A DNA stretch of 63,958 nucleotides, the filler included, from Circinaria calcarea (lineage: Eukaryota), in assembly GCA_051942165.1 (NCBI GenBank). It is 4 parts of 4 records of this genome, joined end to end, with 100 filler letters (N's around TTAATTAATTAA, not from the genome) between each part and the next. Parts side by side here need not be neighbours in the genome. Positions count along the whole stretch, not along the records: positions 16,349 to 32,574 come from JAVECS010000329.1; 3 more parts are not named here. One strand, 5' to 3'. The notes beneath the pieces were generated by a model. It saw nothing but the letters and a program-made list of their open reading frames with translations. It searched no databases and was not told the DNA's origin. Made by a program: the position numbers and the translations under genes. Positions 1 through 63,958 of this stretch are shown here, piece after piece; positions within the stretch are counted from its first letter, which is position 1, and each line of letters starts with the position of its first letter.

Positions 1-1625
1 ATAGGCCGGTTCGAAGTCAAACTCATGCAATGCCATAATCGTGGCGATTTTCATCTCTATCATAGCTAGCTCTTGTCCGATGCAATTCCGAGGCCCGTAC
101 TCGAACGGTCGCCACGTACCTTTGATAGGATAAAGGGGATCACCAGCCGAGACTAGCCAACGTTCGGGGAGGAAGTCGTCAGGTCGATGCCAGTATCGAG
201 GATCCCGATGCAAGGCTTGGGATATAGACCAAACTAAGAAGCCGTCTGTAGGAAAGAAGCGGCCCTCTGTGTCTTGTATGTCGAATCCTGGTTCGCCACC
301 ACGTGTACTCGATACGACAGGAAACAGGCGAAGTGATTCCTTGATAACCGCAACAGTGTACGGAATCTGGTTAAGTATGAATGGGTCCCTTTCAATCATC
401 TCGATTTTCTGATCGAGGCCAGAACAGCCTAACACCTGGCTATGTTCTTTCCGAACGCGCTCTAGCACAGAGCTATGAACTGAAAGGAGATAAAAGATGT
501 AGCACATGGAACTACTAGTAGTATCATGACCGGAGAAGAGGAATAACTTGACCTGGCTCATTGCAAACCGCTTGAACGTGGGATCCATGCCGCCATCAAG
601 CTTCTCCCTCGGCTTGTTGGTAACATACGTTTCCAAGGCCAAGTCGATGACACATTTGCTGGGCCTATCTCCAAGTTTTCGATAGAGTGCAAAGCGGCGA
701 TCTAGTTCTCGGGAAAGATAGCTGTTCATATAATAGGCGTTGTATCGATGCACCAGAAAGCGTAAAGGGTTATATCTATCGAAAGGGTTAATCTTCTCTC
801 CGAAGATCAGCCAACGTATCTGGCTCCGAAGTGCATCGACTAGCATGTTACTCGATCGCTGTGAGCCGAGTTGGGTATCCCTAATAACAAGACGAATAAG
901 CAATCGTGGCGATCCATAGTATTTGGTACATACAATACGACCCTTCCAATAACATCCATGGCAAGATTATCCGTGTGGGTCTTTAAAGGAAAGATATCAT
1001 TTTCCTGTACGTGTTTATGAAGGACCTGAAGGAATCTTGAAGTCTCTCTGATGATTTCTGGAACAAGTGCCATCAGATTGGTGTTACTGAACCCTGGATT
1101 GTATATGCTTCTCCAAGCTTTCCAGGTTTGGCCTTCCATTGTAACAATGTCTAACCCATCGGTCAAGGGATATAGAAAGCTGCGGAGAGCATGATACTTG
1201 GGAAGTGAATGCTCTTGGGTGATCTGGTAGAGTGTGGAAGGTGATGAGACAACCAGTATCATAGGACCGAAAGGCCATGTATCGATGTAGTAGTTGGGCC
1301 CGAGATGTGGAAACTTCCGGCGAAGCTGATCTGGAAGGTACTGCGGATGAGCGTCTTTTGGAAGTTTTGACATGATATCATTGCAAACCAATAGATGGCC
1401 AAATATAGGACTATATGGGGGCATTGGCTTTTCACAATCAACTTTGCCATTTTCGTTGCTATGGGTGGAGTCTGGGAATGGCTCTTAGCCTCTTACCAAG
1501 CCTTGACTTTTTAATTTAAGCATCCTGCTCCGCACTTGAAAGAGCTTAACTAGGGACATCGCAGTATAAGCCAACCCTATCACCGCCAAACTGAGCACTA
1601 TGATTTTGAAGACCGGGAAGTCCAT
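1..1625 (-). CDS. Cytochrome P450, StcS/AflN (CYP59)-like; 3' end outside the window
   Basis: ATG at 1625 with hydrophobic anchor MDFPVFKIIVLSLAVIGLAY; GT-AG introns at ~1428-1496 and ~881-933; GLPMPPYSPIFGHL hinge, I-helix LFSGHDTTS, ExxR (KESLR), heme motif WRPFEYGPRNCIG at ~75-114. Subfamily is from recalled resemblance. Confidence 0.93.
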
Positions 1626-2657
1626 TGTTACTGCGTCCTGAGTGATGGTAGGTACGAGGCTCAGCTAAGGAGTATATCCGATAGCAATGGTGATCACAAA
1701 TGCTAGAACAGCTGTTATATCAGCTTCCCCCTAGGTATGTATCTTTCTGTGCTTTAATATTAAAAACACAAGTGTCGTTGTCGGTTGGAGAATTTAAGTT
1801 GGCTGGTGATGAAGGCTCGTATATAGGGGTAATTTAAGGTCGGTAAGATTCCGTTCATGACCGCTTAAAACCGGCTTTTGATACCTCGTACTGTAAAAAA
1901 ACTGCAGGTACGGATCCCTCGCGGCGTTACTTCGCAAAACGTCTGACCTAATCTTCTCCTCGACGGTTTATGGGCTAGATTAACCAAGGCCGCTATGTTT
2001 GGGTTGTTACAGCATTGCGTATATAGTCGGCTGATATACTTTCTATTACCTATAATTTATGCCGAATCACACAAAGTTTAGTCCAGGTGTCACCTGAATT
2101 TGCCTGCCACGGCTTTGAAGTAAAGATTGTTGTGTAAGAGTATTAGGATAGCTAAATTCGTATGAAGAATAGTATCACTCCGTAGTAGCACGATTACTAA
2201 AACGTAATATAGATCTGCGGTTAGTCCATTAAGGCTACAAGTAAACTTGTTAAATAGAGAGCCAAGCATACTGTATACCGAATTTTATGCCGAACTTCTA
2301 TATACAGAAGTTCTATACTACTCATATTAATATTAGCGTGGGTTGAAGAGTTTTCCCCTTGGCTTCGCACTTCACGAACCACACACTGAACACAGGTTAC
2401 ACAATATATCGATTATTGCGTACACATTGAATACCGCCTTAATGCGTTACTTAAATCTCCCCCTGCCATATATTCATCAATACTATCTTCAAAAAAGCGG
2501 GAATAATCTGTTCAGATATTACGTTTGCTCTTTATGCTCTCCAATCCCAAGTCCAGGGAACACTAGAAGCACCACGTTCCTAGTCAACCCGCCCCGGACC
2601 TGCGTGGCCTAAGTATGTCGTGGTGCCATGACATGTTGCGAATACGGGTCGTAGGCT

Positions 2658-3840
2658 TCAGACTCGAGCATAAACGTCCCTTTGCCCCCCCTGAATATTC
2701 ATTCGCATGCCGATCAGTGTAGCCGATGGAATGCTTGGAAGATTTCCTGGATTTTCGTCCTGCACGCTGTTTTTCTTCGATCCTCGTAAAAGCGGTATAA
2801 TAGGAGAGGAGTGCCACCGTTTTGTTCTTCCAGCCTTGGCTTTGGACTTGTCCGAAACGAAGACCTGGCGAAATGCTGTTAAGGAGACTAACACTATAGC
2901 AATAGAGACTTCCATTTGCTGCCAAAAGAAGAGCCAGGTTTGGTCGTAAGTCTCCCTTGAGAGTAACCCTGAGATCCTGACACAGGCGAATATAGCCAAA
3001 CAAATGTTCAGGCAGAGGAAAGCAGCCAAGCCTAGCTTCTGAACAGGCTTGATCTTGACTTTCCAGACAATCCAGACTGGAATGGCTACGACTGCAGGTT
3101 TGTTAACCAGAGAGGATATTAGGATGTAAGGGGCCCCGACTCATAATCTCGGTTGCCATATCTAGACAGTCCGAAAGCACACCGAGCGTTATAACTTTAC
3201 TTAGCCCAGCACCTTGTGTACAGCTGACTGTTCATTGGGAAATCAGTAAGTGCAAGGTATCCTTCGAAGGCATTGACCACTTACTTGTTGCAAGACCATG
3301 TTTTGGACAGGAAATAAAGGGACCAAAAGCGCAATAAACGAAGGCGATGATATTAACCACAATAGTGGCTTTCCAATAAAAGACAATTCGCTTGCCCAAA
3401 CGGTCGATCAACCGTCTGAAGAAGAGCAAGAAAGAGAACTTGACCGAGAAAATCGCCGTCCAGGTAACAGCAAGGTAAGCGTTGGTGGCATTGTGGAACC
3501 AGGTGATTCTCTCTATAATATCTCCTGGTACTTCGAAAGACGAGGGATTTGAGATTAAGGTCTGAAAGAAATAGATAGATGGGATAGTTTTATGTAGTAG
3601 CGCCGTCGCCGCGACAAGACATATACAAGCTGCAAACAAAAGCCAGTCGTCAGGGCGTAAGCATCGATGGGATCGCCAACGTATGATAGTTCGAGAAACA
3701 GCGCCAAGAATAGCGATCCCAAAGAAAAGTGAGGACACGACCTATTGACATCAGTTATAACTATATGCTAGAAGAGGGATGTAACCGAAAAAAGTAACCT
3801 TGAAAATGTTCTCGGGAATCCTAACTGCTCTGGTGGCCAT
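2658..3840 (-). CDS. PTH11-like (fungal rhodopsin-domain/SAT4 family) membrane protein, no CFEM domain
   Basis: Exon 1 MATRAVRIPENIFK, then spliced ORFs 3232-3738 and 2658-3029; motifs DDWLLFAA, FSVKFSFLLFFRRL and WQQMEVSIAIVLVSL; about seven hydrophobic segments. Confidence 0.85.
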
Positions 3841-4377
3841 TGTAAAAGTAGTTTTATACTGTAAGCACCTAACTTAGATGGATATATATATTCCAAAACA
3901 TCGGACTATTTTAATTCGAGCAGTACAAATGGTGAGATTTACGAAATAAATAGGTTGGAACAATGATGAGAAAGAATATACCGGTGGAAACTTTGTAACA
4001 ACAGGATTAATAGCAGGTGTACAAGTTCGAAACACGATCATATATATAGTATAAAAACACTAGGTTTTGGCAGTGCGATCAAATAATCATTCCAAGGTTA
4101 AACCTAGTGGCGACAGATTCCTATGGAATTCCTTTTGGCTTTATGACTTTTTCCACCTGGTAGTTCAGCACCGCCGAACTACTCGCCGGATGCAACGTCA
4201 CAATCATGGCAATCTGTATGGGCGCTACACCTTCCAATTCGTGCCTAGCGTATAGATGACGGCTATACGCGAGATTGTGAATAGGGTGAACGAATGCGCC
4301 GTTCAAATTCGCGTTCACGTACGGAGTATTTAGAATTTGCTGCGACCCTGATAAACTTGATAGCCCCATCGAATTAA

Positions 4378-5060
4378 CGAGCCGTTTCCGGACAGTACGC
4401 ATTGACCAAAGTTTTGTACTGTCCGCTCTAATCAGCGCAGGGGTGGAGCGGGCACTAATCACTAAACTTAAAGGCTAACAGGGTAGGGATCCAGCCTGCG
4501 GTTAGGCTTTGCCTCTAGAAAAGAGAAGCATTATAGAGACGGCACTACGTCTTCAATATATGAATAGATGCTATGAAACTGCTATGAGATACTGCGCGTG
4601 GAATATATATGCGATATATCTACAAGAATACTCGGGGGATTGTTGAGATATAATACGAAAGGCGCGCTTTATTAACGCTGATTCCCTGCTTCCTTCTCCA
4701 CGCACTTTAATTGAAAATATTTATTTCTTCTTGATCATTCGGCGAAGCCGGTTTTCATTGTGCACTCGCCGGGTATACTACAGCTCGCCGGGCGTACCCA
4801 TTAATATTGCGCGCTCCAACTAAGATCGAGGCGTATATATTTAAGCTTTGAATACCTAGCTTAGTGCCCGCTCTACCCCTGCGCTGATTAGAGCGGTGTT
4901 GGGGCTTACGTAAGCCGACCAGTATTTTAGCGAACTTTCTTGCTCTTACCTAGTTACACGAACATGCAGAAAATTCCATGATCCTTGAACGTAGTGCATT
5001 GCAGGAATACAGCGGACAGTACAAAACTTTGGTCAATGCGTACTGTCCGGAAACCGCTCG
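4378..5060. mobile_element. Non-autonomous Mutator-like (MULE) DNA transposon
   Basis: Left TIR 4378-4458 equals the reverse complement of 4861-4896 plus 5016-5060 (81 bp, 2 mismatches); flanked by a perfect 9-bp direct repeat TCGAATTAA (4369-4377, 5061-5069); no transposase ORF. Confidence 0.88.
4897..5011. mobile_element. 115-bp solo-LTR-like insertion in the right TIR of the MULE
   Basis: Starts TGTT and ends TACA; flanked by GCGG duplication (4893-4896, 5012-5015); removing it restores the TIR exactly. Confidence 0.7.
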
Positions 5061-5287
5061 TCGAATTAAATAGTCCAGGATAACAGCAACGTTACATATA
5101 AGCGAGGCCAAACTGCCCCGCGTATTCGGGGGGAGATCCAGATGCTCGACTCCAGAATACCACTTTGCTCCCAAGGGTGTATGAAGATAACGAATGTATT
5201 GTACAGAAACCAAATTTCATTAAGCTCTATGACATTCTAATGCACCTTCACCAAACTTGTTGTTCCCCTTCGGCGCCGCTCTTATAA

Positions 5288-6361
5288 TCACTCCGTATCA
5301 TCGGGATGAAAAACCAGCGCCCTCACCTCGATACTCTCTCTCTGTTCCTCGTTCACGGTAGCTTCATTCACAAACGCACTATGCGGCGCCCTCCTCGCTC
5401 TTCCATCCGTCTTCGAATCAAAACACTTGATCAGCATCACCTCATCCGGCCGCTGTCCGTACAGGTAATACCAGCGATGTTGTTCGTTCGCCTTCACAGT
5501 GAACGTCTCGCCGACCCGGTCCGGGTATATCAGCTGCACGGGCAGGAGATCACTATCCGGCACCGAGGTCGCATCCGCGACGCCGAGAGGGTCTTTTAGG
5601 ATGGTCTTGATGGGACGCCAGACGTTGATGATCTGGTACCGGCCTTTGAGCAGGCTGGGGGCTTCGGAAGGAAAGTGGGTCTCAACGCGCATAGGGCCGG
5701 CTTTATAAGATTGGTCGATATGGACCTGTCGGACGGGCCCCCGGAGGGACTTCGACTTGTCCGCTTTGTCGGTGGTTTCTTCGGCGTCTTTCTCTGGACG
5801 TCGGATTGTGTGGTCGAAAATGAAGACTTTGGAGGCTCCGGTGCTATCAAAAAGACGAATTGTTAATCCTTGGCCTTAAGTTGGTTGCGAACCGGAAGAG
5901 AATGTCTTCTTTCTCTGAAGAATCCTCCAGTGGCACGTCTGGAGAGGTGGGATAAGAAAGGAAGGTACATACACTCCCTTCAAAATCTCCTCAATCTCCG
6001 CATAATAACCCCCTTTGATCTGTTCCTCGTCCAGAAACTCCTTCTCTTTACTCTCATGTCGATAAATCTCAAACCCGTTCTTATCCAGACTATACAGCTC
6101 CTCTTCCCCGCGGATATCATGCACCGTGACACTCCTTGTGTCCGTTGGTTTCTCGTACGTTTCCGGTTTGCCAAAGATAGCCGGCGAAGGGGGACTTCCG
6201 TCACCGGGGTCTTTGTAGTAATTGAAATCAGCTACAAGATGGTGAGACTCTTGCACCTTGGAGACCGTGTCTGAGCGAGACGGGACTTGGGAGATGGGAG
6301 CATGGGTTTGGGAGAGGAGGTGGGGTGCAATGGTTGCCGGGTGGGTTGCTGCGGATGCCAT
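5288..6361 (-). CDS. CmcJ/NvfI/AsaB-like non-heme iron oxygenase (often labelled methyltransferase-like)
   Basis: Two exons (intron 5844-5972); motifs LDKNGF, IFDHTIRR, VHIDQ, INVWRPI, PHSAF, RESIEVRALVF. Confidence 0.85.
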
Positions 6362-6492
6362 TGTTGATGGAAGTTATCTAGGGCTGTATAGTATACCGTT
6401 CTTGTTACCTTCTATGCCCAGCATGATATAGGTCCCTAGGCCCCCTGCATAGCATCACCCCATCCCCTGCTGATATCGCGTGCGAGCCCATT

Positions 6493-6559
6493 CCTGACAA
6501 ATCAACCCTTTTCGCTTACAGATGGTGACCTGACAAATCAAACCTGTTGCTTATAGATG
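6493..6559. promoter_or_regulatory. Imperfect ~32-bp tandem duplication upstream of the oxygenase gene
   Basis: CCTGACAAATCAA...GCTTAyAGATG occurs at 6493-6524 and 6529-6559, 130-200 bp upstream of the ATG; a regulatory role is inferred. Confidence 0.4.
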
Positions 6560-7379
6560 ATTATATAAACAATCGGTAGAATATCTCACTTTCTCCATGT
6601 CTTGGTATTTTACCCCCCCGATTGACCGATGGCCTAACAAAGCTACCCTGCCTGGAATCGGTGGTGGCTTTGTAATACCATTTTTTCCTCCCATCGTGGC
6701 ACCTGTTTTCAAACCATGCGACCTTGCACTTTCCAGAATAACTAGGTATCGCCCCGTTCTCCTATCTGCTGCCCACATGTGAGCTTAAGATCAGCTAACG
6801 AGACCCCGCCCGCGCCGGGTTTGGGTGCGTGGTCCGCAAAAGACCATGGCAGTAATATGTCTCTCGTCTCTTTTGTTTATTTCGTTTTTGCTTGGGGCCT
6901 AGAAAAAAGGAAGATGGGGACACTTGCTGAAACGAGAGAGGGACTTTCCAAGGCTCACGGCTATGAAGTTTGTGTAGTTATTACATGAGAACAGGAGTTA
7001 AATGGGTATCCATTGGTCTATGGTGGTGGGTTTGGTTTGCTAGAATGTTACCCATCTGATGAATCTGTGATGGAGACTTTGGATTGTCTCGAACCTCGAG
7101 TTGGATATCACCGGATAAGAATTGCTGTTACCATGGGAGGTTGTAAGAGAATATTGTTGCTGGAGGAGGGCCGTGATGAAGGGGGACTTGACCCTGTATG
7201 ATCGTCTATGGAGTGCCGAGAGCTAGTAGAAGTTGTCCCTCATATTTGTGGGTGGAAATAAACACATGTATGCATGCCGTTTGCGAGCGCCCTTAACGAA
7301 GCATTACTAGAAGTGTAGCCTTGAAGAAAGTCTACAAGAATGCACACTAATCTAGCCTAAATTTCTATATACCCGTCTT

Positions 7380-8568
7380 CTATAGCTTCGCTCTCCTCGT
7401 CTTCTCATCCATCAGCTCTACCCCAGTAAGCCCCTCCAACTCCTTCACAGCTCTCCACGTCTTCCCCAGTCTGACTCTAACAGTTTGCATACCCAGCTCC
7501 TGCGCCGGCTTCAAATTCTGCCCTATATCGTCTAAGAAAACCACATCCCCTGCCTTGACCCCACTTCCTCCCTTCTGCCTGTCGAACTCATCTAGCTTCT
7601 GAAGGGCGAGTTCGTAGATCTTGGGATCAGGTTTCCGAAGTCCAACTTCTGCGCTCGCAACGAAGACGGAGAAGAGGGAGTTCAGCATAGTTCGGAGGGG
7701 AGAGGGAAGGCTGTAGGGGTGAGCAGGATGAAAGATGACGGTGTTGGTGAGGGCCCCAAGGATGAACTTTTGGGAAGAGGCAAGAGCTTGGAGGGCAGGA
7801 TAGACATAGGGATCGGGTTCTTGGGAGACTTTCATCATGGACCAGAAAAGGGATTCAGCCTCGATGGTGGGAAGAGGTGGAATCGTGGAGGCTAGGGAGG
7901 TTGACGGTTTGGTATGAGTCGAGTTACCAGTACCGCCAGAGGAGGATTGGTCCGCGTTTGACTGAGCACCTCGGTCATCTTTTGTAGGAGCTGAATCTGC
8001 GGTCTCGGCCTTTAAGCTGACCGGATCTCCTAACATCGAGGGGTTTTCTTTTGCAAGATCTTTGAGCTTTTTGGGTGCCTTTTGGTTGTTGCCATTCTCC
8101 GACGAGGTGTCTTTGCCTGTAGATGATGACGCTGGCGATGACTGTGCACCTCTATCTTGGTCTGTCGGTTCAGAGTCGGTGGCCTCTGCCTTCAAGCTAA
8201 CGTGATCGCCTAATTGAGTTGGGTTGGCAATATTTTTCAGTTTCTTCTTTCCAGATCGAAAGGTTATGTTGTAATCCTTCCATGCCTCTGCGTTGTGTAA
8301 ATCCGCACTGAAGCCTTTGAAGAAGTCTGCATCCATCTTAATCTCTCCTCGTTCAAGGCGTTGCCAGTAACCGTTCGGAGCAGAGTGAGAGATAGCATAA
8401 TTGATCCAATTGGTTGGTATACCATGCTTGTTCTCATAATCGGTAATCGCTTGCATTGGGGAGAGCACCTAATGGACTATTAGTACCTAGACTAGGATCC
8501 TCGACGGAATGGAGTAGACTCACACAAACACCGCCCATGTCAAAGAGGATCGCTTTGGGAGGAGCCAT
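7380..8568 (-). CDS. HAD-superfamily hydrolase (epoxide hydrolase N-terminal-like) with PTS1-like C-terminus
   Basis: Exon 1 MAPPKAILFDMGGVC (motif I), intron 8469-8523; motifs ALTN, RKPDPKIY and FLDDIGQNL; ends in -AKL. Confidence 0.9.
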
Positions 8569-9040
8569 ATCGAGAGAGATGCTTCTGTTCGGAGTCCAGT
8601 GAAGTTGACCGAGTGTTAATACAGAAGGACACTGATATACCTGCTGCCGGAAGACTCCCCGAGTGACGAAGAATGACAGCTACATGTACATCTGCGTGGA
8701 CAACATGCCGAGGTCCACATGCTTATCGATTAGGGTATTCTCACTTGATCGAGCAGGATAGCGAGCGTGATTGTCATTTCTTAAGACCATGGATCAAGTT
8801 TCATAGCAATGTTATCGGATCGCTTTGGGCGTTCAGCTCTGACCCCGTTGGGAGTCATTGGGTGCAATTCATAGAGTGGAGAGTGGACAGCTCCCCCGCC
8901 AAGCATTCAGCACCACAATCGCCCGCTTATGGTTTTGAGATCCTAGAAATCACAGGGACTAAATAAATCGGAAATATTCCTATATAAATCAAGAACCGAA
9001 ATCTCAGTCAAAGTTGTATCTGTCTTACACTATATGAATA

Positions 9041-10104
9041 ATGCCTGTCGGCATCAATCAAGTAGGTTCGCCAGGAATCTGTTATATTCATCAAACTCTC
9101 GTACTGATTTTCGCATCTAGCCTTCAAATCAGATCAGACTGACAAACGTCTCTTTGGTACGCCTCAAAAAAGGTAGAATCATAGATACGTATGCTATTTA
9201 AGTCGTTTATTCTGACGGTTGGTCACTAGCCAAGAAGCGCTTCGAGATTGCCTGCTATAAAAACAAGGTCCTCGAATACCGCTCAGGTGTCGAGACGGAT
9301 CTTGATAATGTCCTCCAAATCCCCTCGGTATTCTTAAACGTTAGCAAAGGCCAGACCGCTCCTGCATCGGATTTAGCAAAAGCTTTCGGACCCAAAACTT
9401 CCGTCAACGACATCATTCTCGAGATTCTCAACAAAGGCGAATTACAAGTTGGCGAGAAAGAAAGGCATGCGCAGTTAGAACGAGTACACAATGAGGTTAT
9501 CGATATTGTGGCTGGGAAGTTGGTGGACCCAAAGAGTAAAAGAGTCTACACTACTGGCATGATTGAGAAGGCACTCGATCAGTTGAGCAGTCAGAGATCT
9601 CAGAAGCATGAGGAAGGTAAGGGAAGCGGGACAGCCACCCCAACCACCGGAGAAGAGGAGGGCGAACACGGCAAGGCAAAGGGCAAGGAGATGCCAAGTT
9701 GGACTGGTGTAGTTACTACAAAATCAGCCAAGAGCCAAGCATTGGAAGCCATGAAAGCCCTCATCGCATGGCAACCGATACCTGTGTCGAGAGCGAGGAT
9801 GAGACTACGGATTAGATGTCCAATGGCGGTCCTGAAGCAGCCCGCGAAGCCAGCATCCAAAAAGGAGGTCTCCACAGAAGCAACAGACGGGGATCCAGAT
9901 AAGGGAAAGGGTACAGTAAAAGATCGGATTTTGAGTTATGTTGAAGAGATTGAAACACAGGACGAGGTCGGAGCGGAATGGGAGATCATTGGGTTTGTAG
10001 AACCAGGCGCTTTTAAGGGGTTGTCAGAGTTCATTGGGAGTGAGACAAAGGGTAGAGGAAGAGTAGAGGTACTTGATATGGCTGTGGTCCATGAGGGGGA
10101 TTGA
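9041..10104 (+). CDS. SDO1: SBDS/Sdo1 ribosome maturation factor
   Basis: MPVGINQ|PSNQIRLTNVSLVRLKK|AKKRFEIACYKNK across introns 9062-9120 and 9173-9229, continuing through ORF 9508-10104 (KSAKSQALE, RARMR). Confidence 0.96.
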
Positions 10105-10338
10105 GTGCAATCCTAGCTCTGTTCCAAGAAGACAAGTACACACCGTTCACATCTTCACGAGGCCTCCCGCAAATGCGACATCCACAAATCACATTCTTCT
10201 GCAGACGATGCTAGTTTTGATGCGACCATCGTTCCTAGCCCCAGCACGGCCACAAAACACCCCAAACATGCCCTTAGAACTGCAATGCGTGCAACGTCAT
10301 GCTCGCAGCACAAACATCCCTTCTGCGTGTCTGCTAGT

Positions 10339-10960
10339 TTAGCCCTTCTTCTTGGACACACCGACAGTCCTACCCCTACGTCCGGTTGTCTTTGAATGCT
10401 GACCACGGACACGTAGACCCCAGTAGTGACGTAGACCGCGATGAGCACGAATCTTCTTTAGTCTCTCCAGATCCTCACGCAATTTGCTGTCCATGCCGTT
10501 TGCCAATACTTGGGTATCCTTGCCGTCAACAATGTCACGTTGTCGGTTTAAGAACCATGTTGGGATTTTGTACTGAGTGGGGTTTTGGATAATTGTGACG
10601 ATGCGTTCGAGTTCTTCAGAGGTAATCTCACCCGCGCTGGTAATGGAAGATTAGTTACCGGATCGATCAATGCGAGGATTGTCTTGCGAAGGACGGGCCT
10701 ACCGCTTGTTCAAGTCCACATCGGCCTTTTTGCAGACCAGATTGGAGTACCGACGTCCAACGCCCTTTATCTTTGTCAAGGCGTACATGATCTTTTGCTT
10801 GCCGTCGACATTGGTATTGAGAAGACGGAGAATGAACTGGAAGTTCGACTTCTCTCCGGTTACGAGCGCTACATCTGCTGTTAGCCCCACGATTTCTCGC
10901 AGCTTATTTCAGAGATGCTTGAAGTGCAGTCGCAACACAAATCTCGAGCAACTTACACAT
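10339..10960 (-). CDS. RPS18: 40S ribosomal protein S18 (uS13)
   Basis: Exons 10960-10957, 10868-10703 and 10636-10339 give [24 protein letters not shown]...[36 protein letters not shown]. Confidence 0.98.
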
Positions 10961-10987
10961 ATTGGTGATGAGGAATAGCGATGCTTG

Positions 10988-11041
10988 TTAGGGTCGACGT
11001 CGTGATTTTTGAATGCGGAGGTTGCTTCGTGGGTGTGACTA
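10988..11041 (-). promoter_or_regulatory. Candidate ribosomal-protein promoter motifs (ACCCTAA; Homol-D-like TAGTCACA)
   Basis: TTAGGGT at 10988-10994 and TGTGACTA at 11034-11041 lie upstream of RPS18; short matches that could be chance. Confidence 0.3.
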
Positions 11042-12751
11042 GTGCGTTCGCTTAGCATATTCGAAGTTGGAGACCCTACTGGTAGCATGCGGGGGACAAA
11101 AAAATGGCAACCCCGACCGTAATTACCAGCTATTGTTAACCTCTAGGTTTGTGGGACCCCTCCAATGTTGGTGGTCCCATACCCGAATCCTAGGCTGGGA
11201 AGGGTCAGTAACTACTACGGCTGGGGGTAATGCGGGATTGCCATTTTTCTTGTCCCCCGCGTGCCTAGCCACTGGCCAATCACATAATCTTAATCAGGAC
11301 TACACGTCTGGTTCTCCAAATCACAACTCTCTTGATCACATGTATTAGCTATATACATGCGCAGCTACGTTCAACATGTTGGTGGAAGGTTAGCCCGTTG
11401 CTGCCATCCTCATTCATATCTCATAGCCTTCCACATAATCCTTTGTCACCTCTCGTTCTATTCTTCTTCCCGTGTCGAGAGCCTCTTTGTATCCTGCATG
11501 TCGACACAATCTATGACTACATCAAGAACGACGTTTGTTCAGTCGATTACCTCTTTTCTACCTATCCGTCGGTGACGATGTACTTCCAAAGCCATCTATT
11601 TGCTACTGGTAGCTTTCGTTCTCCTGCTGACTAAAGCTGGCCAATAATCTGATTCGTTAATGAGAGACTGTCTTATAACTGTTGACTACGGTTTGACACA
11701 GTGCCTGGATGACCATAACCGATTCGCCTCGGATCATCTGCCATTAGTTTACAAGCTGTTGGAGTTTCTTTGCCTGTTTCTGGAGCACCCGTCTTACCTG
11801 ATGATCATGCGGACGCAACAACAGTAGTAGGCACATCAGGTCCCAAGGTCAGAAAGATCGCAGTTGAAGTGGGCAGCAAAGAAGGGCGGTGAAAGTGGCA
11901 AATTGAAACGTTAAGATGAGAGGAAGTAAAGGGATTGCGGCTGCTAGTCGCGCTACAGCTACAAACCTATTGTCCTTGGCTCCAGCGTATCCAACTCGAT
12001 TACTATGGGATTACACCTCGACTGTTGGACGTCTTTGGATGCGGATCATTTGCTCAAATCTAATAATGAAGCTGCTCTCGGTAATCTGACAATGATACGG
12101 TCAATAGAATCCAACCCATCTAATATACCCTTGGCCTCTGGAATCAACATTCTGGAACACAACAGGTGCAGATGGAATGAAAGGTGGAAGGAAAGGTTGA
12201 CAGAAAGGCAGCAATGGTGATAAGAAAACAGGCAAAAAAGGAAAGGCAGGGGTAGCGAGTAAGAACGGCAACGCAGGAGGCGCGGAGAAGTCTGATAGCC
12301 GACCACTCGTTTGAACAACCCCCTTTACCCGTATACCACGGATATACTTAGCGTTACAGAGTACAAGCTGTTGATTCTGCGAGTATCAAGGTCTCTGGTA
12401 GACTGTAGTTTTACACTTTAGACGAAATCGGAGCATGGTCTTTACAACTAACCACATTACGTGCTAATCGAGCAAAATTCCTACTTTATATTCTACATTT
12501 GGGTTTCGCCGAAGGATTCATACTATATAAAATTTAAATACGGAGTAAATCAATCAGAAATTGACCGACTCCCTCAAACATAGCATTGTCGAGTTTGTGG
12601 AATTCACGCGATCTAGGCGGACGTGCTTTACACGTTCAAGGGGAGTTTGTCCACGAAACTACCGTATGCTTAACGCTAGCCGCAAGTCATAGCAACTCTA
12701 CTTAATTTATTTTTTCTGTTGAGCTTTCGTCCTCCAATTGTGACGCCGTTC

Positions 12752-15700
12752 ATGACACTGAGGTTTGCATGGTTGGCTGAAGTCCTTCGATTAGAGATAT
12801 CAGTAGCATTACCTCATCATCCCCTCGGTAGCAAAGCCTTCCACTCAACATCCCACCATCGACTTTTCTCTACCAAAATAGTCCGGTCAAGGCCCAAGGC
12901 CCCCCGGCGGAGTCAAAGAAAGATCTCGAGTGAAATACCAACACATACCCTACCTTCACCCCGATTAGCCCAATGGATTGGGAACAGCTGCGATATTATA
13001 TACGAAGACAAGCACAGTGCTCATCATCCAACAAAAGCACCACCTTTGAGCCATGAACCGTGGCGCAAAATGAAATCGTTCATTCAGTTCCTTACGACGC
13101 CTACAGTGGACACCCCTGGGACGGCGTTGATTTTACACTTTGATGACAAGCGCTATCTCATTGGCAACATTCATGAAGGTGCGCAAAGAGCATGCATTGA
13201 GCCGGGAACAAAGCTTGTTAAGGTCTCGGATATATTTCTCACAGGCAAGACGGAATGGAGGAACACGGGTGGCCTGATTGGTATGATCTTGACCCTCGCT
13301 GATGCTACACGTTCGGCTGCGGGAGCATCTGAGGTAGCTGCTGCAGAGAGGGCTAAGATGAAGGCTCAGCGGTACAACGAAAATATTTCGAGAAAAGCTT
13401 CCGCGATCCCCCCGCCTGAGCCAAAGCGGCCGGCGAAGCCAGAAAAAAAGCACACCTTGACTGTGCACGGCGGGCCCAACGTAACCCATACATTGGCGAC
13501 TGCAAGGAGATTTGTGTTCAGGAAAGGCATGCCGGTTGATGTGGATGAAATAAAAGAAAGGCAAGGAGCACACAACTGGGAGCCTACATGGAGTGACAAG
13601 AACATCCGTGTTTGGGCAATGTCCATCATTCCCCCCATTGATACAGACCCTTTATCGGATACTGGGCAACAGTCGCCTAGAAAACGAAGCTTCGATGAAT
13701 ATCAAGAATCTACATTAAGACCAGCTGTAGCACAGCTTGACCAGTTTTCGGAACAAGACGCGTTACAGGATGCAGACCGGGACCAACAAGTCCGAAGGGC
13801 TGTTGTGTGTGATATGTTCGATTCAGATTGGCGACTTGATGCCTTGGTCGAAACTCCCATTGCTCAAGTTCAAATGCCAGCAACGCTCTTCATACGTGAC
13901 CCAGAGACCAGGAAAATCGAGAAGTATGTTGGCCCGCTCCCAGGAGGTAGCGAACCATTGCCAGACATCAACGTTTTAGTTCGTAGACCTTGGCCAGGGG
14001 CGCTCATTGACCGTCTGCCACCAACCAGTCCTTCGTTGGCTTCTACATCATACATCATACGCAATCATCCTCTGCGCGGCAAATTTCAACGCGAGAATGC
14101 CGTTGCACTAAACGTCCAAGAAGGACCCTTGTTTCGTCAATTGGCAATGGGCAATCCAGTGCTGTCTAAAGATGGTAAGACAGTATTACCAGAACAGGTT
14201 ATGGGTGAGGGCAAAGTGGGCTCAGGATTTGCGGTGGTAGAGCTCCCTTCGAAAGAGTACGTGCAAGGTCTGATTGAACGGCCGGAATGGAGAGTTAACG
14301 AAGTGATGGAAGGGGTTGAACTCATCATATGGATTCTTGGCCCTGGGGTTGGAATAGATGACAACTTATCAAGGTTCATGACTGAATATGGTCATCTAAA
14401 GCACATCATTTCTTCCCAAGACTATTGTCCAAACTCAATCGCGTTGGACTCCGCGTCCTCGGCAGCAATCCGTCTTAACCAACTCGACCCCGTCCGATTT
14501 CCAATCCCTATTCACAATAACAAACCCAAATTTAGGCTTGAAGAACAAGGAGCGACTTCGATCTCTAGTCCTACTCGATCTTTGGCAGCACGCGGACTAA
14601 CAATACAACTGGAACCATCTTTCATCATCCAGGACAATGCAATCGTCCCACCATTGAATACAGCAGAAATATTGCGAGACACACCCAAAGATGTCATTTT
14701 GCTTGCAAAAGCTATTCGACAGGATATCGCCTCGGCAAAGGTCCAAACGGAGATATACAACCAGAACCTTCCTAGCGCCGATGCAGAAATTATCACTTTG
14801 GGTACTGGTTCAGCATTGCCATCCAAATATCGTAATGTATCTGCCACACTGTTACGGGTGCCGGGAAGTGGTTCTTATCTACTTGACTGTGGGGAAAACA
14901 CATTAGGTCAGCTCAGTCGTGTCTATACCTCTGAAGAGCTTGTCGAAGTCCTTCGCGATTTGAAAATGATTTGGATCAGTCATCTTCACGCTGATCACCA
15001 CCTTGGCACAACTTCTGTTATCAAGGCGTGGTATCATGCAGTCTATGGCCAGGACTACAACGCCAAAGATGAGCCAGCGATTAGGTTGACAGACCAGCTT
15101 CTTAACCCAGCGAAGGTCATTCGGGACCAGAAACGTCTCTTTGTTGCGTCTGATAGTTCCATGCTCCAGTGGCTTGGCGAGTATGCCTCTGTGGAAGACT
15201 ATGGATATGACAAGATTGTACCCCTTAATGTTATTGCAGCCAGGTTGGGCAATCCCGATACCACAAGACTTGATTGGATGAGTTCACCTCTCAACTTCAA
15301 GCCGGTCAACACCGAGATGTAGGTTGTCCTACTAAACCCTTACTAATAAATCAATCGTTCTAATCTTATAACCAGAAGTAACGCCTTAAGGGCTGCGACA
15401 GGTCTTACCGATTTTGCCGCTGCTAATGTCGCTCACTGCCACGGCGCCAAAGCAGTATCCCTCACCTTTCCAACCGGCTTCAAATTCTCCTACAGCGGTG
15501 ACTGCCGTCCATCACGATCTTTTACCGAGATTGGCCAAGACTCAACAGTGCTTCTTCATGAGGCCACTTTTGATGACGAGCTGAAAGGTGACGCAGAAGC
15601 GAAACAACATTGTACAACTTCCGAAGCCCTAGGCGTTGGCATAGCAATGGGTGCTCGAAGGGTCTTGTTAACCCACTTCAGTCAGCGGTATCAAAAGATA

Positions 15701-16248
15701 CCAGTTATGGATGGCTTGGAAGGGCAAGATCTGGAATTGGAGGAGGCTGATGGAACGAATGGAGATAGCCCCATGAGCGCATTGGATCCCGGTTCCGCAA
15801 CCTTTGGCAGCAAAACCTCCCTCGGAGAAATGGTAGAGAGCGACACCGCTCTCGATGAGATTCTCAGTGCCGATTCCCGTCCCCATCGCCAGAGCCCAAG
15901 CCGAATCAGAAGCCGAAGCCGAAGTACCAGTCCCAGCGCCATTAACAACAGCAACAACCACCCTCCGGGTAGTCCCAAAATCATCAAGGTCCACTCCTCC
16001 GGCTCAAAATCCCGGATTCAGGACATGAAGATCGGCGTCGCGTTCGACTACATGCGCGTGAAAGTTCGGGACATTGCCCTCTTGGAGAAATTCACCCCGG
16101 CGCTGCTGAAGCTGTATGAGGCCGATGGCGTGTCTGAGAAAGTAGGAGAGGGAGAGGAGGGGAAGGCGAAGGGAGAAGAGAAGGGGGATAAGAGAAAGGG
16201 AGGCGAGTTTGGGGCCGGAAGGATGGGGAGAGTGAAGGTGGGGAGGAG
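12752..16248 (+). CDS. TRZ1: tRNase Z long form (ELAC2/Trz1); 3' end cut by contig break
   Basis: TTPTVDT N-terminal motif, exosite GP motif (VQEGPLF), LGTGSALPSKYRNVS, LDCGE, SHLHADHHLG; intron 15319-15375; then YSGDCRP, HEATF and LTHFSQRY. In-frame ATGs at 12752 and 13070. Confidence 0.95.
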
Positions 16249-16348
16249 NNNNNNNNNNNNNNNNNNNNNNNNNNNNNNNNNNNNNNNNNNNNTTAATTAA
16301 TTAANNNNNNNNNNNNNNNNNNNNNNNNNNNNNNNNNNNNNNNNNNNN
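16249..16348. other. Artificial contig linker N44-TTAATTAATTAA-N44
   Basis: Exactly 100 bp; the core has TAA stops in all six frames; three identical copies in the window. Confidence 0.97.
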
Positions 16349-16349
16349 G

Positions 16350-16412
16350 AACGGGGGTGAGAATGTGGTTGGGGAGGAGAGCACGCCCTTGCTGGAGAGG
16401 GAAGAGGAATAG
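16350..16412 (+). CDS. Possible 3' fragment of an unseen gene (NGGENVVGEESTPLLEREEE*)
   Basis: Open from the contig start to TAG at 16410-16412; contains an acidic dileucine-like motif ESTPLL; too short to confirm. Confidence 0.3.
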   Translation, partial: NGGENVVGEESTPLLEREEE

Positions 16413-17234
16413 ACTGGAGTAGAATCAAACGGAGTAGGGTGGTGGTTTGTCGTCTGTGGCATCATCTACTAGCGGGACCAATTGCATAAAAGGTGGTTCG
16501 GGAAAAAAAGAAATTGCTGGGCTACCCGGCGAACGGAAGAATAGGATTGCATGGAAGGAGCGGGTCGTTCTTATCGAAAAAAAGCCCCTCCTTTTTTTCC
16601 CCCCATCAGCCACGTTTTCGTCGGTCAAGTTTGTAATTATATATCAGGTCTTCCGTAGGAACCTTGGCGAGCAAGCAGCCAGCCAGTTAAGCTAGTTTTT
16701 TGTCTTTGGCTTTTTTTCTATAAGAGAAAAAAGAAAAAAATTCAAGGGACTTTGATTGAAGAGAGTGGAAGTAGAGGATTCTTTTTTTTTTTTTTGGGAA
16801 AACAACAAATCCATCACTCATAACATTTCATACCCCGTCTGGGATGTTCTTGTTCCCGTTCCGCAGTAGTAAGTAGTAGTAGAAGGGGGGGATCAGAATC
16901 AGAAATGACCCATTTTCATTTTTCCGAGAACCAAGAGATAGATTAGATGGAGCGATTAAGCTAATTCGCATATTCTAGCCCCCCTTCCGATCAGACTGTA
17001 TCGATGCGGGCACGTGTTGAGATTTGAAAAACAAGAAAGACAGGGGAGCAATCCGGTAGCCGATATCGAAGCAGACGCTGAGTTTGGCTAATCCATACCA
17101 GAATTCGCCATATAATGTGGTAGGAGTAAGGAAAAAGAAGCATAAACGAACGCTAGAAATGCTCGCTATCAATACATCATGGGAGAGAGAGAGGGCCATA
17201 CAAGAGGGGTTAAAAAGGACTCGTTCACAACTCG

Positions 17235-20200
17235 TTACACATTACCTGTTTCCATGCATCAGTCTACAAACCTCACCTCACAGACTGAAACGGAGGAAAA
17301 ACGGGCGCAGTCACAACATACCAATCACGACCATAAACCGCAGCTTGCCCTCCTTACTCCGCGCGCCCTCCTCATACCCCAAGATGCCATCATCCAGCAC
17401 CATATTACTGCTCTTCCAGCCCCAACTCTGGCTGAAATTGAACTTGTCCGGCGCGCTCTCATACACGCTGAGGATGCGGCCACCCTTGCTGGGCGTGTAA
17501 ATCTTAAAGTACGTCTTGATCGTCGGGCGGCCGTCGACGTAGGGAGGCAGAGCCGGGACCTTGAACCGCCGGCTCGAGTGGGCGAGGTCGTCGGGTTCTT
17601 CGTCCGTGTCGGGAGTGCTGACGCCATACTTGCGGTCGGGAAGGTTGGAAAGTGTGAGTGATCCGGGGCTTTGCGAGGCTTTCATGATGCCTTGACCTCG
17701 GAGCAGACCGCTAAAAGTGTTAGATCGTGGACGTTCGGAGGAGGAACCAGGGACAAGGGTAGCGTCTGGATCGCCCCCGGATCCCGAGTTCTCCTCCTCG
17801 GTCTCAATCCTACTCTGCCGGTTGCGGCTTCGTTCGTTGCTACGTGTCAGCAACTCGCGTTCCAGTTGTCCGATATGATCGTCCACCGAGACATGACTCG
17901 TAGCTGCCATTAGCTCTTCAGGACTTCCTTCCTTTTCTTTGGCTCGATGTAGATAAACTCCTAGCTGGGTGTTCTTCGTAGTCTCGACTTTTTGAACGTA
18001 AACATTCCAAAGACTCCCTGCATACCACACGGTCCGTGAATAAACACGTTTCTTTTCCTTTAGCTGCCTAAAAGTTGGGAACTCGGCAGCGAAGCGAAAA
18101 GGTGGATAATAGGTATATGAAATCGGTAAGTTTGATTCAGTGGGAGGAACACGGCTCGGTGTTTGTGGCCGATCATGAGTGGCAGACGCAAAGTCCGAAG
18201 CCCATTGTACGTCTTGTGGTTCAATCGTGGCCGAAAGTCGTGAGAGGTGACGGGTCGTGGAGGTGCGGATGCCATGAGCAGCAGCAATCATGTCTGGATT
18301 ACCGCCCATGATCGAGGTCGCATCGGCATTGGGAATCCAGAATTTACGAGGCTTTCCATTGCCGTCCCAGCTACCTGACTCCATTTCGTCCTCTTCATTC
18401 TCGTCCGTGTCTGATTCAATTTGCTTTCCTTTGTTCCCTCCAGTTACACCATCATTGTTGATGAGGCCTTGATCTTCGTGTGACTCCACTGAGTGTTCGT
18501 CCGATACCAAGCTTAGACCTAATTCCATGTCAAGCTCCTTTGCATTCACAATCTTCTGGCGTAACTCCATTGACATCCACAATGCATTGGAGATCACTTT
18601 TTCGGGCATAACGGGAACTCCTAGGACATCCCGCTGCTCACGTATTTTCTGGAGCTGCTCGAAGCTCAAATGGATGTAATGGATACCTTCATCGAGGAGA
18701 ACAAGAAGAGCCGCAATGTCAGGGCTCGTGTACAGACCAAGCCATGGATCCCACGATTCCGGAGTCCCACGTGAACCGAATATGGAACTCTTTCGATACA
18801 CCGTATCGAATCGAATTGCGTTGAAATTCATTGAATCGGGAGGTGCTCGTCTGGCTTTTCCATTTGAATCAACCAATCCTAGCTCCTGAGCATGTGTCTT
18901 CAACTTTCGATCCAAGACCCTTTTAGCAAGCACCCATCTCTCCCACTCTCCGTCGACATAGAAACCATCCCCACCGATGATCTCTCGAATGATATCACCT
19001 GGTATACCATCCCAATATCGAACGGGCATTTCCCAGCCTTCTCGACAGAGCATGGCTTTCGCAGAGTTTAGAATACGATCGCCCGGTTTGCCGTAATAGT
19101 TGCTGGTCACTAAGCGAATGCAACAAGACAGTTTGGCAGGACACATTTGCCGCAACAGCGACGTTACGCTTGCATCTATAAGGTCGGCCATTTCTAGCCA
19201 ACATCCTGTAGCGAATAGCCCGATGGCTTCCCGATCTTCCTCTGGTGCATAGTTGCAGCCATAGATACGCTTCAAGGCCAATTCGAAGGCCGACTGGGTG
19301 ATGTTTGAATCAATGTCCTCAGGATGCAAAGTGATTTCTTTTGACGAGCTTTCAAACCACGGCTCGGAGAGTGCGGACGAGAAAAATGGCGCTCGATCAA
19401 GTAAAAGACGATGAAGTGCGTACTTGACACCAAAAGCGTGCACCGTAATGTCCGAGTGTTTGCCCGACAGTAGACCTCGATTGTATAGGTGGTTTGGCAA
19501 CGGTGCGGTTTCTGATGTAGTCGCTATTGACGTTCTCAGTCATTTCCTCGCCCACCAGGCTTGAAACAAGACATACCTCTAGTGTAAGGGGTACCACTTG
19601 AGGCTCGGCCATAAGACGCATGCCTTGACATCGAAGGCGTCGCGGTTTCTGGAGCAGCAAACAGCCTGTTTAAAGTCGTAGGCGTGCTACTGCCTCGGTT
19701 TGCTGACAACCGTGAGTCTTCCACGGTATTCGATGGATCATCGACGTCCTTCTCAGCCCTCGGTATGCGGGTCTTTCGTGAGGAAGACGAGACTCCATCA
19801 TCTTGGTAGTGGACCGATCGCCGTGGTGTACTAAAGTTTGGAAGAACGATAGCTGATAGTGGAAGCGCAGAGTTGACAGGTGGCAGGCTACTCATGGACG
19901 CCTGGGCGGTGGAGACAGAGACGGAGGAGGTAGGAGGTCCTGATGAGAAGATGGACCGACTGGGTGTGTTGAAGAGCGTTGCCTGCTGCGCCGAGGTGCT
20001 TGGAGCAGCCAGGTCCAGTTCAGGCACTGACACCGAGCGAGAGTATTCCCGGCTGGAGACTCGTCGAGGGAATAAGGAAGGGGCGACGGAGGCTTCTGCG
20101 GCCGGCGTGGAAGGTTGGGTCCGTGAAGTCGGGAGGAAGCTCCATGATTGAGTTTGAACGGATGATAGCTGACTGGCGGTAGAGGCGGTCCCGTTCAGAT

Positions 20201-20273
20201 CAGCGAGGAGGTCATGCAAGGCATGTGATGAAACCTCCGACTCTTCGTTGTCTCCTTCTCCCTGGGTCGACAT
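17235..20273 (-). CDS. BTB/POZ-domain protein with C-terminal MATH/TRAF-like region
   Basis: Ser-rich exon 20273-19577, intron ~19524-19576; HSDITVHAFGVKYALHRLLL and FELALKRIYG (BTB); PPFRFAAEF, WYAGSLWNVY and FNFSQSWGW; last intron 17246-17321 gives LRFMVVIGNV*. Confidence 0.85.
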
Positions 20274-20994
20274 TGTGAAGAAGGCCGTGTGGCGTTGGAT
20301 CAGGAGGCTGGCTAGCTTTGCTCTGTGAAGCCCGAGGACCAGTGTTGTGCGGGGCCTGTTCTTACTGCCCTGAGGAGGTCATTGTACCATATGCCTACAG
20401 ACCTTAATAGGTCAGTTCATTTCGAGCTTGTATATGCCATTCCTCAAGACGTCGACGTCGATGGATAACTAACTTATCGTCGGCGGTGGGTCCCTATTCT
20501 ATTGGCATCGAAATGCCCCTCCGACGTCACTTCTGCCCTGCGCCTCCCAAAGGGTCCCATGCTCCTGTTCTCGGCACCGAGCCAAGTGCCAAGTACCAAC
20601 CACAGTACAGCTTCACCGTCTAATCTAAAGCCTTGAGCTTCCATGGCTAGCAGGTCCTGTAGGTACACTGTACAGGTGACGTGCTTTGGTTGCGATAGAC
20701 ATCAACCCCCCCCCTGCCCACCACCAGAAAGGTACTTTGCTTTTGCTTCACTGATAGAACCCATGCTTGCGATTGACCTCTCGGTCGTCTATCGCACAAT
20801 TCTTATGCGTGGAATCCATCCATACTACCACTGACTGGATCCAAAAGTTCTGATTGTGCAATTGACGGTTAGAAGGCCAAGCAATAGAAAGAGAAGTCTC
20901 GTGTTCGATTGATAGCAATATGTACAGTAAGCCTCCCCAATACATGAACCCTGCATGCGCGAAAACCCTCTGTTTATTCGTAACGATGATGTGA

Positions 20995-22720
<1,726 letters not shown>

Positions 22721-23149
22721 GAGGTTGAAGAAGCAATGGTACGAGTAAGCGACGTGGATTACGAACTTACCGGCCTAGCCCTACACTAGATACCTGGCTT
22801 TTAAGGTTAGAGAAATAAAGCGGTAATAAAACCACAAATAAGCAGTCGATCAAATAAGTTCTAGACTGAGACAAATGTAGACCATTAGATTCATATAGTA
22901 AGATTCGACGAACGAAACGGACCTTGACATACAGAGTATATGGCGGGCCACCGATGTCAGTAAAAGCATACTGAACCGTAACCATGCAAGCACGCACGTA
23001 TATACTATCTCTAAACCCAGCCCGGCATATCGAGATCTAAATGTAATACCGCCACAAGTTCGGAATCTGCCTGTATTTACAACAATGGCAAGCGGAAATT
23101 ACTCCCTGTTCCACCCACCGCCATGCTAATACAAATCAGGCCGAAAATG

Positions 23150-26021
23150 CTAGAGCTGACCGTGCCTCGCCTTGAAAATCGATACCTTGTCGTCGTAGAA
23201 CAGAATCTCCATCAGTTTGAGCTTTGGTCGTCTTCTCTCGCCTTCTAGGCCATCCTCATCGCCCTCCGAGGTGACATCGCTATCGTCAGCAACATCCGAG
23301 TCGTCTTCTTCCTGATCGCCAGACAAAGTGTTGGTGAGAGGGAATGTACCCTCGTCGTCGTCGTCATCGTCATCATCGTCGTCATCATCATCATCTTCGT
23401 CTGTATCACTATCCTCATCCGGATCTCCCATTCCAGCAGGAGAGATTGTGGAGGTGGAGCCCGAATCCATCGAGTCGTCCAAATTTCTATTTTCGAGGAC
23501 CTCGAAACATTTCTCCGAGATTCCCAGGTAGCATATTTCAATGTCGGGACGTAGTGTCACGATGTCAACTACTTGTAGTGCTAATTCCTTGGGCCATTGC
23601 GGAGAATCGTAGGGATGATCGAAAATATGAGGGATGTATAGAGAGCGGAGATGGGGTATCTGAGGGAGTCTCTGTAAGAAATAATGCTGTATATATTATC
23701 AGTCTCATACGTCCCGTCGTAGAGGAGGCAATTCGCTTACCCATTCCTTGAAACTCATTATCATTGCCAACTCTCGTAGGCGGGACATCTTTCCACTTGT
23801 GATAAATGTCAATACTTCTTTATTTAGAATCCACGTCTTCCCTTTGAGAAGGCCTGGACCTCCTTTCTGTTCTGTGCTATCAATCATCAACTTCGTCAAA
23901 CTCGAGCGATGACGTCGAAGCGGTCCACGGTAAATTGCGTCGAGAGTGACCTTTGAGCCCGAAGTGTTGCCGCCTTCCTGAAGAAACATCCACTCGAGGC
24001 TATTCGGAGCAAGAGCTTCCTTTAGGAAAGTTATAAGACCAGGTGTGACATTGTTGGTATGAATCTTCTTGAGCTTCAATCGATACTCTAATGGAGGCGC
24101 AGATGGGAAGTTTGACGAGGGAAGTTTGCGTGAGTGTGACTCGGGTGTACCCTCTATAGATTGAGTTGCTAAAGGAACGTTTATTGACTTTGAACGGGGA
24201 GAGTATGTACGTCTCAAAGCTTTCCAGAGCTCTTCGTCTGATTCGCAATTCAGTAGCGTAAGACTAGTCAGTACCGACCAGTCAATTGCTTTCTGCAGCA
24301 CCACGGTCTTAATAGGAACCCGTTCTAACTCTAGTGTCTCCAAGCTTAATTTTCTGGGCTTGGAGGGAGAGCTGACAAGTCTAGATGTCTCGAGCGAAGC
24401 TAAAGACTGCTCCTGTACAATATGTACTGTATCCTGAGACGCAATAGATTTTGAGTGGTCATGATGTTGGGGATTTGCTGGTATGTATGGTGCGGTACTG
24501 AATGGTAATTCCGATGCTTCAGACGCTTGCATCAAGACAATCAGATCGTTGACAACGGAAGGGGTTACCCCAATAGCGCTAGGTGGAGAGCGATGGGCCA
24601 GTTTGGAGGCAGGCACGTCGAGGCCGGGGATATGGTCATTTAGTAAGGACATTTCCGTTAAATGATCTGGACTTTCTTGAGGATCGACAAAATTAATCAA
24701 AACTGTATCATCTTGCAGCTCAGCTGTCCCCTCGGAGTCCGGCATCGTGGCTATAACCTCCAGGGCTCCTGATCCGCCTTGTTTAGTTGCTGACTGACTC
24801 CCTTGGACATTAGAACTCAGAGGATAGATCCGTCCGCGACAGTCATAGAATTCACTCATGATTAAACCAAGTATTCCGCCTGAATTCAAGTAACTCATCT
24901 TCGTGTCAATGTGGTTGAGACTTACGGTGGCATTTTGATCAGGGCTCGACCAGGCTTTTGCCAGCGGAACTGATGCTGTACCTACCCTAAGCTCGCGCAG
25001 GCGATCTTTTGAGCGTCCAACAAGTATAGAGAGCTCAACCAAATAAGCTGGTTCGTCAATATCCAAGACCGTAATACTCTTGAGCGGAGGAAGAATGGAT
25101 AAGTTGGGATGCTCAATACTCCGGTAGGACCTTTCCAGTAGGGTTGGAGGCTGATTCACGTTGTTCAGCGCTTGAACATCCAAAGGCGTACCTGTCAACG
25201 CAGGTTGAGAAACTGAAGCCAAATGAGGTACGCTAGCCTGCTCATGAACTCCAGATAGTGCAAGAATAGTATGATTGTTATGCCACCTGATCCATACTTT
25301 CTCAAGCTTTGATTCTTGACCGTTAGGACGATCTCCTAAGGATGAGAGGGCAATCCAAACGTCTCGGAGTATTCCAGTAGGCATATCCCACATGAACGTC
25401 TCGAGCTTCGACATTCGGGCGACTGCTAGTGCAACCAGTGTACCGAGCATTTTACCACTCTCCTTGGAAATATAATATTTTTTTACCCACTTTGATGGTC
25501 CATTCCCAAGAGAGAATTTTCGAGTGTATTGCGCAAAGTAATTACCCTTTCGCCTTCTGCACTGTGGCGTTCCCGTTTCGATTTTTACAAGCTTAGTGTT
25601 GGTCTCCCCACAGTGAACACAGGTGTAGGAGGCTGTTTCCGCTTGAACGTGGGCATGTGAATCCCCGAAGACGTCCATAGACATGACCAACGTTGAAAGT
25701 CCATACGTTAGCGCATCCACGCCACTGTGTGCCCCTCCCATAATTGGCCCATCGGGCCAAACGATATCGAATCTAGAATAGATGTAGGGGATTGCGAGAT
25801 TATGTAGAGCGGAGTGGGTTAATGCTAAAGACGTAAGATCGTTTGTATGGGTAACCTTGGTAATTGTTAGTTATTCTATCGTCAAGTAAATCGGGGACAG
25901 AACAAGCCTCCTGTATGATTAGTTGAAGCACATCGACCGGGAGGTCAAGTAGCTGGAGGGGCCTGTTTCTCTTCACGGCTGTGGGTTTTTCTTCGGCTTT
26001 ACTCGTTGACATCTTTGTCAT
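23150..26021 (-). CDS. F-box domain protein with acidic C-terminal tract
   Basis: LLDLPVDVLQLIIQE|VTHTNDLTSLAL F-box; ORF 23705-25741; intron from 23740 leading to HYFLQRLPQIPHLRSLYIP; poly-Asp tract; ends DKVSIFKARHGQL*. Start is 26021 or 26012. Confidence 0.82.
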
Positions 26022-26750
26022 CCTTTCAGCTGCGAAAAAGAGCTTGTACAGAATCCCCCACACCCCCAAACTTTATGTCTCAAGGTTGCACGGTGGTCGA
26101 GTTTGCTAGCAATGTAGGTTGAAAGAAACATGGGTAGCTCGTTCTCTCGACTGATCGAGGACCATGTGGTACCTAAGAACTAGAAGAACTCTGGACACCT
26201 AAAGAGCCCTTCAGCTTCACCTTTCGTGCTACTTTGAAGTATTTGGTGAGGTTGCTAGCACAGGATAGTTACAGAGTAGAGCGAGTTGATTTGACTACGA
26301 AGCTGACTGAAACAATTAAAGTTGCTGACTGGGATTCGGATAAGCGAGATGGTTCAGCTTTTGACTTAACTAGCTCAGCCCTGCCTAGCGGCGGGATGCT
26401 AGCTTGACACAGTCTTATTGTGGTACGTATCGAGGTTTTGAGGCTCTGCTATCTCCGTACGGAGTAACAATTAATCCAATCAAAAGCCACTACGCATGTT
26501 GACAAATTTACCTTCGGCATCATTTCTACGCCATATCACTCATAGACTCTCTTTGGAGCTCGATTAACGATCGAAGAGATTATGTAGAGTTCGACCTCCT
26601 CGATATCAACAAGATGGCCCAGACGTTTTGGCTCTCGCATTTTGCTCATGCCTGACTACCTTAATCATGGAAGCTCTGATGTCATAGGAGTAGAGCCCCT
26701 CAATATGTATTTGGGAGATATTTACCGAACATTTACTCCTCTGAGTAATA

Positions 26751-27721
26751 ATGGCTACCACTCCCAAAGGAAAACGCATTGTCTTCACCGGTGGCTCTGG
26801 CAAAGCAGGCCGCTATTGCATAGCCTATCTCCTTTCTCGCGGGCACAAAGTCCTCAATCTTGATCTGGTCCCTTTGCCGAGTCCAGACGTCTACACCCTC
26901 AAGACCGACCTGACAGATTCGGGCCAGGTTTTCAATGCCTTGAGCAGTCACTTCAACATGGAGGGCTATGTCGGTCCGCGCGTCGAGAAAGTTGACGTGG
27001 TCATTCACTTCGCCGCATATGCTCGAAACATGCTTGTGCCTGATAATGAGTGCTTCAAAGGGAACGTTCTCAGTACTTACAATGTTATCGAAGCTGCCTG
27101 TAAGCTTGGGATCAAGAAGATTATCATCGCCAGCTCAGAAACAACCTATGGAGGTATTCACAGCTCATAGTTCCACCATTCACGTCAGCTAATACCATCT
27201 CAGTCTGCTTTACCCAGTCGGACGCAGACTACCACTCCTTTCCATTAGAAGAAGACTACGACGTCGACCCTGAAGACACATATGCCACATCCAAACTTTG
27301 TGGTGAGCGCTGTGCTCGGAGTTTTGCCAGGCGATTCGGCGCGGATATTTACGCACTCCGGATTGGCAATGTGATTGAACCCCATGAATACGAACGCGAC
27401 TTCCCCAACTACATAAACAATCCTAGCAGCCGGAAGAGGAATGCGTGGAGCTATATCGATGCGCGCGACCTTGGCCAAATCTGCGACCTGTGCGTCAAAA
27501 AGGACGGACTGGGGTTTCAAGTATTCAATGCCACGAATGATACCATTACGACGAGAGTGCCGACTACAGAGTTCTTGAAAAAGGAGTGTCCTGGAGTACC
27601 GATCACCAGGGAGATGGGGGAATGGGAAGCGCCGTTGAGCAATCGTAAGATCAGGGAGGTTCTGGGGTATAAGGACGTACATAATTGGAGGAATTATGTG
27701 AGCCCTTCGCGATATAGTTAG
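26751..27721 (+). CDS. NAD-dependent epimerase/dehydratase (extended SDR)
   Basis: TGGSGKAG Rossmann motif, ASSETTYG, intron ~27154-27203, YATSK catalytic motif, WSYIDARD. Confidence 0.92.
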
Positions 27722-28565
27722 TTCGGTGCGAACAGTGAACGAGGTGGACGTGCTGGGCCCTGAGATGACCTGAAAACCTCCCACTCTGATATAAACCTAA
27801 AGTCCGTTGTAAAATAGACAATAGTAACAGCCTGACTGCACGGCAATTATGACACATACACCCACAGAATCACTTCTTAACCCAGATTTTCGACACAATG
27901 CCCTAATTCACTGTCTCCCTCGTTACCATATTGTTTTTTTAAATGAACCCCTATTAATACCTTGTATATCTCGCAATCTAAAATCCGTTTCTGTGTATTT
28001 CATGGTATTTATCGGTGTTGTGTGTCATATATTACAAGGGTATTATGGTATTCTTCATTATTCTTCTCTAAAACACCAGGGCGTTGTTCTCAATTAGGGG
28101 TTTCTTATTCGGCTATCCGATTCTCCGGAATTACAACCGAAAACGAATTGTTTTGGGCGGGGGGGGGAATTCCTTTATCATCCCTTTGTTCCGAGCTGCT
28201 TAGTACCCCAAGTATGGATTTTCAGAATCCCCGAGGAGGGGGAGTTCTTGGACGTGTGGGGAATAAAAAGGGAATCTATTCATCAACGGGATACTTGAGC
28301 AAAAGTTCTAGTTGCTAGGGAGTTTCTGTGGACTCGAGGAAGGACTTTACTATTTAGACGTGAGATTTAGGTAAGCGTTAGAGCTGCAATGGGATAGAGT
28401 GATCGTGTGCGGTTGACTGGTTAATTGTGCCAATCGTGCGTAGTTGATAAGGTACATCGAGATATTAGGAACAGCACCGCATGATTTTGAACTATTGCCC
28501 ACTTACCATAAAACTGCCAACTTAAAAAGGTCTCACACCATATGTGAAGGATGGAAACACAACCG

Positions 28566-29495
28566 TCAAGGAGGAGTAGCTGTACCCGAGGTCGTCGCAG
28601 CAACGACCGGAGTCCTCGGTGCATACCTCTGATAAAGACTGATCAACCGCGCCAGCGACTCCTTGGTCAAGCGCCCGATGATCTGGCAATGCGCCACGTA
28701 ATTCCGCGAAACTGGGTACGTGATTTGCGCCGTGCTGATGGGGGAGAACCAGTTTTCGGTGCTCTTCATGAACTCGGTGAGCAGGGGCTGGTGCTCGGTC
28801 AAGGGGTTGAAGTCCCCAGGGCGGCGGTGGTCCCTGATGGATACAAACTCCCACTTTTGCCTCTTCTGCTCGAGGCCCCGGCCGACGTGGGTGTAGAGAG
28901 GAATGGCGACGTAGTGGTTTTCGTACTGGCCGATAACGATCATGGGCCGTGATTTGGTGTAGATGAGCCCGAACTCTCGGCTCTTGGTTTCGAACTTGTT
29001 CAGCACGGGGAACTCCTGCCCCAGGTGTTGTTCGTGGAGGATGGCTTTAATGATGGTACCCGCCACGTATTCCTTCTTCATGTCTTCCGGGGTCTTCCGT
29101 GCTTCTTTCAGCACCAGGTGGGAGTTGCGTTGGTCCACGGGTAGCGAGATTTGTTTCATATAGCGATCCCCCGTTCCCGATCGGGGTCGAGGCGTGCTTA
29201 CAGGTTTGTATGCAATATTCGGCCGTTTCGATTGCGGCGACGGGTCTGGGGAAGGCAGGACGTTGCTCCGGCTTCGCTTCCGCTTGGTCTGGACCTCCTG
29301 GAATCCATCATCGTCGTCTTCTGGTTGAACAGGCGGTCTACCCCGATCGGATTCGGTCTGTGTCTGACCAGGTTTCGGGGTGGTCCCGGATTTTGTAGTC
29401 TTGTGAAGTGGGATGTCGGTCTCGATGGTATCAACCATTGCATCCGGATCGTCCGACTCATCCCAATCCTCCTTAATCTGACCTAATCTCTTCAT
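28566..29495 (-). CDS. Hypothetical protein: disordered N-terminus plus putative PemK/MazF-like (DUF6590-like) domain
   Basis: 309-aa open frame; basic patch KRKRSRS; domain motifs GTII, KSRPMIV, VAIPLYT and IGRL. An upstream exon cannot be excluded. Confidence 0.75.
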   Translation of the reverse strand: MKRLGQIKEDWDESDDPDAMVDTIETDIPLHKTTKSGTTPKPGQTQTESDRGRPPVQPEDDDDGFQEVQTKRKRSRSNVLPSPDPSPQSKRPNIAYKPVSTPRPRSGTGDRYMKQISLPVDQRNSHLVLKEARKTPEDMKKEYVAGTIIKAILHEQHLGQEFPVLNKFETKSREFGLIYTKSRPMIVIGQYENHYVAIPLYTHVGRGLEQKRQKWEFVSIRDHRRPGDFNPLTEHQPLLTEFMKSTENWFSPISTAQITYPVSRNYVAHCQIIGRLTKESLARLISLYQRYAPRTPVVAATTSGTATPP

Positions 29496-32229
29496 CCTCG
29501 AGAAAGTTGGATGTTCGAATTCGTAAGACGTAAAATAGTATACCTGATCTTTGATCTAGCTGATTCTCGCCGATGGGCAAATCGTAAGAGTGACAATGCG
29601 AGCTTTTGGGAGGGCACGATATGAACCGAATTTACCGCTTTAAGGACCTTTGATCCAATGAACCCGCTTTGTTTCGCTGTACGTTATCGCGTCCACCACA
29701 GAATGTCTGTTCTCGGATTAGGCTCTTTTTGGTGTCTCTGTCGTCGTCAGGAAATCAATGAAGAAGTAAGTCACGAACCCTTAGTTAGGTTAGAGGTTTC
29801 TTTTCCTGACTATAGCGTTTGAGTTTTCTAATTACGAAAATGTTTGCCTGTACAAGTTATTGTAAGCGACGAATTCTCTTATTGTTAGTCCTTTGTGAAG
29901 TGGCTTGCCACGGTAAGAGATACAAAGTATAATATGGTCCAAAGATTACCGACTATAAAATGCTGTACATACGATGACTTGTAAGATAGTCGCTGAGTTA
30001 CGGTTAGGGAGTCAGAGCAAAGAGTTACCAAAAGCATGGGAATTAAGGGAATGTTCAATGCGGGCTTAGCGCTCGTGAGACACAGCAGACCAGCTGAGCT
30101 CGAATAATGCTGTCAATGCAGAACGAACTGCCACCTCCTGTGCAAAGATGTCAAGATGATGAAAGAATGGAAGACGAAACTATGTGGTGGTAAAGGAGCA
30201 CTCATCGCCTCAGTATATTATTGGGATTGAGAACTAGGTCCGCAGTCAGTACATGTTACATGCGCCATGGAGCAGAACAGACTCCAATCATGGCTGACCG
30301 AAGCATGATCATGTAGGAACATAAGGTGACCAGTGTTTGCCCTACCGTCCCCATCGCAGGTTAAATTGCGAACGAGATTATGGAAGGGGCTCAGAGGCAC
30401 AAAGCTCGAGTAACGAGTCCATGAAGTAACTCGGATTTTCTATGAAGTAGCTCGACGTTTTCATGAAGTAGCAGACTTGTACTGTAGATCAGCAGAATGA
30501 AAGCAGGCCGGGAAATTAAGGCTGGGCACAAAGAGAATGTAAAGAATGAGTGGGAAGGCATCAAATCAACCTGGACTCTGCTCCCTTAGAGAGAACTATC
30601 TGAAGACACCAGACTCTTGGAACCAGTCAATTGTTTGATGAAGGGAGTAACAACCATGGAAATCCAAGAACATATTGCACAGATGTCCCATTGCAGGACG
30701 AAGAGCTAAATGCCCGCATCACCAGCCTAACAAGCTTTTTTCATGGTGACTGAGTCGAAGCTCAACTTTGACTGATACTCTCATAAAAACAGTGGAACAG
30801 TAGACATGGGCTTTACCGCGAAAGATGCCTCGTTCCGGAGGAGACACAGGAGGATGGAAAGTTTCTCAAGCTAAACAATTTCCGTATCGGCATCAGCGTT
30901 GTAACACCCGACCTAAACCTACATAGGTAAGGTGGTCTCTATCAGCTTCTATCTAAAAATAAACACGCTGCTCGGTTTACCAGTACTCATGACCATTGAG
31001 TAATTCGACATCCGTCTTCTTGTACGACCATCTCCTCGCCACAATCTGACAACCGCCCCCACCTCGAGCTGCAGCCTCGTTACCCTCTCACCTATTCCTC
31101 GTCAAATTCTTCTCGTCCTTTCACCTTACCTATTGTCGTCAATTTCAGATGAGCTTGGTATATCTAACCATCTCGAGGCTTTACTCATCCGCGTCGATTT
31201 TACATCTACTTTACTCTTTGCTCCTCTCATAAGCCGCCAAGAATCCAAGAACATCCCGCTGCCTCTTTCGCCTTCTCTCCAGAATGCTACCCTTTCATTC
31301 AGCCCCAGCGGGTCCTCGTTCCACTCGGAGCGCTGCACTGTAAAGTCAAGTGGAAGAGCCCCACCGCTAGGACGGAGGATGACACTTTTATGGAGTTCGC
31401 GGCGGCAAGAATACAGTAAGCTTCAGCCCGCTGTGAACCGCTGACTCACAGCGTGGGACGAATCCTTTTACTTGTGCGCTCGTCTTAAAATATTATTTTG
31501 AAGCTATATGTTATCACGTGCATGGCGGTTTGTGGTTGCATATCCATTCAGGTCAGATGTGAGGCCAGCTTTGGGGAAGCGAACAGCCCTCTTAAGGATT
31601 ATTCCTCTCGGCATCCTTCGGGGATGTAGCAGCTGAACCATAGCCAAGGACTGTGGGAGGCGGTTAAAATATTTTAAGCAAAGTGTGTATTGGGACACAA
31701 ACCGTTTCTAAGCGCAGTGGCGTTTTGGAGGCCGGAGTGCGTATTAACGGGATAGAAAGTTATCGGTGAATGACCCATTACTGTCACGTTTCTACTCGAG
31801 ATGGTGCTCACTTAACCTCCAAAGGGCGAACACCGGCGAAGATACTGAACAGAAGCAGGCGGGATGGTTTTATGAAACCTTATACTCTCTTGCTGTCTCT
31901 CTAAGAGTCTAATCAGTACGTGGTACAAGCGCGAGCCATGCGTTTCTAGTGGATAGCTGCTTATTGTGGCTGTAACCGGGTGCGTGTCTTTTGACTAATC
32001 GGCTTCTATAGGTAGGTAGGCTTTCATTCCTAGAGTAAGCCGCTGAAGCTCAACCTTCGTATTTTTACTCGGAGTTGCAATAATGGTGGTCAGCAAGTCG
32101 AAATGCACCGTATCCTGGCCTCGTCATCCTCTCTCATCATAACATGCACTGCAGTTACCTAATTGCCCCTGAGCTGAGTGTATTACAGCTGATGTCATAT
32201 GCTTGTATGCTTGATAAGAAGATGATGTG

Positions 32230-32236
32230 TATATAA
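32230..32236 (+). promoter_or_regulatory. TATA box candidate for the haloperoxidase gene
   Basis: TATATAA about 110 bp upstream of the ATG at 32347. Confidence 0.45.
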
Positions 32237-32346
32237 GGACAAGTGAAGTCGCTGCACTCTTCTTAACTTATATTCAATTCGATACAGACAGAGGCATTCA
32301 TCAAAGAAACGAAAAGACTGTATAGCGTTCATTTTACTTCTAAATT

Positions 32347-32574
32347 ATGGTTGTCCTTCCTCCAACAGGCGAGCCGCCTGAGTATAACTCCAACTACATA
32401 CTCTATTGGAACAACCTTGCCCTCGATCTCAACCGCCTTACAGTATCGCTGTCCAACGGACCTAATAATGGCCCAGCGTCTGCCTCACGGGCACTCGGTA
32501 TACTACATCTGGCCATCAACGACGCCTACTTTGCGATCCACCCTGATGAAAGCGGAACAGCTACTACCTATTTG
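32347..32574 (+). CDS. Vanadium chloroperoxidase, N-terminal 76 aa (cut by contig end)
   Basis: EPPEYNSNYILYWN...GP...SRALGILHLAINDAYF closely resembles the Curvularia inaequalis VCPO N-terminus as I recall it (EPEEYNTNYILFWN...ARALGMLHLAIHDAYF). Confidence 0.88.
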
Positions 32575-32674
32575 NNNNNNNNNNNNNNNNNNNNNNNNNN
32601 NNNNNNNNNNNNNNNNNNTTAATTAATTAANNNNNNNNNNNNNNNNNNNNNNNNNNNNNNNNNNNNNNNNNNNN
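32575..32674. other. Artificial contig linker
   Basis: N44-TTAATTAATTAA-N44. Confidence 0.97.
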
Positions 32675-32790
32675 GTTACATAGGGTGTAGTTGAACTGTT
32701 GCCCTAGGCTCAATAGTATGGAGTCTATTGAACACGGTCTATAAGCATGCTATTCTAAAGAGCGGGAATAGCCTGCTATATATAATGCTC

Positions 32791-32903
32791 TGCTCACCCT
32801 GCTCACCCTGCTCACCTCCATGAGCACCATGAGCACACCGAGCACCCTGCTCACCCTGCTCACCCTGCTCACCTCCATGAGCACCATGAGCACCATGAGC
32901 ACC
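32791..32903. repeat. Compound minisatellite: two ~57-bp units of 9-bp TGCTCACCC and ATGAGCACC monomers
   Basis: Units start at 32791 and 32848. Confidence 0.9.
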
Positions 32904-33185
32904 TCGGTGGTGGAGGTTCCCCCGACCCGTGGTCCTTCCCAACTGGGTCTAGTGCATGTCATGGCGGGCACGCCATAACAACTGAACAAGAAGCTTAGGC
33001 CAATCCAAACAGCGAAAGTTTGTATTTGTGGGACAGCATGATGTAAATCGAAAATAGAAACGATATAGCACCATATTCCCCCTTATATCTGCTCGGATCA
33101 ATCCCTTTGTCTTTCCCCGACGCTCGTTTTCCCATTCTTACAGCTGCAAATACGAACAGCGTCATCTAGCTCACCCGCCAAGATT

Positions 33186-36100
33186 TTAAGAAACGATGCC
33201 AGATCGATAGCGACTCTTCCCCGCAGCAAGCGCACTCAGCGCCACAACGCTCCCACTCTCCAAGATGTCGACGACAGTAATCTCGGCCTTAACCTCCGTG
33301 GCGAACCAATACCGGATCTCCACCGCCACCAATGAGTCGATTCCAAAGCTGTGCAGCGGCTTGTTGGCATCAATGTCTTCGAGCGGGAGGGAGAGGAATT
33401 TTGAGAGCCGGTAGATCAGCGCTTGATAGACGGTTTCCTCAAGCGCCTCCGGGGAGCCAGCGGAGCGGAACAGGGCTTTAAAATCGACGGAGTTGTCTTG
33501 GTCGTCTTCGGGGGTATCGCTTTTCCGGCTATCCATGTAAGCGAGGTTCCGGAAAAGAGGCGTATGCATCCAGAAAGGTTCGCCGTAGCCTTTTGATTTC
33601 AGGGAGGCGGGCGTGTCGATTCCGGTGACGACTTGGCTTTTCGACGCTGATTGGATCGGGAGGTTCGGGTCGCAGTAGTAGTCTAGGATGGCGTGGAGCT
33701 CCGGTTCTCGCATCTTCATATAGCCTGCCGTCGCTACGGATGCTGCCGTGGTCTCCTCGTTCTCTGCCACGTAGCCGATTGAATGGATCCTGCCAAGGTC
33801 GAGAGAGACCGCTTTCTGCCCAAAGCTGGCCCGGTAATGAGCGAGTGCGTCTTGATAGGTATTCCCGCAGGCATAATTGGCTTGGCCGCGGTTCCCTGTC
33901 ACGCCTGCCATGGACGAGAGAAGGATGAAGAAATCCATGTCTTGAGGGAGCTGAGTGTGCAGGTTCCAAGAGCCGTGGACTTTGGGGGCTAGCACGGTCT
34001 TGAAATCGTCTAAAGAAAGGTTCTCAAAGATACCATCCTAAACTCATTAGCCAGGTGATAATCACGCTAAATATAACATTACGTGGCTTACCTTCAGCAC
34101 CATAGATCCTTGAACGCAACCTTTTATAGGTGGCATGTACTTTGCACAACTATCCAAGACCAGCGATAAGGAGTTCGGGTTGCTCACATCACATGAAGGA
34201 GCTGCAATCACAATCCCTTCATCTTTCATCTCGTTCACTAGCTCGATAGCGGCCTCACTCTTGCTGCCTGAACGAGAAAGGAGTATAAGGTTCTTTGCGC
34301 CTCGGCGGACCATCCAACGAGCAATACTTCTGCCAAGCCCACCAAGCCCGCCTGCGATGACATAGGTTGCGTGTTGATCGAAAGTGTACGTTGATGCGGT
34401 ATCGGGCTCAACCTATAGCGAAGACATATTAAATTGACAGGATCGGTACGCAGGAGATTGTGGTCCAACTTGCCGGCACCACGTCATCGTCGTGCATTTC
34501 AATGACGGTTTTCCCGGTGTTTTTCCCGCCCTGCAGATATCGGAAAGCTTCTAAGAATTGGCTGCTGGGGTAGACGTGTAGTGGGTGTGGAGCTAGACCG
34601 TCAACTCAAATCTTGATCAGAGAACAAAAGATGAACTGTATTTGCATCATGAGAGGAAAGTCTTACTAGTGATCTTTTTGTTCTCAAACAGACCCATCAC
34701 AGTTCTCATTAGTTTGCCCAGAAGAGATATGTTGTCTCGCGCAATGAGAGCAAGGTCGAGAGAAGCAAAGATGACGTTTCTGGAGAATGGAAACATCGGC
34801 AGGGTTTTGTGTGAATAGATGTCACGTTTCCCAATCTCTATAAATCTCCCAAAATTCCCGACACATTCCCAAGAGTTCCTGAGACCTTCGCCAGCAAGGG
34901 AATTGAGCACAACGTCAACTCCACGGTTCTTTGTCATCCTTTTGATACCTTGGGCAAACGACTCGTTTCTGCTGGAGAAGATGTGATCTTCCGGGATATC
35001 ATAAAGCTGCATAACTAGCTTCTTCTTCTCTTCAGTTCCAACGGTAGTATAGATCTCCGCATGGAGAAGTTTGGATAGCTGGATAGCTGCCTGGCCAACA
35101 CCTCCTGCTCCACAATGAATCAGGATTGATTCACCGCTTCTTATTCTGGCAATGTTAAAGAGAGCATGGTAAGCTGTGCAATATATAGTCTGGAAGGAAG
35201 CCGCGGCGGAGAAGGGAAGGTCATCTGGGATTTTGACGACGTTTTCGGCTTTGGTGCGCACATGGGTCTTGTACGTCCCATGGCCAAAACAACAAACTCG
35301 GTCTCCCGGCTGGAATTTGTGGTTAACCTCTTTTCCTACTCGGGTTATGGTCCCGGCGCATTCTCCCCCAAGATAGTCGCTCGCAACTTGACCTAAAGCA
35401 ATCATCACGTCAATAAAATTGACACCACTAGCCTTAACTTTGACTTCAACCTCATTAGCCGCTAGAGGTTGCTTGAATTCAGGGTCGTCAACGAAGCGTA
35501 AAGTATCAAGGAGACCAGGACAACCAACGATCAGCTTCAATGACCGCGTAGATTCCCGTCCAAACTCTTGAAGTTCCGGATGCGGAGGCGCTGTCGAGGA
35601 GAATATCTTTTGATCCAGGTAGTTGGCCTGAACGAGGCGGCTAATCTGTAGGAGCCCGCCTTGCTCGCAATACTCTCGTTCAATATGATCTTGCCGAGGT
35701 TTGATTGTGGCAGCGATTATCTTCAACACAGCATCGACTACTTCCGAGGTCCGAAGCACATTTTCAAGCGCTACAGTAACAAATTTGAAATGGCTGATTT
35801 CCGAGGAAACGCATCTGGAAAGACCGTGAACAAGGCCAAACTCGGGTTTCATTCTAGCATTCGAATCCTTCGGTGTCGTCCAAAGAATTCCCATAGCAGA
35901 AGCGATCATTCTCTGAAGATTTGAATATTCATCCTCGTTTAGATTAAGAAGATATGGTTCCTCAAGCTCAGGTAGGAAGATGCAGAAAGCCTGCTGATAG
36001 TCTGTCAGAGCCAAATCCCGAGGATCCATGACATCGCAAGTCGATACGTTTAGCAGTCTCAATTTGTGCTCTAGCTGTGAGGCAATACTACGCTGCAACG

Positions 36101-39100
36101 GAGAACTGTCTGCAGCGATGATTTTGATTTTCGGTAAATCTAAAGGAGGATTGGTAGGTCTCAGGGCTGTGGATATGATGAGACTGCCGAGATGGTTGCA
36201 AGGATCTTTGTAGTCTCGAAGGGAAATATCTGCTCCTGAATATCCAGCATTGGACAGGGTCTCATGCCAGTCTTCTTCCGTTAAGAGAGGTCCCCATTGC
36301 CGGTTATGCTCGATACCTAATAAACTCATTAATACTGCAGAAACCGCAAGAATAGCAAATACTTACTAAGCCACCATCCAGGTAGTAGGCCAAAAGCAAA
36401 GCCAGCCCGAACGACTGCAGGGTTGCAGCTCTCAATCAGGACGAGTTTACCCCCCCTATATGTATTAGTATTGAAATATCCTACTATTTTGAGAAATCAC
36501 GTTCACTTACGGCTTTAGTAGTTTACGGGTATTCTCCAATGTTACGCTCAGGTTCGCTGTGGCATGAAGTACCTGACACAAACAAACATTAGCAAATAGC
36601 TTTCAGGAAAAGATATTGCATACGTTGGCGGCCACTATTACATCATACCCTCCGGCCTTATATCCCTGCTCGAGAGGGTCTTTTTCTATATCCAACGTCT
36701 TGAATGTCATTCGATCGCTATATTCTTGAAATCGTTCTTGTGCCTTTTCAAAGAATGCTGGAGAAATATCGGTGAAAGAATATTCAGAGTACTTCGGTGC
36801 AACAGGTTTTCCTTCTCGATAAGTCAAAGACCGTAAGACCGGTGCAGTCGAACCCCCCGTTCCTGCCCCAATCTCTAATATTTTCAGATTTGGGTCCTTA
36901 TGAGTGAGTAAGTCTAGGTAGACTGTAAGCCTTTGATAGTTGGGATCTTGATCGCTCATATGGCGATAAAAATTTTCTGCGAGATTTCCGTTAAACAGAA
37001 GTGCAAGGGCGTCGACTTCTCCATGGAGGATAGCGGTAAGGCTCCTTCCAACTGCCACAATAAGCCTCCCTTCCGGGTTACTATGCTCCACGCGATGAAA
37101 TAGGTCCTTCTGGAAGTCTTCGTTACCCATCAGCTCATTCCACTGTAGCTGATCATGTGGTAACTCTCCAAGACTGAATCTCTCAATTTGGCGCTTCATC
37201 CATTGGTGATACCTCTGAAGATGGGGCTTTGCGGTCATCATCCTTTCCGGTGATATTTCTGCCAAGGTCTTTGCAATAAACAGAAAACAAGTAAATTCTA
37301 GGTCTTCAAGAATCTTGTCATCATTGAGAGTAGAGCCATTCGTGCCAGCCATGCAGTATTCTGAAATCTGTTGATTATCTAACAGATCAAGCTCTGGTTT
37401 CCAATCTATGTTATAGCAAAGATGTCGGCGCTTGTCCTGAGAGGATGACATCACATCCAGATTAGCCAAGGCTGTTAATTGAAATCCTTTTATAATGATC
37501 CGAGGCTCATCAGTAATATTATCTAAAGCCATGATAGTTGATTCTACCTGATTAAACCCGTGGAATTTGGAAGTTGTCGAGATTTTGACGCAATCGTTAA
37601 CGGACCGGCGGCTGCTGATGCTACTCGATATCCAAAAATCCTGGATCCTCGTTGGTAGCGTAGGTGGAATCAGCTCTCTTGCTCCCTTTGTTAGAGCTAC
37701 CCCAGTAATCTGAAGGACGCCATCTAGCGCCGTAGGGTGAATAAGGTGCTCCTGAACTTGACATTTCGGTACTTTGGTGGTCCACTCAGAGAGTTTAACG
37801 AGAGCCGTCGCCTCGTTCTCATCGTTGCAGGAGATATCATGAAGGGTTTGAAAAGTTGGGCCAAAGCTGTAGCTGGAGTTTTCGAGGACTTCGTATAGCT
37901 GGTTAGTGCTCACTGCTCTCCTGCAGAGGCTCGAACAGGTCTCAAACACTCGTTTAGATGCTATAAGTTCCTCAGTCGCCTCCCTACCGTTATCCACTTC
38001 AATCTCAGCTTCTGCATAGTCCACACCTACAACACCGTAGCAGTTTTCGACCCATTCTTCGTTCTGGTAGGAACAGAGCCGAAACTCGCTCCACTCAGAA
38101 GATTTATTATTCTCACCTCTGCGTGAGCGCAGATAAAAGTTCGTTTCCACACCGAGGTCGGTTGAAGGTATTATCAACGCTTTGTGGAAGGTGGTATCCT
38201 TGATTCGGTACCCTCTCACAATCCGCTTTGGGTCCACGAGCTGACGTTGAGCTTCTATCGCCATAACGAGCATCCCGGAAGCGGGATACAGTTGAGAGTC
38301 GTTAACCTGCAACTTGTTAGTGGGATACCAAAAGAGAAGCTAATCTTTACCTTATGATCTTTAACCCATGGGCTCTCAGAAACCTTGATGAAGTTACGCC
38401 ATCTGGCTTCGAGTTGATTCCAATCGATGGCGGCGGTGCCAAGGAGCTCGTGTCGAGGATATTTACGAAATCTGAAATTTGAGCTCAAGCGGCTTTCGAG
38501 CCAGTATGTCTGCGAGTGATTGAAAGGATATTCCGGGAGATCAACCAGCATTTGAATATCTGTCATTTTACCGCTCAGATTGTTCACCCTATTAACATCC
38601 ACCTTATAACCTCTGCAATACAAATCACCAGCCATTTCCATCGACGTTTGCAAAGCAGATACGCCCCGTATAAGAACCGAGCTGTATTGAATACTTTTAC
38701 TTAACCGAATCTGTTTGAGTACATCACTGACAGGACGGCGCAGCGTACTATGAGGACCAACTTCGAGTAGGTGATCGATTTGAACGTTTTGAAACCCTTT
38801 TTGGAGGGGTTGCGAGCACATTTTCATTAGCGCATTTGAAAATCGAACTGGTGAGATTAGATTCCGTACCCAATACTCGGCTCGACAAAGCTCATCAGCT
38901 GAAACCTCATCACACGATACCGACGAGAACATTGTAGTAGATTCCGATCTACTTGCAAGGATGCATCCGGAGGCTATATCTTGTATGGAAGCTGCATACT
39001 CTGCTGCAATACTCTGCATGTATATCGAATGATATGCAACATCCACCTTGAGTTTGGCGGAAAAGACCTTTTCTCGGTCCATGCTTACTTTTAAAGCGTC

Positions 39101-41758
39101 GACATACTCTTCCTTCCCGGTTATGGTGACGTTGGTAGGACTGTTCACGCATCCTACGAACAATCTTTGATCCCCAGCATGTGTGGAAAAGATTTCGAGG
39201 TAAGGTTGAATGTCTTGTTCAGACAGAGCGATGCTGATCATACCTCCACGCTCCTGACTGGACAACGCAAGTTTTTCACTCAGGATGCCACGATAATAGC
39301 TGATCTTCCATGCCGATTCCTGGGAGATTCCACCAGCACAATAAGCCGCTGCGATTTCCCCCGAGGAATGTCCAATCACTGCTATAGGATATATTCCCCA
39401 GTGTTTGAGGAGATCCACAAGAGCCATTTGTAGGGCGGTGCAGAGAGACTGACTTATTGATGGTCGATTTACGTTGGACAGATGGCTATCCTCCTGAAGC
39501 TCATCTAGACTCACTTAGTGCCGTGATATTATATATCATAGAATGGTCTTACCAATTATTGATATTCTTGATCCTAGCTTTTTGAGATACTTCTCTGCGT
39601 TCTGGAGACTTCTTCTGAAAGATGAAAACGCTAGAAGCTCCCGCCCCATACCACGCCAGGCGGCCCCCTGACCAGAGAAAACGAACCCTAAGCGCGTGGT
39701 TTCAGTTGAGCGAGTAGGCTTTGAAATCCTACCTCCTAAGTTTTCCTGCAAATGACTTAAGGAATTGATAACAGCGAAAGATTTCCATGGAAAAGTGTTG
39801 CGCTTGGAAGATAGTGTGTAAGCAAGTCTATCAAGGTACGTATTCTCGTGAGAGAGGGGTATTTTCAACGTGTGTTCATGATACACATCAATGAGACGTT
39901 TCAGGCCAGCTTCGTCAGATGTAGACCAAATCAATAGTCTTGGCTGCGACCTGCCAGTAGCTTCTTCTGTTCCCTTCGTTTTGTGAGAGTCATACTCTGA
40001 GAGTGAACAAGGGTCTGACGTTCCAAGATTTAGAGATAACGTGTCTTCAGGGCACGGTGGTCTTTGAACGGTACAATGCCTGCCGTTGAGTTTGCGAAGC
40101 TTGAGATAATGATAGGCGTCATCCAGAACGGCGTGAGCATTAGATCCACCGTAACCAAAGGAGTTCACGGATGCTCGCCGAAGGCCGTCGATAGGCCAAG
40201 CTGTTCTCTCAACAGGGAACTTGCCAGCTTCTCAGTAAATGAATCAAAAAGGATTCATGTTGCAGCCAACAACGTACCTTGATATTCCATGCGTCTACGG
40301 GGATCTTCGGGTTAGGCCTCTCAAACCATATATTTGGTGGAATAACCCCTTTTTCTAGAACAAGTATAGCCTTGAGAAGACCAGCAATCCCACTGGTCCC
40401 TTCAAGATGTCCGATATTTGATTTGACAGCCCCAATATATAGCGGATCATCTAAAGATCTTTCACGTGTGAACACGGCACTGATGGCGCCCGCCTCGCAA
40501 GGGTCTCCCAGACTTGTTCCCGTACCATGTGCCTCAAAAAATCTTGTCGTCTTCAAATCTAAGCCGCCTGCAACGTATGTTTCTCGAATTAGATTCTCCT
40601 GTGCAGTCTGACTGGGCTGAGTGAGTCCAGCCGTCCTACCATCTTGATTAACACCCGTGGCACGAATAACGGCTCGAATAGTATCGCCATCTTTTAATGC
40701 ATCGGAAAGTAGTTTGATGATTACTACCCCAAAGCCCTCCCCACGGGCGTATCCATTGGCACGATGATCAAAGCTATAGCAACGACTGTCCGGAGACAGA
40801 AAGTTGAGGTTAGTCAGGGGAGTCATGGTATCGGGATTGAAAAACAGATTGCAACCTCCAACGATTCCCTGAGAAATATTTAGTCTCCAATACATGCAAC
40901 AGCTGCCTGATGGTAGCTTTTCAATAACTAACCATCTTACATCCACCATGTCGTAAACTTTCACATCCGAGATGCAACGCATTGAGACTGCTTGAACAAC
41001 CTGTGTCTACGACAAGGCTAGGCCCAACCAGATTGTAAAACCAGCTAAGCCTGTTGGCCAGTAAAGCAGTCCCTGAACCAGTTACTTGATGCTGTGCTTG
41101 CAGTTCTGGATCCCTCAGAGACAGTAGTTCATAATCGTGCGTAAAACATCCTATGTGAACCGAGGTGTTTGAACCACTCGTCTCCTGTGTAAGTATACCG
41201 GCTAAATAGAGGAGAAGATGTAGATTAGTTAAGCTGATAACAGTAAGTCAAGGACAATAAAAAGCATACCACTCTCAAAAGCCCTATACGTCGTCTCCAG
41301 AAGTATACGTTGCTGCGGATCCATACTAAGTGCTTCTGCCGGGGTAACGGAAAAGAAGGGAGCATCAAAGGCAGCAAGATCGCCCTTGATGAAGTGGCCT
41401 CCCCTGAAATTTATCTACAAACGGCGATTAGTCTAGTATTCATGGTTTCATTGTCGCAATCCAGACACGGTCTACTCACAGAGCTAACCCTACTTGGGTC
41501 CGAATGATAAAAGGCATCCAGGTTGAAACGGTCTTTGGGGATTTCGGTCATGGCAGACCTTCCCTCACATAGCATCTGCCAGAACGCTTCTGGAGAAGTC
41601 GCATCCTGAGGAAATCTTATCGAAAAGCCAACAACAGCCACTGCTTCCTGCTTATCTTGCTGGAGGTATAGGTTTTCTTGGCTGGTCCAGTCTTTACTTG
41701 GCTCCTTGATATTGTTCTTTCCGATGCCATTCAAGCAAGCAGCCTGATGGTCATGCAT
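33186..41758 (-). CDS. Highly reducing iterative type I PKS (KS-AT-DH-cMT-ER-KR-ACP), complete, ~12 introns
   Basis: KS DTGCSS/HGTGT/NIGHLEG; AT GHSSG and VAYHS; DH DHKV..YP and HPTALD; c[11 protein letters not shown] and [26 protein letters not shown] and GQANY; ACP GIDSL; no release domain. Confidence 0.96.
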
Positions 41759-43183
41759 GATCGATGCTTTCCAGATAGGTATACAGCGTTTAGTATAATC
41801 CACTGAGCTCTGAGCCCAAAAAAAACCAAGATTTATATCAAGAACCAAGTACGTACTACTGTAAAGTTCTGGGTCCTTAGTCAAGAAAAGTCCGAAAGAG
41901 ACAGCTTGTCCACAAAAAGCAAGGTGGTACGTTGTACCCACCCCCGGGTAGCTCAAACTCGGAAAAGTAACTCGGGGGACTAGTATTTCTATAGTGATGG
42001 TGTCCGCAGGACGCTCCTCTTACAGCTCGTTCTCCTCTTGTGCTCGAGCCCGTCATGGTTGATTGGACGGATCTTTGCCATATTCTCGTTTTGATGTAGT
42101 CGTCCTATGTTCCTAGTAAGTATAGATGTGGCAGTAATGCTCACTTATTGGGCCGTCTCAAGCAAAGAGACTGCAGCATCGAGGCTCAGCCATCTTGAAA
42201 CCCGTCACGAACGTAATCTAGCAGGCATAAACGGCTGCCAAACATGAAGTTCTGTCATTTCTTCGTACAGAATCTTCCCTTTGCCTAAGGCTGATGAACC
42301 GCTTCCAGGCCAAGCTGGTGTGACGCAGAAATGTCACCGCCAATCCCAGCACCATGATGGCGTAAGATATGCAGCTCACGCAGCAGCAGAGGGGATGGGA
42401 TTTCAAGATACTTGCGAGTCAAGTTTAATTGGTTCCAGAAGCAGAACGGGGCGTAAAGGTTCGTGTGTATCGCATCGCCAGGCCGCCCTCTCTAACGTAG
42501 ATTGGGGACTGATGTAGGCTCTGCCGCAGAGCGACAGAACTAGAATCCGACTTGCGCTGTCCAGGCATCTGCGATTGTATAATATGCAACATTAGGGGGC
42601 CTTATCAAGCTGCCCAATTATGTAGAACCTGACCAATTAATAAAAGTCGGAATGAGCATACCCTACCCTGCCCCAAGGATCCCCTGTATTCTACCCGGGC
42701 TTGGAAATACCCTCGGCCTAGGGAGCGGGGCCACCCGTTTATGGTAAACGTTCTCCGAATACCACCATCTCGCATTCCTGCAGGTTGCAGGTCGTGGTCC
42801 TGCAGAATATCTATCTTCATCCAATCACACCCTTCCACTCCCAAATCTGGGGCTCGCTATCTAACGCCACATTGTTCGTCAGTCCACTCTTCTATGTATC
42901 ACTTCCGTTTCTATGCCGCTTTGTGTGTCAGCGTGCATACTATTCGTTGGTCATGGTAACGACTATCATCTGAGCCGCCCCCCAGTTAGCGCGACCAGCT
43001 TGTGAAAACGACTTCAGGAGAGCACAAATATGCATGCAAGAGCTAGGGCCATTGGCAATATGCAGTGCATCGGGGCTCCAACGTGTGGGATGCGAAGCTC
43101 GTTTTCTTCTGTGTCAAGTTTACTTTCGAGTCGTAAACTTGACTCTCTTTGTATAGTGATCCGGCCTTCCTGTATATTCTACA

Positions 43184-44478
43184 ATGGGAAGTCTACGTCC
43201 AGAGGCTCGGCAGCTTCTTGGGGTTGTCATAGCCTTCGTTATTATTGATAGCGCTGCTGTGATCTCGCGCATACTGGCCAAAAGGAAAATCCGAGCCTTT
43301 TTGGCATTTGACGACTGGTGGATCATGGCAGCTCTGGTCTTTTTCTACGTGAATGCCGCAATGAATTTTTGGGGTGGGTTTCTCATACTCACTCAGGCAT
43401 ACTCCAGCTAATCCCTTGCGTGTAGCTATATTTGGGAGTGGTGGTACTCTCGTCGAGACTGAGATGACCCTTCCTGGGCTTAGAACATTTCTTCAGGTTT
43501 GTCCCCGGGTCCGTAATGGTAACTGGGTTGCCCGACCGACTGAATACGGTGTCTAGAGTCTGTATATCTCTGAAATCTTCTTCACCTGCACGATAACAGC
43601 TGCCAAGCTCTCAATACTCTGCTTCTATCGCCGCATTTTCACCAGCCGCAGCTTTCGAATCAGAAGCATGTTCATCGACGCCTTGTGTGGGATCTGGTTC
43701 GTTGTCTGTGTCTTCATACTCATCTTTCAATGTCATCCCGTTGCGGCGGCATGGACGGTAGCACTAGCTCCTACCGCTACTTGTATAGCTTTTGGAGCTT
43801 TTGTTTTCGCCTCAGAGCTCGTGAATGTCATGATTGACATTGCCATCCTCTGCCTCCCTATCCACCAGATCCGGAAACTACATATGCCACGCCGCCGGAA
43901 AATTTCTTTAGGCTTGATCTTTCTTCTTGGAGCTTTGTGAGTTGTTTATCTAAAATCTGAGTAAATCCAAACGCAATATCTTCTAATTTAAGCAACAGTG
44001 TCTGCATCGTTGGTATCCTTCGCATGGCAATACTCTACCGTCCAACGGCGGACCAGAGAGGTTTGTACTCATCTATCACTAAACTTGCTTTATACATCTG
44101 ATCTTGAAAACAGTGGCCAATTTAGCAGCAACGGTACTTTCGACGATTGAGATAGGGATGGCAGTGGTCTGCGCTTGTCTTCCAACCTATCGACCCCTTC
44201 TACCTAAAGTACACGACTCATTCCTTCTCAATACGCTGTCTTGGTTTAAATCACTTCGTAGCAGTGTGCACAGAAGGCCCGGTTCGAAATTAGGGGGTGA
44301 ATCCGAGAATAACTACGCCGTTGAAGCATCTCGATACAACCAACTCCATGACGGCAACCTAGACGGGGTTCATCTCACGGAGGCGGTAGGGGGTACTAAG
44401 GCGGGAGATCAGTTTGCTGTGGGAGCTGGATACCCTTTGAACGCAATCTCCGTAAAAAACACAGTAGATGTTGTTTGA
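43184..44478 (+). CDS. PTH11-like (rhodopsin-domain/SAT4 family) membrane protein
   Basis: DDWWIMAAL, AKLSILCFYRRIF, FQCHPVAAAW, DIAILCLPI and IEIGMAVVCACLP over about five exons. Confidence 0.9.
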
Positions 44479-45194
44479 TTAGCCCTTCAACCTGCTTCCA
44501 GAACTCGTCTCGACCTGTGAGCATGCTAGGAAGTAGTAGGGTGCATGGTTTATGCTATGCATGTGCAGTGAATCGTTTCACCGGCTATGCATGACGCAGG
44601 GCTCCGTAAGACTGCGTCAGCTTTGATTGTTGATCCCCGAGTCAGGAAAGCCCCTAACTGACCACACTACTTTTGTTGTTATGCTGCATGTCGCATTGAT
44701 TTGTGGCACAATTTCAGATGCGTGGGGTGAGGCAAAGTACGACGAGCAGAGTCGATGTTACATCGCTCGGCCCGCTCATGCATCTGGATTTCCCGAGTAC
44801 ATCTAGGTAGGTGCTGTTCAATCGAGGTTTCGACGTGGGAAGAAGGGGAGCGGTGGTAAGAGATCTACAGCTTTCTTGCTACGCCATTTAGGTAGATGAG
44901 GGATGGGTGATTTTGTGTTCCAGCCCCACCCTCCGGATGTTGATTACTGCTATGAATTTCAAGTCTGACATTCCCTGTATCTTTGATGGTGTGATGAGCA
45001 AGATAGACACGGGAACTGTGATAGGGATACATTGCAGGCAGCGGAGTCTCGGTACCCAAGCTTGTACTGGCTGGACACTAGAAAGACCCAGACTTAGGGT
45101 TTCGGCTTTTTGGGTCTGAAGACAGTCGACAGGCATCCTGCTCACTGAGAGTTGAAACTCTGTATGTGTTACTATCCAAAATAAATTTTGGAAG

Positions 45195-46395
45195 ATGGCC
45201 GTAGGGGAGTTCCCTCTTAGAGACAAGATTGTCGTGGTCACCGGTGGTGGTTCAGGTACAAGAGACCCCGTCAAGACTATTCTTAACTAATGCTACACCA
45301 GGAATCTCTCTAGCGTTCGCCCAACTAGCAGCAGCTCGAAACAATCAAGTCATCATTGCCGACCTCCGCCTTACCGACGAGGCTGAAGGATTTCTCAGAA
45401 CAGCTTGCAAGACATCTGAAAGGGTCATCTTTACCAGATGCGATGTTACCGTCTGGGCAGACCTTCAAAACCTCATCTCCGTATCTGAGAACGAGTTTGG
45501 TGACGTTCCGGACGTTTACATTGCCGGTGCTGGGATTTTCGAACGAGTAGACCTTCTGTTTATACACTACACTAAGGTACGGAGATGCTGAAGCTTGGAC
45601 ACAGACAGATACTTCCTACTGGTTTGATACCGAATCCGAACGCTATGCGTGCATAGATATCAATGCCTCTCATCCCATCAAACTCACTCGCATCGCTACA
45701 CGTGCTCTTCTCAACAAAAACAAACACGGTGTCGTTCTGATAATCTCCTCGTCTGCCGGTCTTTATCCGGTGTATCCCACCCCCCTTTATAATGCTTCAA
45801 AGCATGCGGTCGTTGGTTTCGTGAAGAGTATGAAGCCTGCAGACGACGAAGAGGACATCAAGATTGTGTGTATCTGCCCTGCGTAAGTCAATTACCCTTG
45901 TCGTATGCATTCACTTTTCTGTTCTTCACTTACAGAGGGCTTGATATCGTTCTTTCGTCAATCAAGATGCGAATCTACAACCCCTTCAATTAACTATCAG
46001 CATGTATCTTTGTCTATAGCTCTTAGAGTCCTTGGATGACCTGCAGTTTCCTCGAAGCCCTTCTCCTCTTTCGTATTACCCGTTCTACATCGTCTCGCAC
46101 CAGTACCTATTAACCTTTACTCCCTTTCAGCTACACTGCCACCCCTCTCTGGACCCCCGACCTAAAAGAGCAGTGGCCCGTCCCCGATGCCCTCGCCCTT
46201 ACCGCTCACTCCGTCGCCGAAGCAATGATGAGCCTGGTCCAAGAAAGCAAATACCCCGGAGGCACCATCATGAGCATGTCCGGCTACGACGGAATCAAGG
46301 TGGTCGAGTTTGAAGATTACTGGAAGCTTTTCGCGCCGCTCATCGACAGCAGCTGCACTTCTCTCCGGAAGATATTAGGGGATGAGAGGGGTTAG
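45195..46395 (+). CDS. Short-chain dehydrogenase/reductase (15-PGDH-like)
   Basis: VVTGGGSGI, CDVTVW, AGAGIFE, YNASK, ICP; three introns including 45883-46130; stop at 46393-46395. Confidence 0.9.
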
Positions 46396-47971
46396 GGTAT
46401 GGAGGCAGAGAAGCAGTAAAGGGTTAGAGGGAGAAGGATGGCGTTGCCGAAGGGTTACCTGTGGCAGGTGGTATGTCATGCCTTGAGGATACGTTGCTTC
46501 TGTAGCAAGGAACCTTCCCTGCTCTATGTTTTAAGCCTTACTCTGTCTACATGATTATCTCATAAGGGCTTTAGGGCAATCACAAGAAGCTATTCGGCAA
46601 TTTCAAACTCTAGAATGCACTCCCGAACCATTCATGAATCACTGCCATGTAACCCGACCTACCTTCTCATCCTCTAACATCATCGTGAAACTGCCTAATC
46701 ACCCATCCTGGGCCACCCCTAGAACGAAATTCCGTTTGTAAAAAAGGGGGCCTTACACCCTCTCCTCTTCATAAGCCAACGTGGAAAAGCGCACATAGCA
46801 TCCCTCCGTAGAATGGCCGTTCAGGTATCCCCTAAGCCTTTATAGCGTTTCCTACAGGGACCATGCCTCCTACGTGTCTCATATCCACAAGATCCCTTTA
46901 CACGATACTTACCATCATCCCGGTCTCCAGAACAGGGGAGGGCTGGAGATTGCTGTGTGGGAAAGGGGGGTATGCGAAAATATCAAGGTTTTCTTGGTGT
47001 TTGTGGGCGCTTTATGTGCGGGTTTTTGGGGCCCGTTGTAAAACAGTATTGCCGGGAGGAGTGGGGGATACAGTTCTGGTGATACAATTTATCGAATCAT
47101 ACGTCTTGGAGATAGACGTCTTTCGAGTTTTGGCATGATCTGAGTAGGAGGTGAGTTGCAAAGGTAGAAAGAAGGCTTGTATCAGTGGTGGCTTTCCTCT
47201 TTCAACATGATGAGCTTTGTTATGAAAAGGGTAGCCTGGTTTGATCCGCGGAGGGAAAGGAGGGTAGTGGGTTCGGTAATAAAAAGGCTCGGGCCTTCAA
47301 GATAGGATCCTGTTGTGGGATACAGAGTTATACTCGGGGAAGGATAGGGCTTGGAGATGGGAGAGGGGGGATGGTGGTTGGTGAATGGTAAAGAGCAAAA
47401 ACGGTCAAACTCTCAAGTATATATCAAGGAGCGGGACATAGTAACTTAGTATATAAGTACTCGAAAGGAGATAGATTAGGATAAAGCACATCCTCGCGTA
47501 ATTCTGGAAGAGTACACAGTGAATTCTAAATGGGTTGCAGAGGCCTCCGGAAGCAAAAACAAATACAAAAGTTGTAAGGAGAGGGCGGAGAGACTAACTC
47601 CCGCAGAGAGTTCACGATTGGAGAAGCGAGTTATCTGGGGTACCTGACTGTAAATTAAATTTTCATGTTCTATATACTACCAAATCTGCAAATACCAATA
47701 ATTTAAAAAATCCCTATACCACGCCAGCGTGAATCCATGCCCTGAAACGAGGAACGAAATTGAAGGGTTATAAATCTGAGCACGACCTGGTCTGATCTGA
47801 GTAAAATTCTACCGGAATCTCAGCAGAACATTTAAAATAACCGTAAAAAATTTAATTTTTTTACGCTTTTTGGCCTAGCTTTTTTGCCTCTTTGGGCCTT
47901 AGCTCTTATCTTTTTAAAAAGGTCGTAAAATACTCGATTATACACTCTCCGCACATATATTCAGAACTTAT

Positions 47972-48277
47972 ATGCAGCGTGCTATATGCTATGCTATATG
48001 CTCTTTTCATGTTATGCTGCATGCTGTTTCCATGCTATGCGCTATGCTACGCTGCGTGCTTTCGCTATGTTATGCTGCATGCTCTTTCCATGCTATACTA
48101 TCTGCTCTTTCTATGCTATGCTGCGTGCTTTCGCTATGCTATGCTGCTTGCTTTCGCTATTATATGCCGCGTGTTTTCGCTATGCTATACTCCATGCTAT
48201 GCTGCATGCTCTTTCCGTGCTATACTATATGATCTTTCCATGCTATGCTCCATGCTATGCTCCATGTTATGCTCTAT
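47972..48277. repeat. Degenerate (ATGCT)n minisatellite with recurring longer blocks
   Basis: Many ATGCT units; blocks TATGCTGCATGCTCTTTCC and GCTGCGTGCTTTCGCTATG recur. Confidence 0.88.
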
Positions 48278-48353
48278 TGTAATGGCGCCACCAGCCATGA
48301 CCAGTACTACGCGTACCAAGGGTATTCAGGAGGATGATCCGAGTGATCCCTTG

Positions 48354-48653
48354 TGTAACGTATGGGATCAGTGGGATCACTGGTGATCCAAGTGATCCGG
48401 TTGATCTGGTCAGGGAGCAGCGGGATCATAGGGATCACTGCTGTGACCCCTGTCGAGGAAAGAGTATATAAACACAATCCTTTCCGTAGTATTTGACCTG
48501 TGTGGTCAAGACCTTATAAGTATAGCAATATACTTCTATTGTCATTATTTACTTGCCAAGTGATTGGTATAGAACCCGTGCGCATATTACAGAGCCCCTG
48601 CCTTATACCAGTGACTAGCATTGCTTTTGCCTAAGAAGCTTAAGGACGTAACA
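48354..48653. mobile_element. Putative ~300-bp LTR
   Basis: TGTAACGT...ACGTAACA ends (7/8 inverted match), internal TGATCC/GGATCA repeats, TATATAAA at 48465; no matching TSD. Confidence 0.45.
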
Positions 48654-48677
48654 GCGAGGCGCAGGCCGAACTTCGCG

Positions 48678-48850
48678 ATTAATTTAAAAAAAAAAATAAT
48701 AATTTAAATATTACTCGATTAATTATAAATAAAATTATTTAATTAATAGAATAATAATATAAAAAATTATTTTAAAAAAAATATTTAAAAAAAATCGAAA
48801 AAGAAATTAAAAAATTAAAAAAAAAAAAAATCGATATATAAATTAAATAC
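48678..48850. repeat. Extremely AT-rich tract at contig end
   Basis: Almost entirely A/T; either a RIP-degraded repeat or poor terminal consensus. Confidence 0.6.
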
Positions 48851-48873
48851 CGTGATACCGACCGGCGTTATAT

Positions 48874-48973
48874 NNNNNNNNNNNNNNNNNNNNNNNNNNN
48901 NNNNNNNNNNNNNNNNNTTAATTAATTAANNNNNNNNNNNNNNNNNNNNNNNNNNNNNNNNNNNNNNNNNNNN
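48874..48973. other. Artificial contig linker
   Basis: N44-TTAATTAATTAA-N44. Confidence 0.97.
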
Positions 48974-51900
48974 GATCAATCACAATCTTTCGGCGATCTT
49001 GTAACTGTCGGATGTATCAACAGTCCACGTAATATCACGCTTTCCGGATGCGAAAAGCGAATCGACGCTATCCAGATGGCCCTCCAAAAGAGTGGCATTT
49101 TCGCTCGAAAGCTAAACGTGGACATAGCCTATCACACGCCGTATATGAACAGCGTCGCGTCCGTTTACCGTATGCTAGTCCAAAACATCCAGCGAGGAGA
49201 ACCTTTACCGGGTAATCCATCAATGTTTTCCTCTGTTACTGGCGAGAAGATCTCGCTTGACGAACTAAGTCATAGTGACTATTGGGTTAGCAATCTGGTT
49301 TCCCCTGTGAAGTTTTCGCAGGCTGTTAGTTCTTCATTTTCACGAGTATCAGCCAAGATAGGAGAAGTAAGACTTGATCATACTGACAGGATTCCCATTG
49401 ATTACCTGCTTGAGATAGGGCCTCACGCCGCCTTGCAAGGTCCTCTGAGGGAGATTCTTCACGCTCATGGCGTAGGGAACTCTATTGACTACAGCTCGGT
49501 TCTTATCCGAGGTAAATCTGCTTCTAATACCGCCCTGGAAGTCGCTGGCCGACTTTACTGCAAAGGGTTTCCGGTCAGTTTGGCAGCAATCAATAGATCT
49601 ACGGCTTCTTCATACGAACCCAGCATGTTAACAGACTTGCCAGCGTATCCATTCAACCATACTAAAAAGTACTGGCTGGAGAGTCGACTTAGCAAGAACT
49701 TTAGATTTCGCAAATTTCCTCGTCATGAGCTTCTAGGAACGCCGGTATCTGATTGGAACCCTCTTGAGGCGAGATGGCGAAACATCATTCGGCTTTCGGA
49801 GAAACCATGGATCAAAGACCATAAGGTAAGCTGCCTTTTCATGTCCCCCCGTTGTCAATGTCTGGCCTGATTAACATCTCGTCTCGCATCACCTTTCTAC
49901 ACGTATCTGTACTAGCCTAGAAATGAGCTAATGATAACCCAGGTCAATGGGACCGAGGCATATCCCGCAGCTGGACTGCTTGTCATGGCGATTGAGGCAG
50001 CGCGTCAACTTGCTGATGTTACCAAGAAGCCAGTTGGGTATCGCCTTAGAGACGTGGCTATAAAGAAAGCGTTGATTGTGTCTTCAGCAAACGGCGTCGA
50101 AACACAAGTCTACCTCCGACCCTCCAAAGACGCGAATCGGAACTTTCTGCACTGGAGTGATTTCCGTGTCTATGTATTAGAAAGCGACGAATGGGCAGAA
50201 GTTTGTTGCGGGGGCATCGCTATTGAATACGAAGGGGACTCAAGCGATCGAAAAGAGATGATAGAAGCAAGATTCCAGCATGGTCGAGACTATGGTACTG
50301 GCAGCGAGCGTTGCAAATGCTCAGTAAGCAACAAGGACATATATGAGCATTTCGAGAAGCTCGGTCTGTCCTACGGCCCTACATTCCAATCATTGAGAGA
50401 AGTTCGCTACAGTCATAGTGGTGAAGCAACAGCGCTCGTGAATCTACGGGATTGGGAAACCCATATCCCGGAAAGTCACCAGCCCCGTCAGACCTTTGTA
50501 ATACACCCGGCTGCTCTCGATGCTATCCTTCAAAGTGGGTTTCCAGCCCTGACGAAAGGAGGGACACAATCGTTCCCGACGCTGGTCCCTACAAAATTTC
50601 GCAGTCTTTGGATTTCTGCGAATATTAGCGATCCTGAAAATGACATTAAGATCTATACAAAAGCTCGCTTTGTGGGATACCGGAACGCCGACTCTGAGAT
50701 ACTTGCATTGACTGCTAAAGAAGGCAACCCATTTCTTATAGGGGGTTTTGAAATGACCTTTGTTACTGGGCAGGACAGGCCATCCGGTAATAAATTTGGA
50801 TCGAATCGGCTTTGCTACTACTTGGACTGGAAGCCGGATCTCGAACTTCTCGACAATCAACAAATTGCCTCCTATTGCTCTAGCGCGGTGGAGGCAGAAT
50901 TTACCGAATTATCCATGAAACAAGAAGAAGAAAAAATGCTTGCTTGTTATTTGACATTCTCCCGGGTATTGGACCGTTTGCCGAGGGAAGATGATCTTAA
51001 CAATAAGCCTCATCTCAGGAAATATGTGGATTGGATGGAATACCAAGTCAACTATAATAGCTCTAAAGATCTCTCTATCCCCCAGTCGGAATGGGAGGGT
51101 ATTGCGAAAGACGATATTGCCCTAGAACAACTTCTTTCAAGAGTAGCAAATATTGACGCTGAAGGCAGGGTGATTTCAACCGTTGCTCAAAACCTCATAG
51201 AAGTATTAAGTGGTGAGGTGGACGGTCTCGGACTACTTTTCAGTGACAGTTCACTCATGGAGCAGTACTATCAGTACGCCCATAACAACACCTCCGCCTT
51301 CTCGAAGCTCGAGCGATACATCGATGCACTCGCCCATAAGAACTCGGCAATAAACGTGCTGGAAATAGGTGCAGGAACTGGAGGCGCGACGAAGCGCATG
51401 CTAGGAACTTTGATGCACCAAAGCATTAATGGAGGCGGAGATCCGCGGTTTACCAAGTATGTCTATACTGATATATCCCCGAGCTTCTTTGAGGAGGCAA
51501 GGGAGAAGTTCAAGGGTGCTGGAGAAAGAATGACATTCGCTACGTTGAACATTGAGCATGATCCATTGGGGCAGGGATTTCAAGCAGGGGAATACGATCT
51601 GGTCGTTGCATCTCATGTGAGTAGTCACCATTGTTAGGGTAGTTTAATCTCACACTTCCACTTTAGGTTCTACATGCCACCGAAAACCTCGAGCAAACCT
51701 TACGCAATACACGAAGGTTGCTGAAACCGTAAGTGGGACAGGCCCTGTATGTAATGGATAACTCGGTTTGACTTATAGAATAGGGGGGGTAAGTTGTTGA
51801 TATATGAAACTGTCACTCCAGATGCTATACTACCTAGTTATATTTTTGGTTTACTACCAGGATGGTGGCTCAGTAAGTTTTCTAAGTTATCACGCTGGTA

Positions 51901-54900
51901 CTCGCTCCACGAGACGCTGATCTCCGTGCAGGCAAGGAAGAAAATCGAAAGTGGGGACCACTGGTTACTGAGAGCGAGTGGAATGCTTGCCTCATAAGAT
52001 CCGGTTTCTCTGGGATCGACCTCAGTCTTGGAGGTTGCGAACACGCACCCCGAAGAGGTGGTAGAGCGATGATCTCGACTGCCATTGATACTCCTGTTGA
52101 GGCTGTGAAATTCCCTCTGTCTCCGACAAGGACCGTGATTGTAACAACTGGAGGCTCCACACTTCAGCAGACCATTGCCCGTCGTGTCAAGACTGAGCTA
52201 GAGAAGGCGCATTCTATCGACTGCATGATGGCAAATATCGATGATCCTGAGTCCGCTGATTTCAGCCAATCTGTTTGCGTCTTTCTACCGGAGCTGGAAC
52301 AGCCCTTTCTCAATCACATATCGATGCTGAGGTTTGCGAATCTGCAGAGGATAATATCAGCTTCTCAAGGGCTTCTCTGGATAACTACTGAAGGTGAGGT
52401 AGATCCTACGAATCAAATGGTACAGGGCTTTGCACGATGTGTCCGCGAGGAGACGAAGACGCTCAAGTTTGTCACCTTGTCACTCGAAATGAGTGAAGAG
52501 ATCTCCTCCATAACAGAGAACATTCTTCAAGCTTATCGAGGTACGATGCTCTCGAATGTCGAGAGCTATGAGCGAGAATTTGTTGCGAAGAATGGGATGC
52601 TCTGGATCAACCGTGTGATACAAGCTGACCCCGTCAACGGCCATATCTATTCAAAGACAACAATTCAACCTCCTGAGCCTAAGCCTCTCGACCAGCAACA
52701 GCATCGGCCTTTAAAACTAAGCATCGGCACTCCCGGTATGCTGGATACTCTTAGGTTCGTCGACGACACGCGAGTGCGATTGCCACTACCTCCCGATGAG
52801 ATCGAGATTGAGGTAAAGGCAAGCGGGCTGAACTTCCGGGACGTTTTGATTGCTCTGGGTCAAGCACCTGGTGACTATATTGGAGGGGAATGCGCCGGCT
52901 TTGTGACTCGAGCTGGAGCAAATACCGGCTTCAGTGCTGGCGATCGAGTCGTCGGTTTTGTCGAGGATTCGTTTACCACCCTTGGTCGCGGGCATGCCAT
53001 TAACGCTTGCAAAATTCCGGATGATCTCTCGTTTTCGTCTGCTGCTGCCATGCCTACCGTCTTCTGCACAGCTTATTATGCACTGTCGCACTGGGCTAGG
53101 ATGGAGCCTGGAGAATCCATCCTGATCCATTCCGCTGCCGGAGGGTTTGGCCAAGCCGCTGTTCAACTAGCGAAGCTGTACGATGTGGAAATATACGCTA
53201 CCGTGGGGAGTGAGGAGAAGAAACAATTCCTTGTCGATATTTACCAAATCCCCGAAAACCATATTTTCTCGAGCAGGTCACGTTCATTCGCGCAAGGGAT
53301 CAAGCGCATGTCACCTCGTGGAGTTGATGTAGTGATCAATTCACTTGCCGGAGAGGCTCTGCGTAGCTCTTGGGAATGTGTGGCGCCATACGGTAGGTTC
53401 ATTGAGGTAGGCAAGAAGGACATCTATACCTTTGGAAACCTTCCCATGTATCCTTTTGCCAAAAATGTTGCATTCGCCTGCGTCGACCTTGACCATCTTA
53501 TCCACACCAATAGAAAGTTAGCTGGCAAGCTCCTCCAGAAGGTTGTGGATCTATATCGAGAGGGCAAAATCTTCGTTCCTCAGCCACTTCATACGTATAA
53601 TGCATCGCAGGCTGAAGAAGCGTTTCGATATATGCAGAGCGGAAAGAGTAAAGGGAAGATTGTTATCGAACTTGGAGAAGATGACATTGTTCCGGTGAGA
53701 GATTAGACTCTTTGCCCTGTGGCTTGAAGCTAACTACAGCTATCTAGACGGTTCCTAGCATGCTACCTACATATACCTTTGACCCAAATGCAACCTACCT
53801 GATATCTGGCGGTCTTGGTGGCCTTGGGCGGTGTACTGCCCGGTGGATGGCAGAGCGGAATGCAAAGAACTTGATTCTGCTAGGCCGTCAAGGTGCCAAG
53901 AGCGACGTTGCCCAAAAGCTCATGGATGAACTTGACTCTCAGGGCGTCAATGTGGCAGCACCACCTTGTGATGTAACGGATCGTAACGCAGTGGCACTTG
54001 TTTTAGCGGAGTGTAGTAAAACATTGCCTCCGATCAAGGGTTGCATAGTTGGGACTATGGTGCTAAAGGTAAGAAATCCCCTAAGCCGTTCGCGGACCGT
54101 AAATTGATAATATTCCCTCCAGGATGCAGCATTCGAGACTATGTCATTTGAGGACTATAACATCCCGGTAAGGCCAAAGGTTGAAGGCACTTGGAATCTT
54201 CACACACTTCTTCCTAAGGCCCTGGACTTCTTCATTCTGCTTTCTTCAATGTCCGGAATCGCGGGAGTCTCCGGTCAGTCCAATTATGCCAGTGGGAATA
54301 CGTACCAAGACGCCCTTGCGCACCGTCGAATCGCCGCCGGGGAGAAAGCCGTTTCCCTGGATCTCGGGGTCGTTCTCTCTGTCGGTTACGTTGCTGAACA
54401 TGAGCGGGTTAAGAATATACTTCAAGGACGAGGCTTCTTGGGGGTTACTGAATCCGACTATCTAGCCCTGCTGGATTACTATTGCAATCCTGCCCTCCCT
54501 TTATTGTCGTCCTCCGAGTGCCAGGTCGTGACCGGACTCCAGCTCCCCAGTGTCCTCCACTCCCAAGGCCTCCCGGAAGCGTTCTGGATGCAGACGCCCA
54601 TGTTCCGCCATATGCGCCAGATCCAAAGCCACAATCCTGCATCCTCCAATGTCCACGCCGAGGACGCTGTGAATTTCGAGCAGCTGTTTGGTTCGGCAAA
54701 GTCCATTTCGGAGGCTGAGAGAATGTTACTTGCCGCCCTGGTGATGAAAATCTCTCGGTCCCTCGGGGTGGAGAAAGATGATGTCGACGCGAGCAAGCCA
54801 CTCTTTACCTACGGTGTCGACTCGCTCGCTGCCGTGGAGCTTCGCAGCTGGTTCCGGCGGGACTTGGGTGCGGACATTGCCGTGTTTGAGATTCTGGGTA

Positions 54901-54986
54901 ATTGGAGTATCGCTATGCTGGCCAGAGACGTGACTTTGAAAAGTCGGTTTGTGCCGGCAGACTTGAAAAAGGAGGGGGCGGAGTAA
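48974..54986 (+). CDS. Highly reducing PKS, 5'-truncated (partial AT-DH-cMT-ER-KR-ACP)
   Basis: Open from the contig start inside AT (GCINSP, IAYHT, LEIGPH); DH DHK|VNG..YP and HPAALD; c[11 protein letters not shown] and VLHAT; ER LIHSAAGGFG; KR GGLGGLG; ACP GVDSL; six introns. Confidence 0.95.
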
Positions 54987-55286
54987 GGTACTTTCATCTG
55001 TTTAGCCGTATAGATAAGAGTATACCTAGAATACATTTATCATCTGACGTATATGCTGTCATTTGAAAGCCCTTGGAATGGTAAATAGCATCGGCATCCT
55101 GTGTTGTCAAATTCGAGCTATAACTTTGAGATTTTAATGTTTGTACAGAGATCGGGGGCAGGCTAGAGAGATTTGTGGGGCAATTTCTCGCTTGCGCTCA
55201 GAAACGGCTGAAGTGCCAATCCCAATAATTTACTGATTAGGGAGTACACCACTATTCGTGACAATTCAAGACAGCAACCACACGTA

Positions 55287-56271
55287 ATGGCTTCCAAAGA
55301 CATCGCCTTAGTTGTCCTCCCACGGGGTAAGCCCGTGAAGAATCTACCCACAGGAATCAACCTACCTCGGGCGAGTCCCGCTTCGGAGCTTTACCAGCAG
55401 CTCGCGGCGTCGGCAGGCAGCTCTGTTCACCGATTGAGAGTCACCAAAGGGAGTGACGGACAGCTCATTCCCAACCGCCAAGATGTCTCCATATCCCAGA
55501 CGGGTTTGATGGGCGACAGTAAGATATACGTCAAAGACCTCGGTAAGGCGGTTTCTATGGACAATAAGCAATAGCTCATGGTTATTCTCTGCAGGCCCAC
55601 AGATTGCATGGCGGACGGTGTTTATTGTAGAATATCTCGGTCCCCTCCTCATCCATCCCCTCATCTACATCCTTCGACCGTACCTCTACAAATCCCCCAA
55701 CTTCTCCGCATTCCCCACCGCCTCGACCGCTCAGACTCTTTCCCTCCTCCTGATATGTATTCACTTTGGCAAACGGGAACTAGAGACGCTCTTTGTCCAC
55801 CGGTTTTCCACGGCAACGATGCCTGCTATGAACATCGTCAAGAACTCGGTTCACTACTGGGTGCTTGCGGGTCTCAACATTGCGTATTGGGTTTACCGGC
55901 CTCACGCGCGCATAGCTGCACATTCCAATCCGCTCCTGTTATACCCGGGGTTACTGCTTTTCCTCGTGGGCGAGCTGGGAAATTTCAACGCGCATATGAC
56001 ACTGCGAGGCCTCAGGAGCAGTGGTGGCCAGGAGCGAGGGATCCCCACCGGACTTGGCTTCGGCATGGTGACATGTCCCAATTACATGTTTGAGACGATG
56101 GCCTGGGTGGGGATCGCGATGGTGACGCAGAGCCTGTCGACGGTGCTTTTCATTGTGGTGGCTGCGGCGCAAATGGGAGCGTGGGCGAAGAAGAAGGAAA
56201 GGAATTATCGGAGGGAGTTTGGAGACCGGTACAAGAGGAAGCGATGTGCCATGTTGCCTGGTATATATTAG
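55287..56271 (+). CDS. TSC13: Very-long-chain trans-2-enoyl-CoA reductase
   Basis: Ubiquitin-like N-terminus; KDLG|PQIAWRTVFIVEYLGP (intron 55543-55594); KRELETLFVHRFS, KNSVHYW, VTCPNY. Confidence 0.94.
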
Positions 56272-57205
56272 CTAGACTGGACGATGGCTTGACTGTCTAT
56301 CCATGGTTGTTTTCCCCGTTGACCGAGTGATGTTTAGCGTCTCCGCCCGTTTACGATAGCTCTTTGCGCATTTGCGTCTTTCAGTTATCAATACATACTG
56401 TTTGTCACGCAAGTATCACAAAGACTACGAGCACACAAGGTCCTCATAATGCCTCATTGATCTACCAATGGTTATCCTGCTGCCCCCCCCCCCCAGTTGT
56501 CAGTCCATTGCATCACTCGGAACCCGGGGATGAAAAATCCGGGTGGCTGTAGGCACCAGCCCCCCGCACAGCCACATGTTTAATTCATCGGCCGACCGGG
56601 GGAAATTGAACGTCAAGTGGCGACAAGCGTCGACAATTCCTCACACTCGGCGGTAAAAGATGCCCAATTACTTGGAAGGCGAATGATGCTCCCAAGTCCG
56701 ATGGCTCCTCTTAGACAAGACTGACTCCAGAAAGGATGATCCCATGTTGGTAGTGCGGGAAAATCAAGGAAGCACAGTCCTACGTACTAGTGATGTGTGC
56801 TCTTTCGCGACCGGCAAACCCGCTCGAATCGGGAGGGTGGCCAGGAAACAAGGCGATAGTGGAGGCTGGGATCCGTAGTAACTGGAAGTTAGTGTCGCGA
56901 TGATGCTTCTTTGTGATCATTTTAAAAATGTCCTGGTCCAGTTCCTGTTTCCTGCTTTCCCGCCATCTTCGTCAAGTCGGGGCCTCGTGCAATAAGAGGC
57001 GGGTAGTTCCCAGCCCCCCTTCCCGGAAGCGCAACAAACAGAAAAATAAAATAAAAAAGCTGGGAGAGATTAGCTACTGACCGGATATTTCAAGACGCGT
57101 TCGCTGAATTAAGTACCACATTTCACTCTGCATACCTTCGCAACCTCGTCAATTGCAATCTCCAGCCTCTGTTGAGAATCTTCCATTGCAAGTGCCCGAT
57201 TCGCA

Positions 57206-58222
57206 ATGTTTACATCCACTCGCTTCGCCCTCGCCTTGGCGTCTCTCCCAGCCCTAATCCTCGCGCAAGAAACCTTTACCATCACCGTCAACGGCTCACC
57301 CACCGTCATCACTGTTCCTTCTCCCACTCAAGGCGTCGTCTTCGTTACCACGACCGTCACGAATCCCGCTGCCATCATCTCCACCACGGTTGGACCTGCG
57401 CCCACAGCACCGACTCTCGTACCCGAAGGCGAAATCGTCCCCATCACAATTAATGGATTTGTCACCACGATCCTGATACCATTTTCCGTCCTGGGCAGCA
57501 GTCGTCCGACGGAGCCAATCACCCTCTCACCCATCACCCCCGTTGTCTTCCCCGCAACCTACGCCCCCAGCATCTCCAGCGCCTTGGCCAGTGAAGCGTC
57601 GGCAGCGAGCGCGAGTGCCATCAGTGCAGCCCAAGCCGCTTCCTCGGCTGCCGGATCAGTCGCAGCCAGTATCACCTCCGCCGTATCCAGCATCGCAGTC
57701 GCCACCATCACGGCCACCATCTCCGACTCTGTGCTTCCCCTCCCGGGTCCCGGCCAAAGTGGTGTCTCCTCCTCTGCTTCCTCCGTCTCCGGTACCCTCA
57801 ATGCCGCCCAATCGAGCGCTATTATCGGTCCCGCCTCCATCTCCTCGCTCCCCCTCTCCGTCATCCAATCCCAACAATCGACGGCTTCCACGGGCCTCGC
57901 CGGCGAACCCAGCTCCATTGCCGTCTCGCGCTCCTCCCAGCTTTCGATCCTGTCGTCCGTCCTTTCCACCCTGGGAACGGAGCTCCCGTCCACTGGCATC
58001 ACGACCGTGACGACGAGTCTTGCACCTAGTCTCGTCACGAGTACGGCATCGGGATCTACCACTTCCACCCAGGCGTCTTCGAGTTCGCAGACGGCGCCGC
58101 CGGCGAGCAGTAGTGCTGCACCGCCGGCCAGTGGTGCGGAGGGGATGCGGAGAGTGGAGAAGGTGTGGTGGTTACTCGGGCCGGTTTTCCTGTGCATGGG
58201 AGCCGGCTGGATGGTCATCTGA
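57206..58222 (+). CDS. Ser/Thr/Ala-rich secreted, probably GPI-anchored cell-surface protein
   Basis: Signal peptide MFTSTRFALALASLPALILAQ; S/T-rich body; small-residue omega region (ASGA) and hydrophobic C-terminal tail. Confidence 0.88.
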   Translation: MFTSTRFALALASLPALILAQETFTITVNGSPTVITVPSPTQGVVFVTTTVTNPAAIISTTVGPAPTAPTLVPEGEIVPITINGFVTTILIPFSVLGSSRPTEPITLSPITPVVFPATYAPSISSALASEASAASASAISAAQAASSAAGSVAASITSAVSSIAVATITATISDSVLPLPGPGQSGVSSSASSVSGTLNAAQSSAIIGPASISSLPLSVIQSQQSTASTGLAGEPSSIAVSRSSQLSILSSVLSTLGTELPSTGITTVTTSLAPSLVTSTASGSTTSTQASSSSQTAPPASSSAAPPASGAEGMRRVEKVWWLLGPVFLCMGAGWMVI

Positions 58223-59562
58223 TCACCCTCCCGGTTGTCCGGGCAGACTTTTTTATCGTTTGCATGTGCATAACTTTTGGTGTTTTCTTTTTTTGTGTAA
58301 ATTTGTGATATCCAGCGAGGCGATGGTTTCGGAGTCTGGGGCTCTTCCCCTTTTCTATGTTCGATTGTACACGGCTCATCCAATCCAACGTTGGTCCTGT
58401 TACCGACGGGGGGTTTTTTGGCGATACGAGAGGATGAGGAAGACGCGAACGCGGATATTGAATAATGTGTATATGGAATTTTGGATCAAATATGAAGGGG
58501 GAAGGGGGGGGGGGAGCCGTCGAGGACGACTTTTTGTAAATACGGGGCCCAGCGTTGTCATGATGGAAAAAGGCACCGGGATCGAATATAGCGACGGAAA
58601 GTTTTTGGCAGCTGGACTTGGGGATCAGGTAGTCCCAACTTCGAGGAGGGAGCTTACTCTGTATAAAAAAATAATTCAAATAAGATAATTCCTTCATTAT
58701 TTAAATTCAACCTCGTTTTCGAAATGATCTATTTCTTCCCTTTTTTTTATTTCCCCCTTCTTTCTAGAATAAACACAAATCGCAATTACGAAACGCAAGA
58801 CGCGAAACGCGAAACCAACCCCCCTTCCGGAGGCGGGCGGGGAAGCCAGGGATTTCCCCCCTAAATAACCGGACCGGACTGGATAAATGAAACAAAAAAA
58901 TGAATATTAATATACAATCCACAGCTGGGTTTTCATTTCGCTTTGAGCAAAGGAGAGTGGAAAGGCATAGCGGAAGGGGAGGGGGAGGGAAGGAGAGGGG
59001 AAACCTTGAAATCCCCTCGGCTTTATTCATCAACCTTTTTTTCATAAATACTAAGAAAATAAAGCGCAGTAGTTAGTTATTCTCATCCTTTGGATTTATA
59101 TCGGTAAGGCCTTTTTTTTCCAGCTTGTAACCAGAAGGTTGGGACGAGGGGAGTACTTTGTAATGGAGAGCTTGGCCTTCATCCTTTGGATACCGGAGTT
59201 CCTGTCGTTCATGCTGAGCCGAAAGCGTTGGTTGTTAAAGGGGGCACAGGGGGTGGTATGGGAGTTGTGATCTTGTGTAGGGGGGCTTGAAAATCCTGCC
59301 TTTGTTGTTGTCGAATGTATGGTAATAATGTGGTATGGTACTGGATGAACCCCTCATGACTGGAGTTATAGCTTGTCGGGTTATTATAGGATCTTAATAT
59401 ATAAAAGTGTTTTTGGAAAAACTTAGTTGATAAGTAGTAGGAACGCTGTATAGTAGGGGTTGCCGGAACGGAAAAGCTTTTACCAGTTAGTCTAGTACTA
59501 CTTCCTCGATCATTCATCACCACTATAAAAAGTCAGTCACGGCCAGTGACTTTTCTTCGACC

Positions 59563-62135
59563 ATGTCTGCTCCTACTTCTAGTAAACCTTCTTCCAACGC
59601 CTTAGACTATAATTCTACGAGCGATCCGGTCTCAATAGGACAGAAAAGAGTTAGGCCACGGCTGAGCTGTACGCCATGCAGACAAGGGAAACTGAAATGC
59701 AACCGAGAGCATCCGGCATGTGACCAGTGCATGAAAAGGTCACGTGAGGCTTCTTGTGTTTACGTTGCTCTGACCACCCGTAGCAAACCGAGGGCAAATG
59801 TGAAAGGCCGGATCAGGCACCTAGAGAGCTTAGTAGTCAATCTTATGAATGGAGCCAATTCGAAGGAGCAACTCCCCGGGGATCGTCCAGATAATTACTA
59901 TCACGACGAACTGAATCTATCAGAACCTCCAGCATCGGTTCAAGATGTTGTAGCACACAAGAGCATGAATGGTACGGAGGATGATGGTATGAGAGAGCAA
60001 AACCAAAGTGCCGGTGCTTTCGGCCGAATGAAAATAAGCCATACAGAGACAAGCTATGTTGGGGGTTCCCACTGGACCGCGATACTGAACGAAGTAGGCT
60101 ATCCGCGTTTCAATGAAAAACATCGTTCATGTTGTTGTATGCAGTTGACTGAGGCGATAGAGTAGATCATGGAGGTCAAGAAATACCTTGATGAAGATGA
60201 CGAGCCACCAGATAACCATCTTACTGGCATCGAAGACCAAGTGTCCCAAGGAGCCGCCTTTGTATTGGGCAACCCAGTACCTGTCACCAAGACGGAACTA
60301 CTGGACTCCATCCCACCAAAACCCATCGTTGACCGCCTCGTGTCGCAGTGGTTCAACTCTCAGGATCCTGCTCATCGTAAGACGGTGCTCCAACGTTCGA
60401 CCTGGGAAGTAATTGACCATTCCCAGATATCATGCACGCTCCAACATTTCAGGAAGAGGTAAAGCTCGTCCAAATACTTTCGCAAGTTTTTTGGTCCAGG
60501 TGCATAGCTGATGACTTTTACAGTACAAGCAGTTCTGGAGAGACCCGCCTAGCGCACCGGTTATGTGGCTCGGCTTACTTTCTAGCATCCTATATGTTTC
60601 TGCAATCTGCGCACAACGTGCTGTAAGAGACGAGCATTCCTCTCTCTCAATGTCAGATATGGAAATAATCAGCAAATACAGAAACCTAGCTGCGTCCGCC
60701 TTGGTTTTGGGAGATTTCACCAAAGCAAGACCGTACACGCTTGAATGCTTAATTTTCTACTTGGAAGGTGAATATATGCTAAGCAATGATTCACAAGTCA
60801 AGATCTGGGTCTTACTTGGATTGATCGTTAGGCTGGCTTTGCGTATGGGCTATCACCGTGATTCGAGTCACTACAGTGACATCTCCCCGTTCCACGGAGA
60901 GATGCGGCGGCGAGTCTGGCACCTTATATTTCAGATCGAAGTACTCATATCTTTCCAACTTGGCCTCCCGTCCACGATCAAAAAACTCCAAAGTGACACT
61001 CTGTCTCCGCATAATCTCATGGATCATGACTTTTCCATCGACTCGACCGAACTGCCAACCTCAAGACCGGTGACAGACATGACACCGGTATCGTATTCGA
61101 TTGCAAAATGTAGGATCTGCCATGTATTCGCCACGGCTACAGACTTCTCCCAGGCAGTAAAATTACCCATTTACCTAGAAATAATGAGTTTAGACAGGCG
61201 CCTGCAAGAGAGTTACGAACTGGTGCCCTCAGATCTGCGAATACGACCTTTGGATCAATCTATTACAGATGCTCCGGATCTCATTATGAATCGCTTCAAT
61301 CTCGAACTCCTTTACCAGAAGACTCGATGTGTTCTACATCGTAGTTATCTACTAGAAGCACACACAGATTCTCGCTTTGCGTACTCCCAAAGGACATGTA
61401 TTCAGGCTGCTATGGATATCCTTCGACATCACTCAACAATCTATAACGCCTGTCAAGTCGGGGGCCAACTAAGCCCGGTCAAGTGGTACATGGCATCGCT
61501 CACAACTCATGATTTCCTTTTAGCTGCTATGATCATCTGCTTGGAACTCAATTCCAACCACAACGTTGACTCCGAGCCAATCGAGGATTACCCCACCCAA
61601 CCTGCACCAGCTCAAACGAGAGACTTGATATAAGCCCTTGAGAGATCTTATCAAATCTGGTGTAAATTAGAGGTGTACTCGGCCGAAGTTCGCAAGGCCA
61701 ACAAAGCTCTTGCTATCATGCTCAGGAAAGTCAAAGGTCCATCTATACACAGTGATACAGAGCAGGGCATTTTGCCAGGTTGGCCAGCAGCCTCAAATGG
61801 TGACTATAACCAGCGAGCTCGACAAACGGCGGATCCAGATATATCCTCCCTTTCGCAAGGGCTCGAGTCCGGGGAGCCTGCAGGTCTCATGTCCATTGGA
61901 GACATGCTTGATATGCCACTGAATCTCGACTGGGTAAGCAATAATCCGTTCAATAAAGACATCCAATACCAGAACCTTCTTCCTGTCACTGGTTTCTTAT
62001 ACAAACAAGCCCCTTAAATAGCGCTAACGCTTTCAATAGGAACGTTGGGATAATCAAATCAATAGCCAAAATGATGCTTCGCCGGATGATTTCTGGCCTA
62101 CAGAAGTAGGCTTGCGACAGTCTGAGTTTTCTTGA
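59563..62135 (+). CDS. Zn(II)2Cys6 transcription factor with Fungal_trans domain; one in-frame TAA at 61631-61633
   Basis: CTPCRQGKLKCNREHPACDQCMKRSREASC; RMGYHRD and EMRRRVW; four GT-AG introns; the frame continues past the stop to NLDW|ERWD...FS* at 62135. Confidence 0.88.
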
Positions 62136-62238
62136 ACATTTTCTGGATGCCACAACACGTTAAGTATAGACAACTCCTGAACAAACACCATTTGACCCGT
62201 CTATGCAACGCCTATGTATGAAAGTAGGATGGTGATTT

Positions 62239-63513
62239 CTACAAATATGGCAGTGTCTCGCGTTCGCACCACTCGAACAAGCGTCTTGCCGCTCCGGTCC
62301 CTCCTTCTGCTTCGCTGATTGTTCCCTCTTCAATATGCGCCGGAAGGGTTCCGCGCCGTCCCCAAGGGATGAAGAAGTTGCCATTATCTTTTGGCCCCAC
62401 GTCAGGAGATAAGCCAGCAAAGAGTTCAGTGTAAGCACCGAATTGTGGGCTCTTGAAGATTATGCCCTAGAGAATTGGGTTGTCAGGATTGTGAAATTCA
62501 GCGGTGTCATCGGTTTCCTGGACCATACCATAGCACGACGTTGTATCGCAGGCAGATGTCTTTGCAGCTCCGTCATCATCAAGCCCGGGTGCAGACTCTA
62601 GTCTCGTGAGCCTAGGTTTCGTCACTGGGACGAGGCCACCTACCACACTAAGAATCCCATCATTTCCAAGTCTCTTGGCAAATTCTGACGCCAAGAATAC
62701 ATCTCCCGACTTGCTTTGCATATAGTTTTCCATTGCTTTGAATTGTTTTGGATTTCCGTTCTCGTCAAATTGGACACCACCTTTCGGTGGTCCTGTCTGC
62801 ACCACCGAAGAAACCCAGACACTACGGACGGTGTTGCTGGGTGTCATCTTGGATGCCGCTGTTCTCCGAAGGACATCCTCTAAAAGTTTGTTGAGAAGGA
62901 ACGGGCCGAGGCAGTTTGTGCCCATCTCGAGATCATGACCCTAAAGAATCGAAGTGGTTAGGGAAAGCCTTAGCACACACCGCTCGGCAGAAGCGTATTG
63001 CCTTATCACTCCCGACGGACTTACCAGCTTCGTCTTACTTCCTACCGGCGGCATCATAACCGCTGCATTATGCACAAGCACGTGCAACCGATCCTCGATG
63101 GCCAGAAACTTTTCGACGGCCGGCTTGACCGTACTCAAATCCGCAAGATCAAGCACCATGATCATCAGTTTCCCTCTAGACTTTGGATGAGCGGCCTCGA
63201 TGTTTTTGATACCGACATTGGATCTTTCTGCTGAGCGGGCGGCGACGTAGACGGTGCCGTTTTTGCCGTAGAGCATTTTTGCCAGCTCGAGGCCTACACC
63301 TGAGGCGGCACCTGTGATGAGATAGACCTGGGAGGCAAAGCGCGAAGGGTTAGGATCGGGAGTGATGGGATGTGCTTTGGATTGAAGTTGAGGTGACGAC
63401 AAATGGTGAAGAGGGAAAGGAAGGGAAGGAATAAATACCTTGCCGGAGAGATCAGACAGAGACTTTTCTGTAAATGTGGGAGAAGGAGGGAAGAATTGAC
63501 TGAAGAGACTCAT
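62239..63513 (-). CDS. Short-chain dehydrogenase/reductase (retinol-DH/WWOX-like)
   Basis: DLSGK|VYLITGAASGVG, LDLADL, HNAAVM, YMQSK, SLHPG, FFIPWGR, LFEWCE; five exons; stop at 62239-62241. Confidence 0.92.
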
Positions 63514-63835
63514 GACTGTTTTTTTCTTTTTTTTTTTTTTTTTAGCCAACAAAAATCTTGCTAGAATATGCTATACCAATTTCAAGTTTTTATTTTCAAA
63601 AACGGAACAAGGTAGGAAATTGGAAGTAAATCTTTTGATCTCTCCCCCTCTCTATATCTCTCTCCAAGGAAGTTTCCCACGAGGAGGAGGCTAGGCTACC
63701 ATCCTTTATACAGATTTTTTTCCTAATTCTTATTTCCTCATCCTCCTCCTCCTCCTCCGGAGATAAGGAACTGCCTCCCCCTCCCCGGGGGGGGAACTCC
63801 TCCCTCTTCTTATACCCGCCAGTTCCAATTCCAAA

Positions 63836-63913
63836 CCCAGTTTCAGACCCAGTTTCAGACCCAGTTCTTGCCGTAAACAGATAGACCGACAGACAGACAG
63901 ACAGACAGACAGA
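63836..63913. repeat. 12-bp tandem repeat (CCAGTTTCAGAC) and (CAGA)n microsatellite
   Basis: Directly visible in the sequence. Confidence 0.85.
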
Positions 63914-63958
63914 TATATATGCTAACATCTTCATCTCTATCCACGGGCCCCATACTAC

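Follow-up and report, generated by a model that had tools for sequence, protein, structure and literature searches.

The window analysed here, a stretch of 63,958 nucleotides of Circinaria calcarea DNA (filler included), carries on its minus strand a single-exon gene that encodes a real fungal DUF6590 protein (Table 1). A Pfam scan of the 309-aa product matches DUF6590 (PF20233) with E 4.5e-10 and 40.2 bits against a cut-off of 27, the match spanning aa 141-285 and profile positions 2-151 of 152, and the protein collection contains an identical 309-aa entry from NCBI. The same scan returns no family besides DUF6590 at E<=10, and the searched literature never names DUF6590 or PF20233, in keeping with the original prediction that such proteins are annotated only as DUF6590 or hypothetical. 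All 112 aligned relatives likewise match DUF6590, and no second Pfam domain recurs among them; longer, fused forms number zero among 155 candidates, which is weak evidence. The family is large, with 439 clusters at 50% identity (E<=0.001). Two short metatranscriptome contigs were considered as proof of the gene's transcription and rejected, being contigs only and derived from a relative: one lies over 28429-28600 (172 bases; 23 differences, 3 gaps), and the other over 28621-28841 with 9 differences in 221, where four of the five listed differences are at third-codon positions. One metatranscriptome run contains 0.05 of the sampled words.

The gene sits between a convergent NAD-dependent epimerase/dehydratase gene on its 3' side and a divergent vanadium chloroperoxidase gene on its 5' side. 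The latter, correctly anticipated as a divergent haloperoxidase, is cut by the scaffold gap at 32576-32675. The 2.85 kb between the DUF6590 and chloroperoxidase genes contain no Pfam-recognisable ORF. Across the 24 ORFs in this interval and three more in the 3' flank, the best Pfam match has E 0.022, and none of these 27 flank ORFs is Pfam-recognisable as a small MazE/PemI-type antitoxin gene.

Table 1. Features of the DUF6590 gene and its neighbours, in coordinates of the window.
Feature	Position	Strand	Basis or remark
NAD-dependent epimerase/dehydratase gene, convergent 3' neighbour	26745..27721	+	Two ORF pieces, likely split by one short intron
DUF6590 protein (P0001), single-exon CDS, 309 aa + stop codon	28566..29495	-	Open frame, Pfam
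Predicted MazF/Kid/CcdB-type beta-barrel + C-terminal helix, aa 143-292	28620..29069	-	AlphaFold2, VIA-align, Foldseek
T202 codon, conserved Thr/Ser just past strand beta3	28890..28892	-	Aligns with MazF T53
R183 codon, counterpart of MazF catalytic Arg R29	28947..28949	-	Collinear, low-confidence profile alignment
E155 codon, HE motif at end of beta1	29031..29033	-	Aligns with MazF E24; predicted dimer interface
Helical lead-in, aa 111-142 (YMKQISLPVDQRN...)	29070..29165	-	Predicted ordered beside barrel, pLDDT 82-87
Disordered N-terminal extension, aa 1-110	29166..29495	-	pLDDT 44-62, no secondary structure (AlphaFold2)
NLS-like KRKRSRS, aa 71-77	29265-29285	-	Within N-terminal extension
Acidic run, aa 59-63	29307-29321	-	Within N-terminal extension
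DDGFQEV motif, aa 62-68		-	Within N-terminal extension
Acidic run, aa 9-27	29415-29471	-	Within N-terminal extension
Vanadium chloroperoxidase gene, N-terminal part, divergent 5' neighbour	32344..32574	+	VCPO_N, E 2.2e-30

The protein divides into a disordered N-terminal part and a folded C-terminal half. Disorder had been proposed for about 135 N-terminal residues, with acidic runs and an NLS-like KRKRSRS; the disorder is there, as are both acidic runs and the basic motif, but its extent is nearer 110 aa, because aa 111-142 are predicted to be helical at pLDDT 82-87 (helices at 115-117, 120-122, 125-131 and 136-142 in the AlphaFold2 model). The lead-in includes an LP..[ED]R[DN] motif common to 10 of 66 relatives. 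Among 104 N-terminal extensions compared, that of this protein ranks second in acidity, and its acidity is specific to the lineage of the protein: 101 of the 104 relatives have a net positive extension, and the acidic runs are undocked in the full-length model, so that an acidic N-terminus acting as a general cis inhibitor, as first suggested, does not fit. Docking as a cis inhibitor was rejected for this protein as well, since the full-length model leaves aa 1-110 at pLDDT 44-62, though binding could still occur. A fused piece of the partner protein described below was another candidate for the extension and was also rejected; an HMM of that partner, searched against 153 DUF6590 proteins, gave a best E of 0.066, and 7.5 for the query.

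The C-terminal half is predicted to fold as a MazF/Kid/CcdB-type barrel. An AlphaFold2 model of aa 125-309, made without templates, reaches a pLDDT of 90.8 and a pTM of 0.84, and when it is compared by VIA-align with 48,161 PDB representatives, all 11 chains with Z of at least 8 are MazF, Kid, CcdB or Mtb toxin entries. These 11 best chains match the predicted model with Z 9.0-11.3 and rmsd 2.2-3.2 A over 89-107 residues of chains 94-118 residues long, the C-terminal helix included; the best is 7ewi_C (Z 11.3, rmsd 2.2 A, 102 of 111 residues), and Kid 1m1f_A (Z 10.7) and CcdB 1vub_A (Z 9.1, 90 of 95 residues) are among them. Next in the ranking come the type III toxin CptN at Z 7.8 and then generic Tudor/SH3 barrels at Z of at most 6.4. 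Among the 31 Foldseek matches listed, all are toxins of toxin-antitoxin systems and nearly all are titled MazF (prob 0.89-1.00, TM by target 0.34-0.67). AlphaFold and Foldseek had been named as the check on a MazF-type fold, and with these results we are highly confident that the predicted C-terminal domain has the MazF/CcdB fold.

The fold searches also bear on two readings that would detach DUF6590 from the toxins. That the domain is a retropepsin-like aspartic protease has next to no probability in our view: retropepsins are absent from the best 50 of the 48,161 chains and from the 31 Foldseek matches listed, no D-T/S-G triplet is conserved in 146 relatives, whose invariant Asp is instead D222 in D-H-R, and none of 112 members matches a retroviral protease family at E<=10. 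The other reading is convergence, in which DUF6590, a fungal invention unrelated to the toxins in origin or function, would have arrived independently at a common small beta-barrel of the SH3/Tudor kind. Tudor/SH3 barrels do occur in the fold list, at Z 5-6.4, and no standard sequence search rises above threshold, as convergence would have it. However, the MazF match extends over almost the full chain and stands at least 2.6 Z units above the generic barrels, and profile comparisons with PemK, set out next, argue in the same direction.

Judged by sequence alone, the relation of DUF6590 to PemK appears weak but specific and lies below every standard threshold. Neither the query nor any of the 112 relatives matches PF02452 (PemK_toxin, cut-off 23.1 bits) at E<=10, and searches of PDB chain sequences gave a best E of 1.1 with phmmer and no match at E<=10 with a profile. 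When the Pfam DUF6590 model was run over 121 bacterial genomes, sub-threshold matches were found in 17, and three of these matches, among them the strongest of all (E 6.7e-4, 19.8 bits), are positioned within PemK genes in the same reading frame. Conversely, two of 44 bacterial PemK proteins compared with all of Pfam match DUF6590, at E 2.8e-4 and 0.016, and cross-matches among the same 44 to CcdB, an accepted member of the superfamily, are also two. Alignment of the DUF6590 family by hhalign with a diverse PemK profile of 62 sequences is collinear, with score 18.3, P 0.02 and a probability of 2.3%, and none of 100 column shuffles reaches that score (mean 11.5, max 17.5). With a narrow E. coli-like MazF profile the hhalign probability is below 1% and the local alignments are inconsistent, and with a single PemK protein (L101) the family aligns at E 0.19 in another register. 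A bacterial PemK/MazF cluster stands at rank 16 in the ESM Atlas, with score 0.88, a lead only. A candidate link through an HMM built from close DUF6590 relatives was rejected: it placed 10 PemK ORFs in the 25 best of 580 scored, a set that includes 44 PemK, and the ranking is given no weight because all scores are at most 3.1 bits.

In-frame cross-matches in PemK genes at the rate of CcdB itself, and an hhalign score above 100 of 100 shuffles, count against convergence, which we regard as very unlikely. From the fold searches and the profile controls, the likeness to MazF exceeds chance, and common ancestry of DUF6590 with PemK and CcdB is, we judge, very probable.

At the level of individual residues, the likeness was assessed in 146 relatives, left after seven fragments under 130 aa had been dropped from 153; at all 13 columns conserved in at least 90% of them the query has the consensus residue. 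Four strings had been read as MazF/PemK motifs, and all occur in the order given: YVAGTIIKA at aa 143-151, TKSRPMIVIG at aa 180-189, YVAIPLYT at aa 195-202 and IIGRLTKESLARLISLY at aa 272-288. The likeness behind them is real but looser at motif level than was claimed. The G-D motif reduces to G146, the D position holding M or T; only 25 of 146 relatives have the proline of RP; P-x-x-T is found in place of P-x-T; and of IGxL, G274 and L276 are conserved but the other positions are not. Conservation of the Arg, on the other hand, turned out as predicted. R183, kept in 145 of 146 relatives, falls in the low-confidence alignment at the position of R29, the catalytic Arg at the start of beta2 in E. 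coli MazF, and the MazF column is R in 55 of 62 PemK sequences. Position 202 is T in 120 and S in 25 of the 146. E. coli MazF T52, two residues past the beta3 Pro (P-x-T), is the catalytic Thr; its column in DUF6590 relatives holds Y in 89 and F in 54 of 146, with T/S202 one residue later. E155 is E in 116 relatives, with 15 gaps, and further conserved positions are G274 (142 of 146), P199 (140) and K181 (128). A second set of invariants, H203, G207, E216, S219, D222, R224, R264 and Y266, is specific to the family and has no counterpart in MazF; these residues could mark another activity, or merely the dimer interface, because several of them fall in the predicted interface.

This mixed signature matters for a third alternative, in which DUF6590 is a true homologue within the MazF/CcdB superfamily that lost nuclease activity or never had it, and serves as a dimeric module binding an RNA, DNA or protein target, much as CcdB binds gyrase; alongside the acidic coiled-coil partner found in relatives, it might, for example, play a scaffolding or regulatory part. 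CcdB has the same fold, at the Z given above, and is not an RNase, the column of the catalytic Thr is Y/F, the R-P proline is not kept, and many family-specific invariants lie beyond the MazF signature. Yet all but one of the 146 relatives retain R183, and all but one have T/S202; E155 pairs with MazF E24 in the alignment, and a mere scaffold would not need such strict conservation at precisely the MazF signature positions. Most branches of the superfamily (MazF, Kid and ChpB, and the type III toxins ToxN, AbiQ and CptN) are RNases, which likewise counts against a domain devoid of nuclease activity. The persistence of a solo copy without its partner in the window is, for its part, easier to explain if the protein is non-toxic. 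Weighing these points, we consider the non-nuclease alternative rather unlikely.

In structure prediction the folded half pairs with itself at an ipSAE of 0.80, against 0.00 for the best control. Of the solved structures used to calibrate the dimer mark, 21 of 30 homodimers attain it and none of 23 monomers does; the dimer runs have at least 81% of contacts in common, with partner pLDDT of at least 78. The folded half probably forms a MazF-like homodimer, as modelled, although the pass may stem from the model's memory of MazF dimers.

The original prediction noted that no antitoxin gene is visible. This is true for the 64-kb window, where a homologue of the acidic partner was not found (best E 0.089 with tblastn and 1.9 with an HMM), but it misses a very acidic gene placed head-to-head with DUF6590 in relatives. 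In a single motif-based scan of metagenome contigs with a back-translated motif pattern, 41 DUF6590 ORFs were recovered, forming 11 clusters at 90% identity or more. A divergent partner ORF is present in 11 of 11 clusters and beside all 38 ORFs with at least 2 kb of upstream sequence, and its stop-to-stop frame starts 320-960 bp upstream of the DUF6590 ORF. Among the ORFs listed, the partner is 363-613 aa long, with a net charge of -28 to -75 and coiled-coil character. Searches of 12 partner ORFs gave no Pfam family at E<=0.01 and weak matches of coiled-coil type at E<=10 in five; against PDB sequences there was no match at E<=1, and the neighbours of the partner in the Atlas are unnamed Ascomycota clusters. 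The pairs are deeply diverged, the DUF domain being 33-67% and the partner 20-43% identical, and they are often tandemly duplicated as units. As a single series of records supplied 24 of the 27 loci, the organisms sampled by the paired loci may be few. Two of these loci (L145 and L154) have, some 6 kb from their DUF6590-partner modules, an orthologue of the epimerase/dehydratase that neighbours the window gene, with 85-87% aa identity to it. The conserved head-to-head acidic partner gene, found in 11 of 11 non-redundant metagenome relatives, is new here. That this partner acts as an inhibitor is a tentative suggestion, less likely than not, and because the partner gene is absent from the window, the pair model is not directly applicable to the window copy.

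We propose that DUF6590 is a diverged homologue of CcdB, MazF (PemK) and Kid, an RNA-cutting dimer that in relatives is paired with an acidic partner, and we lean slightly towards this reading as a whole. In such a scheme, the folded half (aa ~143-292, with the helical lead-in from aa ~111) would form a MazF-like homodimer in which R183, K181, E155 and T/S202 line a groove that takes up single-stranded RNA. The RNA would most likely be cut without metal, as by MazF, through attack of the 2'-OH to leave a 2',3'-cyclic phosphate. A basic, disordered N-terminus that includes KRKRSRS would assist RNA binding or nuclear delivery. In relatives, the divergent, very acidic coiled-coil protein would complete a two-gene unit as a neutraliser or regulator, antitoxin-like in its action, and the window copy would be a solo gene without the partner whose own N-terminus is unusually acidic. 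The parts of this proposal differ in strength: an RNA-directed function is fairly likely, and whether the protein is an actual endoribonuclease is close to an even call, if anything a little under. Further still, DUF6590 and its acidic neighbour might constitute a eukaryotic chromosomal module of toxin-antitoxin-like or immune character in filamentous fungi, multiplying as a two-gene unit in which a MazF-fold RNase is restrained by its partner, with solo copies tamed or the partner replaced by an acidic tail; this extension is speculative, and we think it unlikely.

To our knowledge, and in the literature searched, MazF, Kid and CcdB toxins are regarded as belonging to prokaryotes and plasmids. 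A passage of a 2008 survey describes eukaryotic genomes as without any toxin meeting its criteria (PMC2446400). The literature searched contained nothing relevant on DUF6590, on PF20233 or on MazF/PemK in fungi. A large fungal family with a predicted MazF fold and the signature Arg would give this DUF a testable function and extend the list of bacterial conflict modules present in eukaryotes. If the speculative extension to a chromosomal module is true, this would be the first native MazF-type system in eukaryotes, with mycovirus defence, allorecognition and cell death as possible roles. The co-duplicating acidic partner of the relatives offers a simple two-gene system, and the solo window copy a natural control.

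Among known systems, the type III toxins ToxN, AbiQ and CptN, which are RNases according to their PDB titles, have a Kid-like fold and match DUF6590 more weakly (Z 5.4-7.8); they are neutralised by a repeat RNA. The gyrase poison CcdB (PF01845; 1vub) has the superfamily fold in common with the DUF6590 model, and its sequence distance from PemK is about that of DUF6590, with two of 44 cross-matches each. Its target is DNA gyrase and not RNA, and CcdB is without the Arg/Thr signature, which DUF6590 keeps.

MazF, PemK (Kid) and ChpB (PF02452; 7ewi, 8zws, 1m1f, 5cr2) are prokaryotic counterparts from which DUF6590 differs in several respects. It is eukaryotic, occurring in Ascomycota and, by Atlas labels, some Basidiomycota; its length exceeds theirs by about 40 residues, and the inserts that follow beta1 and beta3 have invariant residues of their own; it falls below the PF02452 threshold, its Thr column being Y/F and its R-P proline lost; and it is fused to a disordered, mostly basic N-terminus of 60-290 aa. 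Whereas MazE and PemI are small proteins of AbrB or RHH type, the DUF6590 partner is a large acidic coiled-coil protein that is transcribed divergently and forms no operon, and the window copy, unlike MazF, is without any partner. The likenesses are these: the predicted barrel and C-terminal helix match at Z 10.3-11.3, a homodimer is predicted for DUF6590 as well, an acidic partner gene likewise adjoins it in relatives, and MazF G10, E24, R29, P50, T53 and G92 have conserved DUF6590 counterparts in one collinear alignment.

The first ORF of the table below is, on the evidence of its sequence, a real DUF6590 gene and the only DUF6590 copy in the window. Its 309-aa product, P0001, matches one Pfam family, DUF6590 (PF20233; E 4.5e-10, 40.2 bits vs a cut-off of 27, aa 141-285), with no PemK match in the Pfam scan even at E<=10, and an identical sequence from NCBI is already recorded in the protein collection. 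The original prediction had read four MazF/PemK-like motif strings, in order, in the C-terminal domain, and acidic runs with an NLS-like KRKRSRS in the N-terminus; we find the strings at aa 143-151, 180-189, 195-202 and 272-288, the runs at aa 9-27 and 59-63, and KRKRSRS at aa 71-77. The 2.85 kb between the chloroperoxidase and the DUF6590 gene hold no recognisable ORF (24 ORFs scanned there and three in the 3' flank; best E 0.022). Because a polyketide synthase and an oxidoreductase lie nearby, the gene possibly borders a secondary-metabolite cluster.

Coordinates of features in the window and in related metagenome loci (L numbers)
Feature	Position	Strand	Remark
DUF6590 gene (P0001)	window 28566-29495	-	ORF open for 309 codons
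NAD-dependent epimerase gene	window 26745-27721	+	convergent 3' neighbour; seems to have a ~50-nt intron
Vanadium chloroperoxidase gene, N-terminal part	window 32344-32574	+	divergent 5' neighbour; cut by scaffold gap after first ~77 codons
Scaffold gap	window 32576-32675		two N runs around linker ttaattaatta
His/Glu-rich low-complexity repeats	window ~32740-33000		beyond the scaffold gap
Highly reducing polyketide synthase	window 33186-38339 and beyond	-	3.7 kb upstream of DUF6590 gene; KR, SdgA-type ACP, enoylreductase-like and methyltransferase-like stretches
Old-yellow-enzyme-type oxidoreductase	window 21400-22387	+	
721-aa ORF without Pfam family, then ORF with ~20-residue Asp/Glu run	window 23150-25870	-	
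Epimerase orthologue	L145:14458-15387		~6 kb from DUF6590-partner pair
Epimerase orthologue	L154:485-1423		~6 kb from DUF6590-partner pair; no such intron
Acidic partner with conserved block dd.DdGY	L154:9236-10738		
Tandem DUF6590-partner pairs	L137:7733-14486; L147:7730-15341; L148:5690-13667; L139:2857-8318		all in same orientation
DUF6590-partner tandem copy	L148:12687-13667		interrupted by stop or intron
NACHT/NPHP3_N-ankyrin (NLR-type) gene	L147:4166-7267	+	directly adjoins pair; ORF ends ~460 bp from DUF6590 gene 3' end
NACHT/NPHP3_N-ankyrin (NLR-type) gene	L139:8691-11654	-	directly adjoins pair
Weak microbial ribonuclease match (PF00545)	L146:9788-10681	-	E 6.3e-5, 23.9 bits vs cut-off 24; ~1.5 kb from DUF6590 gene; may well be chance

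An AlphaFold2 run without templates on aa 125-309, with an alignment of 112 sequences, yielded consecutive beta strands that a C-terminal helix closes off (pLDDT 90.8, pTM 0.84). Foldseek returned nothing from the PDB at E<=0.001; all 31 matches listed are toxins of toxin-antitoxin systems, nearly all titled MazF (best match 8zws_B, E 4.2e-3, prob 1.00; TM by target length 0.34-0.67 across the matches listed). In a second, independent fold search, an all-against-all comparison with 48,161 representative chains, exactly 11 chains reached Z>=8, all of them MazF, Kid, CcdB or Mtb toxin entries, including 7ewi_C (Z 11.3, rmsd 2.2 A, 102/111 residues), 1m1f_A (Kid; Z 10.7) and 1vub_A (CcdB; Z 9.1). 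The type III toxin CptN came next (Z 7.8); generic Tudor/SH3 barrels stayed at Z <=6.4, and ToxN and AbiQ at 5.4-5.6. The MazF-like C-terminal domain originally predicted is thus upheld: as modelled, aa 125-309 have the MazF/Kid/CcdB-type fold, which they match above all else among the chains compared. A retropepsin-like reading of DUF6590 is unlikely, with no retropepsin among the best 50 of the 48,161 chains.

The domain is also predicted to form a homodimer. Two copies of aa 125-309 scored an ipSAE of 0.80 in three complex-prediction runs (best control 0.00), a mark that 21 of the 30 solved homodimers attain but none of the 23 solved monomers, and such a pass may reflect the model's memory of solved relatives. 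At least 81% of contacts were common to the runs, and partner-chain pLDDT was at least 78. The predicted symmetric interface is built from the C-terminal helix, the 165-182 loop, residues 188-196 and the 259-269 strand; H154/E155 and E216 belong to it.

Among 146 aligned relatives (7 of 153 proteins were dropped as fragments <130 aa), R183 and G207 are each kept in 145, followed by D222 (144), G274 (142), P199 (140), R224 (139), E216 and S219 (136 each), L284 (135), L276 (133), G176 (132), R264 and Y266 (131 each), G146 (129), K181 (128), H203 (126), E155 (116) and H154 (103). Residue 201 is Y in 89 and F in 54, residue 202 T in 120 and S in 25, and P184 is found in only 25, with K in 66. In a collinear alignment, the E. 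coli MazF counterparts are G10 (G146), E24 (E155), R29 (R183), P50 (P199), T52 (Y/F201), T53 (T/S202) and G92 (G274); R29 and T52 we take to be the catalytic residues of MazF. The PemK columns (62 sequences) hold E in 57, R in 55, P30 in 61, T52 in 60 and G92 in 51. The expected conservation of the MazF motif therefore stands in part: Arg and Glu of the signature persist, Thr comes one position late, and the R-P proline is lost. A family-specific invariant block (H203...R224, R264, Y266) sits in inserts absent from MazF. We propose that the DUF6590 domain may bind RNA and cleave it in MazF-like fashion; a binding module without catalysis is the chief rival reading, with the Thr displaced and the proline gone.

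Searched in full with aa 125-309, a set of 1.84 billion cluster representatives yielded 439 matching proteins (E<=0.001), of which 233 reach E<=1e-10 and 5 reach E<=1e-30; a word-indexed search found only 4. The ESM Atlas neighbours, DUF6590 clusters and unnamed ones, carry the label Ascomycota, apart from one Basidiomycota set (score 0.91). The domain is C-terminal and follows an N-terminal extension whose length ranges over 0-288 aa (median 108). Among 112 DUF6590 members there is no recurrent second Pfam domain, and a search for longer fusions came back empty, a weak negative. Modelled at full length, P0001 has no secondary structure in aa 1-110 (pLDDT 44-62) and short helices in aa 111-142 (pLDDT 82-87), which gives no support to the proposal that the acidic N-terminus of P0001 is a cis inhibitor. 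Nor can acidic cis inhibition be a family mechanism, since 101 of the 104 extensions of at least 40 aa (domain start resolved in 118 of 153 proteins) are net positive (median +8.5) and only 15 carry an acidic run; P0001 ranks second in acidity and its 92% relative P0002 third. Extension motifs DGF..V, PPS.AA and LP..[ED]R[DN] occur in 9-16 of 66 relatives vs 0-1 in reversed controls.

Relatives carry a second gene beside DUF6590. The consensus PLYTHNGxGL, back-translated and scanned over metagenome contigs, gave 27 loci, 24 from one record series; 25 contain DUF6590 ORFs, and the 41 of these that span 100 or more model positions group into 11 clusters at >=90% identity. A homologous opposite-strand partner ORF accompanies all 11 clusters, and likewise each of the 38 ORFs for which 2 kb or more of upstream sequence is available; the partner's stop-to-stop frame starts 320-960 bp upstream of the DUF6590 ORF. 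The partners listed are 363-613 aa long and very acidic (Asp + Glu 18-22%, net charge -28 to -75), with a coiled-coil-like middle and conserved motifs at the ends. They match no Pfam family at E<=0.01 (12 ORFs; weak coiled-coil matches only, at E<=10, in 5 ORFs) and no PDB sequence, and their ESM Atlas neighbours are unnamed Ascomycota clusters. A D-D-G-F/Y motif occurs both in the partner's conserved block and in the extension of some DUF6590 proteins (P0001 aa 62-68; 16/66 by regular expression, 1 in reversed control); overall similarity between extension and partner was not detected.

Between pairs, DUF6590 ORFs are 33-67% and partners 20-43% identical, and the two identities rise together (Spearman 0.59; 44 comparisons, the 45th being left out because its partners could not be aligned). 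As the comparisons lack independence, the correlation demonstrates no more than inheritance of both genes as a unit. Several contigs bear two or three pairs in tandem, and these copies are old (within-locus identity 42-51% for DUF6590 ORFs, 27-31% for partners). The 64-kb window has no homologue of this conserved, co-duplicating divergent partner (tblastn best E 0.089; HMM best E 1.9). Its epimerase has orthologues in two paired loci, L145 and L154 (85-87% protein, 72-73% DNA identity), where the DUF6590 gene is inverted and only 42-47% identical to that of the window; the setting is thus related but has been rearranged, which suggests a fast-changing spot beside a conserved epimerase gene. 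The NLR-type genes beside two of these loci may be a sign of an immune-type neighbourhood, or a coincidence. We propose that the partner may act as a neutraliser and that the pair may serve a conflict or defence role.

In the literature searched, with subscription journals outside its scope, we found no paper on DUF6590 or PF20233 and nothing relevant on MazF, PemK or CcdB in fungi, Ascomycota or eukaryotes. One study reports no toxin meeting all its authors' criteria in eukaryotic genomes and lists only Doc/Fic-like and ParE-like eukaryotic matches (PMC2446400). A database-level link of DUF6590 to the CcdB/PemK clan may already be present in Pfam.

Finally, the likeness to MazF could reflect convergence or descent. 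None of 112 DUF6590 members matches PemK_toxin at E<=10, PDB sequence searches with DUF6590 found nothing, and an E. coli-like MazF profile gave only noise-level hhalign results. Three weaker tests point the same way as one another. Against a 62-sequence PemK profile (44 diverse bacterial PemK genes, with MazF and ChpB relatives added), hhalign aligned aa 142-298 with MazF 1-111 in a single collinear stretch (score 18.3, P 0.02, probability 2.3%), a score attained by 0 of 100 column-shuffled profiles (mean 11.5, sd 2.0, max 17.5; reversed profile 10.1). The Pfam DUF6590 model had no match above cut-off over 121 bacterial genomes; sub-threshold matches occur in 17, three of them in frame inside PemK genes (G063:C65, best overall at E 6.7e-4, G040:C129 and G064:C1), all pairing the C-terminal third of both models. 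The ESM Atlas also places a bacterial cluster of PemK proteins at rank 16 (score 0.88), a lead only. The sequence link to PemK is weak but specific; convergence is unlikely, and common ancestry of DUF6590 and PemK is likely. When the 44 PemK proteins were compared with the whole of Pfam (24,736 models), five other families were matched once each (E 0.022-0.19), DUF6590 by two proteins (E 2.8e-4, 0.016) and CcdB likewise by two (4.4e-4, 0.016), so that DUF6590 is about as distant from PemK as CcdB is.
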